In this document: one piece after another, positions 1 to 64,000 of the stretch | Layout of the letters: the number at the start of each line of letters is the position of its first letter | Position numbering within the stretch: the stretch's first letter is position 1 | Assembly (NCBI GenBank): GCA_964360035.1 | Contig: CAYHUJ010000001.1 | Span: 2,176-66,175, forward strand | DNA from: an uncultured Candidatus Saccharibacteria bacterium | GTDB taxonomy: Bacteria > Patescibacteriota > Minisyncoccia > UBA6257 > JACRHY01 | Length of the DNA: 64,000 bases | Reading direction: 5' to 3' | Program-made: the position numbers and the translations under genes | Notes under the pieces: generated by a model | What the model was told of the DNA's origin: nothing | Database searches by the model: none | Seen by the model: only the letters and a program-made list of their open reading frames with translations

Positions 1-600
1 AATTACTCTTTTGATTTTGTTACTGACCCAAATGAACAATACCTCGTCCTCGAAAAAAGCTATCTTGGTAAAGATGACTACGCTTTGGTAATTAAAGAAT
101 TAAATACTCTAAAAGATTTATTAGTACTGAACCTTAAAGACGTCCTTCGGCAACACCCCGACGTAATTCCGGGTAGCTTTGGTCTTGGAAGATGGAGCGA
201 TGATGGCAAATATCTTTACGGAGACATTTTCCAAGGCGCGTTAAGTACGGCATACTACGTAATCAAAGCGGAAACATGGAAAGTTGATATTTATGCGGCT
301 CCGTCAGACATTTTAGCAGGGGTGGAAAGGGCGATAAATTTCCAGAATTTGCACCTTGCATATGTAGATATTCCCACATTTACAGGATTTCAAGAAGTAT
401 ACGAACAAATCATCAAAGAAGCTAAACGCGAGGGAAAACTAAAAAATTTATTTGTCTATAATCTCCGTACCAAAGAAAAAATTAAGATTACCTCTGCTGA
501 TCCCGAGTGGAGATTTGATATTAACTGGCTCTCCGACACCGAACTTCAATATGAGTTACCAAGTGGCGAAAAGAAAATCTACAAAATCAATGAAAATTAA
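1..600 (+). CDS. Hypothetical protein, 5-prime end outside the window (reading frame open back to base 1); AT-rich gene
   Basis: The frame of ORF 85..600 has no stop back to position 1. This segment is about 38% GC against about 57% for most of the window. No recognisable motifs. Confidence 0.45.
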   Translation, partial: NYSFDFVTDPNEQYLVLEKSYLGKDDYALVIKELNTLKDLLVLNLKDVLRQHPDVIPGSFGLGRWSDDGKYLYGDIFQGALSTAYYVIKAETWKVDIYAAPSDILAGVERAINFQNLHLAYVDIPTFTGFQEVYEQIIKEAKREGKLKNLFVYNLRTKEKIKITSADPEWRFDINWLSDTELQYELPSGEKKIYKINEN

Positions 601-720
601 ATATATTCATCTAACTATCGCCATTATTGCGCCTCAACTATTTTTGAGCAATTTGGTTTTTGCGCGAATAAACCGATAAGCCATTTACATTTATATTTAT
701 TCAAGATAATTATTAATGTT

Positions 721-748
721 TTAAAAAAATCCCGCCGTCAGCGGCGGG
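721..748 (-). terminator. Rho-independent terminator for the small minus-strand ORF
   Basis: Hairpin CCCGCCG-TCAG-CGGCGGG at 731-748, followed on the minus strand by a T-run (plus-strand AAAAAAAT at 721-730). Confidence 0.4.
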
Positions 749-754
749 AAAAAC

Positions 755-889
755 TCACCCCTTTTTCATTTCCTGAAGCAGGCGGCTGATTTCTTCTTCA
801 ACCGCCGCGGCGACTTCCCGCCTGATTTTTTCCGCTTTCTTTTTTTCCAGCTCTCTTTTTCTCATCAACATCTCGTCCATTTTCGTCAT
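755..889 (-). CDS. Small 44-aa K/E-rich hypothetical protein (MTKMDEMLMRKRELEKKKAEKIRREVAAAVEEEISRLLQEMKKG)
   Basis: Hand-translated from the minus strand. It is preceded on that strand by a strong Shine-Dalgarno-like GGGGGGAGGAAAAC and followed by a hairpin terminator. It is below the 60-aa cutoff of the ORF track. Confidence 0.35.
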   Translation of the reverse strand: MTKMDEMLMRKRELEKKKAEKIRREVAAAVEEEISRLLQEMKKG

Positions 890-956
890 TGTTTTCCTCC
901 CCCCTCGTTCAAATCACGGGTTTTAAAACGCGCGGTTTTCTGTTAAAATAAGACGA

Positions 957-1994
957 ATGAAATACGACATTATTACAATCGGCACGGCGACGCGGGACGT
1001 TTTTTTGACCAGTCCGCTTTTTAAGGTTTTGACCGACGTGGCGCATCTGAAAAAAATCGGTTTTCCGACCGGAGAGGCGCAGTGTTTCGCTTTAGGCGGA
1101 AAAGTGGAAATCGACGCGCCGGTTTTGACGACCGGCGGCGGCGCGACCAACGCGGCGGTTACTTTCGGCCGGCAGGGTTTTAAAGCCGCCTGCCTCGCCA
1201 AAATCGGCGACGACGCGATTGCCGGCGACGTAGAAGCGGAGCTTGTGAAAGAGGGGGTAAAAACGATTCTGAAGCGATCGGCGGCAAAGAGCACCGCTTT
1301 TTCAACGATTCTTCTCGCGCCTTCCGGCGAGCGGACGATTTTGGTTTATCGGGGCGCTTCGGAAGATCTTCAAAAATCGGATTGCGCCGCGCTTCAAAAA
1401 ATCAAAAGCCGCTGGGCTTACTTCGTCCCAGGGGGAATCAAATTTGAAGTTATCGCGGGTTTGGCGGCGAAGCTCCGGCGCGCCGGCGTTCTTTTGGCGA
1501 TCAATCCGTCCAAGCCGTACATCCAAATGGGCGTCAAGAAGTTGAAGCCGCTTTTGGAGAAAATGAGCGTCGTTATTTTAAACCGCGAAGAGGCGGCATA
1601 TCTCGCCGGTTGCGATTACCGCGCCGAAGAAAAAATTTTTAAAGCGATGGACGCGATAGTGGACGGAATCGCGGTTGTTACCGACGGCCCGCGGGGCGTC
1701 AAAGTTTCCGACGGACGCGCGATTTATCAGGCGGGGATTTACAAAGAAAAAATCCTTGCCGACCGGACGGGGGCGGGCGACGCTTTCGGTTCGGGTTTTG
1801 TCGCCGGTTTGATGCGCGCCCGCGACTGCCGTCGGCCGACGGCAAGTGAAATTAAATACGCGATCCGCCTGGCTTCGGCCAACGCTACCGCCGTTGTGGA
1901 GAATATCGGCGCGAAAAAGGGGATTTTGACTCGCGGCGCTTTTGAGAAATCGCCGCATTGGCGCGATTTAAAAATTACCGAAAGGCCGTTATAA
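957..1994 (+). CDS. PfkB-family carbohydrate kinase (ribokinase/fructokinase-like)
   Basis: The GGGATN motif and the C-terminal DRTGAGDAFGSGF motif are the two PfkB signatures. Confidence 0.85.
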   Translation: MKYDIITIGTATRDVFLTSPLFKVLTDVAHLKKIGFPTGEAQCFALGGKVEIDAPVLTTGGGATNAAVTFGRQGFKAACLAKIGDDAIAGDVEAELVKEGVKTILKRSAAKSTAFSTILLAPSGERTILVYRGASEDLQKSDCAALQKIKSRWAYFVPGGIKFEVIAGLAAKLRRAGVLLAINPSKPYIQMGVKKLKPLLEKMSVVILNREEAAYLAGCDYRAEEKIFKAMDAIVDGIAVVTDGPRGVKVSDGRAIYQAGIYKEKILADRTGAGDAFGSGFVAGLMRARDCRRPTASEIKYAIRLASANATAVVENIGAKKGILTRGAFEKSPHWRDLKITERPL

Positions 1995-2004
1995 TATTCA
2001 AACT

Positions 2005-3279
2005 ATGATAAACGACGAAAAAGCGGCGAAGCTGGCGAAGATTCTTCGCGTTGACCAGCGCGCTTTGGCCGAAATAAACGATTTAATGGAAGCCGCGACG
2101 GGAAAAAGCGGCGTTTTGGATGTTGTTTATGATGAAAATGAAACGTTGGCGCAGAAAGCGCTTGATAATTTGGGATTGGGCCGGAAAGTGCCGGCGGTGG
2201 AAGTGTACGACGCCCTGATCAGCAAGATAGAAGCCGACGATCTGGCGATTTTCAACGCGCTGGACCGTCCCGATTTGAACGAACCGGCGGATTGCCAGCG
2301 CGTGATTGACCTTGCCTCTAAAATTACGCCGGTGGGAAAAGGTTTTTTCCTGAAAAGAGAAATCGCCGAACGTTTTATTCTGAACGAGCCGCCGCGAAAA
2401 ATGATGGAATGCCGCGGTTATTCAACGGCTTCCGATCTGGTGGCAAACGAGGACATGCTGGAAGTCTTCGCCGCTTTGCGGATGGTGGAAGACCCCGGCT
2501 GGCTCAATAACGTTTTTTTCAAGCAGTACGAAAATCTCACCCCCGACGATTTTGAAGAGCGCGACATAAACGCGCGGGCGCTCCATAAAGAATGCGCGGT
2601 GATGGCGGAAAAATTCGTCAAGAAAAAATATCACAATATCAGCCACTTGAAAGAGCTGGGTGCCGTTTTCGTCATTCCGGTGGCGCTGGGAATTTCAGGA
2701 GAAATCATCCGCTCGGTTTCGCTCCTGGCGCACTACTTCAACGAGGTGAAGTTTTATTCGAACTTGTTCCGCTATTTCTCGTTAAACCGCAAGACCTTCG
2801 CGCAAAACGTCATTTCGCTCTTGCGGGGCGACGTCATTGAAGAACGCCTGCCGATTTTTCCCAAAGAACTGCGCCGGCCACGCTGGCTGATCGTCCAGCG
2901 CTATCTGGCCAAGGGAGATCCGAACGACTGGCGACTTTTTGAACCGCACGTCAATCCGGAGGCGCTGCACTGGCAGAAAGCGGAGCGGGGGATAAACGAC
3001 ATTGCCGAAGTAATGCCTCATTTTCGCAACGGCTTGGATTTTTGGAAAGAATTGGGATTCGTCGGCGATTTTTTCCAGACCGAAAGCGGCATTCCCGTTT
3101 TGGTGAGCTTCAACCTCGTTGACACGGCGATGTCGCTGGTTAAAGAAAAGGAGTTGTCAAAATATCTTTATCATCACCAGGAGGCGATGTGGAACAGGAT
3201 TTTTACGGAGTTTATGGGCGAAAAGAAAATGGACGAACTTATTCGCGACAACATCATTAAAGGATATTTTGAACTGTAA
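2005..3279 (+). CDS. Hypothetical protein (424 aa), conserved position between a sugar kinase and an aldolase
   Basis: Long ORF with core-genome codon bias and no recognisable catalytic motifs. Confidence 0.6.
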   Translation: MINDEKAAKLAKILRVDQRALAEINDLMEAATGKSGVLDVVYDENETLAQKALDNLGLGRKVPAVEVYDALISKIEADDLAIFNALDRPDLNEPADCQRVIDLASKITPVGKGFFLKREIAERFILNEPPRKMMECRGYSTASDLVANEDMLEVFAALRMVEDPGWLNNVFFKQYENLTPDDFEERDINARALHKECAVMAEKFVKKKYHNISHLKELGAVFVIPVALGISGEIIRSVSLLAHYFNEVKFYSNLFRYFSLNRKTFAQNVISLLRGDVIEERLPIFPKELRRPRWLIVQRYLAKGDPNDWRLFEPHVNPEALHWQKAERGINDIAEVMPHFRNGLDFWKELGFVGDFFQTESGIPVLVSFNLVDTAMSLVKEKELSKYLYHHQEAMWNRIFTEFMGEKKMDELIRDNIIKGYFEL

Positions 3280-3298
3280 TCCTCCCGATTTTTATCTT

Positions 3299-4165
3299 AT
3301 GTTTTTGCTTGACGTCATAAAAGAAACCGAAAAAAAGAAAGCCGCCGTCGGCCATTTCAACATTTCCGATCTCGCCGCCTTGAAGGCGATTTTTGCCTCC
3401 GCCAAGTCGCTGTCTTTGCCGGTTATCATCGGCGTTTCCGAAGGCGAGGCGGATTTCATCGGCCGGAAGCAGGCGGCGGCTTTAGTGAGCGGCCTGCGAG
3501 AGGAATACGGCTGGCCGATATTTTTAAATTCCGACCACACGCATTCGTTCGCGAAAATCAAAGAAGCGGTCGCGGCGGGATTTGACGCCGTTTTGTTTGA
3601 CGGCAGTAAATTGCCTTTTGAAGAAAACGTCAAAGCGACCAGGGAAGTCGTGGAGTACGTCAAGGGCGTCAATGAAAAAATCGTCGTGGAGGGGGAAATC
3701 GGCTACATCGGCGGCTCGTCGCAGATTTTAAAAGAAATTCCGGCGGGGGCGGCTATTCGCGACGAGGATTTAACGACGCCGGAAGAAGCCGAGCGGTTTG
3801 TCAAAGAAACGGGCGTTGATCTGCTGTCGCCGGCGGTCGGCAATATCCACGGAATGTTCAAAAACGCGCCCAATCCGCGTTTGAATATCGGCAATATTGA
3901 AAAAATAAAAAAAGCCGGCGGCGTTCCGCTGGTGCTGCACGGCGGTTCGGGCATCAGAGACGACGATTTTCGGGCGGCGATAGCGGCCGGAATTTCCATC
4001 ATCCATATCAATACGGAGATCCGGCTGGCGTGGCGGCAAGCTTTGGAAAAGTCGCTTAAGGAAAATCCCGAAGAGATCTCCCCTTATAAAATTTTACCGG
4101 CGGCCGTTGAGGGCGTGAGGGCGGTGGTGGAAGAAAGGTTGAAATTATTCAACGGGCTGGTATAA
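3299..4165 (+). CDS. fba: Class II fructose/tagatose-bisphosphate aldolase
   Basis: HFNISDL, LNSDHTHS, VEGEIG and LHGGSG motifs. The ORF-track start at 3119 would overlap the upstream gene by 160 nt, so the ATG at 3299 (MFLLDV...) is preferred. Confidence 0.85.
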   Translation: MFLLDVIKETEKKKAAVGHFNISDLAALKAIFASAKSLSLPVIIGVSEGEADFIGRKQAAALVSGLREEYGWPIFLNSDHTHSFAKIKEAVAAGFDAVLFDGSKLPFEENVKATREVVEYVKGVNEKIVVEGEIGYIGGSSQILKEIPAGAAIRDEDLTTPEEAERFVKETGVDLLSPAVGNIHGMFKNAPNPRLNIGNIEKIKKAGGVPLVLHGGSGIRDDDFRAAIAAGISIIHINTEIRLAWRQALEKSLKENPEEISPYKILPAAVEGVRAVVEERLKLFNGLV

Positions 4166-4235
4166 TGGCGATATCGCCGAATAACGGTTATTTTGGGTCT
4201 TTTCGGGTTTAATATTAACGACAAATCGCATTTAT

Positions 4236-4889
4236 ATGGAATTAAAAGTTCAAAAAAGAGAAAAATTCGGGAAGCAACTGGCGGCTTTGAGGAAAAGCGG
4301 CCTTTTGCCGGCGGAGCTTTATGGCCACGGCATCGGCAATCTTCATTTAAGCGTTCCGGCCAAAGAATTCGCCAAAATTTTCAAAGAAGCGGGAGAAAAC
4401 TCCGTCATTGATTTGCTGATTGACGGCGAAAAGCGGCCAGTGATGATTTATGACGTGGATGTTGATCCGCTGAAAAACGAACCGCGGCACGTTGATTTTC
4501 ATCAGGTGAGAATGGACGAGAAAATCAAAGCCGAAGTGCCGCTCGGCTTTATCGGCGAGTCGCCGGCGGTGAAAGAAAAAGGCGGCGTGCTTATCAAAGC
4601 CCTTCACGAAATAAAAGTGGAGGCGCTTCCGGCGGATATTCCGCATGTCGTGGAGGTAAACTTGGGGGCGCTGACTGAAATCGGTGCGGCTATTCATATC
4701 AGAGATCTGGATTTGCGGACGGTCGGCAAAGTGAAGATTTTGGACGAAGCGGACGCCGTTATCGCGACCGTTTCCGCTCCGGTCGTTGAAGAAGAGGCGC
4801 CGGTTGTCGAAGCGGCTCCCGAAATCGTCGTCACCGAAGGAGAAGAGAAGCGCGCCCAAAAAGAAAAAGAAAAAGAGGTCGCGGAGTAA
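4236..4889 (+). CDS. rplY: 50S ribosomal protein L25 / general stress protein Ctc
   Basis: N-terminal MELKVQKREKFGK...LR.SG.LPAELYG pattern with an acidic C-terminal tail. Confidence 0.85.
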   Translation: MELKVQKREKFGKQLAALRKSGLLPAELYGHGIGNLHLSVPAKEFAKIFKEAGENSVIDLLIDGEKRPVMIYDVDVDPLKNEPRHVDFHQVRMDEKIKAEVPLGFIGESPAVKEKGGVLIKALHEIKVEALPADIPHVVEVNLGALTEIGAAIHIRDLDLRTVGKVKILDEADAVIATVSAPVVEEEAPVVEAAPEIVVTEGEEKRAQKEKEKEVAE

Positions 4890-4930
4890 GACGGTCGCGC
4901 GCTCCGGAGATTTATGAGCCCGCTTTTACA

Positions 4931-6433
4931 ATGACGAGACAGAAACCGAGAGTCGTAATGGATGTTCGCGGCAACGCGGATCCCTCCGTTTTTCGCGGGC
5001 GTCTTTTCCGGGTTAATTTATCATTTTCTTCTTTCAGCTTCCCGAAGGTTTTTACCGCTCTCAGCCGCGCGGGCCGCTGGCTTGTCGTCGCTTTTTCGCT
5101 GTCGGTTCTTTTATTCGGTTCGGTCAGCGCTCCGGTAGGCAATAATTTATTTACTTTAGCGGCCCAGCAGGACGACGAAGAAAGGAAAAATTTGGAAAAA
5201 CAGCTTTCCGAACTGGAGTCGCAGATGGACGAATACGAAACCGTCATCGGCAGCTACCGGAAGCAGGGGAGCAGTTTAAAATCGGAAATCAAGCTTCTTG
5301 ACGCTAAAATGGCCAAATTGAATCTTCAAATTAAAGCCGTTAAATTATCCATCGCGAAATTGGACGAGGAGATAACGATCACCAAGGGAAGAATAGTCCA
5401 GACGGAAAGCGAAATTGATTTCCGCAAATCCGCCATTGCCCGGATTCTGAAAGATATTTATGAAAATGACGGCAAGGGGTTGATGGAGATTCTTTTGATG
5501 AGCGACAAGCTGTCCGATTTTTTCGGCGACATCAATGATCTTTTGGCCGTTCAGGATAATTTAAGAGTGGCTCTGGAGCAGGTTGAAGAATTGCGGCTGT
5601 CCTTACTGGAACAAAAGAGCGAGCTCTCACTGGAACGTTCCGACGCTTTTGCTCTGAAAGAATACAACGACCGCCAGAAGGAAGCGGTAAACGCCACGAA
5701 GTCGGAAAAGGACAATCTGCTGAAAATCACCAAGGGACAGCAGGCCAAATACGAGGAAATGCTGGAGCAGACGAAAAAAGTCGCCGCGGAAATCAGAAGC
5801 CGGATTTTCCGCCTTTTGGGTGGCGGTGAATTGCCGTTCGGGGAAGCGGTAAAACTGGCGCAAGTGGCCGAAAAGGCCATCGGCGTGCGCGCCGCTCTCG
5901 TTCTTTCCGTTCTCACGCAGGAATCCGCCGTTGACGGCGTTATTGGGCGCAATCTTGGAAAATGCTATTACAATGACAAGCGCGATAACGCGAGCGGAAC
6001 GGTGATGAGCAACGGCCAAAAAACCGCCTTTTTGGCGCTGATGCAAGAGCTTGGCCTGGATCCGGAAAAGACGCCCGTTTCCTGCCCGATCGCTTCCGAC
6101 GGCGCCTACGGAGGCGCGATGGGGCCGGCGCAGTTTATGCCGGCTACCTGGGATTTATACAAAGACGCGGTGGGCGGAATTACCGGCGGCAGCCCGCCTT
6201 CTCCTTTCAATAATTTGGACGCTTTCACCGCGACGTCGCTTTATCTCAAAAACGGCCTGGACGGCTGCCGTCAGACGTACAAAACCGATTTTTCCCAGGA
6301 AAACTGCGCCGCCGCCAAATATTACGCCGGCAAAAACTGGCGTTCGTATATGAGCGTCGGCCGGTATGGCTATCGCGTCGCCGAGCGGGCGGTCAAAATC
6401 CAGCAGGACATTGACTTGATTGAAGCCAATTAA
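4931..6433 (+). CDS. Coiled-coil protein with a C-terminal lytic transglycosylase (SLT-like) domain
   Basis: A signal/TM segment, a long heptad-rich coiled coil, then a LTQESA...GPAQFMP SLT catalytic-core pattern. The start is uncertain (ATG at 4931 or 4958). Confidence 0.6.
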   Translation: MTRQKPRVVMDVRGNADPSVFRGRLFRVNLSFSSFSFPKVFTALSRAGRWLVVAFSLSVLLFGSVSAPVGNNLFTLAAQQDDEERKNLEKQLSELESQMDEYETVIGSYRKQGSSLKSEIKLLDAKMAKLNLQIKAVKLSIAKLDEEITITKGRIVQTESEIDFRKSAIARILKDIYENDGKGLMEILLMSDKLSDFFGDINDLLAVQDNLRVALEQVEELRLSLLEQKSELSLERSDAFALKEYNDRQKEAVNATKSEKDNLLKITKGQQAKYEEMLEQTKKVAAEIRSRIFRLLGGGELPFGEAVKLAQVAEKAIGVRAALVLSVLTQESAVDGVIGRNLGKCYYNDKRDNASGTVMSNGQKTAFLALMQELGLDPEKTPVSCPIASDGAYGGAMGPAQFMPATWDLYKDAVGGITGGSPPSPFNNLDAFTATSLYLKNGLDGCRQTYKTDFSQENCAAAKYYAGKNWRSYMSVGRYGYRVAERAVKIQQDIDLIEAN

Positions 6434-6451
6434 AAAGCGGAAGAGGTTGCT

Positions 6452-7033
6452 TCAATCTTTGATTTTTTTGATGCCGACCCAGATAAGGGCGGCGAGCGAA
6501 AATCCCAGAATTACAAAGCGCAGATAATCGTCCATCTGCGACCAGTATTTCGCCGTTCCGACAAGAATCGCCAAAAGTCCTCCAAAAGTGAACCCCAAAG
6601 AAACCGCTTCGGCCGTCGTTAAAATGATTCCGCCGGCGAGAGCGGCTACTCCGATGATCACCCAAACAAGAAAAACGTTTCTTCGGTAAAGATTATCGGC
6701 GGCTTCAAATTCCTTTCCGCACCGGTAGGCGGTGTCGCACCATCCATTCTGCCGGGGATAAAGAGTGGGAGCCGGCGCCGCTTCCGGATAGGCGGGAACG
6801 GCTTTCAGGGGCACCGGTTCGCCGAATTCCCGGTTGTCGTTCCATCGCTCGCCAGCCTCTTCGCATGATTCTTGATCGGTATGCTGACGAGCCGCTTTTT
6901 CTCCGCAAAAGTCGCCCCAGACGGGCTGTTTTTTATAAAGCGTGTCTATGCCGTAATTGACGAAAAGATTAAATACGACGACTATGGCCAGAACGAGGGC
7001 CGTTTTTTTGAAATTTATTTGCGGCAGTTGCAT
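6452..7033 (-). CDS. Hypothetical membrane protein
   Basis: N-terminal TM segment plus two C-terminal TM segments; Cys/Trp-rich middle region. Confidence 0.5.
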   Translation of the reverse strand: MQLPQINFKKTALVLAIVVVFNLFVNYGIDTLYKKQPVWGDFCGEKAARQHTDQESCEEAGERWNDNREFGEPVPLKAVPAYPEAAPAPTLYPRQNGWCDTAYRCGKEFEAADNLYRRNVFLVWVIIGVAALAGGIILTTAEAVSLGFTFGGLLAILVGTAKYWSQMDDYLRFVILGFSLAALIWVGIKKIKD

Positions 7034-7034
7034 A

Positions 7035-7691
7035 TTATTTTTCTTCTATTGAAACGGATGTTAATTTTACGGGATTGACCGGCGTCGATTTTTCGCCGAG
7101 AGAGTTCGTTTTAACCGGCGCCTGCGCTATGTTATCAACGGCTTCCATTCCGCTGACGACCCGTCCGAAAATTACGTAGCTTTTCGGCAGGGGATAATCC
7201 CGGTGCATTATGAAAAACTGGCTGCCGTTCGTGTTCGGACCGGCGTTCGCCATCGCCACGATACCGCGGGAATAATCGCGGGTTATTTTTTCATCGGCAA
7301 AGCGGTAACCCGGACCGCCGGTGCCGTCTCCTTTCGGATCGCCGCCCTGAATCATGAAGCCGCTGATGGCTCGGTGGAAAATCGTGCCGTCGTAAAATCC
7401 TTGTCGCGCCAGAAAAACAAAATTATTTGCCGCTATGGGTGTTTCGGCGGAGAATAATTCTATTTTCGCGTCGCCCTCGGAGGTTTTTAAGGTCGCGAAA
7501 TAGCGCTTGTCGGCGTCAATTTCCATTTTCGGCGGCTGGTTCCACTGCATATTTGTTGTTTCTATTAATTGGTTATGGCTTGACGCGCCGTTCGCCGGCG
7601 CGCTGTTTTTTGGAGCAAGATAAATTTTTGATCCCGCTATCGCGGCGGCGGTTATCAAGGCGATTGCGGCGTATTTTATCCATCCGTTCAT
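7035..7691 (-). CDS. ppiB: Peptidyl-prolyl cis-trans isomerase, cyclophilin type, secreted
   Basis: FHRAISGFMIQGGDP and GSQFFI cyclophilin motifs, with an N-terminal signal/TM segment. Confidence 0.85.
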   Translation of the reverse strand: MNGWIKYAAIALITAAAIAGSKIYLAPKNSAPANGASSHNQLIETTNMQWNQPPKMEIDADKRYFATLKTSEGDAKIELFSAETPIAANNFVFLARQGFYDGTIFHRAISGFMIQGGDPKGDGTGGPGYRFADEKITRDYSRGIVAMANAGPNTNGSQFFIMHRDYPLPKSYVIFGRVVSGMEAVDNIAQAPVKTNSLGEKSTPVNPVKLTSVSIEEK

Positions 7692-8008
7692 TTTCCGCGC
7701 GTTTTTTCCGTATCATCGGCGGAAGGGTAAACGTCCCCGTTTTTCTTGATTTGTTCGTCTTCGTAGGGAGCGGCGAAGCGGCGGTAAAATTCCTCCCCGA
7801 TGTTTTTAAAAACGCCGCTGATAAGGGCGATCGCCCAGTAGCGTTTTTCCGGAATAGTTTGAAGCGCGAGCTTCGTACAGGCGTAATTTAACAAGCCGGC
7901 GAACGTTTTTTCGTCCCCCGTTTCTTTCGCCACGGCGTTTATTTCTTCGGCGAGTTTGGCGATGCGCGGATCCAGGCGATTTCGGTTGTTTTGGCTGATG
8001 TAAGGCAT
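7688..8008 (-). CDS. Hypothetical protein (106 aa)
   Basis: ORF with a 4-nt overlap onto ppiB, which suggests an operon. No motif recognised. Confidence 0.5.
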   Translation of the reverse strand: MPYISQNNRNRLDPRIAKLAEEINAVAKETGDEKTFAGLLNYACTKLALQTIPEKRYWAIALISGVFKNIGEEFYRRFAAPYEDEQIKKNGDVYPSADDTEKTRGK

Positions 8009-8091
8009 AATTTACGGAGATAAGTTATCCACAGTCGTTATTTTACTTGAATTTTATTTTTTGGTAAAGTTAAGCGGTTAATAATAAAAAG

Positions 8092-8150
8092 CTCCGCGTG
8101 TGAGGCGCGGGGTTTTTTGTTTTTGGCGGCGGTCGCATTCCGCCGCCGCA
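8092..8150. other. Two GC hairpins immediately left of the REP/RAYT unit (CCGCG-N7-CGCGG plus a T-run; GCGGCGG-N-CCGCCGC)
   Basis: Inverted repeats read directly at 8094-8124 and 8126-8150. No gene ends here on either strand, so they are not an ordinary gene terminator. They may belong to the mobile-element end. Confidence 0.3.
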
Positions 8151-8154
8151 TTCT

Positions 8155-8183
8155 AATCTTCGGACGTCGGACGTCCGAAGATT
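8155..8183. repeat. REP-A: 29-bp palindromic element AATCTTCGGACGTCGGACGTCCGAAGATT
   Basis: Perfect 14-bp arms around a central G. Contains the TCGGACGTCCGA core with an AatII site (GACGTC). Inverted copy of REP-C. Confidence 0.8.
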
Positions 8184-8208
8184 CTTGAATTGTGGTATCA
8201 TTACTTTT

Positions 8209-8898
8209 ATGGAAATTTATCATGTTCTTGACAGGGGAGTTGATAAAAGAAAAATATTTTTAGACAAAGAAGATTATTTTCGTTTTATTCACGATTTATT
8301 TGAATTTAACGATAAAGAAAATGCCGATCTCGCTTCCTATGTCTTTAATAAGCAATATTCGGACGTCCGACGTCCGAATATTGAAATTGGAAGGACTGAT
8401 CGCAAACCGAGGAAATTATTGGTGAAAATACACGCTTTTTGTTTAATGTCGAACCATTACCATTTATTACTTACGCCGGCCGTAGAAAACGGGATCGCTC
8501 TTTTTATGAAAAAAATCAACGGCGGATATGTAAAGTATTTTAATGAAAAATATGAAAGAAAAGGGACCTTATTTGAAGGGAAATATAAAAGAATTATAAT
8601 TAAAAATGAGGCGCATTTTATTCATCTGCCTTATTATATTCATTTAAACCCTCTTGATTTGGCGGCGCCGGAGTGGCGAGAGCGGAAAATTAAAAATTAT
8701 AAAAAAGCGATAAATTTTTTGGAATCTTATCGTTGGAGTAGTTACCTTGACTACATCGGCAAGAAAAACTTTCCGTCCGTTACCCAAAGAGAGTTTTTGA
8801 TGAATTTCTTTGAAAGTCCTAAACAATACAAAGAAAATATGATAAAGTATTTAGAGGAATTAGGTTTAGAAGAAATTAAAGATGTTTATTTGGAATAA
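8209..8898 (+). CDS. REP-associated tyrosine transposase (RAYT) / IS200-like Y1 HuH transposase
   Basis: N-terminal YHV.DRGVDKRKIFLDKEDY, the HuH motif SNHYHLLL, and the catalytic-Tyr region RKGTLFEGKYKRII. The ATG at 8209 (MEIYHV...) fits the family N-terminus better than the TTG at 8185. Confidence 0.75.
   Translation: MEIYHVLDRGVDKRKIFLDKEDYFRFIHDLFEFNDKENADLASYVFNKQYSDVRRPNIEIGRTDRKPRKLLVKIHAFCLMSNHYHLLLTPAVENGIALFMKKINGGYVKYFNEKYERKGTLFEGKYKRIIIKNEAHFIHLPYYIHLNPLDLAAPEWRERKIKNYKKAINFLESYRWSSYLDYIGKKNFPSVTQREFLMNFFESPKQYKENMIKYLEELGLEEIKDVYLE
8354..8382. repeat. REP-B: AATATTCGGACGTCCGACGTCCGAATATT, in-frame inside the RAYT gene (encodes YSDVRRPNI)
   Basis: Perfect 14-bp arms. Same core as REP-A/C but the flanks are AATATT instead of AATCTT. 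Confidence 0.8.
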
Positions 8899-11560
8899 AA
8901 GCAAAATAAATCTTCGAATGTTCAATCTTCGGACGTCCGACGTCCGAAGATTGGGGGTGGTGGTTGTTGCGACGCTTGTTTTTATTTTTTATTCCGGCGA
9001 AGTTTCCGCCGCTACGCGTACTTGGGACGGCGGGGGAGCCGATAACAACTGGTCAACGGACGCCAACTGGTCTGGTGATCGGGCCCCGTCTCTCAACGAC
9101 GATGTAGTCTTTGACGGCACTTCGGTGAAGAATTCGGCAATGGACAGCGGGTTGACAATCCTAAGCTTCAATGCCAGCTCCACTTACACCGGAGCGTTGA
9201 GTATCGCCAATGGAAACACCTTGACGGTAACCGGCAACTGGACATATAACGCCGCCAATTTTGACGCCGGCACATCCACGATAAAATTTACCGGCAACAC
9301 TGCTACTTTCACTCCCGGCGCTGTCAATTACTATAATCTTGAAGTGGCAAAACCTAGCAGTGGCTCCGACCTCAATATTTCCGGCACCGCCACCACTACC
9401 AATGATTTAATTATCAGCGCCGCCAACGATGACACCAATAACATCAACACCGGCACCGTCAATGTGGGCCGCAACGTCAGCATTACCAACGCTAATTTCG
9501 GAGGCGGCACGGCAACGGTGAACATGAACGGCTCCGGCAGTCAAAGCGTTTCGTCAAGCGGCGGCTGGCTACCTAATTTTTCCGTGAACAAGTCAGCCGG
9601 CACTCTTAGTTTGATTGGTACTGTTGTAATCGGAGGAAACTACACTCACACCGCCGGCACCGTTGACGCCGGCACTTCCACCCTGAAGTTTGTTGGCGGT
9701 ACCACTACTTTCACTCCCGGCGCTGTCAATTACTATAATCTTGAAGTGGCAAAACCTAGCAGTGGCTCCGACCTCAATATTTCCGGCACCGCCACCACTA
9801 CCAATGATTTAATTATCAGCGCCGCCAACGATGACACCAATAACATCAACACCGGCACCGTCAATGTGGGCCGCAACGTCAGCATTACCAACGCTAATTT
9901 CGGAGGCGGCACGGCAACGGTGAACATGAACGGCTCCGGCAGTCAAAGCGTTTCGTCAAGCGGCGGCTGGCTACCTAATTTTTCCGTGAACAAGTCAGCT
10001 GGCTCCACCACTATTGATAGCAATGTACGGGTGGGCGGGACATTGACGGTTACCGCCGGCGAGCTGCGCCACAACGCTTATACTCTACAAATTGACGGCG
10101 GAACGACGATTTCCTCCGGCGGAACGTTTTCCGATTACGCGACCGCTTCCAGCACGATTAAATTCGGTTCCACGATCACGAACAATGGAACGTTAATTTT
10201 GAACGGCGGAGGAACAAGTTGCGGCGACTTTGACTATGTTCTATTGCGTTCCACCGCCGACGGCACCCAGCGTTCCTGGTCCGGTTCCGGAACCTTCAAC
10301 ATCCAGGATGCCGACCTGAAAGACATGGGAGCAACCAGTGGTACCGTAACAGTTCGCAGCGGCACGAACTCCGGCAATAACGGCGGTTCGTGGACTTTCA
10401 ACTCCAACTGTCTTCCTTCCGCTTCCTTTGACAACGATTTTTCTTCCTGGAGCTCCGGCAACGCTACCGTCAATTACAAACTGATTGACCCCAATTCCGA
10501 CGCGTCCAATATCTCTCAAACGGCCGATTCAGGGATGGAATATTCCGCCGACGGCTCAACTTATTCGGACGCGACGCAGGGAACGGGAGGGGATGGAATG
10601 ACCAGCCTTTCTTCATCCGCCTCGCCCGGAACGTCTCATTCTTTCGCCTGGGCCAGCGCAACCGACCTGCCGAACACTGAAGATCTAACCGTCTATCTGC
10701 GCATTCGTCCCAATGACGGCAGTGAAAACGCTTCCGACTGGGCGACCTCCTCCGCTTTCGCGATTGACAACGTCGCCCCATCTTCCGTCGGCGCCCCGAC
10801 TTTCGGAACAATCACCTCTTCTTCCGTTGAAATCGTCAAGCCGACAGCTGTTACGGAAAACGGCTCCGGCCTCAATACCTGGCAGGCGAGAAGAGATTCG
10901 GCAACTGTCCTTTCCGCCGTCGCCACCACCACGGCTTCCGTCTCCGATTCTTCTTTGTCGGCGAATACCCAATATGCCTATGACGTCCGGTTCGCCGATT
11001 ACGCCGCCAACGCTTCCGCTTACGGGACGTCCGCTTCCAAATACACCCTAGCTCCGACTCCGGCTAATCTGGCCGCCGTCGCGGCAAGAATTTCCATCAC
11101 TCTTTCCGTTGACCAATTCACCAACGATACCGCCGGCTCGTCCGGATACTACTTCGTCAATTCCACCGCCTCCACCACCTCCGGCTGGATCCAGGCGAAC
11201 TTCTGGACCGACACCGGCTTGACCTGCGGCGTTTCCTATTCTTACACGGTCAAACACAGAAACGGCGACGGAACGGAAACGTCAACCGTTTCTCTTGACG
11301 CTTCAGCGTCCGCCTGCCAGTCGGAAACGGCCGCCCGGGTGTCTTACGCGATATCCCCGCTGAGAATTTACGACGCGCCAAAGCCGGAGAAAGTTTTGCC
11401 TATTCCCGCTTCGGAAGTTTATCGGGACAAAGCGACGCGGATCGCCGAGCTGCAAACGCAAATCCGGCAGCTGCAAGCGCGACTTCTGGATCTTTACCGC
11501 TTCCTGCTTCAGGCGTTGATTAAAGAGCTGGAGGAAAGATCGGGACGTATAAATTTTTGA
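8882..11560 (+). CDS. Large secreted surface protein/adhesin: signal peptide, autotransporter-associated beta-strand (PATR-like) motif, tandem beta-rich repeats, FN3-like domains, C-terminal coiled coil
   Basis: MFNLRTSDVRRLGVVVVATLVFIFYSGEVSAA looks like a signal peptide. TRTWDGGGADNNWSTDANWSGDRAPSLNDDVVFDG matches the PATR consensus. T/S/G/N-rich repeats are followed by FN3-like segments. Alternative start ATG at 8918. Confidence 0.7.
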   Translation: MFIWNKSKINLRMFNLRTSDVRRLGVVVVATLVFIFYSGEVSAATRTWDGGGADNNWSTDANWSGDRAPSLNDDVVFDGTSVKNSAMDSGLTILSFNASSTYTGALSIANGNTLTVTGNWTYNAANFDAGTSTIKFTGNTATFTPGAVNYYNLEVAKPSSGSDLNISGTATTTNDLIISAANDDTNNINTGTVNVGRNVSITNANFGGGTATVNMNGSGSQSVSSSGGWLPNFSVNKSAGTLSLIGTVVIGGNYTHTAGTVDAGTSTLKFVGGTTTFTPGAVNYYNLEVAKPSSGSDLNISGTATTTNDLIISAANDDTNNINTGTVNVGRNVSITNANFGGGTATVNMNGSGSQSVSSSGGWLPNFSVNKSAGSTTIDSNVRVGGTLTVTAGELRHNAYTLQIDGGTTISSGGTFSDYATASSTIKFGSTITNNGTLILNGGGTSCGDFDYVLLRSTADGTQRSWSGSGTFNIQDADLKDMGATSGTVTVRSGTNSGNNGGSWTFNSNCLPSASFDNDFSSWSSGNATVNYKLIDPNSDASNISQTADSGMEYSADGSTYSDATQGTGGDGMTSLSSSASPGTSHSFAWASATDLPNTEDLTVYLRIRPNDGSENASDWATSSAFAIDNVAPSSVGAPTFGTITSSSVEIVKPTAVTENGSGLNTWQARRDSATVLSAVATTTASVSDSSLSANTQYAYDVRFADYAANASAYGTSASKYTLAPTPANLAAVAARISITLSVDQFTNDTAGSSGYYFVNSTASTTSGWIQANFWTDTGLTCGVSYSYTVKHRNGDGTETSTVSLDASASACQSETAARVSYAISPLRIYDAPKPEKVLPIPASEVYRDKATRIAELQTQIRQLQARLLDLYRFLLQALIKELEERSGRINF
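8924..8952. repeat. REP-C: AATCTTCGGACGTCCGACGTCCGAAGATT, inside the 5-prime end of the surface-protein ORF (encodes NLRTSDVRRL)
   Basis: Exact reverse complement of REP-A. Confidence 0.8.
9262..10065. repeat. Tandem duplication with a 402-bp period; cores 9303-9597 and 9705-9999 are identical (295 bp)
   Basis: The identical 64-aa antisense ORFs at 9331..9525 and 9733..9927 in the ORF track are offset by 402 nt. The protein repeats a roughly 134-aa unit. Confidence 0.85.
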
Positions 11561-11564
11561 AAAG

Positions 11565-12206
11565 TTATTTCTTACCGGACAGTTTTAATTTGACGATGGC
11601 GATAATGCGGCGCAGATGCGCCGGATTTTTGATCAAATGGATAGCGTTGGGCAGAAGTGAAAGAACGATGATGGCGGCGATAATGGGAACGATGTAGCGG
11701 TCAACGTCGGGAATGACGCTGCCGAGAAAATATCCCAGAACAGTCAGGCCGATTGCCCATAAGACCGCACCAATGACGTTGTAGAATAAAAATTTTGAGT
11801 AAGCCATTTTGCCCACGCCGGCCATAATAGGGGCGAAAGTTCTCACGATCGGCACGAAGCGGGCGAGAATCATCGCCTTGGCGCCGTGTTTTTCGTAAAA
11901 ATCCTTCGTCTGTTCAACGTGATCACGGTTGAAAATTATTGAATCCTCGCGCTCAAACAGCTTTTCCGCCATTTTCCGGCCGAAAACGTAGCCGGCGCTG
12001 TTTCCCAGTATCGCGGCGGAAAAGAAAATGGCGATTAAAATCGGCAGGCTCATCAGCTCTTGTGAGGCGAGGAAGCCGGCGGTGAAAAGCAGGCTGTCTC
12101 CCGGGAAGAAAAAACCGAAAAACAGCCCCGTTTCGGCGAAAATAATGGCGAAAAGGCCGACGTAACCGGCGGTTTTTATCAGCGCGATTAAATCTATGCC
12201 GAACAT
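11565..12206 (-). CDS. DedA/SNARE-associated (VTT-domain) membrane protein
   Basis: Multi-TM protein with the FFPGDSLLFTAGFLA...ARFVPIVRTF pattern. Confidence 0.8.
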   Translation of the reverse strand: MFGIDLIALIKTAGYVGLFAIIFAETGLFFGFFFPGDSLLFTAGFLASQELMSLPILIAIFFSAAILGNSAGYVFGRKMAEKLFEREDSIIFNRDHVEQTKDFYEKHGAKAMILARFVPIVRTFAPIMAGVGKMAYSKFLFYNVIGAVLWAIGLTVLGYFLGSVIPDVDRYIVPIIAAIIVLSLLPNAIHLIKNPAHLRRIIAIVKLKLSGKK

Positions 12207-12812
12207 TTATTTATATTGCTTCAAAATTTGGAAATCTTTTTTCAGTGATTCTTTGGTAAGCGGATTATAAACAGCGACGGCGGGGTGGTAAAGGGGAATA
12301 ACGGCGATTTTTCCGAAGGGCGTTTCCGCTTCAAACGGTCGTCCGTGAATTTTGCCTATCGTCATCGCGTCGTTCCACAGCCCGTATTTTTTCAGAATAT
12401 ACGTCATTGAAAAGCGTCCCAGCGCGGCAATGACTTTCGGCTTGATGATGTCTATTTGCCGGTCTAAAAACGGGGCGTAAGCGGCTATTTCCTCGGGCAG
12501 GGGATCGCGGTTGTTCGGCGGACGGTCTTTGACGATATTGGTGACGTAAACGTCTTGGCGGTCAATGCCGGCGGACGCCAAAAGCTCGTCCAGCACTTTT
12601 CCGGCGGCGCCGCAGAACGGCCGGCCGGTTTTCGCTTCGTTTCTTCCGGGCGCTTCGCCGATAAACATTATTTTGGCGCGGTGATTTCCTTCGCCAATGA
12701 CCGGATAGGCTTTATTTTTGACCCTTTCGGCGTAAAGCGGCGATTTTTGAAAAGCGAACACCTCGTCCCTTATTTTCTTCAGTACTTCCGTTTTGCCCGT
12801 TTCCGCTGCCAT
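12207..12812 (-). CDS. Uracil-DNA glycosylase, family 4-like
   Basis: GEGNHRAKIMFIGEAPGRNEAKTGRPFCGAAG motif. Confidence 0.8.
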   Translation of the reverse strand: MAAETGKTEVLKKIRDEVFAFQKSPLYAERVKNKAYPVIGEGNHRAKIMFIGEAPGRNEAKTGRPFCGAAGKVLDELLASAGIDRQDVYVTNIVKDRPPNNRDPLPEEIAAYAPFLDRQIDIIKPKVIAALGRFSMTYILKKYGLWNDAMTIGKIHGRPFEAETPFGKIAVIPLYHPAVAVYNPLTKESLKKDFQILKQYK

Positions 12813-12887
12813 ACGGCGCTTATTTTATCACTAAACACCGGCGGAAGCCACTACGGAAATGGCAAGCCCCGCTTTTTCGCGGGGCTT

Positions 12888-13133
12888 TCAGTGCGTGTGG
12901 GAAGAAAAAATATCTATATACGTTTTTCTTCCCTCTTTAGTGAAAGAAAATGCCGCCCTTAAAATAAAGCGATGGCCGCACTCGCTTTTTACTTCCACGG
13001 CGACTTTGCTTCGCCCGCTTACTTCATTGATGTCCACCACCGCGAATTCTCCTTGGTGGATGGGGCAGAAAATACAAACCGGATTGTCGTCGTCGTCCAT
13101 CACTACGCCGTCGTTGTTCACTTCCGATGTCAT
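12888..13133 (-). CDS. Small Cys-containing hypothetical protein (81 aa)
   Basis: It sits on the same strand as its neighbours in a 500-bp gap. CIFCP...ECGH pattern. A weak hairpin lies after its stop. Confidence 0.35.
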   Translation of the reverse strand: MTSEVNNDGVVMDDDDNPVCIFCPIHQGEFAVVDINEVSGRSKVAVEVKSECGHRFILRAAFSFTKEGRKTYIDIFSSHTH

Positions 13134-13307
13134 TTCGTCCTCCTACGCTCCTTTCGCGCGTCTCGTTAAAATACTGGCTTTAAGCTACGGTATTCGGCGG
13201 CGGGAGTCAATCAAGGCGGATAAAGTCGGCGGCGCGGCTTCCGTCAATTGGCGAACAGAAGCACGCCGCTCAAGGCGAAAGAAATAATAATGAGGATGAT
13301 GACGGTT

Positions 13308-14321
13308 TTAGCGACGATGTTTTTCGTTTTCATATTTTTTTATTTTTTTTTTGATAATTACGCGCGTTTCGCTTAAATTTTTGACGGCCATCAGCTCGGA
13401 GCGGATTTGTTTGGCGCCGTCAAAACCGGAGGCGTAGGCTTTGAAATGCTTTTTCATTATAGCGAAATTCTTTTTGCCGCGGAAGGTTCTTTGGAACAGA
13501 GAGGCGTGTTCCAGGGCGGCGGCGAGTTTTTCGGCCGGCGATATCGTGGCGGCGCTTATCCGCTCGTTGAAGAGCCATGGATTGCCGAAAATCGCGCGGC
13601 CGATCATTACGCCGTCAACGCCGTATTTTGCCGCTTTTTGCTCGGCGTCGGACATGGCTTGAACGTCGCCGTTGCCGAAAATCAGTGTCCCGCTGCCCCG
13701 GGCGATTTTAACGGCCCTACCGATCGCTTTCCAGTTGGCCGGTACTTTGGACATCTCTTTTCTGGTCCGGCCGTGAACCGTAATGGCGGCCGGTTTCGCC
13801 TCCAGAAGCGCCTTTATCCATTTTAAAACGGCGTTGTCGTTGTAGCCAAGGCGAGTTTTGACGGAGACGGGGAGTCCGCCGGCGCCTTCTTTGGTTGCCG
13901 CGATGATTTTCTTGGCCAGCTCCGGATTTTTCATCAGAGCCGCTCCCGCGCCCTGCTTTTCCACGGCGCGGTCGGGGCATCCCATATTGATGTCTATGCC
14001 GTCAAATCCCAGTCTGGCGGCGAGAGCGGCGCATTTTTTGAAATTTTCCGGATTGGCGCCGAATAACTGAACGACGATCGGCCGTTCCGATTCCGTAAAG
14101 CGCAGGTCCGCCAGCAGTTTCTTTTTTCCCGCCGAACAAAGGCCGTCGCAGGAAACGAATTCCGTGAAAAAAACATCCGGCTTTCCGCGCTCGGCGATCA
14201 TTTGCCGGAAAGGGGAATCGGTAACGTTAGCCATCGGCGCGAGAATCAAAATCGGTTTTTTGAGTTTTGACCAGAAGCCCAAAAAAGGGCGCGCGCCCTT
14301 TTGTTTGCGAGATTTCACCAT
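13308..14321 (-). CDS. dus: tRNA-dihydrouridine synthase
   Basis: LAPMANVTD and INMGCP motifs; FMN TIM-barrel pattern. Confidence 0.85.
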   Translation of the reverse strand: MVKSRKQKGARPFLGFWSKLKKPILILAPMANVTDSPFRQMIAERGKPDVFFTEFVSCDGLCSAGKKKLLADLRFTESERPIVVQLFGANPENFKKCAALAARLGFDGIDINMGCPDRAVEKQGAGAALMKNPELAKKIIAATKEGAGGLPVSVKTRLGYNDNAVLKWIKALLEAKPAAITVHGRTRKEMSKVPANWKAIGRAVKIARGSGTLIFGNGDVQAMSDAEQKAAKYGVDGVMIGRAIFGNPWLFNERISAATISPAEKLAAALEHASLFQRTFRGKKNFAIMKKHFKAYASGFDGAKQIRSELMAVKNLSETRVIIKKKIKKYENEKHRR

Positions 14322-14325
14322 TTCT

Positions 14326-15618
14326 TCAGCGTGAAAGAGCGCCGGCTATCGGCAGGCGGTCGCCTCGCTCTCTGACCAGCGGGCCGCGGGGAGCGAATCG
14401 CGTTTCTTTGTTCAGTTCTATCAGTCTTTCTTCAATGTTTTTTAGCTCCCCGTCAATGTCGTTTTCTTCAAGATATTGACGCACATGCGGTACTGACTCT
14501 TCCGGCTCAATTACTCCGCCTTTTTCGTTTCTACTTTCCGGAATTTCTTCTTTTTCGTCTTTTTCTTCGTTGATTTCGTTTTCGTCGATTTCGCCGTTTT
14601 CGTCCTCAAGAATTTTTTCCACGTGCTTTAACGCTTCTTTAGCCGCTTTAGCTTGTTGTTTCGCCTGTTGAAAATGTCCGGCTTTAAAGGCGTCGTTGGC
14701 GGCGGCAAAGTGCGTCTCAAAAATCTTGAAAGCGTCAGACGGCACGATCAAACCCTTTTCGGCCGCTTCTTTGACGATCTCTTCTTTGGCCGCGGCCGCT
14801 TTGGCTATGGCTCTTTGAGCGTTTTCCCTGGCGTCAATTTCTTTTTCAATTCGTTCCCCCTCCGATTCCACCGCCTCTTCGGCGATTTTTCCGCGTAATT
14901 TAAGGATTTTTCTTTCCGTTTTAATTTTTTCAAGGCGGTTTATCAATTCCTGCGTATCGGCGGCGTTTTCTTTTCGCGCTTCCTCGGCGCTGGTCCGCAG
15001 TTCTTTTTCCGCGCTCTCAAGTTTTTTTTCTTTGGTTCTGACGATCGTTTTCAGTAATTCTTTGCTGCCGTCAAATTTTTCGCCGATTGTTTTGGCGATG
15101 GCGCTGACATCGCGGCCCGTTTCTTTCTCTTTTTCAATGGTGTCGGCGGCGCGGGAAACGTGCTCTTCAAGGCGCAGTAGCGCGATGTCCAATCCGGCCG
15201 GATCCACGCCGTTTTGCCGGAGTATTTCGTCTATTTCTTTGACCCGCTCGGCGGCGAATTTCGTTTGTAGTTCGGCTTTGCGTTCCGCGCCGACGGCGAC
15301 GGCCGCGCGGACTTCTTCCGTGAGCGTTTTGACGGGATAAAGAACGTCTCCGGGAATGCTGTTTTGGGAGGCCATGGCGGCGCTTCCGCCGCCGAAAACG
15401 GCGATGATGGCGAGCGTTAGAATAACGGGCATGGATTTAGTTTTTATTAATTTTATTAATTCGGGGACGGAAACGACCGTGGGGGCGGGGCGCGGATTCA
15501 TTTTCATCTCCGCCTCCAGCCTTTCCCTTAATGATAGCAAAAACCGGCCGTCAACGGAAGCGCGCCTCAAGCTTTTCAATTCTTTGATTATTTTAAATTT
15601 CTCAAACATATCAAACAT
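14326..15618 (-). CDS. Putative anti-sigma factor-like membrane protein (DUF5667-like coiled-coil protein)
   Basis: It is downstream of, and overlaps, the ECF sigma gene. A single TM segment is followed by a long coiled-coil ectodomain. Confidence 0.5.
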   Translation of the reverse strand: MFDMFEKFKIIKELKSLRRASVDGRFLLSLRERLEAEMKMNPRPAPTVVSVPELIKLIKTKSMPVILTLAIIAVFGGGSAAMASQNSIPGDVLYPVKTLTEEVRAAVAVGAERKAELQTKFAAERVKEIDEILRQNGVDPAGLDIALLRLEEHVSRAADTIEKEKETGRDVSAIAKTIGEKFDGSKELLKTIVRTKEKKLESAEKELRTSAEEARKENAADTQELINRLEKIKTERKILKLRGKIAEEAVESEGERIEKEIDARENAQRAIAKAAAAKEEIVKEAAEKGLIVPSDAFKIFETHFAAANDAFKAGHFQQAKQQAKAAKEALKHVEKILEDENGEIDENEINEEKDEKEEIPESRNEKGGVIEPEESVPHVRQYLEENDIDGELKNIEERLIELNKETRFAPRGPLVRERGDRLPIAGALSR

Positions 15619-16108
15619 GGCGGAATTTTTCTTTTAAGGTTTTGATTTCGCGATGGATTATGACGTTGACGTGTCCGGGCGCTTTGCCGGTCAGCACACC
15701 GATTTCTTTCGCGCTCAGGCCGTCAACGTAGCGGTAAAGAACGATTTTCCGCCGCTCGTCGTCAATTTGCGAAAGATGTTTTTCAATCAGGCCGCGAAGC
15801 AGGGATTTTTCGGCGCGCTTTTCCTGTTTCGCTTCTTCCGCCGGCTCCTCGGAAATTTCTTCCAGAGAAACAAAAGCGCGGGGTTTTTGGCGGTAATGGT
15901 CAATTATAAGATTGTCGGCGATTTTATAGAAAAACGCCCGTATGTTTTCAATCTCTTTCCCCGTGGCGGCGTATCGCCAGGCCCTTAGAAACGTTTCCTG
16001 AACGATGTCCTCGGCCGTTCTTCGGTCGCTGACGCGGAAATTGACGTGCCGAAGAATGGCGGGGGCGCACCGGTCGTAAGCGGACAGGAATTTTTCTTCC
16101 ATTCTCAT
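15611..16108 (-). CDS. RNA polymerase sigma-70 factor, ECF subfamily
   Basis: Region 2 (IVQETFLRAWR) and region 4 (LSAKEIGVLTGKAPGHVNVIIHR) patterns. Confidence 0.8.
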   Translation of the reverse strand: MRMEEKFLSAYDRCAPAILRHVNFRVSDRRTAEDIVQETFLRAWRYAATGKEIENIRAFFYKIADNLIIDHYRQKPRAFVSLEEISEEPAEEAKQEKRAEKSLLRGLIEKHLSQIDDERRKIVLYRYVDGLSAKEIGVLTGKAPGHVNVIIHREIKTLKEKFRHV

Positions 16109-16171
16109 TTTCGGGTTCTTGTTATAAAGACGCTGATTTGGCGCGGATATTACGCGCGCCGGCGGCGGACG

Positions 16172-17605
16172 TCAAGAAGCGGTCTCGTTTTCTCTTTTCC
16201 GTTTTTTCATCCAAACAGCCGCGATAATAATGAGCATCAAAATGTTGAGTGTTTTCAAGGGGTGAGCGACGAGGAAAAGAGGGCCGACGCCGCCGGGCAG
16301 ATTAGCCCAGGCGCCGATGCGGCCGACGGCGTTTAAGACGGGAGCTTGCGCGATAGTCACCGCCATCAGAAAAATCATATTCGGTTTGCCGACGGTTTGG
16401 AATATCTTTTCGCCGAAAACGAGGAGGATAATCAGCCAAAAAATCGCCACGTGCGCCCACGAACTCGGGCTTAAATGAAGATTTTCCAGGCCCCGCGGCA
16501 TTCCTTTGTTCGGCGCCGTGCCCGGGTAATTAAGGGGGTCGGGATAGGCGCCGACGTTTAAAGCGCTCGCCGGCTGTTTGTAGGTGACGGTGAGATTCGG
16601 GTCGGTGTCGTAATTAAGGGCCAGATGCGGGCCGACGGAAGCAAAAAGCAGGAGCGCGCCCCAGATGAAAATCAGCGCGCCGCGGACGAAGTGGAAGTGC
16701 GCTCCCCGCGGATTAAGCCCGAACTTTCCCCAGAGAGCCAGCCAGCCCATAACCATCATCGCGAAATAAAGAAGCGAGGGAGCGACCCAGGCGGCGCTGT
16801 GGGTGTTGAAAACGATAAAAACGGAGAAGCCGGCGATGGCGGCGGAAACGGCGACGACTCCCAGCTTGCGGACAATTTCAACAATGGAAAAGCCGGCGCC
16901 GACGGCGCTCATCGCGATGGACGTCATCAGAAGACCGATGGCGAAAAAACCGACGTGGGTATGGAAATTCACCAGCGCGGCGGGCGTAACGGCTTTATGC
17001 TGGAGCGTGAATTGGCCGAGGATGAAAAGTCCGAGAGCGACGGCGACCAGCAGGAAAACGGCGTAGGCGGAAAACGTTTTTCTCGGAACTTCAATTTCGG
17101 AAGCGATGTCGTATTTGGACGCCGGCGCGTTTTCGGCGGTCAAAAAAGGAATTTTAAATCCGGCCGCGAGCAAGCTAACCGCCGTCATCGCCGCGAAAAA
17201 AGAGATTTCCGTCAAAAAACCGAGAAAACCGAACGCGCTGACGTAGAAAGTTCCGACGGAGCCGAAATCAAGAACGAACGACTGAACGGCGTAATGCAGA
17301 ATCATCAAAAGAACGTAAGCGGGAATGACGACGAAACATCCGCCGATGATTATTTTACGAATCGCCGGCTTCAGGGAAATGCTCGGAAGAATCAAAGAGG
17401 CAATCAGTATCACGACAGACCACCAGGAAACGTGGGCGTGAAGAGTTTTTAAATATTGGGGAACGGCCAGGCCTTTAACTAAAAATCCCCAGACGCCGGT
17501 GAGTCCCAAAAGAGGGGCGCCGATTAAAATAGCGGCAAGCGAAGCGGCGAAAAGGGGAACGCTTAATCCCAGTTTTATAGTTCTTGTTTCCATTTTGTAA
17601 TTCAA
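16172..17605 (-). CDS. Polytopic membrane protein (about 12 TM) with His residues in the TM segments
   Basis: Hydrophobicity pattern. HAHVSWW, FHTHVGFF, HFHFVRG and SWAHVAIFW motifs. Confidence 0.55.
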   Translation of the reverse strand: MNYKMETRTIKLGLSVPLFAASLAAILIGAPLLGLTGVWGFLVKGLAVPQYLKTLHAHVSWWSVVILIASLILPSISLKPAIRKIIIGGCFVVIPAYVLLMILHYAVQSFVLDFGSVGTFYVSAFGFLGFLTEISFFAAMTAVSLLAAGFKIPFLTAENAPASKYDIASEIEVPRKTFSAYAVFLLVAVALGLFILGQFTLQHKAVTPAALVNFHTHVGFFAIGLLMTSIAMSAVGAGFSIVEIVRKLGVVAVSAAIAGFSVFIVFNTHSAAWVAPSLLYFAMMVMGWLALWGKFGLNPRGAHFHFVRGALIFIWGALLLFASVGPHLALNYDTDPNLTVTYKQPASALNVGAYPDPLNYPGTAPNKGMPRGLENLHLSPSSWAHVAIFWLIILLVFGEKIFQTVGKPNMIFLMAVTIAQAPVLNAVGRIGAWANLPGGVGPLFLVAHPLKTLNILMLIIIAAVWMKKRKRENETAS

Positions 17606-17611
17606 GGTATT

Positions 17612-18145
17612 TTACCGGCCGATGGCGCTACCGACGAGAATACCGACGGAAATCGCCAAGCCGCCGATGATAGTCATCCGCAAAGCGCTGCGAGCGATGC
17701 TGACGCGGGAAATCCGTCCGCTGAGCACTCCCAAAAGAAGAAGCGCCGAAAGAGAGCATCCGACGGAAATCGGAAGAGCCGCGTCGCCGCTCGTAACGAT
17801 ATAAGGAAGAAGGGGAATAAGGCCGGCGGCAAAATAAGAAAAAAACATTATCAATCCGTCAAAAAACGAGCGGCGGAAAATGTTTTTTGAATCGCCGTTC
17901 GTCCGTTCCTCGTATTCCTCGGCCGAGCTTTCGGAAAGAAAACTGCCCATCGCCATGGAAAACGCCTCAACGAATATCAAAACCATTCCTGTCAAAATGA
18001 TTGTTTCCCGCGGGACGTTTACGGCGGCGATGCCCGAAAGGAGGCCGACCGTGGAAACGAGTCCGTCTTCAACGCCGAAGATGAAATTTCTCAGATAAGA
18101 AGCGGTTATTTCTCTGGGTCTCATCGTATTTATAAAATATATCAT
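17612..18145 (-). CDS. VIT1/CCC1-family putative iron/manganese transporter
   Basis: EDGLVSTVGLLSGIA motif and a C-terminal TM bundle. The ORF-track start at 18373 runs through a terminator palindrome and low-complexity R-rich translation, so the ATG at 18145 (or 18124) is preferred. Confidence 0.6.
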   Translation of the reverse strand: MIYFINTMRPREITASYLRNFIFGVEDGLVSTVGLLSGIAAVNVPRETIILTGMVLIFVEAFSMAMGSFLSESSAEEYEERTNGDSKNIFRRSFFDGLIMFFSYFAAGLIPLLPYIVTSGDAALPISVGCSLSALLLLGVLSGRISRVSIARSALRMTIIGGLAISVGILVGSAIGR

Positions 18146-18157
18146 ATTTCGGCGCGT

Positions 18158-18213
18158 AAAAAAAATCCCCGCGACCTCTTCTGAAATTTCAGAAGAGGTC
18201 GCGGGGGAAATAC
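18158..18213 (-). terminator. Strong rho-independent terminator (40-bp perfect palindrome plus a T-run on the minus strand)
   Basis: CCCCGCGACCTCTTCTGAAA/TTTCAGAAGAGGTCGCGGGG at 18166-18205, flanked by A8 on the plus strand. Confidence 0.6.
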
Positions 18214-18219
18214 CGCCGC

Positions 18220-18627
18220 TCATTCCCTGTTTAAAACTTTCGTTCCGGAGGCGATGGCGCCGCCGACGAGCAGAAAGATAATCCCCGTCGCGAGGACGGA
18301 CTTGTCCCAGGCGCCGAAATTCGCCGCCGCCGTCGTCACGGCCATCAGAAAGAAAGCGCCGATAATGGCGCAAAGACGGGCGGTAATCCCGCCGGCGAGT
18401 GTTGCGCCGAAAGGCGGCGGCGGCTTTTTTTCCGCCGCGGCAATGATTCTCGCGATTTTAATTTCCAGCGCGAAGCAAAGCAACCACGTCGTGGCGGCGA
18501 TGACGTAAAACCAGAAAAGCAATTTCGTTCCGTCGGCAAGCGCCGCGGCGGCGGATTCGCCGGAGAAGGCCGCGACAAAAAGCATTATCACGGTAAAACC
18601 GAACGCTCCGACTGAAGCGCAAATCAT
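18220..18627 (-). CDS. Hypothetical 4-TM membrane protein
   Basis: Hydrophobic profile; ATGA overlap with the upstream gene. Confidence 0.5.
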   Translation of the reverse strand: MICASVGAFGFTVIMLFVAAFSGESAAAALADGTKLLFWFYVIAATTWLLCFALEIKIARIIAAAEKKPPPPFGATLAGGITARLCAIIGAFFLMAVTTAAANFGAWDKSVLATGIIFLLVGGAIASGTKVLNRE

Positions 18628-19067
18628 CGTTTTCTCCTTTCTTGTTTTTGGCCGCCATCGTTCTTTTCGTTTTTGCCGTTGTTTTCAAGAGCGAAAAGCG
18701 AACCGTTTAGGGCGAACGCGAAAAGAAACAATCCGGCGCCCGTTAGAATGTTCGGCCAAAGCCAGCGCACCGCTCCGCCTCCGCTTTCAATTGATTCGCT
18801 CAATAGATAAGCGGCGCCGATAAAGCATCCTCGGACGGCCGCCTTCCCGGCCAATTTCAGAAAAATATTTCCGCCGACGACCCCCGTTATTTCTTTCCCG
18901 CCGGTGCGGACAATGTCTATGCCGACGGCCAGAAACCACAAAATCGTCAGAGCGACGTACCAGCAAAACAGAAAATCGGCCGCGCCGAGAAACACGGCAT
19001 AAAACGGTTCGCCGGTAATCAGCCAGCGGCCGGCGCCGTATAAAATCGCGATAGCCAGACCAACCAT
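18624..19067 (-). CDS. Hypothetical multi-TM membrane protein
   Basis: Hydrophobic profile; operon partner of 18220..18627. Confidence 0.5.
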   Translation of the reverse strand: MVGLAIAILYGAGRWLITGEPFYAVFLGAADFLFCWYVALTILWFLAVGIDIVRTGGKEITGVVGGNIFLKLAGKAAVRGCFIGAAYLLSESIESGGGAVRWLWPNILTGAGLFLFAFALNGSLFALENNGKNEKNDGGQKQERRKR

Positions 19068-19310
19068 CTTCCGCCTCCTTATTTGGGGTGTTATAGGACT
19101 GAATTTATTAGAACGCTTTTTACCGCTCTTTTCAAGTCAATGTATATACGGAAAGGCTTTTCGGTAAAAATTAAAAAATTCTTTAGCCGCTAAAGAAGCG
19201 CGGCTGTATAGATTTTCGTAAATCCTTTGATGCCGGCATATTCGCGACGTTGACGATGAAAAAACTCCATAAAGCGGGGTTTTTATGGAGTCCGGAAGGT
19301 ATCTGGCATT

Positions 19311-20558
19311 ATGCGCAAAAATATCCTAAAATCATTTTCAATGAAGTATCTTCTTGGAGCGTTATTTTTGGTTGTTTCCGGCGCCGGATTTTTTTTATTT
19401 TGGCGGGCGGACAACGTTTCCGAGTTCGCCCTTTTTTCCGCTTCCACCACTCCCGCGGAAGTCCAGCCGGCCGGAAATCCGAAAAATTCCGAAATCAAGC
19501 CCGGCGCCGACATTGAACCGCAAAAACCGCTGGTAAATCCGCCGGCGAAAATAAAAGCGGTTTACGCCACCAGCTGGGTCGCCGGCACGCCGTCAATGTT
19601 TGAACGCCTCGTCAACATCGCCAAAACCACCGAAATAAACGCCATCGTCATTGACGTTAAAGATTACTCCGGATATGTCGCTTACGACATCAAAAATGAC
19701 GCGGCGGAGCGGTATAAAGCGAAAGAAATCAGGATTCCCAAAATAAATTCCTTGATAAAGCGCCTGCACGACGGCAATATTTACGTCATCGCCAGAATCA
19801 GCGTTTTCCAGGACCCGCGGCTGGCGGCGGCCCGTCCCGATTTGGCGGTTAAAAGCAAAAAAAACGGCAAAACGTGGCGCGACAAGAAAAATCTTTCGTG
19901 GGTTGATGCGGCTTCCGAAGAGGCGTGGGAATATAACATCGCCGTCGCCAAAGACGCGGCCGGCCGGGGATTTGACGAAATAAATTTTGATTATATCCGC
20001 TTTCCTTCGGACGGAAATCTTAACGACGCCGATTTCCCTTTTTGGAACGAAAAATCGCCGCGCCGCGAAACGCTCCAAAAATTTTTTCGCCGCCTCAACG
20101 AGGAACTGTCGGGCATTCCCATCTCCGCCGATCTTTTCGGGCTGACGACCACCGGCGCCGACGATTTGGGAATCGGCCAGGTGCTGGAAGACGCTTTCGG
20201 AAATTTTGATTACGTCGCGCCGATGGTTTATCCGTCGCATTTCGCGAACGGCACTTTCGGATTCAAAAATCCCGCCGCTCATCCTTACGAAGTCGTCAAA
20301 AATTCAATGGAGAGCGCCTCTAAGAGGCTTGACGCTTTTTATAACGCGACGACGACGCGGGCGGAAATAAATAATTCAAATTCCGCGGTCCGCTTTTCAA
20401 AATTGCGGCCGTGGCTTCAGGATTTTGACCTCGGAGCCGATTATGACGCTAAAATGGTCAAAGCCCAGATTGAGGCGAGCGCGGAGGCGAAGAGTGCCGG
20501 TTGGATGCTTTGGGACCCGAAAAACGTCTATACGAAAGAGGCTTTAATAAGCGAATAA
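19311..20558 (+). CDS. Putative glycoside hydrolase-like TIM-barrel protein (DUF4015/GHL family), secreted
   Basis: KAVYATSW...TEINAIVIDVKD...ARISVFQD...GFDEINFDYIRFP pattern typical of this family. Confidence 0.6.
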   Translation: MRKNILKSFSMKYLLGALFLVVSGAGFFLFWRADNVSEFALFSASTTPAEVQPAGNPKNSEIKPGADIEPQKPLVNPPAKIKAVYATSWVAGTPSMFERLVNIAKTTEINAIVIDVKDYSGYVAYDIKNDAAERYKAKEIRIPKINSLIKRLHDGNIYVIARISVFQDPRLAAARPDLAVKSKKNGKTWRDKKNLSWVDAASEEAWEYNIAVAKDAAGRGFDEINFDYIRFPSDGNLNDADFPFWNEKSPRRETLQKFFRRLNEELSGIPISADLFGLTTTGADDLGIGQVLEDAFGNFDYVAPMVYPSHFANGTFGFKNPAAHPYEVVKNSMESASKRLDAFYNATTTRAEINNSNSAVRFSKLRPWLQDFDLGADYDAKMVKAQIEASAEAKSAGWMLWDPKNVYTKEALISE

Positions 20559-20559
20559 A

Positions 20560-21279
20560 ATGGTCTACGAATATAAAACGGAAAAATTTTCCGGCCCGCT
20601 GGAGAAACTTCTGGAACTGATTGAAGGAAGAAAGCTGGACGTGTCCGAATTGAGTTTGGCGGAAGTGACCGCCGATTTTTTGAATTATCTCAAAACAATC
20701 GGCGCCGTTTCGCCGAAAATCTTGGCCGATTTCGTCGTCGTCGCTTCCCGCCTCGTTTTAATAAAATCCAAAGCTCTTTTGCCGGCTCTCCAGATCAGCG
20801 AAGAGGAGCGGGCGGACATCAAAGACCTTGAAAACCGGCTGAAAATTTACCGCGAAGTCAAAAACGCCGGCGTCGGTGTCCGGCGCCTGTGGGAGAGCCG
20901 CGCCGCCTTGTTCTCGCGCGAGCTTTTTACTAAACTGTCATGGTCGCCGGACGGAAAGTTGTTTTTTCCGGGTGAAAACTTAAATGCCGACGCTCTCGCC
21001 GCCGCCGCCAAAAATATTCTGAACATTCTTCAGGAATTCGCCCGCGAAACGGAGAACGTCAAGCTGGAAATCGTCACCCTGGAAGACAAAATGAGCGAAC
21101 TCGTTTCCCGCGTGGCGGAAACGGCGCGTTTCGGATTTAAAGAACTGACCGACAAAAAAAATAAAATGGAGATCATCGTCACCTTTCTGGCCATTCTCCA
21201 TCTTTTGAAAGAGCAGCTTATCAGCGTTGAGCAGGAAAACGCTTTTGCCGACATCATCATCGCGAAAAACCGCCCCTGA
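20560..21279 (+). CDS. scpA: Segregation and condensation protein A
   Basis: Kleisin N-terminal pattern and position upstream of scpB. Confidence 0.8.
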   Translation: MVYEYKTEKFSGPLEKLLELIEGRKLDVSELSLAEVTADFLNYLKTIGAVSPKILADFVVVASRLVLIKSKALLPALQISEEERADIKDLENRLKIYREVKNAGVGVRRLWESRAALFSRELFTKLSWSPDGKLFFPGENLNADALAAAAKNILNILQEFARETENVKLEIVTLEDKMSELVSRVAETARFGFKELTDKKNKMEIIVTFLAILHLLKEQLISVEQENAFADIIIAKNRP

Positions 21280-21296
21280 TCTCGTTTATAAAAATT

Positions 21297-21875
21297 ATGG
21301 AAGAAAACAAAAATAATCCCGAAACGGAAAAAATCACGGCCGCTCTGGAGGCGATTTTGTTCATTTACGGCGAACCGCTTGAATTCAAAAAAGCGCTCGC
21401 TCTTTTGGGAACGGAAAAAGAAAAATTATCGGAAGCTTACAAGTCGCTGGAGCGGTCTCTTGACGCCGAAAACCGGGGGCTGACGCTGGTTTATTCCGGA
21501 GATTACGACAGGGCGCAACTGGCCACCAAGGCGGATTTTTCTCCTCTGGCCGCCGCCGTCCTGAAATCGGAGTTGAGCGAAAACCTGACTTCCGCCGCCA
21601 TTGACGCTCTGACCATCGTCTGTTACGCCGGTCCCGTTTCCCGCGCGGAAATTGACTACATCCGCGGCGTTAATTCCGGTTTTATTCTGCGAAGTCTGAT
21701 GATTCGGGGTCTTGTTGACCGCGTTCCCCATCCCCAAAAAGGCAACGCCGTTTTATATCAGCCGAGTTTTGGACTGCTGAAATTGCTGGGCGTCGGAAAG
21801 GCGGAACGCCTTCCCGAATATCAAAAATTCCGGGATATTTTTAAAATAACGCAAGAGAAAAATGGAGAGGAGTAA
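21297..21875 (+). CDS. scpB: Segregation and condensation protein B
   Basis: EAILFIYGEPL and VSRAEIDYIRGV winged-helix patterns. Confidence 0.8.
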   Translation: MEENKNNPETEKITAALEAILFIYGEPLEFKKALALLGTEKEKLSEAYKSLERSLDAENRGLTLVYSGDYDRAQLATKADFSPLAAAVLKSELSENLTSAAIDALTIVCYAGPVSRAEIDYIRGVNSGFILRSLMIRGLVDRVPHPQKGNAVLYQPSFGLLKLLGVGKAERLPEYQKFRDIFKITQEKNGEE

Positions 21876-22920
21876 TTTTTTAAGTTTCGCTTTCGCGGCG
21901 ACGGTGATGGCGTCCATTTTACTTTCGGGTTTTTTTGCCGGCGGCGAAAACGGCAATGCGCAAAATCCGGCGGATTTTTCGGCGATTGCCGCCGATAAAA
22001 TGGAAAATTCCATTTCGGCAACCAGCGTTTCCGTTCCCGAGCGAAACGGCGAATCGTCCGGGCCGGAAGCGGCTTTTGTTTCTCCGCGAAGCGAAGAACT
22101 GACCGAAGCGGCGCTTGCCGGCGCGGCTCCGGTGGGTAAACTTTTTTCCGAAAAAAACGCCGGTTTACCGTTGCGCGACTCCGGCGTTGAAAATCCGGAC
22201 GTCGGCGCCGCCGCGGCGGCGGCTTTTGACATTGAAAGCGGCTACGTTCTTTTTTCTTATAACGGCGAACGGCGCTGGCCGACGGCGTCTCTTGTCAAGC
22301 TTCTGACGGCCGTCGTCGCGATTGAAAAAATAGGGGAAGATTCGGCCGTTGCCGTCAGCGAACGCGCCGTCGCTTCCGAGGGGCTGGCCGGCGGATTAAA
22401 AGCCGGCGAACGCTATCCGGCCGGCGATTTGATAAAACTGATGCTTGCCGCTTCCAGCAACGACGCCGCTTTTGCGCTGGCGGAGCATTACGGTTATGAA
22501 AATTTCATTGCGGCGATGCGGGAAAAAACCGCCGCTCTGGAAATGCGGAATACCTTCGTTTCCGATCCGACCGGCTTGTCGGTTTTAAACCAATCCACTC
22601 CGCCCGATCTGGAAAAACTGGTAATTTACATTCTGATAAAACATCCGCAAATTTTTGACGCTACCCGCCGGCAGAAAATTACCGTCAGGGAGATCGGTTC
22701 CGGAACGAAAAAAACCGCCGTGAACATCAATCTTTTCGCCGGCCGAAGCGATTTTTTGGGCGGCAAAACCGGATACACCGATGAATCCGGCGGCAATCTC
22801 GCTTCGCTTTTCGCGTTAAACGGCCGCCGGATTTTATTCGTCGTTTTCGGAGCCGCCGACCGGTTCGGAGAAACGGAGCGGATGTTAAGCTGGATTAAAA
22901 AAGCGTATAATTTCAATTAA
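21862..22920 (+). CDS. D-alanyl-D-alanine carboxypeptidase (S11, PBP5-like)
   Basis: SLVKLLT (SxxK), SSND (SxN) and KTGYT (KTG) motifs. Confidence 0.8.
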   Translation: MERSNFLSFAFAATVMASILLSGFFAGGENGNAQNPADFSAIAADKMENSISATSVSVPERNGESSGPEAAFVSPRSEELTEAALAGAAPVGKLFSEKNAGLPLRDSGVENPDVGAAAAAAFDIESGYVLFSYNGERRWPTASLVKLLTAVVAIEKIGEDSAVAVSERAVASEGLAGGLKAGERYPAGDLIKLMLAASSNDAAFALAEHYGYENFIAAMREKTAALEMRNTFVSDPTGLSVLNQSTPPDLEKLVIYILIKHPQIFDATRRQKITVREIGSGTKKTAVNINLFAGRSDFLGGKTGYTDESGGNLASLFALNGRRILFVVFGAADRFGETERMLSWIKKAYNFN

Positions 22921-22935
22921 TTTACGGAACTTGCG

Positions 22936-23979
22936 ATGGAAATTCTGCAATCAATCAGGGTATTGGGAACAATCACGGCGGCCTTCGCTCTCGCTTTGCT
23001 GTTTACGCCGGTTTTGACGAAAATTCTTTTTAAATATCAAATCGCCAAGCAAATCCGGTCAAGCGAATCCGCCCCGATTTTTTCGCGAATGCACCAGAAA
23101 AAAGCGGGAACGCCGACGATGGGCGGCATTTTAATCTGGTTTACGGTTTTCGTTTTGGCGGTGGCTTTTGCCGTCCTGGACTGGCTTTTTGACGGCTTTT
23201 TCGGCTACCTGAATTTCGTAGACCGCGCTCAGACCTATCTTCCGCTGGCCGCGTTGCTTATCGCCGCCGTCATCGGCCTTATTGACGATCTTTTCGGCGT
23301 GATGAAGAAAGGCGAAAAAGGCGGAGGGCTGACCGTGGCGCATAAGCTGGCCATTTACGCCGTCATTGCCGCCTTGGGAGCGTGGTGGTTTTATTTTCGT
23401 CTGGACTGGGACGTTCTCTACGTTCCCTTTTTCGGCTACTACGAAATCGGACTCTGGTACGTCCCCATTTTTATGTTTGTCATCGTCGCCAGCGCTTTTT
23501 CCGCCAACGAAACGGACGGGTTGGACGGTCTGGCGGGAGGGGTGCTTTTATTCACCTTCGGAGCGTTGACGACGGTTTCTTTCGCGCTCGGCCGTTACGA
23601 TCTGGCGGTGATGAGCGGGGCGATAATGGGAGCGCTCTTGGCTTTTTTGTGGTTCAACGTCTATCCGGCGCGGTTTTTTATGGGGGACACCGGCTCAATG
23701 TCGCTCGGAATAACGATGGGAGTCATCGCCATGCTGACCAACTCCGCTCTTTTTTTGCCGTTTTTCGCCGTTATTCCGGTCATTGAGTCGCTCTCGGTCA
23801 TCGTTCAGCTGGCCAGTAAAAAACTTTTCGGCGGGAAAATTTTCCTTTCCACCCCCGTCCATCATCACTTTGAAGCGATTGGCTGGCCGGAAACGAAAGT
23901 CACGATGCGCTTTTGGATCGTCTCTGTCGTTTTTACCGGCTTGGGAATGGCTTTATTTTTCCTCGCGAGGTTTTTTTAA
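22936..23979 (+). CDS. mraY: Phospho-N-acetylmuramoyl-pentapeptide transferase
   Basis: GTPTMGG, ETDGLDGLAGG, FMGDTGS and HHHFE motifs. Confidence 0.9.
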   Translation: MEILQSIRVLGTITAAFALALLFTPVLTKILFKYQIAKQIRSSESAPIFSRMHQKKAGTPTMGGILIWFTVFVLAVAFAVLDWLFDGFFGYLNFVDRAQTYLPLAALLIAAVIGLIDDLFGVMKKGEKGGGLTVAHKLAIYAVIAALGAWWFYFRLDWDVLYVPFFGYYEIGLWYVPIFMFVIVASAFSANETDGLDGLAGGVLLFTFGALTTVSFALGRYDLAVMSGAIMGALLAFLWFNVYPARFFMGDTGSMSLGITMGVIAMLTNSALFLPFFAVIPVIESLSVIVQLASKKLFGGKIFLSTPVHHHFEAIGWPETKVTMRFWIVSVVFTGLGMALFFLARFF

Positions 23980-24134
23980 GAACGCCGCTGGTCGTCGGGA
24001 TGGTTCGCTCAACATCGATTTTTTAAAAAACCGCCCTATGCGCGTGCGCATTACCTAGTTGCCTTGACAAACTATCAGAAAAGAATTTTAATTAAAAAAT
24101 TAGTTCGTTAACAAAAAAACTGAGGAGGGCAGTT

Positions 24135-24452
24135 ATGGAATGTCATGGTTCAATGGAGATGATGAGGATAGAAAAACGTCGCGATCCGCTTTGGTGGATC
24201 GGGGTTTTTGTGGGTTTGATAACCCACTGCCCTTATTGCGGCGGTGAGATAGATTTGGCAGCCGATGAAATCATCCGGCATTTTTGCCGACGGCTGCCCC
24301 GGACGGATCAGCCAAAAATCAACGTCTCCGTCAATGAAGACGGAGCGGTTTTGATTTTCTCCTCCCAAAGGGGAGACGGAATCAGAGTAGCTGGGCGGCT
24401 TCTGGAGCTCGGCATCCCGGCGGGCAAGATATTTGTGTTCGCCCCCAACTAA
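24135..24452 (+). CDS. Small hypothetical protein with a CPYCGG zinc-ribbon-like motif
   Basis: Strong SD (GAGGAGGG) 7 nt upstream of the ATG, in an AT-rich intergenic insert. Confidence 0.45.
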   Translation: MECHGSMEMMRIEKRRDPLWWIGVFVGLITHCPYCGGEIDLAADEIIRHFCRRLPRTDQPKINVSVNEDGAVLIFSSQRGDGIRVAGRLLELGIPAGKIFVFAPN

Positions 24453-24464
24453 AAGGAGGAAAAG

Positions 24465-24668
24465 ATGAAGAAAAAGAAATGGGCCAGGGACGGCTGGATG
24501 AGTGCCCTTCGGAATTACTCTTGCCGTTTCTGCGGCAAGGCAATCCCGAAGGGAACCCGGTATTTCCGGGTGGCCTCGGAACGGGGGCCATACAACCCGT
24601 TTAACCCTCCGCCAGGCGCGTACTGCGAGGAGGCCTGCGTCGGGCAGGAGCACTGGAAGGGGGTGTAA
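24465..24668 (+). CDS. Small hypothetical Cys-containing protein (CRFCGK...CEEAC)
   Basis: Strong SD (AAGGAGG) upstream, and a rho-independent terminator immediately downstream. Confidence 0.45.
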   Translation: MKKKKWARDGWMSALRNYSCRFCGKAIPKGTRYFRVASERGPYNPFNPPPGAYCEEACVGQEHWKGV

Positions 24669-24675
24669 GTTTGTC

Positions 24676-24705
24676 GGCGGGGATAAAAACCCCGCCCTTT
24701 TTTTA
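24676..24705 (+). terminator. Rho-independent terminator
   Basis: GGCGGGG-ATAAAAA-CCCCGCC followed by T8. Confidence 0.6.
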
Positions 24706-24744
24706 TTTATGATATGATTATTTTTTCCGGCGATTTTTGCTATA

Positions 24745-26274
24745 ATGTTTCCAATGACCATTATTATCAAAGGAGCTCAGATTATTGACGGGACCGGCAA
24801 ACCGCCGACCGTGGCCGATGTTCTGATCAAGGGCGACCGGATAAGCGCCATCGGCGATTTTTCCGCCAAAAAAGCCGAAGAAGTGATTGACCTGCGCGGC
24901 ACGGGAGCGTTTCTTACTCCCGGATTCATTGACGTCAATACCGATTCCGACCACTACTTAAGCATTTTTACCAATCCCGAACAGGAAAATTTCCTGCTGC
25001 AGGGAGTAACGACAATTATCGGCGGAAATTGCGGTTCTTCGCTGGCGCCGCTTATCCGGGGCACCCTTGAATCAATAAGAAAATGGACCGATACCGATTT
25101 GATAAACGTCAACTGGCAGTCGGTGGCCGAATTTCTTTCGGAATTGGAAAAAATAAAACTCGGGGTTAATTTCGGCACTCTCATCGGCCACTCCACCGTC
25201 CGCCGCGGCCTTTTGGGAGAAATACCGCGCGATCTTTCCGCCGAAGAAATGCGCGTCGTTAAAAATCTCGTGGAAAAAGGGCTGGAAGAAGGCGCTTTCG
25301 GCCTGTCCACCGGCTTAAGCTACGCTCACGCCAAAATGACGCCCTACCTTGAAATTAAAACGCTCACGGAAGCGGTCGCGAAATATAAGGGGGTTTACGC
25401 CACTCATTTGCGCAACGAACGCAGTAAAATCGCCCAATCCGTGGAGGAAACCGTCAAAGTCGCCAAAGAGAACGGCCTGAAAGCGGAAATAAGCCATCTG
25501 CGGCCGATACTCGGCTTTGAGCGGGAATTTGAAGAAGCGCTAAAACTGATAGACGAAAGCTTAACCGACGCCGACGTTACTTTTGACGCTTATCCTTTTG
25601 ACAGCAGCGTTGTGCCGGTTTACACTCTTCTGCCGAGCTGGGCCCGTCACGGAAATCTGGAAAAAATGGTTGAGCTGCTTAAAACCGCCGCCAATCGTGA
25701 ACGGATAATCGGGGATATGCCGAAGCTGACCGGCGAAGAAATAACGATTGCCGCCGCGCCGAAAAACGAATTTTTGATAGGAAAAACGCTGAAAGAATTT
25801 TCCGAAAATCAGGGGCTGTCGCCGCTTGAAGGCGTTATCCGGCTGATGCGGGTGACCAATCTGCGCGCCGTCGTTTTTTACCGGAACGTCAATTTTGATT
25901 ATCTGAAAAAAGCCCTCGGCCACGAGCGTTGTATCGTCGCTTCCAACGGCGGAGCGATGCCGGCGGGGCGGGCGGGGATCGCCGCCGAAAAAGTTTTGAA
26001 CCACGAACGTTCTTACAATACGTTCCCGAAATTTTTGGAAATCGTTTCCGGCGAAAATCAAATGCCGATTGAAAAAGCCGTCAATAAAATCACCGGATTG
26101 CCCGCCCGAAAATTCGGAATTAAAGACAGTGGTATCATCGCCGAAGGAAAATGCGCCGATTTGGCCGTCATCCAGAACAATAAAATAAGCGCCGTCATCG
26201 TCAACGGAAAAATCGCCGTCAAAAACGGGGAGTTTCAAAACGTTTCCGCCGGAAAAGTTTTGCGCCGGAAATAA
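24745..26274 (+). CDS. Amidohydrolase-family protein, D-aminoacylase-like, with a non-canonical metal site
   Basis: IKGAQIIDGTG...PGFIDVNTDSDH N-terminal pattern. The usual HxH is replaced by NxD (VNT). Confidence 0.75.
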   Translation: MFPMTIIIKGAQIIDGTGKPPTVADVLIKGDRISAIGDFSAKKAEEVIDLRGTGAFLTPGFIDVNTDSDHYLSIFTNPEQENFLLQGVTTIIGGNCGSSLAPLIRGTLESIRKWTDTDLINVNWQSVAEFLSELEKIKLGVNFGTLIGHSTVRRGLLGEIPRDLSAEEMRVVKNLVEKGLEEGAFGLSTGLSYAHAKMTPYLEIKTLTEAVAKYKGVYATHLRNERSKIAQSVEETVKVAKENGLKAEISHLRPILGFEREFEEALKLIDESLTDADVTFDAYPFDSSVVPVYTLLPSWARHGNLEKMVELLKTAANRERIIGDMPKLTGEEITIAAAPKNEFLIGKTLKEFSENQGLSPLEGVIRLMRVTNLRAVVFYRNVNFDYLKKALGHERCIVASNGGAMPAGRAGIAAEKVLNHERSYNTFPKFLEIVSGENQMPIEKAVNKITGLPARKFGIKDSGIIAEGKCADLAVIQNNKISAVIVNGKIAVKNGEFQNVSAGKVLRRK

Positions 26275-26299
26275 AAAGCCCGTTCCGCGCAATAAATCA

Positions 26300-27436
26300 A
26301 TGGCGAAAATATTGCGAAAACTGAAAATTCCGGCGATAGGCGGGGGAGCGCGCGGGCGCAACCCCGATTATTTCATCGTCGTCATCGCCGCCGCCATCGT
26401 TCTTTTCGGCCTGGCGATGCTTTCAAGCGCGTCGTCCGATCTGGGAAAAATAAGATTTGGGGACACTTATTATTATCTCAAGCATCAGGTCGCTTATGGA
26501 TTTTCCATCGGCGCCGCCGGTTTCGTTTTCGGAGCCGCGATTTACTACCGGCGCTGGCAAAAATTGGCCGCGATTTTGCTCGCCGTCAACGTCGTTTTTC
26601 TTCTGGCAATTTTTCTGGGATTCGGATTTAAGGCGGGGGGAGCGGAACGGTGGCTGAAAATCGGGCCTTTTCTGTTTCAGCCGTCGGAAATGCTCAAGCT
26701 GACTTTTATGTTTTATTTGGCCGCCTGGCTCGCCGCCTCCGCGAAAAGAACTAAAAGTTTTTGGGAGGGATTTTTGCCGCTCATCGTTTTAGCCGGAGCC
26801 ATCGCCCTGCTTTTGATTTTCCAGCCCTCAACCAGCACCGTCGTAATTATTCTGTTTTCGGGGGCTATCGTTTATTTTCTCAGCGGCGCCAAGCTGCGCT
26901 ACATTGCCGGTCTGTTCCTGCTGGGAACGGCCGGGTTTTTGTCGTTGATTTTTATCTCGCCCTACCGCTTTGAGAGAATGACGGCGTTTATGAATCCCGC
27001 CGCCGACGTCCAAGGGGCGGGTTTTCACATCAATCAGGCGCTTATCGCCGTCGGTTCCGGCGGTTTGTGGGGAACGGGATACGGGCAATCCACCAGCAAA
27101 TTCAGCTATCTTCCGGAGCCGATAGGCGATTCCATATTCGTCGTCATCGCCGAGGAGCTGGGTTTTATCGGGGCGGCTGTTTTTACGGCAGCGTTCTTTT
27201 TTTTGGTTTTCCGGGGCTTTCTCGTCGCCTGGCGGTGTCGGGAGCAATTCGGGCGGCTTCTCGCGGCGGGAATCGTTTCCGTCATCGCCATTCAGACCGT
27301 CATTCACATCGGGGCCAATATCGGCATTTTGCCGCTCACCGGCGTCCCTCTGCCGCTTGTCAGCTACGGAGGCACGTCGCTCGCGGTTTTTATGACCGCG
27401 CTGGGAATTCTCGTCAATATCTCAAAATACTCCTGA
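26300..27436 (+). CDS. ftsW: SEDS-family peptidoglycan glycosyltransferase FtsW/RodA
   Basis: Ten-TM profile and the C-terminal GVPLPLVSYGGTS motif. Confidence 0.85.
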   Translation: MAKILRKLKIPAIGGGARGRNPDYFIVVIAAAIVLFGLAMLSSASSDLGKIRFGDTYYYLKHQVAYGFSIGAAGFVFGAAIYYRRWQKLAAILLAVNVVFLLAIFLGFGFKAGGAERWLKIGPFLFQPSEMLKLTFMFYLAAWLAASAKRTKSFWEGFLPLIVLAGAIALLLIFQPSTSTVVIILFSGAIVYFLSGAKLRYIAGLFLLGTAGFLSLIFISPYRFERMTAFMNPAADVQGAGFHINQALIAVGSGGLWGTGYGQSTSKFSYLPEPIGDSIFVVIAEELGFIGAAVFTAAFFFLVFRGFLVAWRCREQFGRLLAAGIVSVIAIQTVIHIGANIGILPLTGVPLPLVSYGGTSLAVFMTALGILVNISKYS

Positions 27437-27480
27437 AGCAAACGTTGGCGGAAAGCCGATTTTCCTGTTAAAATTAACTC

Positions 27481-28626
27481 ATGAACGAAATTCGGGTCGG
27501 GATGACCGGCGGCGGCACCGGCGGGCATATTTATCCGCTCATAGCCGTTTCCCAAAAACTTCAGGAACTGGCCGGAGAGCGGGGACTGGCCGCGAGAATT
27601 CGCTATTTCGGAAAAGCCGGCTCATACGCCGCCGCTTTTTCAGACAGCGGCGTGGAGATTTCTTCCGTTGTTTCATCAAAATTGAGACGTTATTTTTCTC
27701 CGGCCAACGTTTTGGAATTTCCGAAATTTATCGCCGGTTTTTTTGAGGCGCTGTTTAAATTGCTCGTCTTTATGCCCGATGTTCTGTTTTCCAAAGGGGG
27801 GCCGGGCGCGCTGGCGGTGATTTTAGCGGCCCGCTTTTACCGCATTCCCGTCATAATCCACGAATCGGACAGCGTTCCGGGATTGACCGGCGTCGTCTCC
27901 GCCCGTTTCGCCCAAAAAATCGCCGTCGCTTTCGCCGGAGCTTCCCGATATTTTCGCGAACAAGACCAGCCGAAAATCGCCCTGCTCGGCAACCCGATAA
28001 GAAGCGAGCTTCTGAAAAGCGGCGCCGGCAAAGAAGAAGCGAAAGAAAGTTTGGGATTCAATCCCAAGTATTACGTCATTTTGGCGCTCGGCGGTTCGCA
28101 GGGATCAACCCGCCTGAACGAATTCCTGCTGGACAACGCCGAACCGCTGGCAAAAATGGCGCAGGTTCTTCACCAGACCGGCGTTAAAAATTACGGCGAA
28201 ATAGCGCGGGAGCTTAAAATTTCCTTAAGATACGCGGGCGAGGAAGAGAAGAAATCATACCGCGCGGTTCCATACCTGGAACAGGACATGAAAACGGCCA
28301 TGACCGCCGCCGATTTGATAGTGTCGCGCGCGGGCGCCGGCGCCATTTTTGAAATCGCCGCTCTGGGAAAACCATCCATTCTCATACCTTTGACGGAATC
28401 CGCCAAAGATCACCAGAAGATGAATGCTTACGAATATTCCAAAACCGGCGCCGCCGTCGTCATTGAGGAAGAAAATCTTTTGCCGCATGTTTTTCAGGGC
28501 ATAGTTTTTGACCTGATAAACCATCCGGAAAAACTCAAGGAAATGGGGGAGAGGGCCGGGCATTTTTCCAAACCGGACGCCGCCGAAAACATCGCCAAAG
28601 AAATTTTTATCCTTGCGTTAAGATAA
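27481..28626 (+). CDS. murG: UDP-GlcNAc:undecaprenyl-PP-MurNAc-pentapeptide GlcNAc transferase
   Basis: GGGTGGH N-terminus and GGSQGS.R..N motif. Confidence 0.9.
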   Translation: MNEIRVGMTGGGTGGHIYPLIAVSQKLQELAGERGLAARIRYFGKAGSYAAAFSDSGVEISSVVSSKLRRYFSPANVLEFPKFIAGFFEALFKLLVFMPDVLFSKGGPGALAVILAARFYRIPVIIHESDSVPGLTGVVSARFAQKIAVAFAGASRYFREQDQPKIALLGNPIRSELLKSGAGKEEAKESLGFNPKYYVILALGGSQGSTRLNEFLLDNAEPLAKMAQVLHQTGVKNYGEIARELKISLRYAGEEEKKSYRAVPYLEQDMKTAMTAADLIVSRAGAGAIFEIAALGKPSILIPLTESAKDHQKMNAYEYSKTGAAVVIEEENLLPHVFQGIVFDLINHPEKLKEMGERAGHFSKPDAAENIAKEIFILALR

Positions 28627-28629
28627 ATC

Positions 28630-30063
28630 ATGATTTCCAAAGAAACGGAAAACGTAAGAGTGCGCATCGCGCCGTCGCCGACGGGACCCTTTCACATCGG
28701 CACGGCCCGAACGGCGCTTTTTAATTGGCTGTTCGCCAAAAGCCGCGGCGGGAAATTCATCCTGCGCATTGAAGACACCGATCTTGAACGCTCCGACCCG
28801 ATTTACGAAAAAGACATCATCAAAGGATTGGAATGGTTGGGGCTCAAGTGGGATGAAGGTCCCTATCGCCAAAGCGAACGCCTGGATATCTACGAAAAAT
28901 ACGTCCGCAAACTTCTGGAGGAAAAAAAGGCCTATTATTGTTTTTGCTCCAAAGAAGAACTGGAAAGCGACCGGGAGGCGATGCTTTCGCAGGGTTTGGC
29001 TCCCAAATACAGCGGCAAGTGCCGGAATTTGAGCGAAGAAGAAAGAAAAACGCTGGCAGCCAAGAAAAGCTCCGTCATCCGTTTTAAAACCCCCGCCGCC
29101 TCTGTCGCTTTCAACGACTCCGTTCGCGGCCACATCGTCTTTGATTCTTCTTTAATAGGCGACATGGTGATAGCCAAAAATCCGAGAACGCCGCTTTACA
29201 ACTTCGCCGTCGTCATTGACGATTTTGAAATGAACATATCCCACGTCATCCGCGGAGAAGATCACGTCGCGAATACTCCGAAGCAGATTCTTCTTCAGGA
29301 AGCGCTGGGATTTTCCCGGCCGCATTACGCTCATTTGCCGCTTATACTGTCAAAAGACCGCAGTAAGCTTTCCAAACGGTACGCGGAAACGTCTTTGAAC
29401 GATTATGTCAACGAGGGGTATCTGCCGGAAGCCGTCGTCAATTTTTTGACGCTTCTCGGCTGGCATCCGACCGAAGACAGGGAAATAATTTCCGCCGAAG
29501 AAACGATAAAAGATTTTTCGCTGAAACGGGTGCAGAAAGCCGGCGCCGTTTTCAACATTGAAAAACTCAACTGGCTCAACGCCCAATACGCCAAAATCGT
29601 TCCGGATGAACGCCTTTTTGAACTTTTGCGGCCGTTTATCCAAAATAAAGAGTGGATCGGCGAGAAGGAAAAAATTTTGAAAATAATCGTCGTGGAAAAA
29701 GGCAGGATGAAATTGCTTTCCGATTTTCCGCCGTTAGCGGAAATGTATTTCCGCTTGCCCGATTACGCTCCGGAAATGCTGATTTGGCAGAATACTTCAA
29801 AAGAGATTTCCGCGGCGGCGCTGCGGGAAGCCGTGAAGGTTTTGGCCGCCTTTGAAAAGGAGCGGTTTTCCGCGCCGGATTTGGAAAAGTTTTTGGCTCC
29901 GCTGGCCGAAAAATACGGGAAAGGAGGAATTTTTTGGCCGCTGCGGATGGCTCTTTCCGGGCAAAAAAACTCCGCCGGCCCGTTGGAAATAATGGCGGTT
30001 TTGGGAAAAGACGAGTCGTTGCGCCGTCTTGACGTAGCCGCGGAAAAATTAAATCATTCTTGA
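28630..30063 (+). CDS. gltX: Glutamyl-tRNA synthetase
   Basis: HIGH motif (PTGPFHIGTART) and KLSKR (the KMSKS equivalent). Confidence 0.9.
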   Translation: MISKETENVRVRIAPSPTGPFHIGTARTALFNWLFAKSRGGKFILRIEDTDLERSDPIYEKDIIKGLEWLGLKWDEGPYRQSERLDIYEKYVRKLLEEKKAYYCFCSKEELESDREAMLSQGLAPKYSGKCRNLSEEERKTLAAKKSSVIRFKTPAASVAFNDSVRGHIVFDSSLIGDMVIAKNPRTPLYNFAVVIDDFEMNISHVIRGEDHVANTPKQILLQEALGFSRPHYAHLPLILSKDRSKLSKRYAETSLNDYVNEGYLPEAVVNFLTLLGWHPTEDREIISAEETIKDFSLKRVQKAGAVFNIEKLNWLNAQYAKIVPDERLFELLRPFIQNKEWIGEKEKILKIIVVEKGRMKLLSDFPPLAEMYFRLPDYAPEMLIWQNTSKEISAAALREAVKVLAAFEKERFSAPDLEKFLAPLAEKYGKGGIFWPLRMALSGQKNSAGPLEIMAVLGKDESLRRLDVAAEKLNHS

Positions 30064-30072
30064 AATTCACAA

Positions 30073-31368
30073 ATGACTTGCCGCAGTCCGCTGAAAACAA
30101 TGATTTTCGCGATTTTGGCCTTAATCGCGATTTGGAAATTGGAAATCGGAACTCCCGCTTTGGGTGCCGCTCCCCGGGAGCTTTTTGACGCCATTGAGGC
30201 TAAAAACAAAGAACTGGCGGAAATAAGCCGGCAGCGGCAGGAAGCCCAGAAAAATCTTCAGGAAACGGTCAGCGAAAGCCGCGTGCTGACGAAACAAATC
30301 CAGAATATCGGCAATAACCTGAATCAGCTCAATCTCGGCATAAAATCCAGCGAAATAAAAATCCAAAAGCTTAATTTGGAAACGAATTCGCTCAATTACG
30401 ACATTACCGACATAGAAGAGGGGATAGACGGCAAAAAGGAGGCCGTTGTTAAAATACTGCGGGAAATACAGCAAAAAGACGAGGACAATCTTCTGACCAT
30501 TTTTCTTAAAAACGGCACCTTGGCCGACGGCATTTCGGAAATCCAGGGCCTGTCCGAACTGAATGTCGGCTTATCGGCGGAAATCAAAAATCTGAAAAAT
30601 TTAGGCGACGCCCTTAACGAAAAACTGGAGTCGGTTACCGCCAAAAAGGAAGAGACGGAGCGGGAAAACGGAAATTTGAGAAATAAAAAGGCGATTTCCG
30701 AAGAGCAGAAAAAGGAAAGACAGACGCTTTTCCAGTTAAATAAGAAAAAGGAAGTCGTTTTCCAGCAAAAAATAGAGGAGTTGGAAAAACAGCAGGAAGA
30801 AATCCTGGCCGAAATAGATAAAATTGAAACGGAATTGCGGGCGAAACTTGACCCGTCGCTTATTCCGACCGGCCGCTCCGGCGTTTTAACCTGGCCGGTC
30901 GTCTTAAAAGCGGACGGCGGCTTCGGCGTTATTTCGCAGAATTTCGGAAACCGCTCGGCCTTTTACGGCGGCAAGCCGCACAATGGGATGGACATCGCCG
31001 CTCCCATGGGAACGGAAATATTCGCGGCCGATAACGGCACAGTGGCGGCCGTCGGCAATACCGACGAATACTGTCCGCCGCGCTGGTACGGCAAGAAAAA
31101 ATACGGCGGCTCTTACGGAAAATATGTCGTCGTCAAACATAGCAATAATTTAACGACGATGTACGCCCATCTTTCGCGGCAGGCCGTCGGCGTCGGCGAC
31201 GCCGTCAGAAGAGGGGAGATTATCGGCTACGTCGGCAGCACCGGCCTTTCCACCGGCTCGCATCTTCACTTTACCGTTTACGCCTCTCCCAGCTTTTACG
31301 TCGGGCCGAGCAACACCTGCGGCCTCCAGCCGTACGGCGCTTCTCTTGATCCGGCAAATTATCTATAA
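30073..31368 (+). CDS. Coiled-coil M23 (LytM-type) metallo-endopeptidase
   Basis: Long coiled coil, then HNGMD...HLHF M23 zinc-binding motifs. Confidence 0.8.
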   Translation: MTCRSPLKTMIFAILALIAIWKLEIGTPALGAAPRELFDAIEAKNKELAEISRQRQEAQKNLQETVSESRVLTKQIQNIGNNLNQLNLGIKSSEIKIQKLNLETNSLNYDITDIEEGIDGKKEAVVKILREIQQKDEDNLLTIFLKNGTLADGISEIQGLSELNVGLSAEIKNLKNLGDALNEKLESVTAKKEETERENGNLRNKKAISEEQKKERQTLFQLNKKKEVVFQQKIEELEKQQEEILAEIDKIETELRAKLDPSLIPTGRSGVLTWPVVLKADGGFGVISQNFGNRSAFYGGKPHNGMDIAAPMGTEIFAADNGTVAAVGNTDEYCPPRWYGKKKYGGSYGKYVVVKHSNNLTTMYAHLSRQAVGVGDAVRRGEIIGYVGSTGLSTGSHLHFTVYASPSFYVGPSNTCGLQPYGASLDPANYL

Positions 31369-31392
31369 TTAAAGGTAAATAAATCAGTCATA

Positions 31393-31818
31393 ATGAAAAC
31401 GGCGGAAAAAATAGGGATAATGGCTTTTATCGTCGCGGTATTTCTCGGCGTCCATTTTTGGGATGTTCAAGCGCAGAGCGAAACGCCGAGCGCGCCGCCT
31501 CCGGCCGGCGATTCAATCAGTAAGCCGTTTGAAGAAGTAGGCGGGGCATTCCGGAAATTTCTTTCCATTACGGAAAAAATAAATATCAATCCTCTTAATC
31601 TGCCGTTCGCGGATAAAATCGCGGCGGCGATTCCTCGTTCCACCGATGAAGCCGTTGAGCTTGTCAGAAGAATCGGCGAAGCGGGGAAATCGGCCGCAAA
31701 GCCCCTTGATTCATTTGCTGACGCTTACACCTATCCGGTTCTTGATTTGTTCGTTAAGGCGGCCGTTTTCGTTCTGGACCGGCTCGGCAATCTTTTCCGT
31801 TACGTTTTCGGGGTATAA
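31393..31818 (+). CDS. Small secreted hypothetical protein
   Basis: N-terminal signal peptide. Confidence 0.5.
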   Translation: MKTAEKIGIMAFIVAVFLGVHFWDVQAQSETPSAPPPAGDSISKPFEEVGGAFRKFLSITEKININPLNLPFADKIAAAIPRSTDEAVELVRRIGEAGKSAAKPLDSFADAYTYPVLDLFVKAAVFVLDRLGNLFRYVFGV

Positions 31819-31941
31819 AGCGCGCCCCGGGTCCCGTAAGGCGGCACGGGTCAAAGTTGACCGGGAAGCCGAATTTTGCTATAAACGTAATCAGCAAGCC
31901 GGTTCTTTGACGTTATAAAAACGCATCCAAGGAGGTTGGAA

Positions 31942-32379
31942 ATGGCGCGACAAAATTCGACGGCATCGGCATTGTTTCTCTCAGTCGCCATACTCATAAC
32001 TCTATTAGGACTCACGTTCATTCTGGCGCTTTCTCAAGGATTGTGGATAAAGGGGGTCTTTTCCGATGGGACGACTCCGAAAGAAATAAAGTCGCTGTTA
32101 ACGAAAATTGAACAAAATGTTTTACTCGCCGCCGCCGCCGCGCGAAAAATCCCGGCCGCGGAAAAACAACGGCGCGTCAATGATGAGCTCTACGCGCTGT
32201 TTGCCAAAACGCGGGAACTTCAGGAGAGGGTGGAGCGCGTAGAGAAGGGCGGGTTCGGCTTTTTGGGGCCGATTTTGGATGAGGCGGGGAAAATTATCTT
32301 TGAACTGGATATCATCATCGCCGAAATAATCTCCGCTACCGCCGATTTTTCCAAATACCATCAGGCAAAATTGGCCTGA
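31942..32379 (+). CDS. Hypothetical membrane-anchored protein
   Basis: AAGGAGG SD 6 nt upstream of the ATG at 31942; TM segment; terminator downstream. Confidence 0.5.
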   Translation: MARQNSTASALFLSVAILITLLGLTFILALSQGLWIKGVFSDGTTPKEIKSLLTKIEQNVLLAAAAARKIPAAEKQRRVNDELYALFAKTRELQERVERVEKGGFGFLGPILDEAGKIIFELDIIIAEIISATADFSKYHQAKLA

Positions 32380-32392
32380 AATTGAACTTGAC

Positions 32393-32418
32393 GACTCCCG
32401 CGGGGGAGTCTTTTTATT
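32393..32418 (+). terminator. Rho-independent terminator
   Basis: GACTCCCG-CGGGGGAGTC followed by TTTTTATT. Confidence 0.6.
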
Positions 32419-32434
32419 CGGTTTTTCGTGCGTT

Positions 32435-32493
32435 ATATAATATCGTTCACTGTCTGTATTATCTGTCGCACAAGATATATTTTGCGACAGATA
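32435..32493 (+). promoter_or_regulatory. Putative -10 box (TATAAT at 32437-32442) followed by an 11-bp inverted repeat TATCTGTCGCA-N12-TGCGACAGATA (candidate operator)
   Basis: Read directly from the sequence, upstream of the PD-(D/E)xK nuclease gene. Confidence 0.3.
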
Positions 32494-32636
32494 TATGAAG
32501 ACGGGCTTCCCGTGGTCTCCCTCATCTCCTCGGTGGAATTCGCCGAAGCAACTTAAAAATATGAAATACGCGCCTCGACTAACCGGCGACGGCGTGCTAC
32601 TATGTTGCCTGTTCGCGGTTTTATGTTTATTTTATC

Positions 32637-33410
32637 ATGAACGGATTTTTAAGCGCCGAAAAATTTTGGGAAGAAAGCGGCTATCTGGTGGACGGCCGAT
32701 GGTATCCCCGCGTTACCAAAATCGTTAACATCAAGGCTAAGCCGGCGCTTTATCGTTTTTACGCCGAAATGGAAAGTTTCGGCCATGGTGAAAAAGTAGT
32801 GAAAATTTCCGCCGCCGAAGGCACGCTGATTCACGAAACGGCGCAAGCCATTATGCTCGGTAAAAATCCGCCCGTTGCTCCGGCCATCGCCCCGGCCATC
32901 AAGGCCTTCGTCGCTTTTTTTGAACAAAACGACATCAGAGTCAACGAAGAATTCGTGGAAAAGCGCGTTATGGACGACGAGTATCGCTACGCCGGAACAA
33001 TAGACGCCCTGGCTCTCATTGACGGAAAACTCGGAGTTTTGGACATTAAAACGTCACAGGCGGTTTACCGCGATTATAATCTCCAGACGTCCGCTTACGT
33101 CAAAGCGCTGAGAAGCAATTTTCAAAATCTGGCCGTCCGTTGGATTTTAAGGATAGATCAGGCGCAGACATGCGGCCGATGCGGAGCGACCCTGCGGACC
33201 AAAGGAGGAAGAAAAAAGATAAAATCGGACTGGCGCTCTCCCCTGCCGGCTTGTCCGGAAAGCGAACACGAATGGCGGGAAGCGAAAGGAATAGTTGAAT
33301 TGAAAGAATTTCCCCGCTGGGAAAGCGACTTCGGCGGCTTTCTGGGAGCGAAAACGCTGTGGGAGTGGGAAAACGAGGAAATCCTTAAAAAAATCGGCTA
33401 TCTGCGGTAA
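32637..33410 (+). CDS. PD-(D/E)xK nuclease superfamily protein (Cas4/RecB-like fold) with an inserted zinc ribbon
   Basis: GTIDAL, VLDIKTS (D-x-K) and QTSAYV (QxxxY) motifs; CGRCG...C..SEH zinc ribbon. No CRISPR context. Confidence 0.6.
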   Translation: MNGFLSAEKFWEESGYLVDGRWYPRVTKIVNIKAKPALYRFYAEMESFGHGEKVVKISAAEGTLIHETAQAIMLGKNPPVAPAIAPAIKAFVAFFEQNDIRVNEEFVEKRVMDDEYRYAGTIDALALIDGKLGVLDIKTSQAVYRDYNLQTSAYVKALRSNFQNLAVRWILRIDQAQTCGRCGATLRTKGGRKKIKSDWRSPLPACPESEHEWREAKGIVELKEFPRWESDFGGFLGAKTLWEWENEEILKKIGYLR

Positions 33411-33668
33411 ATTTCCGTCCCGCGCGAAGCCGTTTTAGGCGGAGCATTTCTCAATGATAATGGGCGTTTTTTGAAATCGCCGGGCGGCCAAAAACCCGGC
33501 CCCGAAACTCAAAAGAATCAGCAGAAAGACCACGATGAAAACGAGAACTTCCCGGCGGCGTTCCCGGAAAAAATTAACGGTTCGGTAATAATATGTTGAC
33601 ACCATCTCATTGCTTATTATATACTTTTTACATTAGAAATAAATCGCTTTATATTTTAATTAAAACCT

Positions 33669-33941
33669 ATGGCGCATACTAAATCGGGCGGAACAGTAAA
33701 AAACGGACGGGATTCCGCCGGTAAACGGCTGGGAGTCAAGAAATACGACGGAGAAACGATCAAAGTCGGCGCGATTATCATTCGCCAGCGCGGCACGAGA
33801 TTTGTCGCCGGATTAAACGTCAAAGAAGGCAGCGACAACACTCTTTACGCCGTCAAATCCGGAACAATCAAATTCGCGCCGCAAAGAAAGACGAATTTCA
33901 ACGGCGACAAAAAGACGGTTAATCTTGTGAGCGTACTGTAA
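33669..33941 (+). CDS. rpmA: 50S ribosomal protein L27
   Basis: [23 protein letters not shown]...RQRGTRF pattern. Confidence 0.9.
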
Positions 33942-34380
33942 TCCCGGCCTCTTTTTTAATTCCTTCTCCGAAATCAATCAAGATAACGTGTTTGCCGAGC
34001 GTTTTTATCGGCCGTTCCAGAATAACCGAGGGTTTCCGGCGGAATTTTTTCTCGTATTCGGAAAATCGCGAAGCAAGCGCTTTTTCCGCGTCCGCGCGGC
34101 TCACGGACCCGAAAGCGTCGTTTTTCGCGCCGATTTTCAGGCGGAATTCCGGCGGATTTTTTTGGAGTTCGGCGATAAGCTCTTCCACCGCTTTCATCGC
34201 CGCCTCTTTCCGTTCTTCCGTTTCCGCGAGCAGCGTTTTCAATTTGCTCTCGTTTCTTTCCCCGGCGGGAGTTGCCAATCCGCGGGGAAGGAGAAAATTC
34301 TTGGCGTAGCCGTCGGAAACTTCCTTGATTTCGTTTTTTCTTCCGACTCCTTTGACGTCTTGCAGAAAAATAACTTTCAT
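33919..34380 (-). CDS. rplI: 50S ribosomal protein L9
   Basis: [37 protein letters not shown]-terminus. Confidence 0.85.
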
Positions 34381-35625
34381 CTATAAAACGTACAAAATGT
34401 TTGATTTGGCCATTTCCTCTTGCAAAATCTCCATCGCTTTTTCCAATTGGGGATCGCGCCCGCTCTCGGCGTCCTTTTCGGTGATTTCCGTTTTGTAATC
34501 CGGTTCCAGTCCCACCTTGTCAATGCGGCCGCCTTTGGGCATGAGCCATTCGGCTACCGATATTTTCAAAGAAGCGCCACCGGGCAGATTGCGCAGTTCC
34601 TGGACGACGCCTTTCCCGAAACTTTTTTCTCCCACCAGTTTTACGCCGCGGACGTCCCGCAGGGCGCCGGCTAAAATTTCCGACGCGGAAGCCGAACCTT
34701 CGTTTGTCAAAACGACCAGCGGAAGTTTTTTGAGCGCCTCATTGCCGTTCGCGCGGAACAGACGGACGTCGCCGGAGCTGAACTTTTCCTGAACAACCAC
34801 CTCTCCCCTGTCCAAAAACCATCCCGCGAGAGAAACGGCGACCTCCAAGTAGCCGCCCGGATTGTTGCGTAAATCCAAAACCATACCGCGCAACCCCCCG
34901 GAAAACGCTTCCGACATCACGCCGTAAAACGCGGTTCCGGCGTTTTCGTTGAAGTTATACAACTGAACGTAAGCGATTCCGCCGTCTTTCATTTCCAGAT
35001 CAACGGTCGGAATGATAATGGCGTCTCTTTTTATGGATATTGGTTTGGGAGCGTCCCACTCGTCGCGCAAAATCGTCAGAACGACGACCGTATCTTTCGG
35101 CCCCCTGATAAGCTTTACGGCTCTATCAACAGCCATGTCAAACGTGGCCGTTTCGTCTATTTTCAAAATTTTATCGCCCGCTTTAATGCCCGCGCGCTCC
35201 GCCGGGCTGTTTTTAAGCGGCGCAACGATAATGAGCTGTTTGTTGCGAATGCCTATTTCGGCGCCGATGCCGGTAAAACTGCCGTTAATGTCGTCGCTGA
35301 ACTTCTTTGCGTCTTCCGGCGGAAAAAACACCGAATAGGGATCGTCAAGAGAGTTGACCATTCCGCTGACGGCGCCGTAAACGAGATCCTGGTCTTTGAC
35401 CTCGCTCTTTTTAACGAAATCGGATTTCACGGTTTTCCAGACCTCCCAAAAAATGCCGAAATCAACGTCGGCCGTTTCGCTTTCGGCGTTTTTTATCCCC
35501 AAAATCACCGGCGGCGTTTGGGCTTCGCCGAATCTGAATCCCAGATAAAAAACACCCGAACCGCAAAGCCAGATAAAAACGGCTATCGCCGCGTATTTCG
35601 CCATTTTCTTCATAGTATCCGTCAT
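34381..35625 (-). CDS. ctpA: Carboxyl-terminal processing protease (S41)
   Basis: PDZ region, LDLRNNPGG, GSASASEI and GEKSFGKG motifs. Confidence 0.85.
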   Translation of the reverse strand: MTDTMKKMAKYAAIAVFIWLCGSGVFYLGFRFGEAQTPPVILGIKNAESETADVDFGIFWEVWKTVKSDFVKKSEVKDQDLVYGAVSGMVNSLDDPYSVFFPPEDAKKFSDDINGSFTGIGAEIGIRNKQLIIVAPLKNSPAERAGIKAGDKILKIDETATFDMAVDRAVKLIRGPKDTVVVLTILRDEWDAPKPISIKRDAIIIPTVDLEMKDGGIAYVQLYNFNENAGTAFYGVMSEAFSGGLRGMVLDLRNNPGGYLEVAVSLAGWFLDRGEVVVQEKFSSGDVRLFRANGNEALKKLPLVVLTNEGSASASEILAGALRDVRGVKLVGEKSFGKGVVQELRNLPGGASLKISVAEWLMPKGGRIDKVGLEPDYKTEITEKDAESGRDPQLEKAMEILQEEMAKSNILYVL

Positions 35626-35695
35626 TTTACTTTAAAAAGACGCGTTTGCCAACTAATGGCGCTCCGCCGGAGGTCTTGTGTTATAATGGAAGCAA

Positions 35696-35962
35696 ATGAC
35701 GACGCTGGAGTCCGCCGAAAACTACCTGGAAACTCTCAAAAATCGCGGCAAAAAAAGCCGCGTTTACCGCAATTACCAGCTTATCGGACTGGAAATCGCC
35801 CTTCTTCTTGACGACGAAAAACACAAATCGCTCTATATTAAACTGGCCAAAGAAGGCGACCCGCAGGAACTGATCCGTCTCGCCAAAGAAGTCGCCACGC
35901 GAAAGCGGGCGAAAAACAAAGGCGGATATTTTATGAAGCTTCTGAAATCGCCGAAACATTGA
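35696..35962 (+). CDS. Small hypothetical protein (88 aa)
   Basis: ORF only; basic C-terminus. Confidence 0.35.
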   Translation: MTTLESAENYLETLKNRGKKSRVYRNYQLIGLEIALLLDDEKHKSLYIKLAKEGDPQELIRLAKEVATRKRAKNKGGYFMKLLKSPKH

Positions 35963-35996
35963 CCGAGCCGCGCCGGATAATTAAGATAAATCCGTT

Positions 35997-36479
35997 ATGA
36001 TAAACCGCATCTGGACGATTAACGATAAAAAAGAAGAAAAACTTCTGCGGAAGAAAACCGCGGATTTTGATTTCGCGAAATTCTCCAGAAAGGAAATCTC
36101 CGCTCTTATCACGGAAATGCGCGAGGCGATGAAAGCCGCCGACGGCATCGGCCTTTCCGCCAATCAGATAGGCCTGGATCTCAATGTTTTCGTCTGCCGG
36201 GCGGAAGGCAAATTTTACGCCGTTTTTAATTCTCAAATAGTCAAGCAATCCGGCGAAAAAATCTCTTTTGACGAAGGGTGTTTGAGCGTTCCCCGAAAAT
36301 TCGGCGGCGTAGAAAGATCGGAGCATGTTACTATCGTCGGTCGGGACCGTAACGGAAGAAAAATAAAAATAAAGGCCTGGGGCCTTCTGGCGAGGATTTT
36401 CCAGCACGAAATAGATCACCTGAACGGGATATTGTTTATTGATAAAGCGAAATTTATTAGAAGCATGAATAACGAATAA
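35997..36479 (+). CDS. def: Peptide deformylase
   Basis: GIGLSANQIG, EGCLSVP and HEIDHLNG motifs. Confidence 0.9.
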   Translation: MINRIWTINDKKEEKLLRKKTADFDFAKFSRKEISALITEMREAMKAADGIGLSANQIGLDLNVFVCRAEGKFYAVFNSQIVKQSGEKISFDEGCLSVPRKFGGVERSEHVTIVGRDRNGRKIKIKAWGLLARIFQHEIDHLNGILFIDKAKFIRSMNNE

Positions 36480-36522
36480 AGAATTCGTGAATAACTATTA
36501 AAATCAAAAAAGCTCGTAATTC

Positions 36523-37449
36523 ATGCCTCGTAATTCAAGATTCATATTCTTCGGGACCCCCGAATTCGCCGCCGTTATTCTGGAAAAACTGATAAAAAAC
36601 GGCTTTGTTCCGGCGGCCGTCGTTTGCAATCCAGACCGGCCGGTCGGCCGGAAGAAAATCGTCGCTCCCCCGCCCGTGAAAACGAAAATTATGAATTATG
36701 AAGCAAGAATCAGGGAACAAATTAAAATATTTCAACCGGAAAATCTCCCCGCAATTCATGATGCATTATTCATGCTTCAACCGGATTTTTTTATCGTCGC
36801 CGCTTACGCCAAAATAATTCCCAAGGAAATGCTGAAAATTCCCCGCCTTGGTGCCATCGGCGTCCATCCGTCTCTTTTGCCGAAATACCGCGGCCCCTCC
36901 CCTATTCAGGCGGCCTTGCTCGGCGGAGAGGAAAAAAGCGGCGTTACGCTTTTTCTGATGGACGAAAAAGCGGACCACGGGCCGATTCTCGCGCGGCGGG
37001 AATTGAATTATGAAGCAAGAATCGCGAATTACGAATCGTTAATGCGGAAATTGGCGGAACTGGGCGCGGATTTGCTGATTGAAGCCCTGCCGGATATTGA
37101 AAATAAAATCAAAAACGCGCGGCCGCAGGACGAATCTCAAGCCACTTATACGAAAAAATTCAAAACCGAAGACGGCTTTGTGGATTTTAACGACCTGAAA
37201 AAGGCTCTGCGCGGAGAAAACGGAGCGGCGGAATCCGTTTGGCGTAAAATTCGCGCTCTTAATCCCGAGCCGGGAGTTTTCACCGTCGCGGAAAAAAACG
37301 GGCAAGAAAAAAGAATCAAGCTTCTTTCCGCCGCGCTTGAAAACGGACGGCTAAAACCGACCGCCGTTCAGCCGGGGGGAAAAAAACCGCTGGTTGATTT
37401 GGCGGCGATAAGGCAATATATTAACCAATATATCAACATTAATGCTTAA
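36523..37449 (+). CDS. fmt: Methionyl-tRNA formyltransferase
   Basis: IFFGTPEFA, HPSLLPKYRGPSPIQ pattern and a C-terminal domain. Confidence 0.9.
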   Translation: MPRNSRFIFFGTPEFAAVILEKLIKNGFVPAAVVCNPDRPVGRKKIVAPPPVKTKIMNYEARIREQIKIFQPENLPAIHDALFMLQPDFFIVAAYAKIIPKEMLKIPRLGAIGVHPSLLPKYRGPSPIQAALLGGEEKSGVTLFLMDEKADHGPILARRELNYEARIANYESLMRKLAELGADLLIEALPDIENKIKNARPQDESQATYTKKFKTEDGFVDFNDLKKALRGENGAAESVWRKIRALNPEPGVFTVAEKNGQEKRIKLLSAALENGRLKPTAVQPGGKKPLVDLAAIRQYINQYININA

Positions 37450-37969
37450 AGCGGCGTTCATTTTTCTAGCCCTCGTAATTATCGGCTATTTATCCGCCGT
37501 TTTCTTTAATCCGGACTTAAACCGGCAAATGTCCGCCCTGCTTCCCTCTTTTATCGTTGATCGCGCGAAAAACATTTTCGGATTTTCCGACAACCAAAAC
37601 GGCGCGGAAAAAACAAACCCCTTTGCTTTTTTCAATGTTGAAAACGGAAGCGGCGGCGCCGATGAAAAAAACGAAAAAGAAAGCGGCGCGAAAAAACATT
37701 TTTACGCGCCGCTTTATCTTCCCGTCAAAGAAAAATTAGAGTCGCTTCCGGAGGTTGCCGCCAAAGCGGGACAAGCCGCCGCGGAAGCTAAAAATTTCAT
37801 TTTTCAAAAAGCGCAATCTCTGCCCGAAGCCGCTTCCGAGGGCATCTCCGCCGTTAAAGAAAAAGTGGAAGAAAAAATCGTTGAAAAAACGATTGAGCGG
37901 CTGGTGGAAGGTCTTGACGAAAAAAACAAAGAATCTCTTCAAAAAATCATTTGCGCTCCGGCTCCCTGA
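37442..37969 (+). CDS. Hypothetical membrane-anchored K/E-rich protein
   Basis: N-terminal TM segment, then a low-complexity A/E/K-rich region. Confidence 0.45.
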   Translation: MLKAAFIFLALVIIGYLSAVFFNPDLNRQMSALLPSFIVDRAKNIFGFSDNQNGAEKTNPFAFFNVENGSGGADEKNEKESGAKKHFYAPLYLPVKEKLESLPEVAAKAGQAAAEAKNFIFQKAQSLPEAASEGISAVKEKVEEKIVEKTIERLVEGLDEKNKESLQKIICAPAP

Positions 37970-39722
37970 CGGGCACCGTGAAGTAAAAGGTGGTTCCGGC
38001 GTCGCCCGACTCAAACCATATCTTCCCTCCGTTCGCCTCCACCGCCGTTTTGGCGATAATCAGTCCCAATCCGGTTCCGACCGGATAAAGCTTGCGAGCC
38101 GTTTCGCCGCGGAAAAATTTGGTGAATATTTTAAATTGTTCCGCTTCCGGAATTTTCGGCCCCTGATTGAAAACGCTGATTAAAAATTCTTTTTGGTCGC
38201 CGGTCATTTCAACCGTGACGCGAACATTGGCGTCTTTTACTCCGTATTTTATCGCGTTATCCAGAATATTGTAAAAGGCCTGCTCTAAAAATCTTTTGTC
38301 AATGCTCGTTATTTTAACGGAAGGCTTGAAATCGTAAACTATCAGCTCGCGTTCTTCCAAGGAAAGGGCGACGATTAAGCTGGCGATATGTTCGCTCAAT
38401 ACGTCGTTGACGTTAACCGGCTGGGGATGAATGGCGACCCGGCCTTCTTCCATCGCGGAAATATTCGCGATGTCCTGGATTAAATTGGAAATTTTCCCGC
38501 TTATTTCGCCGATGGCGCGGATATTTTTTTTGTGAACTTCGCTCAACCCCTCGGGGTTTTCCAGCAAAGCGCCGATGTTCTGCTTGATTGTTTTTAAAGG
38601 AACCAGTAATTGGCTGGAAACGGCGCTGATGAAACCCGCCTTTATCCAATTGACGTACTCCAGTTCCTGGAGTTCTTTGAAAAGCGAGTCGGCCATTGCC
38701 TGAACGGCGCGATACAAATCGCCGATTTCCGCGTTATAACGGGAAATCGGCAAAACCTTTCGGTATTTTTTCTCGGCGATTTCTTTGGCCACGGCCGCCA
38801 GCTGCTCTATCGGCTCAATTATTGATTTGCGAATTACCCAAAGATTAATCAGTGAAGCGAGAATAACGAAAAAGAAAAGAAATCCCATTCGCTGAAATTG
38901 ATCAAGAATCACAAGAAAATTCGTAATCACAAGAAACGATCCCGGCTCCACCGTTGTCTCTCCTATAATTTGCTGTCCGTCCACGTAAGCTATGAACGAA
39001 AACGTTATTAAGAAAATAAGCGATTGCAAAAGGGAAAATTTGGCGGCGATGCCGAAAAAAGTTCTTTTGGCCGGCCGGTCATTGAACCAGACGCCGATTC
39101 CGCTTAAAATAAACAGAACCGCCAAAATAACCGCCATATAAGGAAAAGAAACGCCGAAACCGAAAGACTCCAAAAATGGCAAATGGCTCAAGCCGATGGA
39201 AAAAAGAGCCGTTAATCCTATCACGGACGTAAGCATTCCGAAAATTTCCGCCACGAAAACTCCCAAAAACGGAGAAGAAAGCAGAAGGATAAAAGCGCCG
39301 CCGATCAGCATAAAAGCGACGGTTGCCGCGAAAGCCATTCGGGTCGTAAAAAGCGACCAAACGCCGCCCAATTCCTCGTTTCCCAAAAGCTGGTCAATGT
39401 TCAAATCAATGCCGAAAATGAATTCAACGAAAGTCAGAAAACCGATCAAGAAAACGGTTAATGCCAGAATCCATAAAATCGTTCGGATAATGCCGCCTCG
39501 CGGGCGAATGGAATAAAGAACCAAAAAAAGACCGGTAAGCAGATGGCCGAAAGCGGCGTTTAAGCGGATGTATACCAGGATATTATTGTGCCAGGTCGTC
39601 AGAAAAAGCGTGCCAAGATAACGATCGATAAGCGCGGCGGCGGCAAGAATCATCACCACCGCTCCCGTCCAAAATCCGATCGTCTTGTCCAATTTAAATT
39701 TAATCGTGCCGTTATTCTCCAT
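37947..39722 (-). CDS. Sensor histidine kinase-like protein with a degenerate H-box (no phospho-acceptor His)
   Basis: Multi-TM N-terminus and a HAMP-like linker. The DHp segment reads FISAVSSQLLVPL where FxxxVSHELRTPL is expected. The CA domain has the N-box NILDNAIKY and G2 GTGLGL, but its G1 is weakened (FNQGPKIP). Confidence 0.75.
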   Translation of the reverse strand: MENNGTIKFKLDKTIGFWTGAVVMILAAAALIDRYLGTLFLTTWHNNILVYIRLNAAFGHLLTGLFLVLYSIRPRGGIIRTILWILALTVFLIGFLTFVEFIFGIDLNIDQLLGNEELGGVWSLFTTRMAFAATVAFMLIGGAFILLLSSPFLGVFVAEIFGMLTSVIGLTALFSIGLSHLPFLESFGFGVSFPYMAVILAVLFILSGIGVWFNDRPAKRTFFGIAAKFSLLQSLIFLITFSFIAYVDGQQIIGETTVEPGSFLVITNFLVILDQFQRMGFLFFFVILASLINLWVIRKSIIEPIEQLAAVAKEIAEKKYRKVLPISRYNAEIGDLYRAVQAMADSLFKELQELEYVNWIKAGFISAVSSQLLVPLKTIKQNIGALLENPEGLSEVHKKNIRAIGEISGKISNLIQDIANISAMEEGRVAIHPQPVNVNDVLSEHIASLIVALSLEERELIVYDFKPSVKITSIDKRFLEQAFYNILDNAIKYGVKDANVRVTVEMTGDQKEFLISVFNQGPKIPEAEQFKIFTKFFRGETARKLYPVGTGLGLIIAKTAVEANGGKIWFESGDAGTTFYFTVPVREPERK

Positions 39723-40335
39723 GTTGTTTTGTCAGATTAAAATGCTTTATCGTCTTGTTGGCGTAATGCCAATCAACGTTTTTAAAAAATGATTCCAGAT
39801 ACGCTTTTTTATTCGTTCCGTAATCCATAAAATAGGCGTGTTCATAAACATCAAGCGCCAGCAAAGGAATTGCCCCCCAAACGGCGCCGAGATTATGCCC
39901 GTCGGCGGCGTAATTGCGCAATTGGCCGTATTTCAGATCAAAAGCAAGTATTGCCCAGCCGCGGGCGCTCATCGCCGCCGCGATCATATTTTCTTTCCAG
40001 GCATCAAAAGATCCGAAATCCGCGCCGATTATTTCCGCGATTTCTCCCTTTGGCGTCCTTTCCCCCTCCGGCCTTAAAGGATCGGGACTTAACCCGCCGA
40101 AATAAACCTCGTGAAGCTTCATTCCGTTAACGGCAAAGGTTTCCTGTCGTTTTAGCTCGCCGACGGCGCTGTAAACTCCGTTCGCTTCCGATTTGTCGGC
40201 GGCCGCCAGCTTGTCGTTTATTTCGTTGGCTTTTTTGACGTAACCCTCGTAAAGTTTGTAATGCTCTATCAGAGATTTAAGGGTTAGTCCGTCAAGATCT
40301 CTGGTGAACTTCAGCGGTTCTGGTTCGTGCTTCAT
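39712..40335 (-). CDS. sodA: Fe/Mn superoxide dismutase
   Basis: DVYEHAYF and N-terminal H..K.H..YV patterns. Confidence 0.9.
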   Translation of the reverse strand: MKHEPEPLKFTRDLDGLTLKSLIEHYKLYEGYVKKANEINDKLAAADKSEANGVYSAVGELKRQETFAVNGMKLHEVYFGGLSPDPLRPEGERTPKGEIAEIIGADFGSFDAWKENMIAAAMSARGWAILAFDLKYGQLRNYAADGHNLGAVWGAIPLLALDVYEHAYFMDYGTNKKAYLESFFKNVDWHYANKTIKHFNLTKQHGE

Positions 40336-40381
40336 GGTTGATTCGCGTTTGATTTAAATATTATAACAAACCCGCGACGCT

Positions 40382-41734
40382 TCAGGAAGCGGGACGAAAA
40401 ATGATTATGACGCCGCTTACTTTTCCGCTTGGGTCAAAAATCGGCGCGGCGCTGTCGCTCAAGGAAATCTCTTTTTTGTCTTTGGTTATTAAAATGCTTC
40501 CATTCTCCATTTTGCGTCCTTCGCCGTAAAGCAGCGTTTCTTCTATAAAAACTATGTCTTCCTTGCGGTCATGCGCGCGAATCAACTTCATAATGCTGCG
40601 GAACGGCTTCCCCATCGCTTCTTCCTGCGACCAGCCGGTAATTTCGGAAGCGGCTTTATTCCACAGACAAATGTTCCATTCTTTATCTATCGCCAGAACG
40701 CCGTCGCCGATGCTTTCCATAAACACTTTTTCTCGCTGGCGGTAAAGATTAACGGCATAAAGGATGCGAAGGATGAAATAGGAAATCAAGAGATTGAAAA
40801 GCGTGACGACGGCGTAGACGATTAATAAAAACCTCAATTGAGCGTCGCGAGCGGCAAAAGCGACGGATGACGGCTGCTGGACGACGACTCCCCAATCGTA
40901 TTTCGCGACGCCCTCATAGGCGGCAACCAGTCCGTCATTTTTGGAATTGCCGGCTACGACGTCAATGCCGCTTTTTCCGGGATAAATTTTGGAAACCGGA
41001 AAAACGTTTGAAAAATCAACGATTTTTTCCGAAGAAGAAATTTGCGGATGCGCGACAATGTTTCGTTTTTTATCAACGAAATAAATAAGCGCTCCCGGTC
41101 CGACATCAATGTTTTTGCTCCACTCAAAAAAAACATCCGGCTTCATTTGAAGAAGGAGAATCCCGATCGGTTTTTTATTGTCGTCAAAAATCGGCGTCGC
41201 GATAGCGATGGCATTGTATTGCGATTTGGAATCGTCTTTGTGGATATAAACGTCGGAAACGCGCGGTTCCCATTTTTGAATCATTTCGCCGTACCAATCA
41301 TAGCTGGAAAAATCCCCCCCGATCGCTTTGGAAGAATCCGGCATTGCCGCCGTTACCGCGCCGGCGGGATCAAGAAGAAATATCCTGTCCACGACCGGAA
41401 AATCCATCGAGATGCTTTTTAAAACCCCCATCGCTTCTTTCGGCCTCCCCGCCTGTATTAATTGGCGAAAATATACCCGCGAAGCCAGCGAAACGCCGAT
41501 GTCCGTGAAACGCTCAAGTTTCTCGTAAGTCATAATGGCCGACAAATGCGCTATTGTCTGCCGGCGAGAAAGCGCGAGCTCGGTAAGCTCCCGGTTAGTT
41601 TGAACGTAATTATAAGAAATGACGAAAATTACGGGAGCGGTAAGAACCAAAACGCTTAAAAAATAAAAAATCCAGTATCCCCGGCGCGATTTTTCCAAAA
41701 AATCAACGATTTTATTTAAAATTTTGGTTTGCAT
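40382..41734 (-). CDS. Membrane sensor protein: extracytoplasmic Cache-like domain, TM segment, PAS domain; no output domain
   Basis: Two TM segments flank a roughly 250-aa periplasmic domain. The C-terminal PAS region reads SIGDGVLAIDKEWNICLWNKAASEITGW. Confidence 0.6.
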   Translation of the reverse strand: MQTKILNKIVDFLEKSRRGYWIFYFLSVLVLTAPVIFVISYNYVQTNRELTELALSRRQTIAHLSAIMTYEKLERFTDIGVSLASRVYFRQLIQAGRPKEAMGVLKSISMDFPVVDRIFLLDPAGAVTAAMPDSSKAIGGDFSSYDWYGEMIQKWEPRVSDVYIHKDDSKSQYNAIAIATPIFDDNKKPIGILLLQMKPDVFFEWSKNIDVGPGALIYFVDKKRNIVAHPQISSSEKIVDFSNVFPVSKIYPGKSGIDVVAGNSKNDGLVAAYEGVAKYDWGVVVQQPSSVAFAARDAQLRFLLIVYAVVTLFNLLISYFILRILYAVNLYRQREKVFMESIGDGVLAIDKEWNICLWNKAASEITGWSQEEAMGKPFRSIMKLIRAHDRKEDIVFIEETLLYGEGRKMENGSILITKDKKEISLSDSAAPIFDPSGKVSGVIIIFRPAS

Positions 41735-41843
41735 CTTTTAATCGGCGGATATTGGATTATTATACCAAATCGGCGGCGTTTACAACAGGCGTTATGCTGT
41801 TGATAAAATGCGGCAAAGCGGTTATGATTTGGTCGTTATTTTT

Positions 41844-41914
41844 TGCCGGGTCATCTAACGGTAGGATACATGACTCTGAATCATGTCATCTTGGTTCGAA
41901 TCCAAGCCCGGCAG
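41844..41914 (+). tRNA. tRNA-Gln (anticodon CUG)
   Basis: Cloverleaf folded by hand. Acceptor TGCCGGG/CCCGGCA with the U1-A72 pair typical of tRNA-Gln. Anticodon stem CATGA/TCATG with loop CTCTGAA. T arm CTTGG-TTCGAAT-CCAAG. CCA is not encoded. Confidence 0.7.
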
Positions 41915-42137
41915 CAAAATATAGCACGGCGAGATTTTACTGCGTATTTAGAACGCTCCCAAACTTCTGAACTTATTTTACCAAATCTGATACACAAATC
42001 CGAGAAAAGCGTTAAAAAATTATGGAAATTATGAGAAGTGAAAATCGCTACAAAAAATTAAGGAACAGTCCGTTTCCGTCACGTGGATGGTAAAGAAAAT
42101 TTAATCAGAGAATTCAGAAAGTTTTTATAAATCCCCA

Positions 42138-42464
42138 ATGGAAAACGCTTTACTCGAAACAACGTGTCCGGCTTGCCGCGCGCCCGTATCGGCGGCCGAG
42201 AATTTTTGTCCGCGGTGCGGGACCAAACTCAAAGAGCCGCCGCTTTCAATTTCCGCGGGAAAGCGGGCGTTTATTTATCTTTTCAGCTTCTTTCTTGCCC
42301 CGTTCGGTCTCGGTTACGCGTTTAAATATCTCAAACAATCAAATCCCGAAGCGCGGAGGGTCGGAATCGTCGTCGTTATACTGACGGCGCTCGCGATGGC
42401 GCTTATGATCTGGATTGCGAACGCGTTCTCAAACTGGGAGTATCAACTGCTTTACGGGTTTTAG
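42138..42464 (+). CDS. Zinc-ribbon (CPAC...CPRC) membrane protein
   Basis: N-terminal double CxxC motif, then two TM segments. Confidence 0.5.
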   Translation: MENALLETTCPACRAPVSAAENFCPRCGTKLKEPPLSISAGKRAFIYLFSFFLAPFGLGYAFKYLKQSNPEARRVGIVVVILTALAMALMIWIANAFSNWEYQLLYGF

Positions 42465-42521
42465 CCGCCGGCGCCGCTCCCCTCTTCCAAAGCCGGGTTT
42501 TTAGGCGTGGAATCCAAACCT

Positions 42522-42870
42522 ATGTTTATTGACGATGTAACCATCAAAATTTCGGCGGTTGAAACTCATCGCGACCGTCGGTTTTGTGGGATTGCCCAAT
42601 GCCGGAAAATCCAGCGCGCTGAATATGCTCACGCATGCCAAAGCCCGGGTGGCAAACTATCCCTTTACGACGCTTGAAGCGAACCTTGGCGCGTACTACG
42701 GGCTCATTTTGGCCGACATTCCCGGACTCATTGAGGGGTCGTCTTCCGGCAGAGGACTGGGCATAAAATTCCTGCGCCATATTGAACGCACGCGAATTCT
42801 TTTCCATTTTGTTTTTTCCGAATCTCCCGATCCGGAAAAGGATTATAAAACAATCCCCGCTTTGGCGGGG
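42522..42870 (+). pseudogene. obg: Remnant of GTPase obg: N-terminal 12 codons, a frame change, then G1-G3 motifs of the G domain; Obg-fold domain and C-terminus missing
   Basis: Frame 1 gives [12 protein letters not shown] (Obg N-terminus). Frame 2 gives [13 protein letters not shown]...YPFTTL...[30 protein letters not shown]. There is no NKxD G4 motif and the ORF ends prematurely. Confidence 0.55.
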
Positions 42871-42896
42871 ATATTATCGCAAACACTTCGGCAAGT

Positions 42897-43454
42897 TCAG
42901 TGCGGGCATTTTCCGTTTCTGACTTTTTCGGCGTTCGCCGCGTCAAAATTAAACGTCCGATGCATGAATTTTATGTCGTCGCTCATAATGGACGGTCCGT
43001 CAACGTGATCGGCGCCGCAAAGATGGCCGATTTCGTGAAGAAGCGTATAAGGCGTTCCCGGAACGGCAATGGTTGATATCGCGGCAAAATAGTGATTCTG
43101 ATAAGCCGCGCCGTTGTAATCGGTCGCCTTGCCGGTAAAACCGACGACAAAATCGACTCTTATCGCCCAAAACCGGCTTCTTAAATCCATCAGGAGGCTA
43201 AACAGCGATTTTGATTTCAACGGTCGCCATTCGGTGATTTCGGTAAGGACAATCCTTTTTCCGAATTGCCGTTCAAATTCGCGGCTTGCGACTTCAAATG
43301 CCGTTCGGATATGCGTTTCCCAATCGCCCCGGAAAAGAAAATACTCCTTATATTCCCGATCAACGGCCGCTTTCACCTCCAAAACTTTTCCCGAAGCGGA
43401 AGCGTCGGTCGTCAAAACCGCCAGTGTTAAAATAATCGCTGCCGCGAATTTCAT
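42897..43454 (-). CDS. Secreted zincin-like metalloprotease
   Basis: [11 protein letters not shown] (HExxHxxGxxH) motif and signal peptide. The ATG at 43454 has a GAAAGGGGG SD. Confidence 0.65.
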
Positions 43455-43591
43455 GGCAATCCCCCTTTCGGTTGTCAAAGCCGCCTTTTAAAAAATTCTC
43501 GCTCAATCATAACACGATGTTTCCGATTTACAAAAACGAAGACGGGCGTTAAACTCAAAAAAGCAGATTGAAACCTGGAAGGAGGCCCGCG

Positions 43592-44050
43592 ATGGATTTT
43601 CATTATAACGACAAGGTTTTGGACCATTTCAGCAATCCCCGCAATGTCGGCGAAATAAAAGACGCCGATGGCGTGGGGCAGATCGGCAACCCCGCCTGCG
43701 GAGATATTATGAAAATTTCCCTCAAGGTAGAAAAGCGGAAGTGTCCGCAATGCCAGGGAATGGGCGCGCCCAACGACATCCCCTGCGACTATTGCGCCGG
43801 CGGCGGCGTAATTGAAGTCGTCAGCGAAGCCAAATTCAAAACTTTCGGTTGTGGAGCGGCCATTGCCAATAGCTCAATGCTGACGGAAATGGTGAAAGGA
43901 AAGGAAGTTCAGGAAGCCGTGAAAATCAAAAGCGGCGACATCGCCGAAGCGCTCGGCGGACTTCCGCCTGTCAAAATGCACTGCTCCGCTTTGGCGGTGG
44001 ACGCGCTCAAAGCCGCTCTAAACGATTATCGCGCGAAACAACGGCGGTAA
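43592..44050 (+). CDS. iscU: Fe-S cluster assembly scaffold IscU/NifU-like, with a 24-aa four-Cys insertion
   Basis: GNPACGDIMKI, FKTFGCGAAIANSS and HCSALA motifs. An inserted EKRKCPQCQGMGAPNDIPCDYCAGGG lies between strands. GGAGG SD. Confidence 0.8.
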   Translation: MDFHYNDKVLDHFSNPRNVGEIKDADGVGQIGNPACGDIMKISLKVEKRKCPQCQGMGAPNDIPCDYCAGGGVIEVVSEAKFKTFGCGAAIANSSMLTEMVKGKEVQEAVKIKSGDIAEALGGLPPVKMHCSALAVDALKAALNDYRAKQRR

Positions 44051-44296
44051 ACCTCCACTTGGGAGAAAAACAGGGATAAAAAACCCCTCGGCTGGCAAGG
44101 CGTTCCCGCCGAGGAGCGAAATTATGAACGCCCCCCGAGTTGTCAAAAGACAGCTCGGGGATATTTTTTTTAAAAAAACCGGATTCTCCCGTCTCTTTCT
44201 TGTTTTTTTGCTTCTTCTTGATAAACAAGCTCTTCTCTGCTAATTTACGGACAGCACAAGGCGAACCTTTACAACCAAACAGAGGGAGGAAAAAAA

Positions 44297-45720
44297 TGAT
44301 TCATCCGGTCAAGCTTGCGGCCAAATTCACCGCCGCGGCGCTGATTACCGTTGTTTTCTGCGTTTTTCCCGTTTCGGCCCAAAGCGCCGCAAGCGGCGAC
44401 TGCGGAAACGTCGGCTTGTTCAAGAACTTCAAGCCGGCCAAAGGCGAGCTGGCAAAATTCAAAGAGCTGCTTCAGATGTTTGAATTGACGAAAGACGACG
44501 CTTACTACAAAGGCGCGAAGGTTTTCAACGACGGCCTTTCTTTCAACGTTTCCGTTGAGGGAGCGTCCTTTCCGGTGGTTCTTTACCAATACGCGAAAGA
44601 GAACGGGAAACTTGTCTATATTTCCGCCCGCGGCAAAGAAATACAGCCGGCCGGCGAGGAGGAGCGTCTTCAAAAGTGCTTTTCCGGACTGGTCAAAAAA
44701 GCGGTGGAGAACAATTACCGCGACCATAATTTCCGGCTGGCGGAAATCGCGGGTAAATATTTCAAACTGCCGCCCTCCGAAATGAACGCGGCCTTGCGAA
44801 AAGACACCGGCTACGGCGTTACTCTGGGCGAAGCGCTGAAACTCCAACCGATGGAGCGCCGCGATTTCGTTCCCAAAACGCTTTACGTCGGTTCGGTGGC
44901 CAGCGAACACGTTCTCGCTTACGCCTTTTTGAATTCGGGAATCGTCGTTTACGGTCTGCAGGGCGTTTTGTGGGACTATATCGTCGGCGAACCGCAGACG
45001 CTTCAGCACGAGCTGATTCACAAAAATCCGAAACTGCAGAGCATGCCGGCCGCGTGGCAGTTTGACGTTGAACTTTTCGCTTCGCTGGCGCCGTTTCTTG
45101 ACGCCGAATCGCCGGTGATGGATTTCATCAGTCACGGCTATTTAAAAACGGTCCGCGATATGGCGAAGGTTTATTTCGGTCTTGATACGGCGCAAATCCG
45201 GCGGGAAGTCATCGGCTACGATTACAACCGCCGCTTTGTCATCAATGAAGCGAAACTGAATAAATATTCGGCGCTGGCAAAGGAAGCATCCGCCGAATTG
45301 AAGCGAGCTTCGATTGAGCGTATTCTGCCGGAATTTTACGCCGACCTGCCTTTTTGGCTTGCCGTCAACAAGAAATTCAACGACCAATCGGCGGCCTTCA
45401 AGGTCCTGATGGCCCGCGATTACGAACCGACCATTCTGGGCGGTTACGAAAAAACGGCCGAATGGATTGAACGGAACGGCGAGGTTATCAGAAAAATCAC
45501 GCAGGAAGCGCTGAAAAAACTGGAAAACCCGCCCCCCTCTTCCAATGAAAACGGCGAAGAAGAGTGGCTGGCCGGTTTTCTCGGACTTGACCGCCGGCAG
45601 GCGGAGTTTCTGGCGGATTATCTGCGCCGGAAAAACGTTTCCGTGAAAGATTTTTCCGGCAATCCGGAAGAATTTTCCCGGAAAATCAACGAACTTATCG
45701 GAAAAGGAGAAAAACGATGA
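44297..45720 (+). CDS. Secreted hypothetical protein
   Basis: GAGGGAGG SD, signal peptide MIHPVKLAAKFTAAALITVVFCVFPVSAQSA. The ORF-track start at 44140 is an upstream extension. Confidence 0.55.
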
Positions 45721-47261
45721 AACGCGCGTTTGTTCTTTTCCTTCTTTTCTTGTCGGTCGCTTTGAGCGGTTGCGTCCAGACCTTCTATTCCTACGTGCGG
45801 GACGGCGCGAAAAAGGAAGGGATGACGCGCGACGAACAGGAAGTGGCGATGGCAATCGCCAACCGCGAAGCGCTGATGAAGAAAGGCAAGGAAGGGGTCT
45901 ACGAAATTGACAAAGGCCGGATGACACTTGACGACGTCGTCAAGAGCTTGAATCAGGCGCTGGCCGATCTGGAAGAAATCCAAAACGTCAAGGAAGACGG
46001 GTGGCAGAAATACAACGAAGCGCACGAGCTTTGGGACCATTTCAAAAAAGAAGAACGGATTTACCGCTTTTTGCGCGATTCCGCGAGGGCGCGACAGCTT
46101 CAGGCGCGTTTTCGTGAATTGATCGGCGAGTCCTCGGACGGCGGCGAACGCGGCAAAAAGAGCGCTTACGACCCCCGGTTGTTCATCGCCGAATCCGACG
46201 CGGAGACCTCGTTGAAATCGGAACGGATTGAGGACGCGAAATCAAGCGGCAAGCTGAAATTGACGCAGACGTTTCTCGTCTTTATGAACGATAAGTACGG
46301 CCTCAAGACGGTTGACCCCGGCGACCCGAACGACCCGAATAGGTTTCTTCTGAAGGAGCATGTTTGGGGGCTGGAAATCAAAACCTTCGCCATTATTAAC
46401 GGAGAGCCCATCAAGGCGGTGGCCAATGAATACATTGAGGGGACCCGCGTAGTTTTAAAACGCGGTTCCGCCGAGGATTTAACGGCCATCGTCCGCGAAT
46501 CGCGGCCGGCGCTGAAAATTTTTTCTTCCGCCAACCAGCGGCTGAACGTTGCCGTCGGCGATGCCGACAAGGAAAACGAGGTCGGTTTCGGAAAGCCCGA
46601 CTTCGTTGAGGCGGTCAGCGGCGTTCAAAGCGGTCACGATTTTTACGTTAGCCGGAAAGACCTGATAAACCGGCTGTTCCAAACGCCGATTGTGAAAGGG
46701 CCGCGGCCAAAGCGCGATCCGCCGCGGGTGGAAATCGCCCGCGTTTCCGGAACGACGACCGATATTGATTCGCGCTGGCAAAAATCCTCTTCTCCCGCCG
46801 GCTGGGCCGTGCCGTTTGAATACGCCGGACGGAATCGGGAGAATTACAACGTCAAAATCGTTTTTAAGGATGACGAGGGTTCTCTTAACGGAGGAAGAAA
46901 AATCTCCTACATCGTAAGAGAGTGGCATTCAACCGGCGATCATTTCAAACCGTCGGTCGGCGCGGTGATGGAATATTACCGGCCGAAACCTCCCTACGAT
47001 AAGGACGATATTTTGGAAGCCAAGGTTCTGCGGGAAGAAAGCACTAAAAAGCTGACCATCACCCGCCTTGGCGAACAGACAGTTACCGGATTCGTTTACA
47101 AGTCAAACATCTTCGCGGCCGACAAGCCCGAGATGATTGATTATTCGTACGGCAACCGGCGTTTCCGGATAGCTGACCGCGCTGGTAACGACGGTATTTG
47201 CGAATCCCGCAAGGAAATTGCCCGACCGACCGATTACAAGACCGGCGTTTACGAGGAGTAA
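45717..47261 (+). CDS. Hypothetical lipoprotein
   Basis: Signal peptide with lipobox LSGC; ATGA overlap with the upstream gene. Confidence 0.55.
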   Translation: MKRAFVLFLLFLSVALSGCVQTFYSYVRDGAKKEGMTRDEQEVAMAIANREALMKKGKEGVYEIDKGRMTLDDVVKSLNQALADLEEIQNVKEDGWQKYNEAHELWDHFKKEERIYRFLRDSARARQLQARFRELIGESSDGGERGKKSAYDPRLFIAESDAETSLKSERIEDAKSSGKLKLTQTFLVFMNDKYGLKTVDPGDPNDPNRFLLKEHVWGLEIKTFAIINGEPIKAVANEYIEGTRVVLKRGSAEDLTAIVRESRPALKIFSSANQRLNVAVGDADKENEVGFGKPDFVEAVSGVQSGHDFYVSRKDLINRLFQTPIVKGPRPKRDPPRVEIARVSGTTTDIDSRWQKSSSPAGWAVPFEYAGRNRENYNVKIVFKDDEGSLNGGRKISYIVREWHSTGDHFKPSVGAVMEYYRPKPPYDKDDILEAKVLREESTKKLTITRLGEQTVTGFVYKSNIFAADKPEMIDYSYGNRRFRIADRAGNDGICESRKEIARPTDYKTGVYEE

Positions 47262-47285
47262 AATACTCCTCGTAAATTAAAAAAG

Positions 47286-47337
47286 CCGAGCCCCCCGCGC
47301 TTTCTCCGAAAAGAGAAAACGCGGGGGCTTTTTATTG
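47286..47337. terminator. Bidirectional terminator between convergent genes
   Basis: GCCCCCCGCG...CGCGGGGGC stem flanked by an A-run and a T-run. Confidence 0.5.
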
Positions 47338-47910
47338 CAAATAAAAACGCCAGGGTTTTTTCGCCCAAATACCGGCGTATTCAACGCCGATGCGTCCGCC
47401 TCTTCCTATTCGGGAAGCGGGAATTTTGAAACCCCGGTCCTCCAGCCGGATATTTTCGTTTTTGAAAATACTCGTTTTATTAAATTTCTTGTCTATTTGA
47501 AGCAAGCGGCAAAGTTTTCCCGGTCCGTCCGCCTGTCCGGCGGGCGAACCCGCCTCCTTTTCGTTTCCTCCGCCGTCAAGCGGAACGGCGGCTCTGATTA
47601 AAACGGCCGCCGGAAACCCCTCCTTTTCCGTAACGATATTCAAACAATGATACATTCCGTAAATCAAATAAACATAAACTGTTCCCGGCGCGCCGAACAT
47701 CGGTTCGGTGCGGTTCGTCCGTCCGCGCGAAGCGTGGGAAGCGCGATCGCGCGGCCCGACATAGGCCTCCGTTTCCGTTATTTTCACCGCTATTTCCCTT
47801 TTGCCTATTTTTCTTATTAAAACTTTTCCGAGAAGATCCCGGGCGACCGCCAATGTCGGCCGATTAAAAAAAACAGCCGCGATTTTCTGCCTTTTTTTTG
47901 CGCGAATCAT
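47332..47910 (-). CDS. mpg: DNA-3-methyladenine glycosylase (Mpg/AAG family)
   Basis: ITETEAY.G..D.ASHA..G.T.R...MFG..GT.YVYL.YGM.HC.N pattern. Confidence 0.8.
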   Translation of the reverse strand: MIRAKKRQKIAAVFFNRPTLAVARDLLGKVLIRKIGKREIAVKITETEAYVGPRDRASHASRGRTNRTEPMFGAPGTVYVYLIYGMYHCLNIVTEKEGFPAAVLIRAAVPLDGGGNEKEAGSPAGQADGPGKLCRLLQIDKKFNKTSIFKNENIRLEDRGFKIPASRIGRGGRIGVEYAGIWAKKPWRFYLQ

Positions 47911-47941
47911 TCGTGAATTTTACGTTCAAAACCGAAGCGTT

Positions 47942-48330
47942 GCTGGCGAGACAAGTCGGCGAGCAATAAGCCGGATTCTGTTTCCCTTGATAAACTTGGG
48001 ACGACGATAATTTATCTTGATCGGGACGTTGCCGTCCGATTCTGTGCGGCATTCCCCCGCCTTGCGGCGGAAGCTCAGCCTTGCACCGGATAGGAGTTTT
48101 CCAGCCGCCGGTGTCGCCGCCGTCAGCCGTGAGCTCTTACCTCACGATTTCACCCTTACCCCTTGCCGAAGCTCGGGGCGGTATATTTTCTGTTGCACTT
48201 TCCGTGGGATTGCTCCCCGTCGCCGTTAGCGACTATCGCTATCCGAATTTTTAACGATTCGGATGGTGTCCGGACTTTCCTCTCCGCCAAAAGACGGAGC
48301 TATCGCCTAGCTTGCCGGCTTGTCTCGTCA
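47942..48330 (-). ncRNA. rnpB: RNase P RNA, bacterial type A
   Basis: The reverse complement contains GGAAAGTCCGGAC (P4 5-prime strand), GTGCAACAGAAA, AGGGTGAAATCGTGAGGTAAGAGCTCAC and ACAGAATCCGGCTTA (P4 3-prime strand). The P1 pairing is CGAGACAAGCCGGC / GCCGACTTGTCTCG. There is a roughly 440-nt gap with no ORFs on the correct strand. Confidence 0.85.
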
Positions 48331-48347
48331 ATAACGCTTTTGTAAAA

Positions 48348-48788
48348 TTACAATAAACTTTGGCGCTTGTCAACTTCGTCCAGCGTTTCGTTTACCAGGC
48401 GGTCGGCTTCCCTGTTTTTTTCCCGCGGGATATGGAGAAAGGAGACCTTTCCGAACTCAACTTTTAAATTCCAAATTTCCATAAACAGCGGCTGAAGGCC
48501 CTCGTTTAAAATCTTGTACTCTCCGTTAAGCTGTTTCACTAAAAGCTCGCTGTCGGAACGGATTTCCGTTTCCGTTCCCCGGATTTTTCCCTTGCCTAAA
48601 ATCTGTTTTATTTTTTTAAGAGCGAAAATGACGGCCTTGTACTCGGCTTCGTTGTTGGTCGCTTGGCCGAGAAATTCGCCGTATTCCCGCCCGCCGATTA
48701 CCGCTCCCAGCGCCGCCGGACCGGGATTGCCCCTTGAGCCGCCGTCGCAATAAGCGATGATTTTTTCTTTTGCCGCTTTGCCCGTCAT
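48348..48788 (-). CDS. rnhA: Ribonuclease HI
   Basis: CDGGSRGNPGPA, TNNEAEY, SDSELL and HIPREKNREAD motifs. Confidence 0.85.
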   Translation of the reverse strand: MTGKAAKEKIIAYCDGGSRGNPGPAALGAVIGGREYGEFLGQATNNEAEYKAVIFALKKIKQILGKGKIRGTETEIRSDSELLVKQLNGEYKILNEGLQPLFMEIWNLKVEFGKVSFLHIPREKNREADRLVNETLDEVDKRQSLL

Positions 48789-49627
48789 TTTTTCCGTTTT
48801 TTTAATGCCCGCCAGGGAAACGGACCGGGAGCCGGGAAAGAAAAACCCGAAGCGGCTTTATGTCCTCCCCCGCCGTGCTTGACGGCAATTTTGGAAACGT
48901 CGGTTTTGCCGTCCGAACGCAGGGAAACCAGAATTTTCCCGTTCTTTTCCGACCAGACGATGCCGATCGGCGGGTATTTCAGCACCAGCGCGTTGCCGAG
49001 TTCCGATTGAAAAAACGGGGAATTGACCGCCAGCGTTTCGTAACCCCCGAATTTGACCGGCGCCGCGCGTTCCACGGCTTTTTTTACGAGTTTTCGCTGA
49101 TAATCCAGAATCGCTTTTCCCTGCCGGAAATATTCTTTACCGCCGTCGGATTTTTCCAGCGCGGCCGCGACTTTGTCCCATAAACGAAAATCAAAATCCC
49201 GCGCGTCAAGATAGCCCTGCAGCTCCCTCGTCCCTTTCAGCCGAAACCGCCACAAATCCCCGTCTTCAATATGAAGCAGGAGACGCGGCGTCCGTTTTCG
49301 GGGATGAAAAAACTTCCATGCCAGCACGGCGCCGGAGTGATTGATGTCGTAAAGCGATTCGTGGGCGAGTTTAACCGACTCTTTACCGGTAATGTGATGG
49401 TCCATGATCGCCAGCTTGCGCGCTTCCTTTAGGATTTTTCCGGTTATTTCCGGCGAATAATTAAAATCAACCAGATATACGTCTTTTCCTTTCAGGCCGG
49501 TCGGCGGCGGATTTTGATGTTCAACGGCGATGTACTCCGCTTTGTCGCCGAATTTTTTCCGCGCCGCCCAAGCCGCGCCAAAGCCGTCAAAACAGTTTTT
49601 ATGATATAAAACGGCGATTTTTTTCAT
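48785..49627 (-). CDS. DHH-family phosphoesterase (NrnA-like, DHH + DHHA1)
   Basis: DGFGAAW, MDHH and GGGH..AASG motifs. Confidence 0.75.
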   Translation of the reverse strand: MKKIAVLYHKNCFDGFGAAWAARKKFGDKAEYIAVEHQNPPPTGLKGKDVYLVDFNYSPEITGKILKEARKLAIMDHHITGKESVKLAHESLYDINHSGAVLAWKFFHPRKRTPRLLLHIEDGDLWRFRLKGTRELQGYLDARDFDFRLWDKVAAALEKSDGGKEYFRQGKAILDYQRKLVKKAVERAAPVKFGGYETLAVNSPFFQSELGNALVLKYPPIGIVWSEKNGKILVSLRSDGKTDVSKIAVKHGGGGHKAASGFSFPAPGPFPWRALKKRKK

Positions 49628-50811
49628 TTTTCAAACGTTAATTTTATCCGGCTTTTTTCAAGCGCCGCCAGTCCCGGAAGTTTCTTTCCGGACAAAAACT
49701 CCAGCATCGCTCCGCCGCCGGTTGAAACGAAGCCGAATTTTTTCCCGATTTTCATTTTCTCCACCAAGGCGGTCGTTTCCCCTCCTCCGATCACCGAAAA
49801 GGCCTTTGTTCCGGCAATGATTTTTAGCACGTTTCGCGAACCGCGGGCGAATCTTTCGTCTTCGCAGAAACCGAGCGGGCCGTTCCAAACGACGGTTTTC
49901 GCTTCCCGTAAAATTTCACCGAACTTTCTGACCGTTCTCGGTCCGATGTCCAAAACGGTTTCGGCGTCGCCGATGTCCTCCGGCATCCGGACGAAAGCGC
50001 CGATATTCCGGGAGTCAACTTTTTTGGCGACGACGACGTCGGCCGGCGCGATGATTTTTTCGTTTTGGGCGAGTTTCACGGCGAAATCCAGAACATTCTT
50101 TTCGTAAAGCGAAACGCCGACGCCAGTCCCTTTGGCGGCTAAAATCGTGTTAGCTATTCCTCCGCCGACCAAAAAATAATCCGCCTTTTTGAAAAATTTA
50201 TTTATGAGGCCGATTTTATCGGATATTTTCGCGCCGCCCAGAATCATCACGAACGGCTTTTGCGGCGCCGTAATGGCTTTCCGCAGATTTTTTATTTCCG
50301 CTTCCAGAAGAAGTCCAACGAAAGACGGAAGAAAACCGGCAATGGCGTCTACGGAAGCATTGGCGCGGTGGCAGACGGCAAAGGCGTCATTGACGTAAAA
50401 ATCGCCGAGAGAAGCCAGCGATTCGGCCAGCTTGGGGTCGTTTTCCTCTTCGCCTTTAAGGAAGCGCAGATTTTCCAGGAAAAAGACGCTGCCGGCCGGC
50501 GCCGCTTCCAGAAGACGCCTGATTTCGGCGAAATCAAAACGCTCAAAAAACGGGATGTTCTTCTTAAACAAACGGCCGAAAATCAAAGTGAAATTTTTCA
50601 AGCTTAAAGACGGCGCGAATCCGTCCGGCCGGCCCCGATGGCTCAAAATCAAGACCTTAACGCCTCTTTTTATTAAAAACTCAAGCGTCGGCAGAATCGC
50701 TTTTATCCTGAGCGAAGTTTTCTCATCCGCTTTTTCTATATTCAAATCCACGCGCAAAAGGCAGATTTTTCCTTTCAGCCGTTTTTTGGCGAGATCGCGC
50801 AAAAATTTCAT
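49624..50811 (-). CDS. pgk: Phosphoglycerate kinase
   Basis: RVDLN, LSHRGRP, LENLRF and GGGETT motifs. Confidence 0.9.
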   Translation of the reverse strand: MKFLRDLAKKRLKGKICLLRVDLNIEKADEKTSLRIKAILPTLEFLIKRGVKVLILSHRGRPDGFAPSLSLKNFTLIFGRLFKKNIPFFERFDFAEIRRLLEAAPAGSVFFLENLRFLKGEEENDPKLAESLASLGDFYVNDAFAVCHRANASVDAIAGFLPSFVGLLLEAEIKNLRKAITAPQKPFVMILGGAKISDKIGLINKFFKKADYFLVGGGIANTILAAKGTGVGVSLYEKNVLDFAVKLAQNEKIIAPADVVVAKKVDSRNIGAFVRMPEDIGDAETVLDIGPRTVRKFGEILREAKTVVWNGPLGFCEDERFARGSRNVLKIIAGTKAFSVIGGGETTALVEKMKIGKKFGFVSTGGGAMLEFLSGKKLPGLAALEKSRIKLTFEK

Positions 50812-50883
50812 TTATTGGCATTATAACCGAAAATCGTGTTAAAATGAACATCACGCTTTTTCCGCGCGAAATCGGCGTTAAAA

Positions 50884-52188
50884 ATGGAAACGAACGGGAA
50901 TCAAAAGAAAATCGTCATTTTGGGGGCCGGCTTCGGCGGTTTGAGAACGGCCCTTATTCTGGCAAAATACCTCAAAAGCGCCAATTTGGAAAAAAAGTTC
51001 CGGCTTATTCTCGTTGACCGCAACGATTATCACACTTATACGCCGATGCTCTATGAGATCGCCACGACCGACAAGGCGACTGCCGATTACGCCGGCTTGA
51101 AAAGCGTCGCCGTTTTTCCGATAGAGGACGCCCTGCGCGATCTTCCCGTCGTTTTTCTGAAAGACGAGGTTGAGGCGCTGGACATCGCAGAAAAGCGGTG
51201 CGTTTTTCTGCGCTTGAACGGCCGGCTGGATTTTGACTATTTAGTGCTGGCGCTCGGATCGGAAACCAATTATTTCAATATTCCCGGCCTTAAAGAAAAA
51301 TCCTTGAGCTTCAAATCACTGATTGACGCCTTGAGAATAAGGGATCATATCTGGAACGCCGCCAGCGTCAGGGAACGGAAAGAGCTGCGGGTGGTTGTCG
51401 GCGGCGCGGGACCGGCCGGCGTGGAGCTTGCCGCCGAAATAATGTGCCTCGCCTGCCAGATGGAGAAGACCGGCGCCCTCTGCAACATAAAATCCTCCGT
51501 TATTGAAGGAGGGCAAAGCATCTTGCCGGGTTTTCCGCCGAAAATCGTTGAAGCCGCGGCCAAACGGTTGAAAAATCTGAACATTGAGCTGATAACCGGA
51601 AACGTCATTGAAAGCGTGGAAGACGGCGCGGTTATCTTGAAAAACAAACGAGCCGTTCCTTTTGACGTTTTGATTTGGACCGGCGGAACCAAAGCGCCGG
51701 CGATCACGACCGCTTCCCGGGATTCGCTGAAAATTGATCCCCGCGGCCGCATTGAGGTGATGAAGGAACTTGCCTGCCTTCCGACCAATCCGAGTTTAAA
51801 CGTCCTGAAAAACGTCTACGCTATCGGCGACATCATCTGTTTTTATGACGAAAACAACCGTCCGATTCCGGCCGTCGCCAAAGCGGCGATCAAGCAAGCG
51901 GATATCGTCGCCGCGAATATAATCGCAAGCGTTGGAGCGGAAGCTTTCGGCCGGACGGAAGTCAAGCCGGGCGTTTATCGCCCCAAGGCCCATTCTTATA
52001 TCATCCCGCTCGGCGGAAAATACGCCATCGCCAAAGCCGGGCCTTTCGTCGTCAAGGGAATTCCGGCCTGGGTCGCGAAAGGATTGGTGGAGCTCGGCTA
52101 TCTGTGCGCCGTTTTACCGAAGTCGCAAGCGTTGAAAATCTGGCTGAAAGGAATAAAGATATTCGCGCAAAATGACCGGCTCGGATAG
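50884..52188 (+). CDS. ndh: Type II NADH dehydrogenase / FAD-dependent pyridine nucleotide-disulfide oxidoreductase
   Basis: KIVILGAGFGG and VVGGGPAGVE Rossmann motifs. Confidence 0.8.
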   Translation: METNGNQKKIVILGAGFGGLRTALILAKYLKSANLEKKFRLILVDRNDYHTYTPMLYEIATTDKATADYAGLKSVAVFPIEDALRDLPVVFLKDEVEALDIAEKRCVFLRLNGRLDFDYLVLALGSETNYFNIPGLKEKSLSFKSLIDALRIRDHIWNAASVRERKELRVVVGGAGPAGVELAAEIMCLACQMEKTGALCNIKSSVIEGGQSILPGFPPKIVEAAAKRLKNLNIELITGNVIESVEDGAVILKNKRAVPFDVLIWTGGTKAPAITTASRDSLKIDPRGRIEVMKELACLPTNPSLNVLKNVYAIGDIICFYDENNRPIPAVAKAAIKQADIVAANIIASVGAEAFGRTEVKPGVYRPKAHSYIIPLGGKYAIAKAGPFVVKGIPAWVAKGLVELGYLCAVLPKSQALKIWLKGIKIFAQNDRLG

Positions 52189-52199
52189 GAGCGTAGAAT

Positions 52200-53852
52200 T
52201 TATTTTTTCTTGCCGATTTCTATCTCGTATTCGTTTCGGGCGTGTTTTTTAACCCAATCCAGCTCAACGCCGATTTTTTTATGGGGATTAAAAATGCCGA
52301 GCGGGTCAAAAATTGATTTCATTTTCGCGAAAACGCCGTAAAGCGGCTCGCCGAAAGAATCCTTGAGATAAGGACTGCGCATCAGTCCGTCGTTATGCTC
52401 TCCGGAAAGCGCGCCGCGCAATCGGATGACTTCGCGATAAACCTCGTCGGCGATAGCGAACATTTTTTCTTTATCCCCGTCCTTTTTGAGGTCTAAAAAC
52501 GGCTGAAGATGAAGATTGGCGTTGCCGGCGTGTCCCCAGACGGAGAATCCGACGCCGTATTTTCCGACGATTTCGTAAAGTTTGCGCAAATAATCGGCGA
52601 GATGGCGGGGATGAACGGCCGAGTCCTCAATGAACGGCAGAGCTTTTTCCGCTCCCTTGGCGCTTTCGGCGACTATCGCGGCCGAGCGGCGGACTTCCCA
52701 AAGTTTATTCTGCTCGTCCTTGTCGTACGCCTCTTTAAGGTCAACGGCCGCTTCTTTCAGGATAGTTTTCGCCGCTTCCGCCAAGCGTTTAATTTCCTCT
52801 TCTTTTTCGCCGTCAAATTCTATAAGCAAAATGATTTCCGGCGCCGCTCCGTCTTTCAAAAAAGCGGCGACGGCTTCCGGTTTTTCTTCCTTGACCATTT
52901 CCAGCAAAAATTTATCCACCAGCTCAAAGGCGCTTGGCTTAAGTTCCAGAATTTTCGGAACGGCTTCCCCCGCTTTCCGCAAATCGTCAAAAGAAGCCAG
53001 AAGCAGACCGGCAAGCGGCGGTTTTTTCACGGTTTTCAGGGTAATTTCGGTCAGAATTCCCAGCGTTCCCTGATCGCCGCAGATCATTTTGGAAAAATCA
53101 ACTCCCTCCTCGCTTAAGACGTCAAAAACCCAGTAACCGGAAGAGCTTTTATTGACGTCAAGGCGGGAATTTTGAATGAGATTGTGATTGGAAACCAAAA
53201 GATCGTGCGCGGAGCGGTAAATTTCCCCTTCCAGATCGCTTTGCGCCTGCTTTTTTTCAATTTCGGCGGCGTCGGAAAACTTAAACTCCCGTTCGCCGCC
53301 GTCGGACAAAACGACTTTCAGCGCCAGGACGTAATCGCGGGTTGATCCGTATTTGACCGTTTTTTCGCCGGCGCAATTATTAGCCACTCCGCCGCCGATG
53401 GAAGCGAAATTTTTGGAAGCCGGATAAGAAGGGACGAACTCGCCTTTTTTTTCCAGCTCGTCAAGAACGGTTTTCCAAATGACGCCCGGCTCAACGCGGA
53501 CGAATCCGTCGCCGATTTCCAGAATTTTGTCCAAAAAACCCGGAAACCGCACGATAATTCCCTCGTTAATCGGCCCGCCGGCCTGGTCCGTTCCCCTGCC
53601 GCGGCAGGTGACGGACAGCTTCGCGTCCGTCGCTTTAAATTCCTCGGGAGAGAGTTCCTTTTTCAGCTTTTTCTTCGTTTCCGCCAGCCACTTTACGAGC
53701 GCGAAAATATCGTCTTTGGAAGACGGTAACACAACCGCCCACGGCTTTATTTCAAAAACGCTGCCGTCTTTGGAGTAATGCTCAAGCGACTCCTCGTCGC
53801 TCAAGACCTGTCCTTTGATGACCGATTTTAATTCGCCGATGAATTGTTCCAT
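52200..53852 (-). CDS. FAD-linked oxidase (GlcD/D-lactate dehydrogenase family)
   Basis: PCMH-type FAD-binding pattern RGRGTDQAGG. Confidence 0.75.
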   Translation of the reverse strand: MEQFIGELKSVIKGQVLSDEESLEHYSKDGSVFEIKPWAVVLPSSKDDIFALVKWLAETKKKLKKELSPEEFKATDAKLSVTCRGRGTDQAGGPINEGIIVRFPGFLDKILEIGDGFVRVEPGVIWKTVLDELEKKGEFVPSYPASKNFASIGGGVANNCAGEKTVKYGSTRDYVLALKVVLSDGGEREFKFSDAAEIEKKQAQSDLEGEIYRSAHDLLVSNHNLIQNSRLDVNKSSSGYWVFDVLSEEGVDFSKMICGDQGTLGILTEITLKTVKKPPLAGLLLASFDDLRKAGEAVPKILELKPSAFELVDKFLLEMVKEEKPEAVAAFLKDGAAPEIILLIEFDGEKEEEIKRLAEAAKTILKEAAVDLKEAYDKDEQNKLWEVRRSAAIVAESAKGAEKALPFIEDSAVHPRHLADYLRKLYEIVGKYGVGFSVWGHAGNANLHLQPFLDLKKDGDKEKMFAIADEVYREVIRLRGALSGEHNDGLMRSPYLKDSFGEPLYGVFAKMKSIFDPLGIFNPHKKIGVELDWVKKHARNEYEIEIGKKK

Positions 53853-53875
53853 GATTTTTGATTTTTAACCTGATT

Positions 53876-54631
53876 TTAACGCACTTCATACTGGATGCTG
53901 ACCTGCGCCGTCAGTTCTTCGGTGCCCGGCTGAATAGGCGGAGCCGTCCGCATAAAATCCGCTTCGCCGCCTCCCATCGCTCCTTCGTAATATTTCGGAC
54001 CCGGCGCGGCGGCGTATTCGGAAAAAGTAATAATCCTGCCCAGACGGACGCCGTTTTGCGCGGCCATTTCCCCGGCCTTTTCGCCGGCTTTAGCGAATGC
54101 TTTTTGGCGCGCTTCGCGGAGAAATTTTTCCGGGTCGTCAATCTCAAACGATACCTGGCCGATCTGGTTTATTCCGGTTTCCGGCAGGCCGCTCAAAATT
54201 TCCGCGACTTTATCCAAATCTCGGATTTTCACCAGGACCGTCTGCGTCAGAACATAGCCGCTGATGAAGGTTTTTCTGCTTTTTTCGTCGTATTCGTAGC
54301 GGGGATAAAGATTATACTGCGTCGTTTTCACGTCGTCGTCTTTGACGCCGTTGCCCTCGGCGACTTTAATCGCCGCTTCCATTTTCCGGTTATTGTCGTC
54401 GGCAAGCTGTCTGGGATCGGCGCCCTCGGAAACGACCGAAAAAGAAACTTTGGCGATATCCGGCGAAACCGTCACTTTGCCCTCGGCGCTCACCCATACC
54501 GTCCGCGCCGGATACAGCGAATCGCCGTATTTTTTCGCCGGTCCCCAAAAAATAGAATAAACGACGGCGGCCGACAGCACGACGAAAAAAACCGCCAATA
54601 TCTTGAATAATCTTATTTTCTGTTCCTCCAT
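53876..54631 (-). CDS. SIMPL/DUF541-domain periplasmic protein
   Basis: TM anchor and the characteristic V.V.G.G.V...PD.A.VSFSV pattern. Confidence 0.7.
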   Translation of the reverse strand: MEEQKIRLFKILAVFFVVLSAAVVYSIFWGPAKKYGDSLYPARTVWVSAEGKVTVSPDIAKVSFSVVSEGADPRQLADDNNRKMEAAIKVAEGNGVKDDDVKTTQYNLYPRYEYDEKSRKTFISGYVLTQTVLVKIRDLDKVAEILSGLPETGINQIGQVSFEIDDPEKFLREARQKAFAKAGEKAGEMAAQNGVRLGRIITFSEYAAAPGPKYYEGAMGGGEADFMRTAPPIQPGTEELTAQVSIQYEVR

Positions 54632-54653
54632 GTTTTTATTTTTTTAATGTTTT

Positions 54654-55439
54654 TTATATTTTCTTTTTAAACGGCTTCGTGCCCGCCGCCGCGGCGATTT
54701 TCATGAACTCCGGCGGTTTCAAGCTGGCGCCGCCGACCAGCGCGCCGTCAATTTCCGGACGGTTGATAAAATCGCCGGCGTTTTTCCCGTTGACGGAGCC
54801 GCCGTACAGCACTTTGACGTCCGACATCCGACATTCAACCATTAGCCATTTTTTTATAAATTTCGCCATTTCCACGGCGTCGGCGGGGGTATCCGGCGTT
54901 CCCGTTCCGATAGCCCAAACCGGTTCGTAAGCAATAATAATATCCGACGTCCGACATCCAACATTTGACATTTGACGCTTGACATCCGATAGATTTTTTT
55001 CCAGCTGACTTTTTACAAACTTCTCCACTGCTTTTTTGCCGCGGCGGCGGATCGGCAAACCCTCGCCGACGCATAAAATCACTTTCAATCCCGCTTTCAG
55101 CGCCGCCAAAACTTTTTTGTTTATCATTTCGTCCGTTTCTCCCAAAAAACGGCGGCGTTCCGAGTGGCCGATGATGGCGTACTCGGCTCCTGAACTCCGC
55201 AGCATCTCCGCGGAAATTTCTCCGGTATAAGCCCCGTTGTTTTCCCAAAAAACGTCTTGAGCGCCGAGTTTAACGCCCGTTTTTTTCAGCAGGACGGCAA
55301 TTTTTTCCAAACAAACGAAAGGCGGGCAAATGACGATTTCAGCTCCGCGCGGCTTCGCCGCCGCGAGCTTTTTCACCGCCGCTTTCCAATCCGCCGCCGG
55401 ACAATTCATTTTCCAGTTGGCAACAAGCAATTTCCCCAT
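54654..55439 (-). CDS. tpiA: Triosephosphate isomerase, with REP-derived in-frame segments
   Basis: ANWKMN, IGHSERR, AYEPVWAIGTG and YGGSV motifs. It contains SDVKRQMSNVGCRTSD and ECRMSDV, both encoded by REP-like DNA. Confidence 0.85.
   Translation of the reverse strand: MGKLLVANWKMNCPAADWKAAVKKLAAAKPRGAEIVICPPFVCLEKIAVLLKKTGVKLGAQDVFWENNGAYTGEISAEMLRSSGAEYAIIGHSERRRFLGETDEMINKKVLAALKAGLKVILCVGEGLPIRRRGKKAVEKFVKSQLEKNLSDVKRQMSNVGCRTSDIIIAYEPVWAIGTGTPDTPADAVEMAKFIKKWLMVECRMSDVKVLYGGSVNGKNAGDFINRPEIDGALVGGASLKPPEFMKIAAAAGTKPFKKKI
54816..54836. repeat. Degenerate REP-like sequence GACGTCCGACATCCGACATTC inside tpiA (encodes ECRMSDV)
   Basis: Shares GACGTCCGACATCC with the copy at 54941 and the CGGACGTCCG core with REP-A/B/C. 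Confidence 0.6.
54941..54990. repeat. Composite degenerate REP-like insertion inside tpiA (ATCCGACGTCCGACATCC...GACATTTGACATTTGACGCTTGACATCCGAT)
   Basis: It encodes SDVKRQMSNVGCRTSD. That is about 6 residues longer than the corresponding loop in canonical TPIs (recalled E. coli and B. subtilis sequences). Confidence 0.6.
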
Positions 55440-55442
55440 TGA

Positions 55443-56480
55443 TTATTTTGATTTTAAAATTTTCACGGCGATATCCGGGTCAACGACGTTTATTTCCATT
55501 CCCGTTCCCAGCTCAAAGCCGGCGGGAGTGGCTATCTTCGGCCGTATCTCAATGTGCCAGTGATAATGGCCGCTTTGTTCTTTCTCTCTCATCGGCGCCG
55601 TGTGAATAAAAAAATTATAATCGGGATCGTTGAGATTTTTTTCCACTTTTTTCAGAACATTCTGGAGGACGCCGACAACGTCGGCGATATCCTCGTCGCG
55701 CGTGTTTTCAAAATAAGGGAGATGCTTTTTCGGGAAAACGCGGATTTCAAACGGCTCGCGGGAAACAAAAGGAGTAAAGGCAATCGCGCCCTTGTTTTCA
55801 AAAATCACCCGCTTTTTCTGATTTTTTTCCCAGTCAATAATGACGCAATGAACGCATTTTTTATGCTCGTCAAAATATCTCTTTGATCCGTTCAGCGAAT
55901 GCCGGATGTCCGGAGGCACGACGGGAACGGCTATTGACTGGAAGTGGGGATGAAAAATGGAGGCCCCCGCCGTCGGTCCCCAGTTGTGGAAAATGGAAAC
56001 GTAAGCGAGGCAGGGATCGTTGAAAAGCATCAGGTACCGGTCCCGCAGCGCCTGAAAAACCAGCTCGGCGATTCGCGGTTTGAGGGCCGAAAAATTTTTT
56101 CCGTGGTCGCGGGTAATCAAAATATCGTGATGGCCGACGCCGTCCAGCACGGAAAAGGGGCCACGGCTAAGAGGCAGCGGACAAACGTCGCGGTGCGTGA
56201 GAGCCGGATATTTATTGGGAATAATCTGAATCTCCCAGTCCTTGTGGTTTTTATAAACCAGAAACGGCTGGCCGTGGCCGGTTGCTTGAGGATTTTCAAA
56301 GGGACAGCCGGCTACCGGGGCTTTTTGGCGCTTCCCGATTCTTTTTTTGACGAAATCCTCCGGACGCCTTGCTCTTCCCGTTGCCAGAACAATCCAATCT
56401 CCGGAAACGATGTCCTGGCGCAGTTCCGAGGGGTGGATTTTTTTTGAGGGAGGTTGATTATTTTTCGCTTTCTTCCGCAT
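55443..56480 (-). CDS. galT: Galactose-1-phosphate uridylyltransferase-like HIT-superfamily nucleotidyltransferase
   Basis: HPHFQ active-site motif and two half-barrel halves. Confidence 0.65.
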   Translation of the reverse strand: MRKKAKNNQPPSKKIHPSELRQDIVSGDWIVLATGRARRPEDFVKKRIGKRQKAPVAGCPFENPQATGHGQPFLVYKNHKDWEIQIIPNKYPALTHRDVCPLPLSRGPFSVLDGVGHHDILITRDHGKNFSALKPRIAELVFQALRDRYLMLFNDPCLAYVSIFHNWGPTAGASIFHPHFQSIAVPVVPPDIRHSLNGSKRYFDEHKKCVHCVIIDWEKNQKKRVIFENKGAIAFTPFVSREPFEIRVFPKKHLPYFENTRDEDIADVVGVLQNVLKKVEKNLNDPDYNFFIHTAPMREKEQSGHYHWHIEIRPKIATPAGFELGTGMEINVVDPDIAVKILKSK

Positions 56481-57234
56481 GTTTTTGATGTTCTTGCGTT
56501 ATTTCATTCAGACCGTATTTATTAAACCAAAGCCACCAGCGCACCTTGAAGGCCTCCCATAAAACCTGAAAATAAGCCAGCGGCTTCACGTGCGAATGGG
56601 GATCGTTTATCCAAATGACGGGCATCTCTTTCATTTTATATCCGAGTTCTTTGGCTATAGCCAGCGCTTCTATGTCAAATCCCCACCGCCGTATTTTCGC
56701 CAGAGAAAAAATTTTTTCCGCCGCTTCCTCGGAAAAGCACTTAAATCCGCACTGGGTGTCCCAAATGCCCGGCAAAAGAAGAATCTGGACGATAAGATTT
56801 CCGATATTCCCCAAAAAACGGCGATGAAAGGGCTGGGGCGGCGACAATCGCGCGCCCTCAACGTCGCGCGAACCGAAAACGACGTCGTATCCCTCTTTGA
56901 AATAAGGAATCATTTTATTGAACTGATCCACCGAGGTTGAGTTATCCGCATCCATGAAAAGCCGCCAGTTGCCCTTGGAGGCCAGCATCCCCTGCGCCAC
57001 CACCGCGCCTTTCCCCCTGTTTTTATCGTTATCTATCAGCGACAGATTCGGCATCAGTTCGGAAAAACGCCTGACGACGTCGGCGGTATTGTCTTTTGAG
57101 CCGTCATTAATGACGAGGATTTCGTAAGAATACTCTTGCCGCGAAAGATGCTTATCAACGTCAATAAGCGTCAGCGGAATCCTCTTCGCTTCGTTGTAGG
57201 CGGGAATGACGACGGATAAAAACGGTTTAGGCAT
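56458..57234 (-). CDS. Family 2 glycosyltransferase (polyprenyl-phosphate sugar synthase-like)
   Basis: VVIPAYNE, NDGSKD and DADNS motifs. Confidence 0.8.
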   Translation of the reverse strand: MPKPFLSVVIPAYNEAKRIPLTLIDVDKHLSRQEYSYEILVINDGSKDNTADVVRRFSELMPNLSLIDNDKNRGKGAVVAQGMLASKGNWRLFMDADNSTSVDQFNKMIPYFKEGYDVVFGSRDVEGARLSPPQPFHRRFLGNIGNLIVQILLLPGIWDTQCGFKCFSEEAAEKIFSLAKIRRWGFDIEALAIAKELGYKMKEMPVIWINDPHSHVKPLAYFQVLWEAFKVRWWLWFNKYGLNEITQEHQKHAEESEK

Positions 57235-57248
57235 AATTGATTAATCGC

Positions 57249-57647
57249 TTATTCGGTCGTTGCGCCGTCAAACTCCGCTTCATTATCCTCGGCTTCTTCT
57301 TTAGTTTGACGCACGATGCCGTCTTTGTGATGAGCCGGCGAATAAATGGTATAGAGCTTGAGTTCTTCCGAATCGGAAACGTTTATTATGTTATGTTTGG
57401 CTCCGGCCGGCACGATCACGGCCGCGCCGTCGGCGACGTCGTATTCATTGCCGTCAATGACGCACCTCCCCGTTCCTTGTTCAAAGCGGAAAAACTGGTC
57501 ATTATCCGGATGAATCTCCATTCCGATTTCTTCTCGGGGTTTTAAGCTCATTAAGACCAGCTGGCTGTGCTTTGAAGTGTAAAGAACTTTGCGGTAGTTC
57601 CCGTTTTCCAGAGTATCTTTTTCAATATTAACGACAAATCCTTTCAT
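57249..57647 (-). CDS. Cupin-domain protein
   Basis: Conserved beta-barrel His/Glu pattern (HPDNDQFFRFEQGTG...). Confidence 0.65.
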   Translation of the reverse strand: MKGFVVNIEKDTLENGNYRKVLYTSKHSQLVLMSLKPREEIGMEIHPDNDQFFRFEQGTGRCVIDGNEYDVADGAAVIVPAGAKHNIINVSDSEELKLYTIYSPAHHKDGIVRQTKEEAEDNEAEFDGATTE

Positions 57648-57915
57648 AAATTTAAATTTTGATTAATTTCAGACGCGCAACGGCAGGATGGAGCCGCCGG
57701 TTTCAAAATAAACAAAAGACGGGCCTTTTACGATTATTATAGCAAAACCCGTTTTAACTTCAAATCCACATCCCGGTCCAAACGCATAGGCGTAAAACCT
57801 TATGTGTCTGGATTAGGGATGCTCCGCCGACGCCGTTCCCCCGCTGATATCATACGATTGCTTAATTTTTGAGCGGGCCGCCAGGCGAAGTTGAAACAGG
57901 CCCGGTTTGAATTTG

Positions 57916-57986
57916 AGCGGGATACGAGAATTGAACTCGCGTCTGTTGCTTGGGAAGCAACCGTACTGCCACCGTACGAATCCCGC
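57916..57986 (-). tRNA. tRNA-Gly (anticodon CCC)
   Basis: Folded by hand. Acceptor GCGGGAT/ATCCCGC. D arm GTAC-GGTGGCA-GTAC. Anticodon arm GTTGC-TTCCCAA-GCAAC. T arm GCGAG-TTCAATT-CTCGT. U73 discriminator as expected for Gly. No encoded CCA. Confidence 0.8.
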
Positions 57987-58028
57987 TCCAGTAATAAAAC
58001 CAAGTCAGTTTTCCCAAAATTTTTACGA

Positions 58029-58083
58029 GCAAAGCGGAGCTTTGCGGCGGCTGGCGGCGGGATTTTAGATGGCTTGCGGGGGG
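58029..58083. repeat. IR-L: left 55-56-bp inverted repeat (GCAAAGCGGAGCTTTGCGGCGGCTGGCGGCGGGATTTTAGATGGCTTGCGGGGGG)
   Basis: Its reverse complement occurs at 60070-60125 with one mismatch. Confidence 0.85.
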
Positions 58084-58091
58084 AAATTTCC

Positions 58092-58122
58092 TTGAACAAT
58101 CTTTATCTTGGTATGGTATAAT
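58092..58122 (+). promoter_or_regulatory. Sigma-70-like promoter just inside IR-L (TTGAAC -35; extended -10 TGGTATAAT)
   Basis: Motifs read from the sequence. The spacing is about 19 nt, slightly long. Confidence 0.4.
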
Positions 58123-58148
58123 GTATATGTAATCAATAAGTTGCTTTT

Positions 58149-59501
58149 ATGGAATCAACTACTTCATTTCTAATCGTCGCGCTTGGTTATCTTGCCTTTG
58201 GCATAGCGACGGTAATTTGGATAACCAAAAAGAAAAAGGCGGGCGAGAAGATTTCTTTGCTGGCAAAGATTATCATCGCCATGGTTGTTCTTTCCAGTTC
58301 TTCCGCTCTTCTTTCTGTAATTATTGAGCCGTCTCCGGAGCAGGAGACAAACGCTCCCGAAACCAGCACTCTTTACGTAAAAGAGGGAGGCGCGAATGTC
58401 CGCGAATGTCCTTCAACTTCGTGCAAAGTGATTAGCACGCTTCCCCAGAACGCGTGGTTCACGTTTTCGGGCGATTCTTACGACAAATATCCCAATTGGG
58501 CCGAAGTTACCCTTCTGGACGGGCGGGGCGGCTATGTGAGCAAAAGCACGCTTTCTTTTGAAGTATCCGAAGTGCCGCAGCCGCAAGAAAATGGAATCAG
58601 ATTGGCAAAATGGAACTTTGATCCGTTGGAAATCGACGGTTCGTATGGCATTTCGTTTTGCATTCCGGATTCAGCACGCTCCGGAGCAACCTGCGGCGGC
58701 CTTGCCGGAGACACCCAAACCCCGATCGGCGGTTCCCCGCCATATTCGTTCGTCAAAAGCTCCGGCTTTCTGCCGCCTGGAATGTCGCTTGAGCTGAACG
58801 GCCTGCTTTCGGGTTCGCCGACAACCGAAGGCACTTATAATTTTAAACTTTGCGCCAAGGATTTATCAATGAACCAGGGGTGCGAGAATTACACGCTGGT
58901 GGTGAAAAAAGAAGATTCAATTGCTCAACCTTCCTCTGGCGGAAATTATAAAGCAGTTTTGTCGTTTACTGCCGATATGCAAAATTATCAACGCAATAAC
59001 GATTCGCTGCTCGCTAATAACGAACATGTATCCGTGACAGTTACGGCTAGTAGATCAGAACAAGATGAACAGGGTAGTAAAAGTATCAGCAGTTATAATT
59101 TTTCTTCTACTGGACGAAGCAGTATTTACGTAAGTAGTAATTGTATATCGCAGTATAGCGGGACTTTTGGCGATAATTTGGACTCCGGACCAGGAGCCAT
59201 ATACGGTTATCTGCCTTCCCGTCCACTTATATTCAAAGCAAGAACAGGATACGCCGGGGATTATAGGGATTTTGATTATACGCCATTATCAGCAGATTTT
59301 TGTGCGACTTGGCCTCCGGATGTGTTCATAAGAGAGGTTTTGTCGGACATTATATCCGGCACAGGAGGGGGCATTGCCCTAGATCAACGCAGCTTGAATC
59401 CGGCAGGAGAAACTATTTCTTTTAGCAACGATTATCGTCCCGAACATTTAGCTACAGACAGAATTACTTATAACGGCACGCTGGTATTTACGAAAGAGTA
59501 A
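58149..59501 (+). CDS. Membrane-anchored surface protein with a bacterial SH3 (SH3b) domain and a putative Ig (dystroglycan/cadherin-like) domain
   Basis: Two N-terminal TM segments. SH3b-like LYVKEGGANVRECPSTSCKVISTLPQNAWFTF...YVSKSTL. PPYSF...LPPGMSL...GSPTTEGTYNF matches the putative Ig domain pattern. GC is lower than the core genome. Confidence 0.6.
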   Translation: MESTTSFLIVALGYLAFGIATVIWITKKKKAGEKISLLAKIIIAMVVLSSSSALLSVIIEPSPEQETNAPETSTLYVKEGGANVRECPSTSCKVISTLPQNAWFTFSGDSYDKYPNWAEVTLLDGRGGYVSKSTLSFEVSEVPQPQENGIRLAKWNFDPLEIDGSYGISFCIPDSARSGATCGGLAGDTQTPIGGSPPYSFVKSSGFLPPGMSLELNGLLSGSPTTEGTYNFKLCAKDLSMNQGCENYTLVVKKEDSIAQPSSGGNYKAVLSFTADMQNYQRNNDSLLANNEHVSVTVTASRSEQDEQGSKSISSYNFSSTGRSSIYVSSNCISQYSGTFGDNLDSGPGAIYGYLPSRPLIFKARTGYAGDYRDFDYTPLSADFCATWPPDVFIREVLSDIISGTGGGIALDQRSLNPAGETISFSNDYRPEHLATDRITYNGTLVFTKE

Positions 59502-59516
59502 CTCGTTTATCAGGGG

Positions 59517-59912
59517 ATGAAACTTCTCGATAAAAAATGGAAATGGGCGGCGGCGGTAATTTTGCTGCCGGTGGTTGTTATATTGATCGGGATCTACGTA
59601 TATTTTTTTTGGACCTGTTGCCCGGAGCCGGCAACTGAACGTTTAAGAGCTTCGTGTCAAGTGGAAGGAGGATTTTTTGTTGAAGAGTTGGAACAATGCC
59701 AACTGCCGGCATCGGACGCGGGGAAAACATGCAAAGATTCATCCGAATGCGAGGGTTTCTGCGAAGCGGATCTGTCCCCGGATGAAATATCAAAAATAAC
59801 CAACGGGGAACGAGTGGAAAAAACGGGCGCCTGCGGGCGGTGGAAAAACTTTTTTGCGGGATGTTTTTATATAATAGAAGACAGCGCGGTTGAGAGATTT
59901 TGCGCTGACTAA
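59517..59912 (+). CDS. Small membrane-anchored Cys-rich (10 Cys) protein
   Basis: TM segment, then a CC...C...C..C...C.C...C...C pattern suggesting a disulfide-rich ectodomain. Confidence 0.5.
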   Translation: MKLLDKKWKWAAAVILLPVVVILIGIYVYFFWTCCPEPATERLRASCQVEGGFFVEELEQCQLPASDAGKTCKDSSECEGFCEADLSPDEISKITNGERVEKTGACGRWKNFFAGCFYIIEDSAVERFCAD

Positions 59913-59924
59913 CGCCGAATTAAT

Positions 59925-60053
59925 ATGAAGAAACTTTATCTCATTTTAAAAATTCTGCTCATTCTGGCGGCTTTAATCGCGCTGGGCTATTTACTTACTC
60001 CCACCGACAGTGAAGTCATTTTGAAAAGGCCATGGCTTGAAAAGGCCGAATAG
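59925..60053 (+). CDS. Possible 42-aa hydrophobic peptide (MKKLYLILKILLILAALIALGYLLTPTDSEVILKRPWLEKAE)
   Basis: Hand-translated; below the ORF-track cutoff; immediately inside IR-R. Confidence 0.25.
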   Translation: MKKLYLILKILLILAALIALGYLLTPTDSEVILKRPWLEKAE

Positions 60054-60069
60054 TGTGAAAGGGGTTTTC

Positions 60070-60125
60070 CCCCCCGCAAGCCGTCTAAAATCCCGCCGCC
60101 AGCCGCCGCAAAGCTCCGCTTTGCC
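60070..60125. repeat. IR-R: right inverted repeat, reverse complement of IR-L (55/56 identical)
   Basis: Direct comparison of the two sequences. Confidence 0.85.
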
Positions 60126-60275
60126 CATTGTCCCAAGCCAATTCCGCTCGCTTCGCTCGTTTTTAGAGTGAGGTTCAAAAATTCAAAAGCCGAAGATTTT
60201 AAGGTACAACACTTGCCCCACCATCCCGTGCGCGTGTTAAAAACTTTTGCCGTCTTGAAAGACCGGCAAACCCCC

Positions 60276-63200
60276 TTATTTCCCGCGGCCAAGATTATTC
60301 CAATCTTTTTTCTTAAGGAGTTCAAGAACGGGTGCATCTTTCTTGTCTTTAGGAATAATAGGCATGGTCTCATCGTTTATACCTGCCATATCCAAATCGT
60401 TCGGACCTATTTCCCACGCCTCTCTATCGTTAAAGGATGTTTTAACAATACCTACATCAAACAGAACTCTGGGCTGGGGTTGGGTCCCATCAATGATTGC
60501 TGGTGCCAGTAAATAAATACCAAATCTTTTAAAGCTTGCTGAAAACATATCAAGATTTGTTGTGGCATCGGGGGTCAGGGTATGCACTCTCGACACAGTA
60601 ATAAGACGCTGATTCTTTGGCGGTCTTTTTGTAAGGTCAAGATTTGTAGTAACAACTGCACGATACCAAGCAGGATTTTTTTCTGAAACTCCTCGTATCA
60701 TCGAAATTCTAATCGTCTCATCCGCATCTTTTTCGCCAAATATACCTCTCCAATCCTTAAATATCGCTCTGGCTTTTTCTTCGTTTTTAAACAAGAAGGC
60801 CATTACAGGCGGACGGCTAGGTATTGTGATGTAAAGCACACCGCCCCAGCCCGCTTCGTCCCATAGATGTTGGCGGATTACCGAGACATTCTTAATTTCG
60901 TCATGCCGCTTTGGAGTACCAGAAGATTTTTCCTCACTTTCTTCTTTTTTAAATTCTTTGGTTTTAACAGGCTTTCCACTTTTTTCAGGGGTGTATGGAT
61001 ATAAAGTTGCCTCAGGATTTATCCAGTTAAGGATAGATCTTTTAGGGTTATACCCCAAGACATTTCCCAAAGTAACCATTGGCGTAGAGAAACTGAAGGC
61101 CCTAGAATTAACTTCCTCGTCTTTAAAAAGTTTGAGCAAATCAACGTCAGCATCTTTGAAAAGGACAGTGTTTGCAATCAGGTGCAATACAATCTCCGAG
61201 ATTTTAGAGGAAATTTTTTCCTGTTGCTCTTTTGAAAGAGAGTGAGGACTAAAAGAACCACAGGTAATAGCTATGCCGAATTTACCGTCTTTTTGAATCT
61301 CATATATTATTTCTTCCTTTAGTGATTCATCGCGTGTGATCGTGATATAGGCACTGCTGTCTCTTGAGGCGGCATCCATTTCCAAAGTGGTAGACAAAAA
61401 GCTCTCAAGAGCCGCGAGAACATACTCGCCGATTTCGATTTCGGGGCTACCGTTGGGTGCTTTGATAATATATTCGCATCCTAGAACGCTTGACCTTAAT
61501 TCCACTACTTCACCAATATAGTATTCTGGCGCGCTTGGCAGATTTTCTTGAGCAGGTTGGGAAAGATATGAATTGAAAAATTCATCAACTTCATCGGGAG
61601 GCATCTTTTCCTTAAAAGAATCTGGAACCATGTCTTTTCCACCAAGACGGTATAGCAAGCCAAAGGCGGCAAAATCTAGGTCCATCTGCATTAACGTATC
61701 GGGTAGTTTCTCTAATATTTTCAATTGCTCGTCAAGTGTTTTGATTACCAGCAGCCCCATAAGCGAACCAAAGAAAAGATCATCATTCAGTAGTTTTGAT
61801 TTTTGTTCATCTGTTTTTAAAAGTTGAGCAGAGAGAAGATGGTGAAGCTGATGCCACTCAAGTGCGTATCCTATTCGGCCTAATTGGACCTCAATAGTTC
61901 TCAATCTTTTGTAGCAAGCGAGCTGCATTGTGTTGATTTTGCTATACACCCAAAAATCACTTGTTGCATGGGAGGCGGCATTCAACAGTACGCCGCGAGC
62001 AGCCCAAAGTAGGCCAGCATCTTCATAGGCAAATGAAAGAGTGAATAGCGCATGAACTAGCTGGTCCTTGCTCTCTTTTTTGTAAAAACGCCTTAGCGCT
62101 CTACCGAGAAAATCTATAGCCTTGTAAGTTCTCCTGCCTTTTAAATGTTGGATTCCACGATTAAGGAGTATTTCACCTGCCGCAAGTTCTCCTTCTCTGT
62201 TCGTCACCACCTCAACCAGATGCTCTTGAAGTTCTTCGTAAGCGCTTTCACCATTGAATACGTCATCCATTTCATTCAAGAGCCGGAAGGTTATTTCAAA
62301 GGGGAAACCGATAAGGTTGCTGGCCTTATCCATCACATCTTTAAGTTGCCGAAATGCTTTTGCTACTTCTGCAGGGTCATCTCTTTTGCGTAAAAGATTC
62401 GCAAAACAGAGCATGGCTTCTGCGTGTACCGATGCACTGGAATTAGCCTTATTACTTTTATGGGTTTCCAGTTTTTCAAAAAGATTTTTTGTTTTTTCCT
62501 CAAGCATTTCAGGCGACACCAAGTTAGATGTGCCAGCAAGAGCGGACAGAAGACCCCAAAGATTATTCAGCCTTTCGGCGGAAAATATGTTATTTGAGGC
62601 AAGTGCAAGTTTTTCTATGGCATCGTACTGCTTTAAAAAGGCATTAAAATCTTCAAACCAAAAGAACGTGGTCCATGCTCGTTGATATAAAGCGGTGAAC
62701 TGTTGGTCGCTAGTGCCGTGCTCATTAGCAAATCGTATTGCACGATCAAATAAAGATTCGACATCCTGACGCGGCTCATCAAGCTCCGCAGCTATTAACG
62801 CCGCGTCTAAGCACTCGTCAACGGTTTTTATCGTGACACTGGACTTACTTACGTCTTCTGCGATAGAGGAATTTAATTCATCGAACTGCTTTTTTCTTTG
62901 TGAATCCAAGGGACCGGCTTCTTTTTTTTCCTCAAGCCCATCTCCCATTTTTAATTCTTCAATAGCAAGCTTCTGCCTTTTATTTGCAAAAACCTTATCA
63001 AGAATCCAATTCCTATCAAGGACAACAACCTGAAAGCTGTATTTTTTAGACAATTCGTCCTCCAGAGTTGCTCTTGTTTTGTCCCTCGCAAATTCACTCG
63101 TTATACAAAAGACTTTTGCGTAAGACCTGCCTGTTTTATGTATTTCTTCGGTGTCGCTTCTAATTTTTCCTGACCAATCTTTTTGAGTGCTAAAAGCAAA

Positions 63201-63524
63201 GGCAAAATCTTCCTTGCTTTGATTGTCCTGACCTTGGAAAAAAGCACTTCGTATTTGAGAAGCGACAGGGATTGTAGATGAGTCAACTTTGCTATCGCCG
63301 CCGCCCGTAGAGCCAGTTTGAGGTCGAAGGTTGGGGCAAATCTCGTATTGACAAAGCTTCCGCGCGAATTCTTCAAAATCCTGCTCCTGTTTTCTTTGCC
63401 CCAAGGTATCTAAGTGATACTCAAGGGTCGTACGGTTTAGTTTGCTCTCCGTTACTATTTTTGAATCAGAAAACCTGTGAGGTTTTCTTTTTTTCATAAA
63501 ATCTTTTGGGGACGGAATACTCAT
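60276..63524 (-). CDS. Large (1082 aa) protein: N-terminal Mrr-type PD-(D/E)xK restriction-endonuclease catalytic domain plus a roughly 880-aa helical region of unknown function; no Walker A motif
   Basis: N-terminal DFEEFARKLCQYE...GSTGGGDSKVD...FAFSTQKDWSGKIRSD...AKVFCITSEFARDK...QVVVLDRNWIL follows the Mrr_cat consensus as I recall it (FEe..a.ll..lGy.....g.sgDgGiD..., vQcKr, ifvTtssFs.eA). About 40% GC. The start codon abuts the stop of the upstream HEPN gene. Confidence 0.7.
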   Translation of the reverse strand: MSIPSPKDFMKKRKPHRFSDSKIVTESKLNRTTLEYHLDTLGQRKQEQDFEEFARKLCQYEICPNLRPQTGSTGGGDSKVDSSTIPVASQIRSAFFQGQDNQSKEDFAFAFSTQKDWSGKIRSDTEEIHKTGRSYAKVFCITSEFARDKTRATLEDELSKKYSFQVVVLDRNWILDKVFANKRQKLAIEELKMGDGLEEKKEAGPLDSQRKKQFDELNSSIAEDVSKSSVTIKTVDECLDAALIAAELDEPRQDVESLFDRAIRFANEHGTSDQQFTALYQRAWTTFFWFEDFNAFLKQYDAIEKLALASNNIFSAERLNNLWGLLSALAGTSNLVSPEMLEEKTKNLFEKLETHKSNKANSSASVHAEAMLCFANLLRKRDDPAEVAKAFRQLKDVMDKASNLIGFPFEITFRLLNEMDDVFNGESAYEELQEHLVEVVTNREGELAAGEILLNRGIQHLKGRRTYKAIDFLGRALRRFYKKESKDQLVHALFTLSFAYEDAGLLWAARGVLLNAASHATSDFWVYSKINTMQLACYKRLRTIEVQLGRIGYALEWHQLHHLLSAQLLKTDEQKSKLLNDDLFFGSLMGLLVIKTLDEQLKILEKLPDTLMQMDLDFAAFGLLYRLGGKDMVPDSFKEKMPPDEVDEFFNSYLSQPAQENLPSAPEYYIGEVVELRSSVLGCEYIIKAPNGSPEIEIGEYVLAALESFLSTTLEMDAASRDSSAYITITRDESLKEEIIYEIQKDGKFGIAITCGSFSPHSLSKEQQEKISSKISEIVLHLIANTVLFKDADVDLLKLFKDEEVNSRAFSFSTPMVTLGNVLGYNPKRSILNWINPEATLYPYTPEKSGKPVKTKEFKKEESEEKSSGTPKRHDEIKNVSVIRQHLWDEAGWGGVLYITIPSRPPVMAFLFKNEEKARAIFKDWRGIFGEKDADETIRISMIRGVSEKNPAWYRAVVTTNLDLTKRPPKNQRLITVSRVHTLTPDATTNLDMFSASFKRFGIYLLAPAIIDGTQPQPRVLFDVGIVKTSFNDREAWEIGPNDLDMAGINDETMPIIPKDKKDAPVLELLKKKDWNNLGRGK

Positions 63525-63525
63525 A

Positions 63526-64000
63526 TTATTTTTTCTTCAATTTTTGAAGTTCTTTATATGCTTCATAATATCGTTTACATTCCTCTTGAGGATCCGTTAT
63601 CCTTCGGTGAAAAAATTTTGTTAGCTCTTGTCTTGTTGCCCAAGCATCAAAAAATACTTGCGCGAAACTGTCAGCATCTCTAAAAGGATTCCGGCCCTTA
63701 TATCGTATCTTTTCAACATTATTTTGATGTGCGACTTGATTTCTCAAATCGGATAGCGGCTTTATGCTGGCAATATCATATGGCCAATTTTTAAGTATAG
63801 GCCATAAAATTTTGTACATATTACCAAAACTTAATTCCTCAACCATTTTTTCTAAATCGGCAAAAACTTTTTTATCATCATCTTCTTTGCCGGTTTCAAA
63901 AACTATCGGTTTGAAATAGTGATAAAAAATCTGACGAAACAAAATCTCTATCCCAGCGTGAATATCAAAAATTACCGACCTAACAAAATGATCATCGTCC
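63526..64000 (-). CDS. Abi_2 (AbiD/AbiF)-like protein with a HEPN Rx4H motif (LRNQVAH); 5-prime end outside the window
   Basis: The frame stays open to the window edge (the ORF-track start is a TTG). PLSDLRNQVAHQNN matches the RNxxAH HEPN signature of Abi-like proteins. Its stop lies 2 nt from the start of the 1082-aa gene. Confidence 0.55.
   Translation of the reverse strand, partial: DDDHFVRSVIFDIHAGIEILFRQIFYHYFKPIVFETGKEDDDKKVFADLEKMVEELSFGNMYKILWPILKNWPYDIASIKPLSDLRNQVAHQNNVEKIRYKGRNPFRDADSFAQVFFDAWATRQELTKFFHRRITDPQEECKRYYEAYKELQKLKKK

Follow-up and report, generated by a model that had tools for sequence, protein, structure and literature searches.

An operon for surface proteins framed by a long inverted repeat beside a tRNA-Gly gene in an uncultured groundwater bacterium

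Known inversion switches in bacteria use sites of about 9-30 bp that are served by an adjacent dedicated recombinase, and inversion parts a promoter or a coding piece from its partner. The pdif modules of Acinetobacter plasmids have no recombinase of their own, are bracketed by inverted recombination sites, and occur in varied contexts. The insertion sequences IS1397 and ISKpn1 insert into the loops of REP elements, so that half of a host palindrome comes to lie on either side of the inserted DNA. Insertion sequences of Wolbachia have been inverted by ectopic recombination between their terminal inverted repeats (PMC3004938), and the arms of palindromes on the human Y and X chromosomes are kept identical by gene conversion (PMC3723533, PMC8981503). 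Our literature search found no report of invertons or inverted repeats in CPR/Patescibacteria.

The DNA considered here is a stretch of 64,000 nucleotides (the window) from an uncultured groundwater CPR bacterium of the Parcubacteria type, in which a three-gene surface-protein operon lies between two inverted arms. The features are listed in window coordinates; L011 is a related contig from the same species.

57915 to 57986, minus strand: tRNA-Gly(CCC) gene (ARAGORN; Rfam tRNA, 58 bits), divergent from the operon
57987 to 58012, plus strand: left flank tL (TCCAGTAATAAAACCAAGTCAGTTTT), homologous to the 3' trailer of a second tRNA-Gly (L011 18779-18758, minus strand)
58029 to 58086, no strand: left arm IR-L, 58 nt, 64% GC, a 7-3-7 palindrome outermost
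58093 to 58122, plus strand: promoter-like site, TGAACA, 18-nt spacer, TG-n-TATAAT (extended -10), 10 of 12 matches
58149 to 59501, plus strand: g1, 450 aa, membrane-anchored (TM), SH3b and He_PIG (Ig-like) domains (matches SH3_3, He_PIG)
59517 to 59912, plus strand: g2, 131 aa, N-terminal hydrophobic helix (TM), 10 Cys
59925 to 60053, plus strand: g3, a 42-aa hydrophobic peptide with a ...DSEVILKRPW motif
60067 to 60124, no strand: right arm IR-R, 58 nt
60125 to 60178, plus strand: right flank tR (CCATTG...AGGTTCAA), inverted homologue of the second tRNA-Gly trailer (L011 18724-18671)
60276 to 63524, minus strand: first gene of a low-GC island, 1082 aa, no family match, outside the cassette

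The inverted repeat at 58029-60124 is confirmed as real. A repeat search placed the arms at 58029-58086 and 60067-60124, 1980 nt apart and complementary at 56 of their 58 positions (97%). The initial annotation was right to call the pair near-perfect; its ends (58029-58083/60070-60125) and its single mismatch give way to these limits and to two mismatches, at arm positions 42 and 56, and a T/C arm variant is seen at 58070 and 60083. The outer end of both arms is a perfect 17-nt palindrome, GCAAAGC-GGA-GCTTTGC (7-3-7), and a weaker inward extension (73%) reaches 58103 and 60049. Each arm carries hairpins, and a simple scan recognised no canonical terminator in them. The best inverted alignment between upstream and downstream sequence in the window stands at z=41 against shuffles, and a 55-nt arm pattern allowing up to three mismatches occurs in the 64-kb window at two sites, the arms themselves, with 0 expected from 100 shuffles. 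The search for other copies that had been proposed shows that this is not a common intergenic repeat, as only these two copies are present in the 64-kb window and 21 kb of L011. The 26-nt arm core has no exact match among the GTDB species genomes, in which the source organism is not represented, and a search within the window found no paralogue or silent cassette. For copy counting, GCAAAGCGGAGCTTTGC is named as a marker together with the 58-nt arm.

Bracketing of the operon is tight, with 6 nt between IR-L and the -35 element and 13 nt between the g3 stop codon and IR-R. The promoter, at first described as outward-facing, points inward to g1, and by eye the homologous operons carry an extended -10 in the equivalent upstream position. 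The N-terminal ~260 aa of g1 are conserved and its C-terminal part is hypervariable across lineages; the g2 N-terminus, or an entire g2 homologue, comes after g1 in most related loci, in which the g3 motif is also kept. The cargo is therefore not random, being an operon that is conserved in Parcubacteria, as is its own promoter. The gene content first reported (an SH3b/Ig-like protein, a 10-Cys small protein and a 42-aa peptide, with neither recombinase nor transposase inside) is borne out by family searches, as g1-g3 gave no recombinase or transposase match in Pfam, NCBIfam, PADLOC or PHROGs.

The cassette does adjoin tRNA-Gly, as was noted from the outset, with the correction that the tRNA gene is on the minus strand, and the cassette thus lies on its 5' side and is divergent from it. 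A 9-bp inverted repeat (GAGCGGGAT/ATCCCGCTC) encloses the 72-nt tRNA body, which stands in inverted orientation with respect to the trailer-like sequence to its right. The trailer of the second tRNA-Gly in L011 aligns colinearly with window segments 57987-58012 and 60125-60178, and has 33 nt with a 26-nt hairpin (CTTTCTTTGGCGAACGCCAAAGAAAG) in place of the window's 2112 nt. In this comparison, which is with a paralogous and not an allelic site, the right boundary coincides exactly with the outer limit of IR-R and the left boundary lies 16 nt outside IR-L. By eye, the L011 hairpin stem CTTTGGCG/CGCCAAAG weakly resembles CTTTGCGGCG/CGCCGCAAAG of the arm. L011 itself has tRNA-Gly(CCC) twice, both copies complete and in direct orientation, with inverted trailers, and the 9.2 kb that they enclose contain the cassette, a restriction-modification island and a truncated serine recombinase. 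Strain-variable sequence starts at 60157 (by comparison with contig L054), and the 1082-aa gene of the low-GC island is followed by a 188-aa ORF, a type II restriction endonuclease, a methyltransferase and an HTH protein. Rfam searches of the cassette and related loci, in both gathering and E-value modes, returned tRNAs only, and no direct repeat of a tRNA 3' end, as would mark an integrase att site, was found downstream of the operon in seven other lineages.

The operon is conserved across Parcubacteria and usually adjoins a tRNA gene, whose identity differs in many lineages, and all four arrangements of operon and tRNA occur. Long inverted repeats frame it in four of about 15 lineages, with differing sequences and with arms of 48 to more than 150 nt. 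The three framed lineages other than the window's own gave z scores of 34 (L013), 84 (L025) and 110 (L022), ten other lineages staying below 2.3, and their arms bracket the operon with the same geometry as in the window. An apparent 35-nt inverted repeat in two further contigs (L036 and L038) was rejected, as it proved to be a ~60-nt direct repeat that includes a palindromic terminator and a 3' end like that of a tRNA. Within each genome the arms are 96% (L013), 90% (L025) and 100% (L022) identical, against 59-79% between genomes; a left arm is no closer to the left arms of other genomes than to their right arms, and both L013 arms carry an 11-nt indel that neither L025 arm has. Judging from these patterns, the arms in the framed lineages apparently evolve in concert, a comparison that rests on L013, L025 and L022, since the window's nearest relatives have no frame. 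Because the arms are alike within a genome and differ between genomes, they seem to recombine with each other. Homology among these three lineages is limited to the cassette and its arms, with a common right end ('...ATACTC') and unrelated neighbourhoods; they come from related aquifer datasets, and given this relatedness and their common promoter and arm modules they are not fully independent. The nearest relatives of the window (L044, L062 and L063; 66-72% protein identity) are frame-free, and its frame could therefore be a recent duplication. Among short homologue contigs (2-3 kb), the window's own Logan contig (L009) was the only one with inverted repeats at its ends.

The reading that we favour, with a probability of about 0.4, is that of a discrete, non-autonomous cassette framed by a palindrome, whose arms are homogenised by arm-to-arm recombination and which may occasionally flip or relocate. 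A conserved surface-protein operon with its own promoter sits beside a tRNA gene, enclosed by a GC-rich intergenic module with hairpins that is present in two inverted copies. The likeness of the arms would be upheld by exchange between them, either through gene conversion by host homologous recombination or through template switching, and the same exchange could now and then flip the operon; it may also allow insertion or replacement of the whole module near the terminator hairpins of tRNA genes. Low-frequency inversion may occur, although the 13 short-read contigs of this organism give no direct sign of exchange or inversion. A broader version, in which Parcubacteria harbour a whole family of such palindrome-framed cassettes, with their own promoters and lineage-specific homogenised arms, carrying hypervariable adhesin-like proteins and flipping or relocating beside tRNA-gene terminators with no recombinase of their own, is a good deal more doubtful.

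It was initially suggested that the segment is a MITE-like or IS-derived cargo element. In that case the arms would be terminal inverted repeats for an outside transposase or recombinase, and the operon would have been moved between tRNA-proximal sites. The unit found is indeed discrete, has no recombinase and is delimited by inverted repeats, the paralogous trailer comparison ending precisely at one arm, and the sharing of cassette, arms and right terminus by three lineages with unrelated surroundings, together with the varied tRNA genes beside the operon, would fit such transposition. An origin from a MITE or insertion sequence is not supported: terminal inverted repeats are present, but the flanks, ...TTTTTACGA and CCATTGTCC..., have no direct repeat in common that could be a target-site duplication (nor has L013), no transposase is seen, and a single arm pair is present in 64 kb plus 21 kb. 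Furthermore, the arms differ between lineages in length and sequence far more than transposase-binding ends typically do, the indel extends on its left side to 16 nt outside IR-L, and the operon is repeat-free in most lineages. Viral contigs (searched with the protein family and with the conserved outer module) and plasmid and phage collections (searched with the cassette DNA) gave no match, and the cassette is therefore not a known phage or plasmid element. Cargo transposition of this kind is thus rather unlikely. An integron gene cassette was considered and rejected, as the segment includes a promoter, is flanked by a pair of inverted arms and, by eye, shows no attC-like R''/R' core.

The frame might instead be a passive relic, left when a one-off rearrangement produced two inverted terminator-like copies with no ongoing activity or function. 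The copies could stem from an inverted duplication, or the operon could have entered the loop of a terminator palindrome belonging to a tRNA gene. Such an origin is consistent with the hairpins in the arms, with the full bidirectional terminator that the L025 arms carry, with the simple hairpin of the paralogous trailer and its arm-like stem, with the frame-free state of the closest relatives, and with the lack of orientation polymorphism among the contigs. A single accident is harder to reconcile with a frame that recurs in four lineages and with arms that group by genome and not by side; recurrence and clustering of this kind would require repeated homogenisation, or repeated independent duplication of one module. 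On balance we consider it unlikely that the arms are inert remains.

Symmetric sites for a DNA-binding protein, or insulators, offer another explanation, in which the palindrome and GC-rich arms would serve as regulator-binding sites or stop transcription that enters from either side. The perfect palindrome at the outer end of both arms is suggestive of this, as are the L025 arms, which have full bidirectional terminators at their ends that serve neighbouring genes. Near-identity over 58-150 nt, however, far exceeds what a binding site needs, the arm sequences differ between lineages, and the window arms lack a terminator that the scan would recognise; binding or insulation of this kind is improbable.

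More improbable still is a site-specific invertible segment, switched by an invertase encoded elsewhere to give phase-variable expression of the surface protein, as the initial annotation had also envisaged. An inverted-repeat pair does enclose a surface-protein operon, the operon occurs in all orientations relative to tRNA genes, and a serine-recombinase remnant is within reach, although this nearest candidate, ~6.5 kb to the right in L011, is a truncated N-terminal fragment of ~110-130 aa. No recombinase gene lies within ~10 kb leftward or ~6.5 kb rightward of the cassette, or within 8 kb in L013, and none appears among the 25 of 62 Pfam families listed for the 57 further window ORFs. The search for a recombinase elsewhere, carried out on the neighbourhood, thus yielded a remnant and no intact gene. 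A check of the assembled contigs for both orientations went against switching, as 13 of 13 short-read contigs, sampled in several wells and over several years, are colinear, show one orientation and agree at 100% of positions 57850-60156, with a constant arm SNP configuration, although minority isomers may exist; their left junction reads ...TTTTTACGA-arm-GGGGGGAAATTTCCTTGAACAATC, where a flipped segment would give ...TTTTTACGA-arm-GGGGGGGAAAACCCCTTTCACACTATTCGGCC. A look-up through the cupin neighbour found no strain with an empty site or an inverted variant, the contigs breaking inside the duplicated tRNA-Gly. The arms are also much longer and more variable than invertase sites. Both the hix/gix and the fim sites are far shorter and less variable than the present arms. 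Inversion would not switch expression, because the promoter and all three genes flip together and their linkage is unchanged. As a structure for recombination or insulation the frame is more plausible than as a regulatory switch. Finally, a long transcript whose 5' and 3' ends pair into an rRNA-like processing stem is extremely improbable. In L013 a tRNA gene just upstream on the same strand could by read-through yield an RNA with both arms, but in the window both divergent promoters have IR-L on their upstream side, so that one RNA would not be expected to include both arms, and the arm mismatches (5 G.U-compatible, 7 A.C, 5 other) show no G.U bias on either strand and hence no sign that substitutions preserve pairing.

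Members of the CPR/Patescibacteria are thought to live attached to hosts, and surface proteins are probably the chief determinants of their host range. The operon described here combines a conserved membrane-anchored base with a hypervariable outer domain, at a site prone to recombination, with tRNA genes and defence islands as neighbours. If the frame promotes flipping, replacement or relocation, it would offer very small genomes a simple way, with no dedicated enzyme, to diversify or exchange host-contact proteins, and if the family reading were true, there would be a class of recombinase-independent mobile or invertible modules through which ultra-small symbionts exchange such proteins. Read conservatively, the locus is a clear bacterial case of short inverted repeats in concerted evolution around a functional operon. 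Either way, frames of this type should not automatically be taken for phase switches or MITEs.

The comparison with described systems can be summarised as follows. Like the invertons (Hin/Gin/Cin, fim and the invertible promoters of Bacteroides), the locus is a segment bounded by inverted repeats and concerned with surface structures, but its arms are lineage-specific and of 58-150 nt, promoter and genes move together, a single orientation is seen, and no intact recombinase is at hand. Like MITEs and other cargo elements that have terminal inverted repeats, it contains no transposase, has inverted ends and discrete limits, and has related copies that lie in other neighbourhoods; it differs in being seen as a single copy, with no target duplication, with variable arms, and with a conserved operon that is mostly repeat-free in other lineages. 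The pdif modules are likewise recombinase-free genes between inverted sites in varied contexts, but these are 28-bp XerC/XerD sites on plasmids, whereas the present cassette is chromosomal and by eye has nothing dif-like in its arms. Insertions into palindromes or terminator hairpins, as by IS1397 and ISKpn1, also leave palindrome halves flanking the insert, and the paralogous site here has a simple hairpin; the insert, however, lacks a transposase, and the likeness of the arms to the hairpin stem is weak. In Wolbachia, as envisaged for this cassette, short inverted ends let host recombination flip the intervening DNA with no dedicated invertase (PMC3004938), although bona fide multi-copy insertion sequences are involved there, and here neither a transposase nor a family of copies is seen. 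The plastid inverted repeats, with their flip-flop isomers, and the human Y and X palindromes have arms of kilobases, unlike the 58-150 nt of this bacterial locus, for which no inversion isomers have been observed; what unites them with it is an arm-to-arm identity far above that between lineages, around a spacer that is a potential flip-flop segment.

The near-perfect inverted repeat described in the initial annotation was confirmed as two 58-nt arms, complementary at 56 of 58 bases and spaced by 1980 nt, and the best inverted alignment between the regions upstream and downstream of the operon in the window reached z=41 against shuffled controls. A 55-nt arm pattern allowing up to 3 mismatches matched two sites in 64 kb, the arms themselves, with 0 expected in shuffles, and the suggested search for further copies found no extra arms or modules in any sequence examined. 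The cassette and its surroundings comprise the following features.

57915-57986, minus strand: tRNA-Gly(CCC)
58029-58086: IR-L, the left arm
58093-58122, facing inward toward g1: promoter-like site just inside IR-L, 10/12 matches plus an upstream TG
58149-59501: g1, 450 aa, N-terminal hydrophobic segment with SH3_3 and He_PIG domains
59517-59912: g2, 131 aa, hydrophobic helix and 10 Cys
59925-60053: g3, 42-aa hydrophobic peptide
60067-60124: IR-R, the right arm
60276-63524, minus strand: 1082-aa protein in the island right of the cassette
15378-15944 of contig L001, minus strand: 188-aa protein in the island

The three ORFs share one orientation between the arms and, as originally described, include no recombinase or transposase, since g1-g3 gave 0 matches to recombinase, transposase, phage or defence families. 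IR-L stops 6 nt short of the -35, and IR-R begins 13 nt past the g3 stop, so that the arms bracket exactly one transcription unit. The internal promoter had been taken to face outward; it points inward and is predicted to drive g1. The tRNA-Gly reported beside the cassette is present, but as a minus-strand gene divergent from the operon, and its earlier placement is corrected here. A strong promoter-like site on the minus strand (57736-57763; TTGAAG, 16-nt spacer, TG-TATAAT) lies just left of the tRNA-Gly 3' end, upstream of a cupin/GT2/HIT/TIM gene string. GC content is 64-67% in the arms, 46% in the operon and 26% in the promoter gap; the GC-rich arms are compatible with biased gene conversion but no proof of it.

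The g1 protein has about 60 detectable relatives, in which residues 1 to ~260 (anchor, SH3b, He_PIG) are well conserved and the C-terminal 150-200 residues are essentially unalignable across lineages (alignment A1). Such a variable C-terminus above a conserved anchor/SH3b/Ig-like base is reminiscent of a variable tip of the receptor-binding or adhesin kind; neither a reverse transcriptase nor silent copies were found near g1. Homologues of g2 and then g3 follow g1 in nearly all related loci, and by eye an extended -10 promoter lies at the same upstream distance. This recurrent order and promoter position show that the cassette holds an operon conserved in Parcubacteria rather than arbitrary cargo. 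Annotations place its homologues in Kaiserbacteria, Liptonbacteria, Sungbacteria and other Patescibacteria. A tRNA gene neighbours the operon in at least 10 of ~18 lineages, the tRNA species varying by lineage (Val, Thr, Ser-GCT, Ser-GGA, Gly-TCC, Gly-CCC, or an intron-containing tRNA; partial, at the start of the contig, in L044, a close relative of the window). Such loci include L012, L013, L017, L019, L020, L022, L025, L029, L044 and the window, and the usual layout is tRNA(+) then operon(+) with a 67-213 nt gap. No direct repeat of the tRNA 3' end was found downstream of the operon in 7 lineages, and no counterpart of the cassette in viral, plasmid and phage collections.

The frame recurs. 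When 350 nt upstream were compared with 450 nt downstream of the operon for inverted similarity, four of 15 lineages stood out, while ten others gave z<2.3.

Framed lineages (z score; arms)
Window: z 41; 58 nt
L013: z 34; 48 nt at 96%, plus an outer 30 nt at 100%
L025: z 84; 110 nt at 92%, plus 40 nt at 90%
L022: z 110; at least 112 nt at 100%, the contig beginning within the arm

In all four the inner arm ends a few bases upstream of the -35, and 12-41 nt separate the last stop codon from the nearest right-hand arm. Arm sequences differ among them; the window arms match L013 only over a ~36-nt stretch at 81%, in a segment that L013 carries once, downstream of its operon. On a tree built on the conserved part of g1 the framed lineages are scattered, and the window's nearest relatives, L044 (71%), L062 (72%) and L063 (66%), have no frame. 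An inverted signal at the related operon L038 was rejected as a frame, being a palindromic terminator within a direct repeat. Copies of that ~60-nt repeat flank the L038 operon (within 4423-4800 and at 7000-7060) and consist of the terminator and a tRNA-like 3' end (GGTTCGAATCCGCACCA, minus strand). The left copy closes a ~340-nt structured-looking sequence with 0 Rfam or ARAGORN matches, perhaps a divergent tmRNA-like gene that has undergone an att-type duplication.

Orthologous arms were compared among L013, L025 and L022, which have arm modules in common. Inner arms are 96%, 90% and 100% identical within these respective genomes and 59-79% identical across them, a left arm matches the right arms of other genomes at least as well as their left arms, and an 11-nt segment is present in both L013 arms and absent from both L025 arms. 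The arms thus group by genome and not by side, which points to repeated homogenisation of the two arms across a distance of 2 kb. Selection for RNA pairing is unlikely, since arm mismatches (5 G.U, 7 A.C, 5 other) show no G.U-compatible bias on either strand and IR-L of the window lies upstream of both divergent promoters; DNA-level exchange better explains the similarity. Smaller arm hairpins also show concerted change (L013 7852-7908; L022 66-90; L025 6910-7070; L022 2335-2425). A 25-bp hairpin with a 7-nt loop has GTTCAC in L013 and L025, flipped (TGAACG) in L022, and a hairpin downstream of the operon, with an 18-19-bp stem, differs in stem sequence between L025 and L022. At the related locus L047 (8100-8410) the order of the modules is reversed, and they may form the left arm of a second cassette.

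Homology among L013, L025 and L022 is confined to cassette and arms, with unrelated flanking genes and a common right terminus, '...ATACTC'. In L011, a long-read contig of the window's own species, a second tRNA-Gly(CCC) lies 9.2 kb rightward of the first, and its 3' trailer, read on the minus strand, is colinear with the window flanks: TCCAGTAATAAA.CAAGTCA.TTTT corresponds to window 57987-58012 and CCATTG...AGGTTCAA to 60125-60178. Between these parts the trailer has 33 nt including a hairpin, CTTTCTTTGGCGAACGCCAAAGAAAG, in the position where the window carries 16 nt followed by IR-L, the cassette and IR-R; on the right, the difference stops exactly where IR-R has its outer end. The hairpin stem looks by eye like CTTTGCGGCG/CGCCGCAAAG in the window arms, from which we infer that the frame may descend from a terminator palindrome holding the operon in its loop. 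The two tRNA-Gly(CCC) genes are in direct orientation and 96% identical (L011 9489-9572, 18758-18853). The window gene (57915-58012 region) is flipped relative to the neighbouring 3'-trailer-like sequence (TCCAGTAATAAA...) and bounded by a 9-bp inverted repeat, GAGCGGGAT/ATCCCGCTC, as if the 72-nt tRNA body had inverted in place. L011 homology begins at window 57778, with a truncated ABC-permease gene to the left (L011 9100-9352), a junction that is either chimeric assembly or a sign that the tRNA-Gly/cassette/island block is inserted in another context here.

Right of the cassette, a low-GC island (~41%) contains a type II restriction enzyme, a methyltransferase and an HTH protein in addition to the 1082-aa and 188-aa proteins, which adjoin this type II restriction-modification system, have 0 matches in Pfam, NCBIfam, PADLOC and PHROGs, and are thus possible unknown defence genes. 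In L011 a serine-recombinase fragment (18237-18619; the N-terminal ~110-130 aa) stands at the island's right end, and beyond it lies the second tRNA-Gly; in L044, the closest unframed relative, a restriction-modification island lies directly 3' of the operon. The truncated recombinase is most simply a remnant of the island's integrase and not a cassette invertase, and no recombinase occurs within 8 kb in L013. The island flanks are inverted trailer sequences, ~70% identical (window 60125-60200 against L011 18650-18724). A variant contig, L054, departs from the window at 60157 with a right flank closer to the trailer of the second L011 tRNA-Gly; its 961 nt are too short to tell whether the island is missing.

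Contigs of the Hainich groundwater metagenomes (0.1 and 0.2 µm fractions from wells H52 and H32) encode identical proteins, as do later runs assembled in Logan. RNase P RNA (47952-48318, minus strand; class A, 214 bits) and tRNA-Gln(CTG) (41844-41915, plus strand), ordinary housekeeping RNAs, confirm a chromosomal context for the window. Across 57850-60156, all 13 short-read contigs covering this part match the window at 100% identity. Contigs break at the duplicated tRNA-Gly and at ~60157-60196, where L054 changes to another right flank; these breaks stem from differences among strains beyond the repeats and not from inversion. Logan contigs stop within the arms, which a 41-nt identical block would cause in a k=31 graph, and are uninformative on orientation.

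The MITE- or IS-derived origin first suggested suits a discrete cassette without a recombinase, but it is not upheld, since target-site duplication is absent at the cassette ends and no extra copies occur in the sequences examined. A TIR element mobilised in trans is considered improbable. A passive relic of rearrangement is given the same low credence, and both stay serious rivals. The phase-variable segment also proposed initially is not supported, because promoter and genes form one invertible unit, no recombinase lies in or beside the cassette, and the check for both orientations found a single one in every contig linking the cassette to a flank.

The best-supported account, with a probability of roughly 0.4, is a palindrome-framed cassette in which host recombination would exchange sequence between the two arms, occasional inversion or relocation of the cassette being possible by-products. 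Inversion between the TIRs of bacterial IS elements offers a precedent (PMC3004938), and the homogenisation of arms in plastid and sex-chromosome palindromes provides one for the arms of the framed cassette.

Follow-up and report, generated by a model that had tools for sequence, protein, structure and literature searches.

Some antiviral STAND (AVAST) proteins, among them Avs4, combine an N-terminal Mrr-like nuclease with a C-terminal TPR sensor. The Mrr_cat family (PF04471) takes in E. coli Mrr, AF1548, and the nuclease domains of MspJI, AspBHI and LlaBIII. The restriction-endonuclease fold also has non-catalytic relatives, such as the N-domain of RPB5. The immune repertoire of the Patescibacteria (CPR) is poorly known.

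Defence proteins that pair an effector with a sensor and lack an NTPase have precedents in Dsr1, which shares the sensor of Avs7 (PMC13581612), in DSR2 (PMC11850899), and in Upx (PMC13601566, PMC13099982). DSR1 and DSR2 sense phage structural proteins (PMC11850899, PMC13581612). Upx, a single defence protein of PD-(D/E)xK type, senses phage terminase and shows that a non-canonical site (DxR) can be active (PMC13099982, PMC13601566).

In this study, we examine a gene for a 1082-aa protein in a 64,000-nucleotide stretch of DNA (the window) from an uncultured Candidatus Saccharibacteria bacterium. The data lead us to consider the product probably, if not securely, a stand-alone, mobile, single-gene sensor-nuclease without an NTPase that serves defence or conflict between genetic elements.

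Results

The gene and the low-GC island that holds it

The 1082-aa open reading frame is genuine. Seven contigs assembled from metagenomes of Hainich groundwater carry an exact match, and more than 300 full-length homologues were found. The features of the gene and its product are collected in Table 1. The GC content of the gene is 0.417, as compared to 0.503 in the backbone, and the island in which it lies ranges from 0.35 to 0.42 against a backbone of 0.50. Ahead of the gene, the island carries genes for an HTH protein, an EcoRI-like methylase, a GmrSD-like protein and a HEPN-like protein, all of which are neighbours independent of the 1082-aa gene. When the surroundings of the gene were scanned for promoters and terminators, sites were no more numerous than chance predicts.

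Table 1. Features of the 1082-aa protein gene and its upstream neighbour in the window
Feature	Residues	Position	Strand	Remarks	Basis
Complete gene, 1082-aa protein	1-1082	60276..63524	(-)	Stop codon 60276-60278	ORF list, homologues
N-terminal extension	1-44	63393..63524	(-)	Conserved; consensus SPKEFLKxRRPERFSDS, then helix	Model
Restriction-endonuclease-like domain (PD-(D/E)xK fold, Mrr-like)	45-204	62913..63392	(-)	Presumed effector	
D77-S-K79-V-D81	77-81	63282..63296	(-)	End of glycine-rich loop TG(P/S)xGGGD; presumed metal-binding Asp pair	Conservation
S112-T-Q-K115	112-115	63180..63191	(-)	End of beta3; canonical (E/Q)xK position, non-canonical here	Conservation
K120-I-R-S-D124	120-124	63153..63167	(-)	Helix after beta3; invariant Lys/Asp pair	Conservation
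All-helical TPR-like solenoid	205-662	61539..62912	(-)	Presumed sensor or scaffold	Model, Foldseek
Alpha/beta middle domain	663-815	61080..61538	(-)	Invariant E700, E707, R808	Model, conservation
Lys/Glu-rich linker	816-873	60906..61079	(-)	Poorly conserved	Model, conservation
Alpha/beta C-terminal domain and terminal helix	874-1082	60279..60905	(-)	Invariant W888, W893, W1037	Model, conservation
188-aa HEPN-like gene		63526..64000	(-)	3' 158 codons in window, start beyond window end	Full gene on source contig L001:2581-3147

A patchy and horizontally mobile family

Relatives of the protein occur in 334 of 185,579 species genomes, and the gene is thus not a widespread core gene. The carriers belong to the CPR, Bacteroidota, Acidobacteriota, Cyanobacteriota, Bacillota, Pseudomonadota, Planctomycetota, Verrucomicrobiota and Chloroflexota, with a single archaeal occurrence in a Methanobacteriaceae MAG. 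Family members are also present in 15 plasmid records, seven of them conjugative. The family is patchy across bacterial phyla, its genes are found on plasmids as well as in variable islands, and it is horizontally mobile. A phage-borne copy was considered and rejected: the sole record labelled as phage is UNVERIFIED, and the genes around its copy resemble a Bacteroidales conjugative element.

A search with the N-terminal profile against 1.84 billion representatives gave 1,363 matches, with 493 clusters at 50% identity for E<=1e-30. The best 150 of the 1,363 matches were same-family proteins only; about 870 further matches were weaker. At one locus (L056) the family gene is accompanied by a tandem, divergent paralogue. 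This paralogue, together with the 1,363 profile matches of which only 493 are close, hints at a superfamily that has the effector in common and carries other sensors.

Four structural parts and no NTPase

Family members are of a conserved size (approximately 1,070-1,165 aa) and are without annotation in Pfam, NCBIfam, PADLOC and RefSeq. Pfam, NCBIfam and PADLOC scans of the protein and 34 homologues annotated nothing in the large protein. The defence catalogue used for comparison, PADLOC-DB v2, which reaches to 2023 and includes Upx, Dsr1/2, Shedu, Hachiman HamA and AVAST, gave 0 matches at E<=1. Sequence and profile searches of the PDB with the family alignments likewise yielded nothing that annotates the protein; one match to an S7 ribosomal protein (E 0.014) was judged spurious.

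The full-length AlphaFold2 model is confident (pLDDT 90.5, pTM 0.86). Four parts can be told apart in it: an alpha/beta domain at the N-terminus, a helical solenoid that resembles TPR and spans 458 residues, and a pair of alpha/beta domains towards the C-terminus. The first-pass annotation had described the roughly 880 residues beyond the nuclease as alpha-helical and repeat-like. This description does not hold for all of them because the model shows the two C-terminal domains (residues 663-815 and 874-1060) to be mixed alpha/beta, with a low-confidence linker between them, and confines the solenoid to the segment before them. Conservation is highest in the effector domain (0.667, versus 0.42-0.54 elsewhere). 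In the N-terminal extension that precedes it, R13, P15, F18, S19 and D20 are each kept in at least 93% of 116 homologues.

The claim that the protein lacks Walker A/B motifs and an ATPase was borne out. No NTPase was matched in the protein or its homologues in Pfam, NCBIfam or PADLOC, no Walker A motif is conserved, and from residue 205 to residue 662 the model contains nothing but helices, with neither a beta-sheet nor a P-loop. The separation from Avs/STAND nucleases and Mrr-ATPase fusions that had been drawn from this claim stands as well, as the body is non-ATPase and no Avs, NLR or NACHT HMM matched.

A divergent nuclease fold at the N-terminus

A PD-(D/E)xK fold had been expected for the N-terminus and was found. 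The alpha-beta-beta-beta-alpha-beta core is present in the N-terminal domain, and Mrr-type domains are its nearest structural neighbours, with a best Foldseek E-value of only 0.019. Modelled alone, the domain reached moderate confidence (pLDDT 74), with values below 50 in the GGGD loop.

A relation to Mrr at the level of sequence was not recovered. The domain had been said to match the Mrr_cat consensus point by point, yet such a match is not statistically detectable. PF04471 gave no match for the window protein and for 0 of 34 diverse homologues even at E<=1, and BLASTP against E. coli Mrr found nothing. Aligned by hhalign with the catalytic-domain alignment of E. coli Mrr, the family alignment scored a probability of 0.2-0.3%, although sensitivity was limited because both alignments are of low diversity (Neff approximately 2-2.6). 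The family thus differs from Mrr_cat in the absence of any HMM or profile-profile match. What stands of the original reading, an Mrr-type nuclease joined to a large non-ATPase body, is its outline, namely an Mrr-like N-terminal domain of PD-(D/E)xK fold, and not the match to Mrr_cat or the QxK motif.

The conservation of the putative catalytic residues was followed across 116 homologues. D77, K79 and D81 are invariant (116/116), and the glycine-rich loop before them parallels, by eye, the GDGGID of E. coli Mrr; the distant paralogue at L056 has GGDQGRD at this position. S112 is also invariant (116/116) where Mrr has Q or E. The family consensus at this site is S-A-K-K: position 114 is K in 90 of the homologues and Q in the window protein, and K or R stands at 114 or 115 in 110, so the position of the lysine is not fixed. 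K120 and D124 are invariant (116/116) and are both retained in the L056 paralogue, while E47 is conserved in 109. The aspartates that the first-pass annotation assigned to the metal site are invariant, but FSTQKD cannot be read as QxK: the window protein has S112-T-Q114-K115, with the Ser invariant at the Q/E site of Mrr and K at +2 in only 90 of the 116. The family does not display the catalytic D...(D/E/Q)xK motif in full, since D77 and D81 are invariant and Ser occupies the E/Q position. It differs further from Mrr_cat in having K79, K120 and D124 as extra invariant residues. Judged by conservation, D77, K79, D81, S112, K120 and D124 form an invariant polar set that resembles an active site.

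These substitutions bear on whether the fold is catalytic at all. A dead or repurposed fold, comparable to the RPB5 N-domain and acting as a scaffold, a regulator, or a maintenance or competition factor of mobile elements and not as a DNase, would account for the missing (E/Q)xK, for the appearance of RPB5 among the Foldseek matches of the domain, and for the recurrence of ParAB beside the gene on plasmids and in cyanobacterial loci. We consider this unlikely. The positions at and around the expected active site hold residues that do not vary across phyla (two Asp, two Lys, one Ser and a further Asp), the N-terminal domain is the most conserved segment of the protein, domain searches detected none for replication, partition or regulation, and most loci are chromosomal islands without ParAB. 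Moreover, non-canonical PD-(D/E)xK sites can work, as in the DxR motif of the Upx NTD (PMC13099982).

The solenoid and the C-terminal domains

The solenoid is built of helices only, with pLDDT mostly above 90. Foldseek comparison of the whole model with the PDB returned TPR proteins only, the top matches being LGN/Pins TPR domains (best E 9.4e-4), and no match that informs the C-terminal domains; weak TPR Pfam matches were seen in some homologues. The middle domain had neither a Pfam match nor a PDB sequence match, and no family match was obtained for residues 874-1082. The linker has no regular secondary structure except for a short helix at 831-834, falls to a pLDDT of approximately 50 at 861-870 (below 50 at 862-867), and has the lowest conservation of all segments (0.42). 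In some homologues the C-terminus is extended by a tail that is Lys-rich or of SEC-C type.

In an alternative reading, the protein would be a Type IV or Type IIS-like restriction enzyme that senses DNA: the C-terminal domains would detect DNA that is modified or foreign, and cleavage would fall to the Mrr-like domain. MspJI and AspBHI are restriction enzymes of comparable design, with the domain order reversed relative to the 1082-aa protein. Against this, the TPR-like solenoid takes up almost half of the protein, and modules of this protein-binding kind do not, to our knowledge, occur in restriction enzymes. Sequence searches found no SRA, winged-helix or other DNA-binding family, and conservation in the C-terminal domains falls mostly on aromatic or hydrophobic residues and not on basic ones. 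Such an enzyme is therefore an improbable reading of the protein.

Neighbouring genes vary from locus to locus

Clustering of 1,414 neighbour ORFs revealed no conserved partner gene. Among 147 close neighbours no family occurred more than three times, and several were housekeeping genes. The neighbours differ between loci and, in a plain tally, are often defence or mobile-element genes. They include integrases, resolvases, ParAB, AbiEii/Gabija-like ATPases, DUF1156 with DUF499, a TIR fusion, an Eco57I-type methylase with an SNF2-PLD protein, an nSTAND protein, AbiE, NACHT, SMEK and Hachiman. A role in plasmid replication or partition, prompted by the ParAB neighbours, was rejected because there is no primase, helicase or wHTH domain and because ParAB is missing at most loci.

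The first-pass annotation had proposed that a HEPN gene is co-transcribed with the large gene and that the two form a DNase plus RNase two-effector system. The 188-aa gene does lie upstream on the same strand and in the same low-GC island, with a gap of 1 nt to the start codon of the 1082-aa gene, and its HEPN identity is plausible, given an invariant Rx4H motif in its family (R117-N-x-x-A-H122) and weak HEPN matches. A conserved partnership is what failed. ORF calling, all-vs-all clustering, phmmer and tblastn (E<=10) found no 188-aa homologue beside 80 other family loci, including that of a 79%-identical relative (L007), and 188-aa homologues exist on other Patescibacteria contigs without the large gene, where they adjoin integrases, resolvases, a methyltransferase and a weak Abi_alpha match. 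The large gene itself is at most loci bordered by sizeable gaps or by genes on the opposite strand. The joint action of a HEPN-like RNase and a 1082-aa DNase is largely refuted by this missing co-occurrence, and we regard it as very improbable. Because co-occurrence is absent both ways, the pairing is a local juxtaposition within a defence island.

Discussion

Since the family is unannotated, patchy and carried on mobile DNA, and since it joins a domain that resembles a DNA cutter to a sensor-like body without an ATP motor, a new single-gene anti-virus defence protein is the most likely interpretation. We infer both the defence role and the nuclease activity of the family. By analogy with the TPR sensors of Avs and the solenoid sensors of DSR, the solenoid and C-terminal domains would bind a ligand derived from the invader, probably a protein. 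Binding may relieve autoinhibition, cause the N-terminal domains to oligomerise, or both. These domains would then cut DNA in a metal-dependent manner through a non-canonical active site, in which D...D plus Ser/Lys would stand in for (E/Q)xK, and the outcome would be destruction of the invader or abortive infection.

A bolder proposal, which we put forward tentatively, is that the family represents an unrecognised, widespread class of NTPase-independent pattern-recognition nucleases, extending from the CPR to an archaeon and conjugative plasmids. In such an "Avs without the ATPase", the TPR solenoid and two alpha/beta domains without detected relatives would sense a conserved component of the invader and thereby activate a divergent Mrr-like nuclease whose catalytic residues are arranged in a new way, D-x-K-x-D ... 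S ... K-x-x-x-D; a larger superfamily would combine the same effector with other sensors.

If the sensor-nuclease reading is true, the family would be a phylogenetically very broad and well-conserved addition to the small set of immune receptors in which a sensor is coupled directly to an effector with no NTPase switch (DSR1, DSR2 and Upx), and it would bear on how a nuclease can be licensed by nothing more than the binding of a ligand. A defence candidate native to the Patescibacteria would be gained, and a variant of the PD-(D/E)xK active site would be defined. With one gene and clear point mutants, the family lends itself readily to testing.

Upx resembles the 1082-aa protein in being a large single-gene protein of PD-(D/E)xK fold without an NTPase, and tandem second copies occur in both. 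Upx, however, has its essential nuclease at the C-terminus and its sensor, which is not of TPR type, at the N-terminus, and the 1082-aa protein has no PADLOC match. With DSR1 and DSR2 the 1082-aa protein shares the plan of a single protein of approximately 1,000-1,200 aa that combines an N-terminal effector with a helical solenoid as sensor and lacks an ATPase; the effector is a nuclease fold here and a SIR2 NADase in DSR, and the PADLOC Dsr models show no sequence similarity. As in Avs, an N-terminal effector is combined with a C-terminal TPR-type sensor, as judged from the model, the TPR matches and the nuclease-fold N-terminus, but the central STAND NTPase (Walker A/B, NOD module) is absent. 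Relative to Avs4, the 1082-aa family has an S-x-K motif in place of QxK, and the protein carries extra C-terminal alpha/beta domains.

RESULTS

The 1082-aa gene and its family

The 1082-aa gene is real; it forms an ATG-to-stop open reading frame, and seven contigs of Hainich groundwater metagenomes encode an identical protein, with a partial NCBI copy labelled 'Patescibacteria group bacterium'. More than 300 full-length homologues (1,070-1,165 aa, 35-91% identity) are named 'hypothetical protein' or, occasionally, 'TPR repeat protein', and none is named further. Searches of Pfam and PADLOC with the protein gave no match, and NCBIfam gave a single, spurious one (E 0.08). When 34 diverse homologues were scanned singly, only weak TPR matches and an occasional SEC-C tail were detected, and PDB searches by sequence and profile were empty or spurious. 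PADLOC v2 does not include the family, and neither Pfam nor NCBIfam has a model for it.

Relatives occur in 334 of 185,579 species scanned (one genome per species), spread over CPR groups, Bacteroidota, Acidobacteriota, Cyanobacteriota, Bacillota, Pseudomonadota, Planctomycetota, Verrucomicrobiota and Chloroflexota, plus one archaeal Methanobacteriaceae MAG. A search of 1.84 billion representatives with the N-terminal profile matched 493 50%-identity clusters at E<=1e-30, a number that rose to 1,363 when the cut-off was relaxed to E<=1e-3. Fifteen plasmid records, seven of them conjugative, carry a copy, invariably annotated 'hypothetical protein'. The sole 'phage' record with a member, at 25% identity (L096; MT836254.1, 'UNVERIFIED: Bacteriophage sp.'), places it among a MutS_I fragment, DUF4099/DUF3945, a glucosaminidase, a trypsin-like peptidase, DUF1848 and a UvrD-like helicase, and looks like a bacterial conjugative element, not a phage.

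Domain architecture

The full-length protein was modelled with AlphaFold2 from a 116-sequence alignment, and the model was confident (mean pLDDT 90.5, pTM 0.86). The first-pass annotation had described the roughly 880 residues beyond the N-terminal domain as helical; by the domain division of the model this is only about half right, being true of the solenoid but not of the two alpha/beta domains that follow. Foldseek comparison of the whole model with the PDB retrieved TPR proteins, the best being LGN/Pins (E 9.4e-4). A strongly conserved peptide, SPKEFLKxRRPERFSDS, precedes the nuclease fold; its residues R13, P15, F18, S19 and D20 are kept by 93% or more of the homologues. Residues 83-101, the beta2-beta3 insert, have block pLDDT values of 80-83 in the full-length model versus 45-48 when modelled alone, a soft hint of interdomain regulation.

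Coordinates of the genes, protein segments and repeats discussed (L001 is the source contig extending past the window end; L037 and L056 are other loci with family members; domain limits are from the AlphaFold2 model)
Feature	Position	Remarks
1082-aa gene	window 60276-63524 (-)
188-aa gene	window 63526-64000 (-); L001:2581-3147	cut by window end
HTH_3 gene	L001:62-2560	67 aa; within the span shown
EcoRI_methylase-family gene	L001:62-2560	373 aa; within the span shown
GmrSD_N + weak HNH gene	L001:62-2560	389 aa; within the span shown
Inverted-repeat arms	window 58029-58086 and 60067-60124	58 nt, 97% complementary
SH3_3/He_PIG gene	window 58149-59501 (+)	450 aa
Small gene	window 59517-59912 (+)	131 aa
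tRNA-Gly(ccc)	window 57915-57986
Conserved extension	residues 1-44; window 63393-63524 (-)
Alpha/beta domain	residues 45-204	alpha-beta-beta-beta-alpha-beta-alpha-beta
DSKVD	window 63282-63296
STQK	window 63180-63191
KIRSD	window 63153-63167
Helical solenoid	residues 205-662	helices only
Alpha/beta domain	residues 663-815
Linker	residues 816-873	poorly conserved, no regular secondary structure
Alpha/beta domain	residues 874-1060
Terminal helix	residues 1065-1078
Tandem paralogue and family member	L056:6681-9872 and 9920-13285	Acidobacteria MAG
PEP-utilizers-TIR gene	L037:6722-9967	Verrucomicrobia MAG, 1081 aa

No P-loop was matched in the protein or the 34 homologues by Pfam, NCBIfam or PADLOC, Walker-A-like strings are confined to 9 of 116 sequences and always fall within one TPR helix, and the model shows residues 205-662 to be free of beta-sheet. 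This rules out an Avs/STAND protein, and the original view that the protein lacks an ATPase holds. A Type IV-like DNA-sensing restriction enzyme is a rival reading, which would account for AspBHI and MspJI as neighbours of the N-terminal domain but leaves the TPR solenoid unexplained.

The N-terminal domain and its putative active site

The domain had been reported to match Mrr_cat 'point by point'. The quoted strings DSKVD, STQK and KIRSD are present, but none of the 34 homologues matches Mrr_cat. A catalytic-domain alignment built from E. coli K-12 Mrr, compared by hhalign with an alignment of the family N-terminal 205 residues, scored 0.2-0.3% probability, and BLASTP gave no match. By eye there are parallels between the family and E. 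coli Mrr, namely a glycine-rich D-x-x-x-D loop (GGGDSKVD and GDGGIDG, respectively), a hydrophobic beta3 strand, 'FFVTNQF' and 'VFITTSGF', and 'ILDRTWIL' and 'LVDGERLV'; this likeness is without statistical support at the sequence level.

Residues 45-204 are the best-conserved part of the protein (mean column conservation 0.667 versus 0.42-0.54 elsewhere). Six residues never vary across 116 homologues (D77, K79, D81, S112, K120 and D124), and E47 is kept in 109. Mrr-type enzymes carry (E/Q)xK at the position equivalent to S112-x-K114, where the family has an invariant Ser and K114 in 90/116. The proposed QxK motif does not exist, since the protein reads S-T-Q-K there; position 114 or 115 is K or R in 110 of the 116. 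A catalytically dead fold serving as a scaffold is a rival reading. From the conservation pattern we read the site as probably functional but non-canonical, for which the Upx N-terminal domain, active with a DxR motif (PMC13099982), is a precedent.

In the L056 locus, in tandem with a family member, lies a divergent paralogue of 1063 aa that matches the family profile at E 2.5e-31. The two have the N-terminal domain and a portion of the solenoid in common, but not the C-terminal domains. The paralogue carries 'TLEK' and a GGDQGRD loop of the classical type, and retains the equivalents of K120 and D124, not of K79.

The HEPN-like neighbour and the home island

In the source contig the 1082-aa gene closes a run of five genes on one strand (HTH, EcoRI-like methylase, GmrSD_N/HNH, 188-aa and 1082-aa). 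The run lies in an island whose GC is 0.35-0.42, compared with 0.50 for the backbone, fairly near a tRNA-Gly(ccc). Beyond window position 64000 the island continues upstream with its first three genes, and no cognate restriction endonuclease is visible up to the contig end. Two plus-strand genes are flanked by an inverted repeat, found within the window as that single pair only, with one arm about 40 nt from the tRNA and the other about 150 nt beyond the 1082-aa stop; it could mark an invertible segment or be the terminal repeats of an inserted element.

The 188-aa gene ends 1 nt before the 1082-aa start codon. Its family (40 matches, mostly in Patescibacteria-type metagenomes) is small and seemingly confined to Patescibacteria-like metagenomes. 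A HEPN identity is plausible because R117-N-x-x-A-H122 is invariant and sub-threshold matches are consistent, to HEPN_RiboL-PSP in 19 of 29 members (best 6.7e-5) and also to Abi_2 and the HEPN motif region of Csm6. A DNase plus RNase two-effector system had been proposed for the pair. This two-gene reading is largely refuted: none of 80 other family loci, that of a 79%-identical relative included, has a 188-aa homologue (phmmer, tblastn, E<=10), and the 188-aa gene is found elsewhere without the 1082-aa gene, beside integrases, resolvases, a methyltransferase and a weak Abi_alpha match. Their side-by-side placement is local to this island, and the 188-aa protein may be an independent Abi-like toxin.

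Neighbourhoods across the family

Open reading frames were called in the 80 loci and 1,414 neighbour proteins were clustered; no conserved neighbour emerged, only recombinases and ParAB being recurrent. Between them, the 147 nearest neighbours hit 132 Pfam families. Judged from the family's own loci alone, many neighbours belong to defence systems or mobile elements: integrases, resolvases, AbiEii-, Gabija- and AriA-like ATPases, a DUF1156 methylase with DUF499, a PEP-utilizer-TIR fusion, an Eco57I-type methylase with an SNF2-PLD protein, and an nSTAND protein. Neighbours include AbiE, NACHT and an integrase on a Nostoc plasmid, a SMEK protein in Agrobacterium, Hachiman directly downstream in Sphingobium, and an S8 peptidase with an AAA ATPase in Burkholderia. 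The L037 protein, directly upstream of a family member, is an unusual fusion of a PEP-utilizers mobile domain and a C-terminal TIR.

DISCUSSION

The 1082-aa protein is best read as a sensor-nuclease that stands alone and is independent of an NTPase. The analysis shows its fold, architecture and invariant residues, that it has neither an NTPase nor a partner gene, and that its distribution is patchy and mobile. By analogy with Avs (PMC13581612, PMC13601566), DSR2 (PMC11850899), Dsr1 and Upx, the solenoid and C-terminal domains would bind an invader component, and binding would activate the N-terminal nuclease through unmasking or oligomerisation.

The family is a good, easily testable candidate defence family. 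In concept it holds no surprise, since fusions of sensor and effector that lack an NTPase are already known; Dsr1 has the Avs7 sensor in common without a STAND domain (PMC13581612). The protein fails the sequence tests for Mrr_cat. In its proposed working it would most resemble an Avs4-type receptor minus the ATPase, or a DSR protein with a nuclease replacing SIR2, while being a member of neither group.

Follow-up and report, generated by a model that had tools for sequence, protein, structure and literature searches.

A predicted HEPN ribonuclease gene at the end of a Type II restriction-modification operon in an uncultured Patescibacteria genome

The window analysed here, a stretch of 64,000 nucleotides from an uncultured Candidatus Saccharibacteria bacterium, ends inside a short minus-strand gene, and the locus raises the question of what this truncated gene encodes and what its product is likely to do. 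The initial annotation described it as an Abi_2-like HEPN gene cut by the window edge, with its N-terminal part lying outside. HEPN ribonucleases attached to restriction-modification (R-M) systems have long been predicted to form a suicidal second line of defence, acting at the RNA level behind DNA restriction, and beyond PrrC we know of few such R-M-linked predictions that have been experimentally tested. The relevant features of the window, and of a near-identical contig (L007) that completes the gene, are as follows.

63526 to 64000, minus strand: HEPN-like gene, 3' 83% (codons 32-188 and the TAA), from translation and the full-length copy in L007
63727 to 63744, minus strand: codons for R117-N118-Q-V-A-H122, the HEPN Rx4H motif and predicted catalytic site, from sequence and homologue conservation
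63934 to 63948, minus strand: codons for E49-I-L-F-R53, an E-x3-R in the first long helix that matches the second HEPN signature, Ex3[KR]
60276 to 63524, minus strand: gene for a 1082-aa protein, starting 1 nt after the HEPN stop
L007 2581 to 3147: full-length HEPN gene of 188 codons, of which the window misses or splits the 31 N-terminal ones

The minus-strand frame is free of stops from 63999 to the TAA at 63528-63526, giving 157 residues that include LSDLRNQVAHQNN; the motif stretch reads LSDLRNQVAH, with the R117 codon at 63744-63742 and the H122 codon at 63729-63727. Codon 31 has its third base at position 64000, where the frame is open, and the gene is indeed a real one interrupted by the window edge. 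Extension of the contig, which had been proposed as a check, supplies the complete gene. L007 is a 68.8-kb groundwater metagenome contig that carries an identical copy of the 1082-aa gene; over the 13,725 bases it shares with the window it has 5 mismatches, all outside the HEPN gene. It represents the same genome and reaches 2,672 nt past window base 64000. Its sequence places the ATG 92 nt outside the window and gives a full-length protein of 188 aa. The N-terminal part does lie beyond the edge, as described, and consists of 31 residues with no large domain among them. The estimate of about 75 residues following the motif was slightly high, as there are 66 past the histidine and 71 past the arginine. 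The protein is entered at NCBI as MEK7521117.1, a 'hypothetical protein' of a Patescibacteria group bacterium (MAG).

The gene has 39 homologues encoding proteins of 188-201 aa, with E-values down to 2e-92. Comparison with four loci that encode 87-94% identical proteins yields dN/dS ratios of 0.03-0.09 (dN 0.03-0.07, dS 0.35-2.9, the synonymous sites being diverged or near saturation). The gene is real and under constraint, and its conservation is beyond chance. The R, N, Q, A and H of R-N-Q-x-A-H are invariant both across 25 and across 34 homologues, and the E-x3-R is nearly invariant in the family alignments, with E49 and R53 each at least 90% conserved in alignments A1 and A2. A divergent set of 44 sequences (A5), with at most 41% identity to the window protein and extending down to ~17%, has H122 as its sole invariant residue, and E49, R117 and N118 are the only others that are at least 90% conserved. 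Conservation of the motif in orthologues, on which the initial annotation had staked its proposal, is thus borne out.

These residues correspond to the signatures of the HEPN superfamily, which are an Rx4-6H motif with a polar residue (N, D or H) directly after the arginine, and an upstream Ex3[KR] (PMC3710099, section 6). Both are present, the former as R117-N118-Q-V-A-H122, with N118 as the typical polar neighbour of the arginine, and the latter as E49-x3-R53. Profile similarities point the same way at sub-threshold scores. The window fragment scores 15.6 bits against HEPN_RiboL-PSP (cut-off 28.4), with fragment residues 6-104 aligned to profile positions 46-169, and this profile matches 17 of 25 family members below threshold (best E 6.7e-5). 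Abi_2 also matches 17 of the 25 below threshold (best E 0.0015), and HEPN_Swt1, HEPN_Apea and pEK499_p136 bring the number of HEPN Pfam families with such matches to five. No curated cut-off in Pfam, NCBIfam, PADLOC or PHROGs is reached by either the fragment or the full-length protein, and there are no NCBIfam, PADLOC or PHROG matches to the protein. DUF6548 is the only Pfam match of the full-length protein at E <= 0.01, and the Abi_2 or HEPN profile hit that had been anticipated for the complete protein does not materialise at curated thresholds.

A PDB sequence search aligns the family profile ndLRNqvAHkad with INNLRNKVAHNLD in the HEPN domain of Enterococcus italicus Csm6 (E 0.03-0.07), and the motif falls in register with the Csm6 catalytic motif INNLRNKVAH (6tug). 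Csm6 was the only meaningful PDB sequence match. RecA concatemers gave formally better PDB E-values and were rejected as an artefact of six repeated weak 2-bit segments. The full-length homologue P0001, at 91% identity, has an all-helical AF2 model with a pLDDT of 88.9, and a Foldseek search of the PDB returned nothing significant (best E 0.67); the modelled fold may be regarded as supportive of a HEPN assignment and not decisive alone. With the conserved E-x3-R and R-N-x3-H, the repeated weak matches to HEPN families and the Csm6 register all considered together, membership of the HEPN superfamily is highly probable, and the description of the product as a HEPN protein with an intact RNx3H motif holds up well.

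Proteins with more than 90% identity are found in MAGs of Patescibacteria, Parcubacteria, Omnitrophota and Bacteroidota, and the family is largely confined to uncultured lineages. An origin in phages or plasmids was considered and rejected, as tblastn searches of the phage and plasmid collections yielded no match to the family. Among 1.84 billion representatives, an exhaustive HMMER profile search identified 94 clusters at E <= 0.001, and a profile built from the 44 divergent members found 44 matches among 5.8 billion proteins; none in either set is Pfam-annotated, and neither large search bridges the family to any Pfam-annotated protein. At the sequence level the family is a small, isolated cluster. 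JGI labels two homologues (P0029 and P0032) as 'DNA-directed RNA polymerase subunit F', a name that no analysis backs and that looks like a mis-annotation; other annotation of the family is only 'hypothetical'.

The completed locus in L007 shows that the HEPN gene is the fourth and last member of a co-directional, tightly packed, AT-rich operon.

Gene 1: 67-aa XRE-type HTH protein, in the usual position of an R-M controller (C) protein
Gene 2: EcoRI-like N6-adenine methylase (Pfam E 1.8e-118; PADLOC MTase_II 1e-99)
Gene 3: restriction enzyme with GmrSD_N (ParB-like, DUF262) and HNH domains (PADLOC REase_II 2.8e-79)
Gene 4: HEPN gene, 188 aa, 20 nt after gene 3

In such R-M operon contexts the genes are co-directional and separated by gaps of -4 to 20 nt. 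The GC content of the HEPN gene is 33% and that of the cassette 36%, compared with 50% for the genome (0.497 +/- 0.031 in 2-kb windows), and this low GC content indicates that the Type II R-M operon was acquired horizontally, and recently. Over its last ~6 kb (57915-64000) the window drops in GC content from ~50% to 40-33%, beginning near a tRNA-Gly(CCC) gene at 57915-57986, which suggests the insertion, beside this tRNA gene, of a genomic island carrying the defence genes. Past the window end, an 18-nt palindrome, CCATAGTATACTCTATGG (L007 41-58), is located just upstream of the 67-aa HTH gene and may be the operator (C-box) of the putative controller protein. A scan of the R-M operon for promoters and terminators gave the same counts as shuffled sequence.

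The cassette of methylase, restriction enzyme and HEPN genes is present in four independent loci, L007 and the unrelated contigs L013 (Peribacteria), L029 and L043, with the GmrSD_N and HNH gene directly upstream of the HEPN gene in each. Of the proteins it encodes, the HEPN protein is the most strongly conserved, at 93% identity as compared with 81-85% for the restriction enzyme and 63-72% for the methylase. In L029 the cassette is otherwise intact, but its HEPN gene (6087-6629) encodes 180 residues with a shortened and divergent C-terminus that ends in IGASGRN, probably through a frameshift or an assembly error. Elsewhere the HEPN gene ends or sits within Type I or related R-M operons (L002, L003, L005, L025, L026 and also L018), or lies near a GmrSD gene (L014), in the following arrangements.

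L002: HTH-HsdR-HsdM-HsdS-HEPN
L003: HsdM-HsdM-HsdS-AbiP2 RT-HsdR-HEPN
L005: HsdR-HsdM-RT-HsdS-HEPN
L025: HSDR_N_2/N6_Mtase-HsdS-HEPN
L026: HsdM-x-HEPN-HsdS
L014: GmrSD gene two genes downstream of HEPN
L018 (46% identity, Thalassospiraceae MAG): HsdM-HsdS-Abi_C-HEPN-DUF6119-HsdR

Restriction genes of Type I, Type II or Type IV are neighbours in 10 of the 12 informative loci of the close clade (identity of at least 75%), the exceptions being L006, which adjoins RuBisCO, and L027, which adjoins a resolvase; the HEPN gene sits in a defence context. Among more distant members R-M neighbours are found in roughly 1 of 13 (L018 only), and the remainder occupy small mobile islands or positions beside housekeeping genes, some with clade-specific partners. 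The R-M link is therefore a mark of the close clade and not of the whole family. No partner common to the loci without R-M genes was found, the up- and downstream neighbours being mutually unrelated between clades, and for this reason the idea of a shared antitoxin-like partner in these loci was set aside.

Several of these neighbourhoods have features of their own. Reverse transcriptases of defence type are present inside two Type I hsd operons in which the HEPN gene is last, at L003 5034-6521 (PADLOC AbiP2, E 6e-189) and at L005 4094-5464 (PADLOC RT_UG13b, E 2e-106), the gene order of L005 being unlike that of L003. Between its hsdS and hsdR genes L018 (6791-9655) has three additional genes, for an Abi_C/AbiJ-like protein, for the HEPN homologue and for a DUF6119 protein (Pfam E 2e-140), forming a defence cluster nested in a Type I R-M operon. 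A clade at ~60% identity has a conserved gene without Pfam match directly before the HEPN gene (L031 5955-6980 and L032 6355-7017), encoding 341 or 220 aa, with 72% identity between the two. The most distant branch (~22% identity) still has RN..AH, and here (L045 6360-7579 and L046 2993-4212) the HEPN homologue and an uncharacterised upstream gene of 207 aa make up a conserved two-gene module, flanked by methionine-synthesis genes and leuS in a genome of 2.7 Mb, in an arrangement resembling a toxin-antitoxin pair.

The 1082-aa gene immediately downstream had been noted for its proximity, its start at 63524 lying 2 nt from the HEPN stop at 63526, and this spacing is correct; the junction reads TAATATG, with the single base 63525 between the two genes. 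There is no terminator-like site on the coding strand at this junction, and the two genes are probably co-transcribed here. The tight junction does not signify a conserved partnership, however, because five HEPN loci (L002, L003, L013, L029 and L043) have other genes and no 1082-aa homologue downstream, and three loci with 1082-aa homologues (L022-L024) have no HEPN gene beside them. A two-gene system of the HEPN and 1082-aa genes is rejected since the pair is confined to this strain, and the 1082-aa gene is an independent mobile module with no conserved HEPN partner.

For the locus as a whole, we give a probability of roughly 0.6 to the reading that the gene encodes a single-domain, all-helical HEPN protein, predicted to be a metal-independent ribonuclease, that serves as an RNA-level backup defence in the R-M operon. 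HEPN domains whose Rx4-6H motif is intact act as dimeric, metal-independent endoribonucleases, and at least 16 HEPN clades are tied to R-M systems, with PrrC/EcoprrI as the paradigm, in which the ribonuclease is released when restriction is neutralised (PMC3710099). We infer a mechanism in which the protein would dimerise, with the two sets of E49, R117, N118 and H122 forming a metal-independent endoribonuclease site, and cleavage by the dimer would leave 2',3'-cyclic phosphate ends. The protein would be latent in uninfected cells, and the trigger would be a phage that evades or disables DNA-level restriction; it would then cut host or phage RNA (tRNA, rRNA or mRNA), translation would stop, and the outcome would be an abortive-infection-type second line of defence at the RNA level.

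No antitoxin or conserved partner that would explain tolerance of a constitutive ribonuclease was found across the loci. Given that near-identical proteins accompany unrelated R-M types, that stand-alone copies occur and that there is no conserved antitoxin, we favour a self-contained sensor-effector, similar to HepS, over a PrrC-style latch on one R-M subunit as the probable mode of action. The very strong purifying selection is unusual, being atypical for a defence effector, and it counts against the backup-defence reading. A broader proposal is that the protein is an antitoxin-free HEPN sensor-effector that has become a horizontally mobile, universal add-on to Type I, Type II (ParB/HNH) and Type IV systems, firing on a common signal of restriction failure (e.g. 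an anti-restriction protein or a translation-linked cue) and not on contact with an R-M subunit. This would explain the 93% identity of the HEPN protein as against 63-85% for its partners, the dN/dS of 0.03-0.09 and the near-identical copies across phyla; we regard it as speculative and rather unlikely.

Among the other explanations, the one closest to the initial annotation is that the product is a true AbiD/AbiF (Pfam Abi_2) protein under the control of an abiF-type non-coding RNA. PbAbiF has catalytic residues R210 and H215, and the abiF RNA motif accompanies AbiF systems (PMC12373285). The description as Abi_2-like is fair as a statement of resemblance, given that Abi_2 and HEPN_RiboL-PSP are the nearest relatives, within the Abi2/Swt1/RiboL-PSP part of the superfamily; RiboL-PSP-HEPN and Abi_2 were placed together in an Abi2/Swt1 group by Anantharaman et al. 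2013 (PMC3710099). It does not extend to membership. The window fragment scores 14.8 bits against Abi_2 (cut-off 25.6), aligning fragment residues 3-38 only, so that the match spans the N-terminal helix alone with the motif outside it. At 188 aa the protein is also ~100 residues shorter than the 297-residue chain of PbAbiF (PDB 8vz6), and the AbiF trait of ~300 residues with the R and H near residue 210 is absent. The abiF RNA motif RF03085 has no Rfam match at E <= 0.1 in L007 1-7200, and the gaps of 20 nt upstream and 1 nt downstream of the gene have no space for such an RNA; a Type III toxin-antitoxin or abiF RNA arrangement was rejected because of this lack of intergenic space and of any Rfam match. 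Neither the HMMER nor the word-based profile searches reach a Pfam-annotated protein. By the tests run, the protein is not a Pfam Abi_2 member, and a true AbiD/AbiF system is very improbable here.

Some HEPN branches, part of MtlR among them, have lost catalysis and with it the motif (PMC3710099), and the protein could conceivably be a non-catalytic MtlR/YggD-like accessory with a regulatory or RNA- or protein-binding role in the R-M system, e.g. tuning its expression or assembly. We consider this unlikely given that the catalytic E, R, N and H are retained here as the most conserved positions down to ~20% identity, and that the protein is also found without an R-M neighbour. It is similarly doubtful that the protein is the toxin of an addiction module stabilising the R-M island by post-segregational killing, with its antitoxin an unrecognised neighbouring protein, small ORF or RNA; no MNT, other nucleotidyltransferase or shared partner recurs across contexts, the gaps of -4 to 20 nt exclude an upstream RNA antitoxin and Rfam is blank, and the upstream partners of different clades are mutually unrelated. 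The possibility that the protein is a generic helical bundle with a coincidental Rx4H and no HEPN domain bears on how the motif is read. The Rx4-6H pattern occurs in 26 of 64 non-overlapping window ORFs, with the stricter RNx3H in 2 of the 64; the bare Rx4-6H motif is thus uninformative, and the HEPN case rests on conservation, fold and context. A chance motif of this type has little to recommend it, and we place it at a very low probability.

A HEPN protein acting as an RNA-level backup defence remains our preferred reading. None of Pfam, NCBIfam, PADLOC and PHROGs contains a model of the family, such that current defence-system annotation misses it; with a profile for it, defence islands in the genomes of candidate phyla would be better annotated. 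As a simple construct, the recurrent four-gene C-M-R-HEPN cassette lends itself to examining the backup-defence idea.

Comparison with known systems places the protein near several of them. RiboL-PSP-HEPN (PF18735) has the best profile similarity, with a sub-threshold alignment that spans the catalytic-motif stretch and an intact Rx4H, and it is described as 'in operon with ParB' (PMC3710099, Table 1), just as a ParB-like GmrSD_N/DUF262 gene lies upstream of the HEPN gene here. The differences are that the match is below the 28.4-bit cut-off, that there is no L-PSP endoribonuclease fusion here, and that the family is an isolated cluster. The resemblance to Abi_2/AbiD/AbiF proteins includes the RN..AH-type motif, the probable HEPN fold, a predicted dimeric ribonuclease activity, and R-M or defence neighbourhoods, including those with ParB and HNH, given that Abi2 genes are embedded in R-M operons and also occur beside a ParB+HNH protein (PMC3710099). 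In HepS, one HEPN protein combines phage sensing with the execution of abortive infection (PMC13043305). No sequence similarity is detectable between the Gifsy-1 prophage HepS (PDB 9oik) and the present family; siphovirus tail-tip proteins trigger HepS, which a prophage encodes, whereas the phage and plasmid collections searched contain no member of the family here. Unlike HEPN-MNT (type VII) toxin-antitoxin systems, no MNT nucleotidyltransferase gene adjoins the HEPN gene in any locus examined, although both have a small stand-alone HEPN protein (a predicted ribonuclease here), with 7ae2 and 8xdj as possible structural neighbours. PrrC, of the EcoprrI Type Ic R-M locus, is latched by EcoprrI and has a regulatory N-terminal ABC ATPase; the window protein consists of a bare domain of 188 aa, without the N-terminal ABC-type ATPase characteristic of PrrC and RloC, and the occurrence of near-identical copies with unrelated R-M types makes a specific PrrC-type latch unlikely. 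As with PrrC, the gene encodes a HEPN-type predicted ribonuclease in an R-M operon, and several close homologues are in or at the end of hsdRMS operons. HEPN ribonuclease genes on R-M operons are a well-established kind, of which this family is a member unmodelled in these databases; its unusual traits are the very strong purifying selection and the promiscuous association across R-M types, and otherwise the finding agrees with established knowledge.
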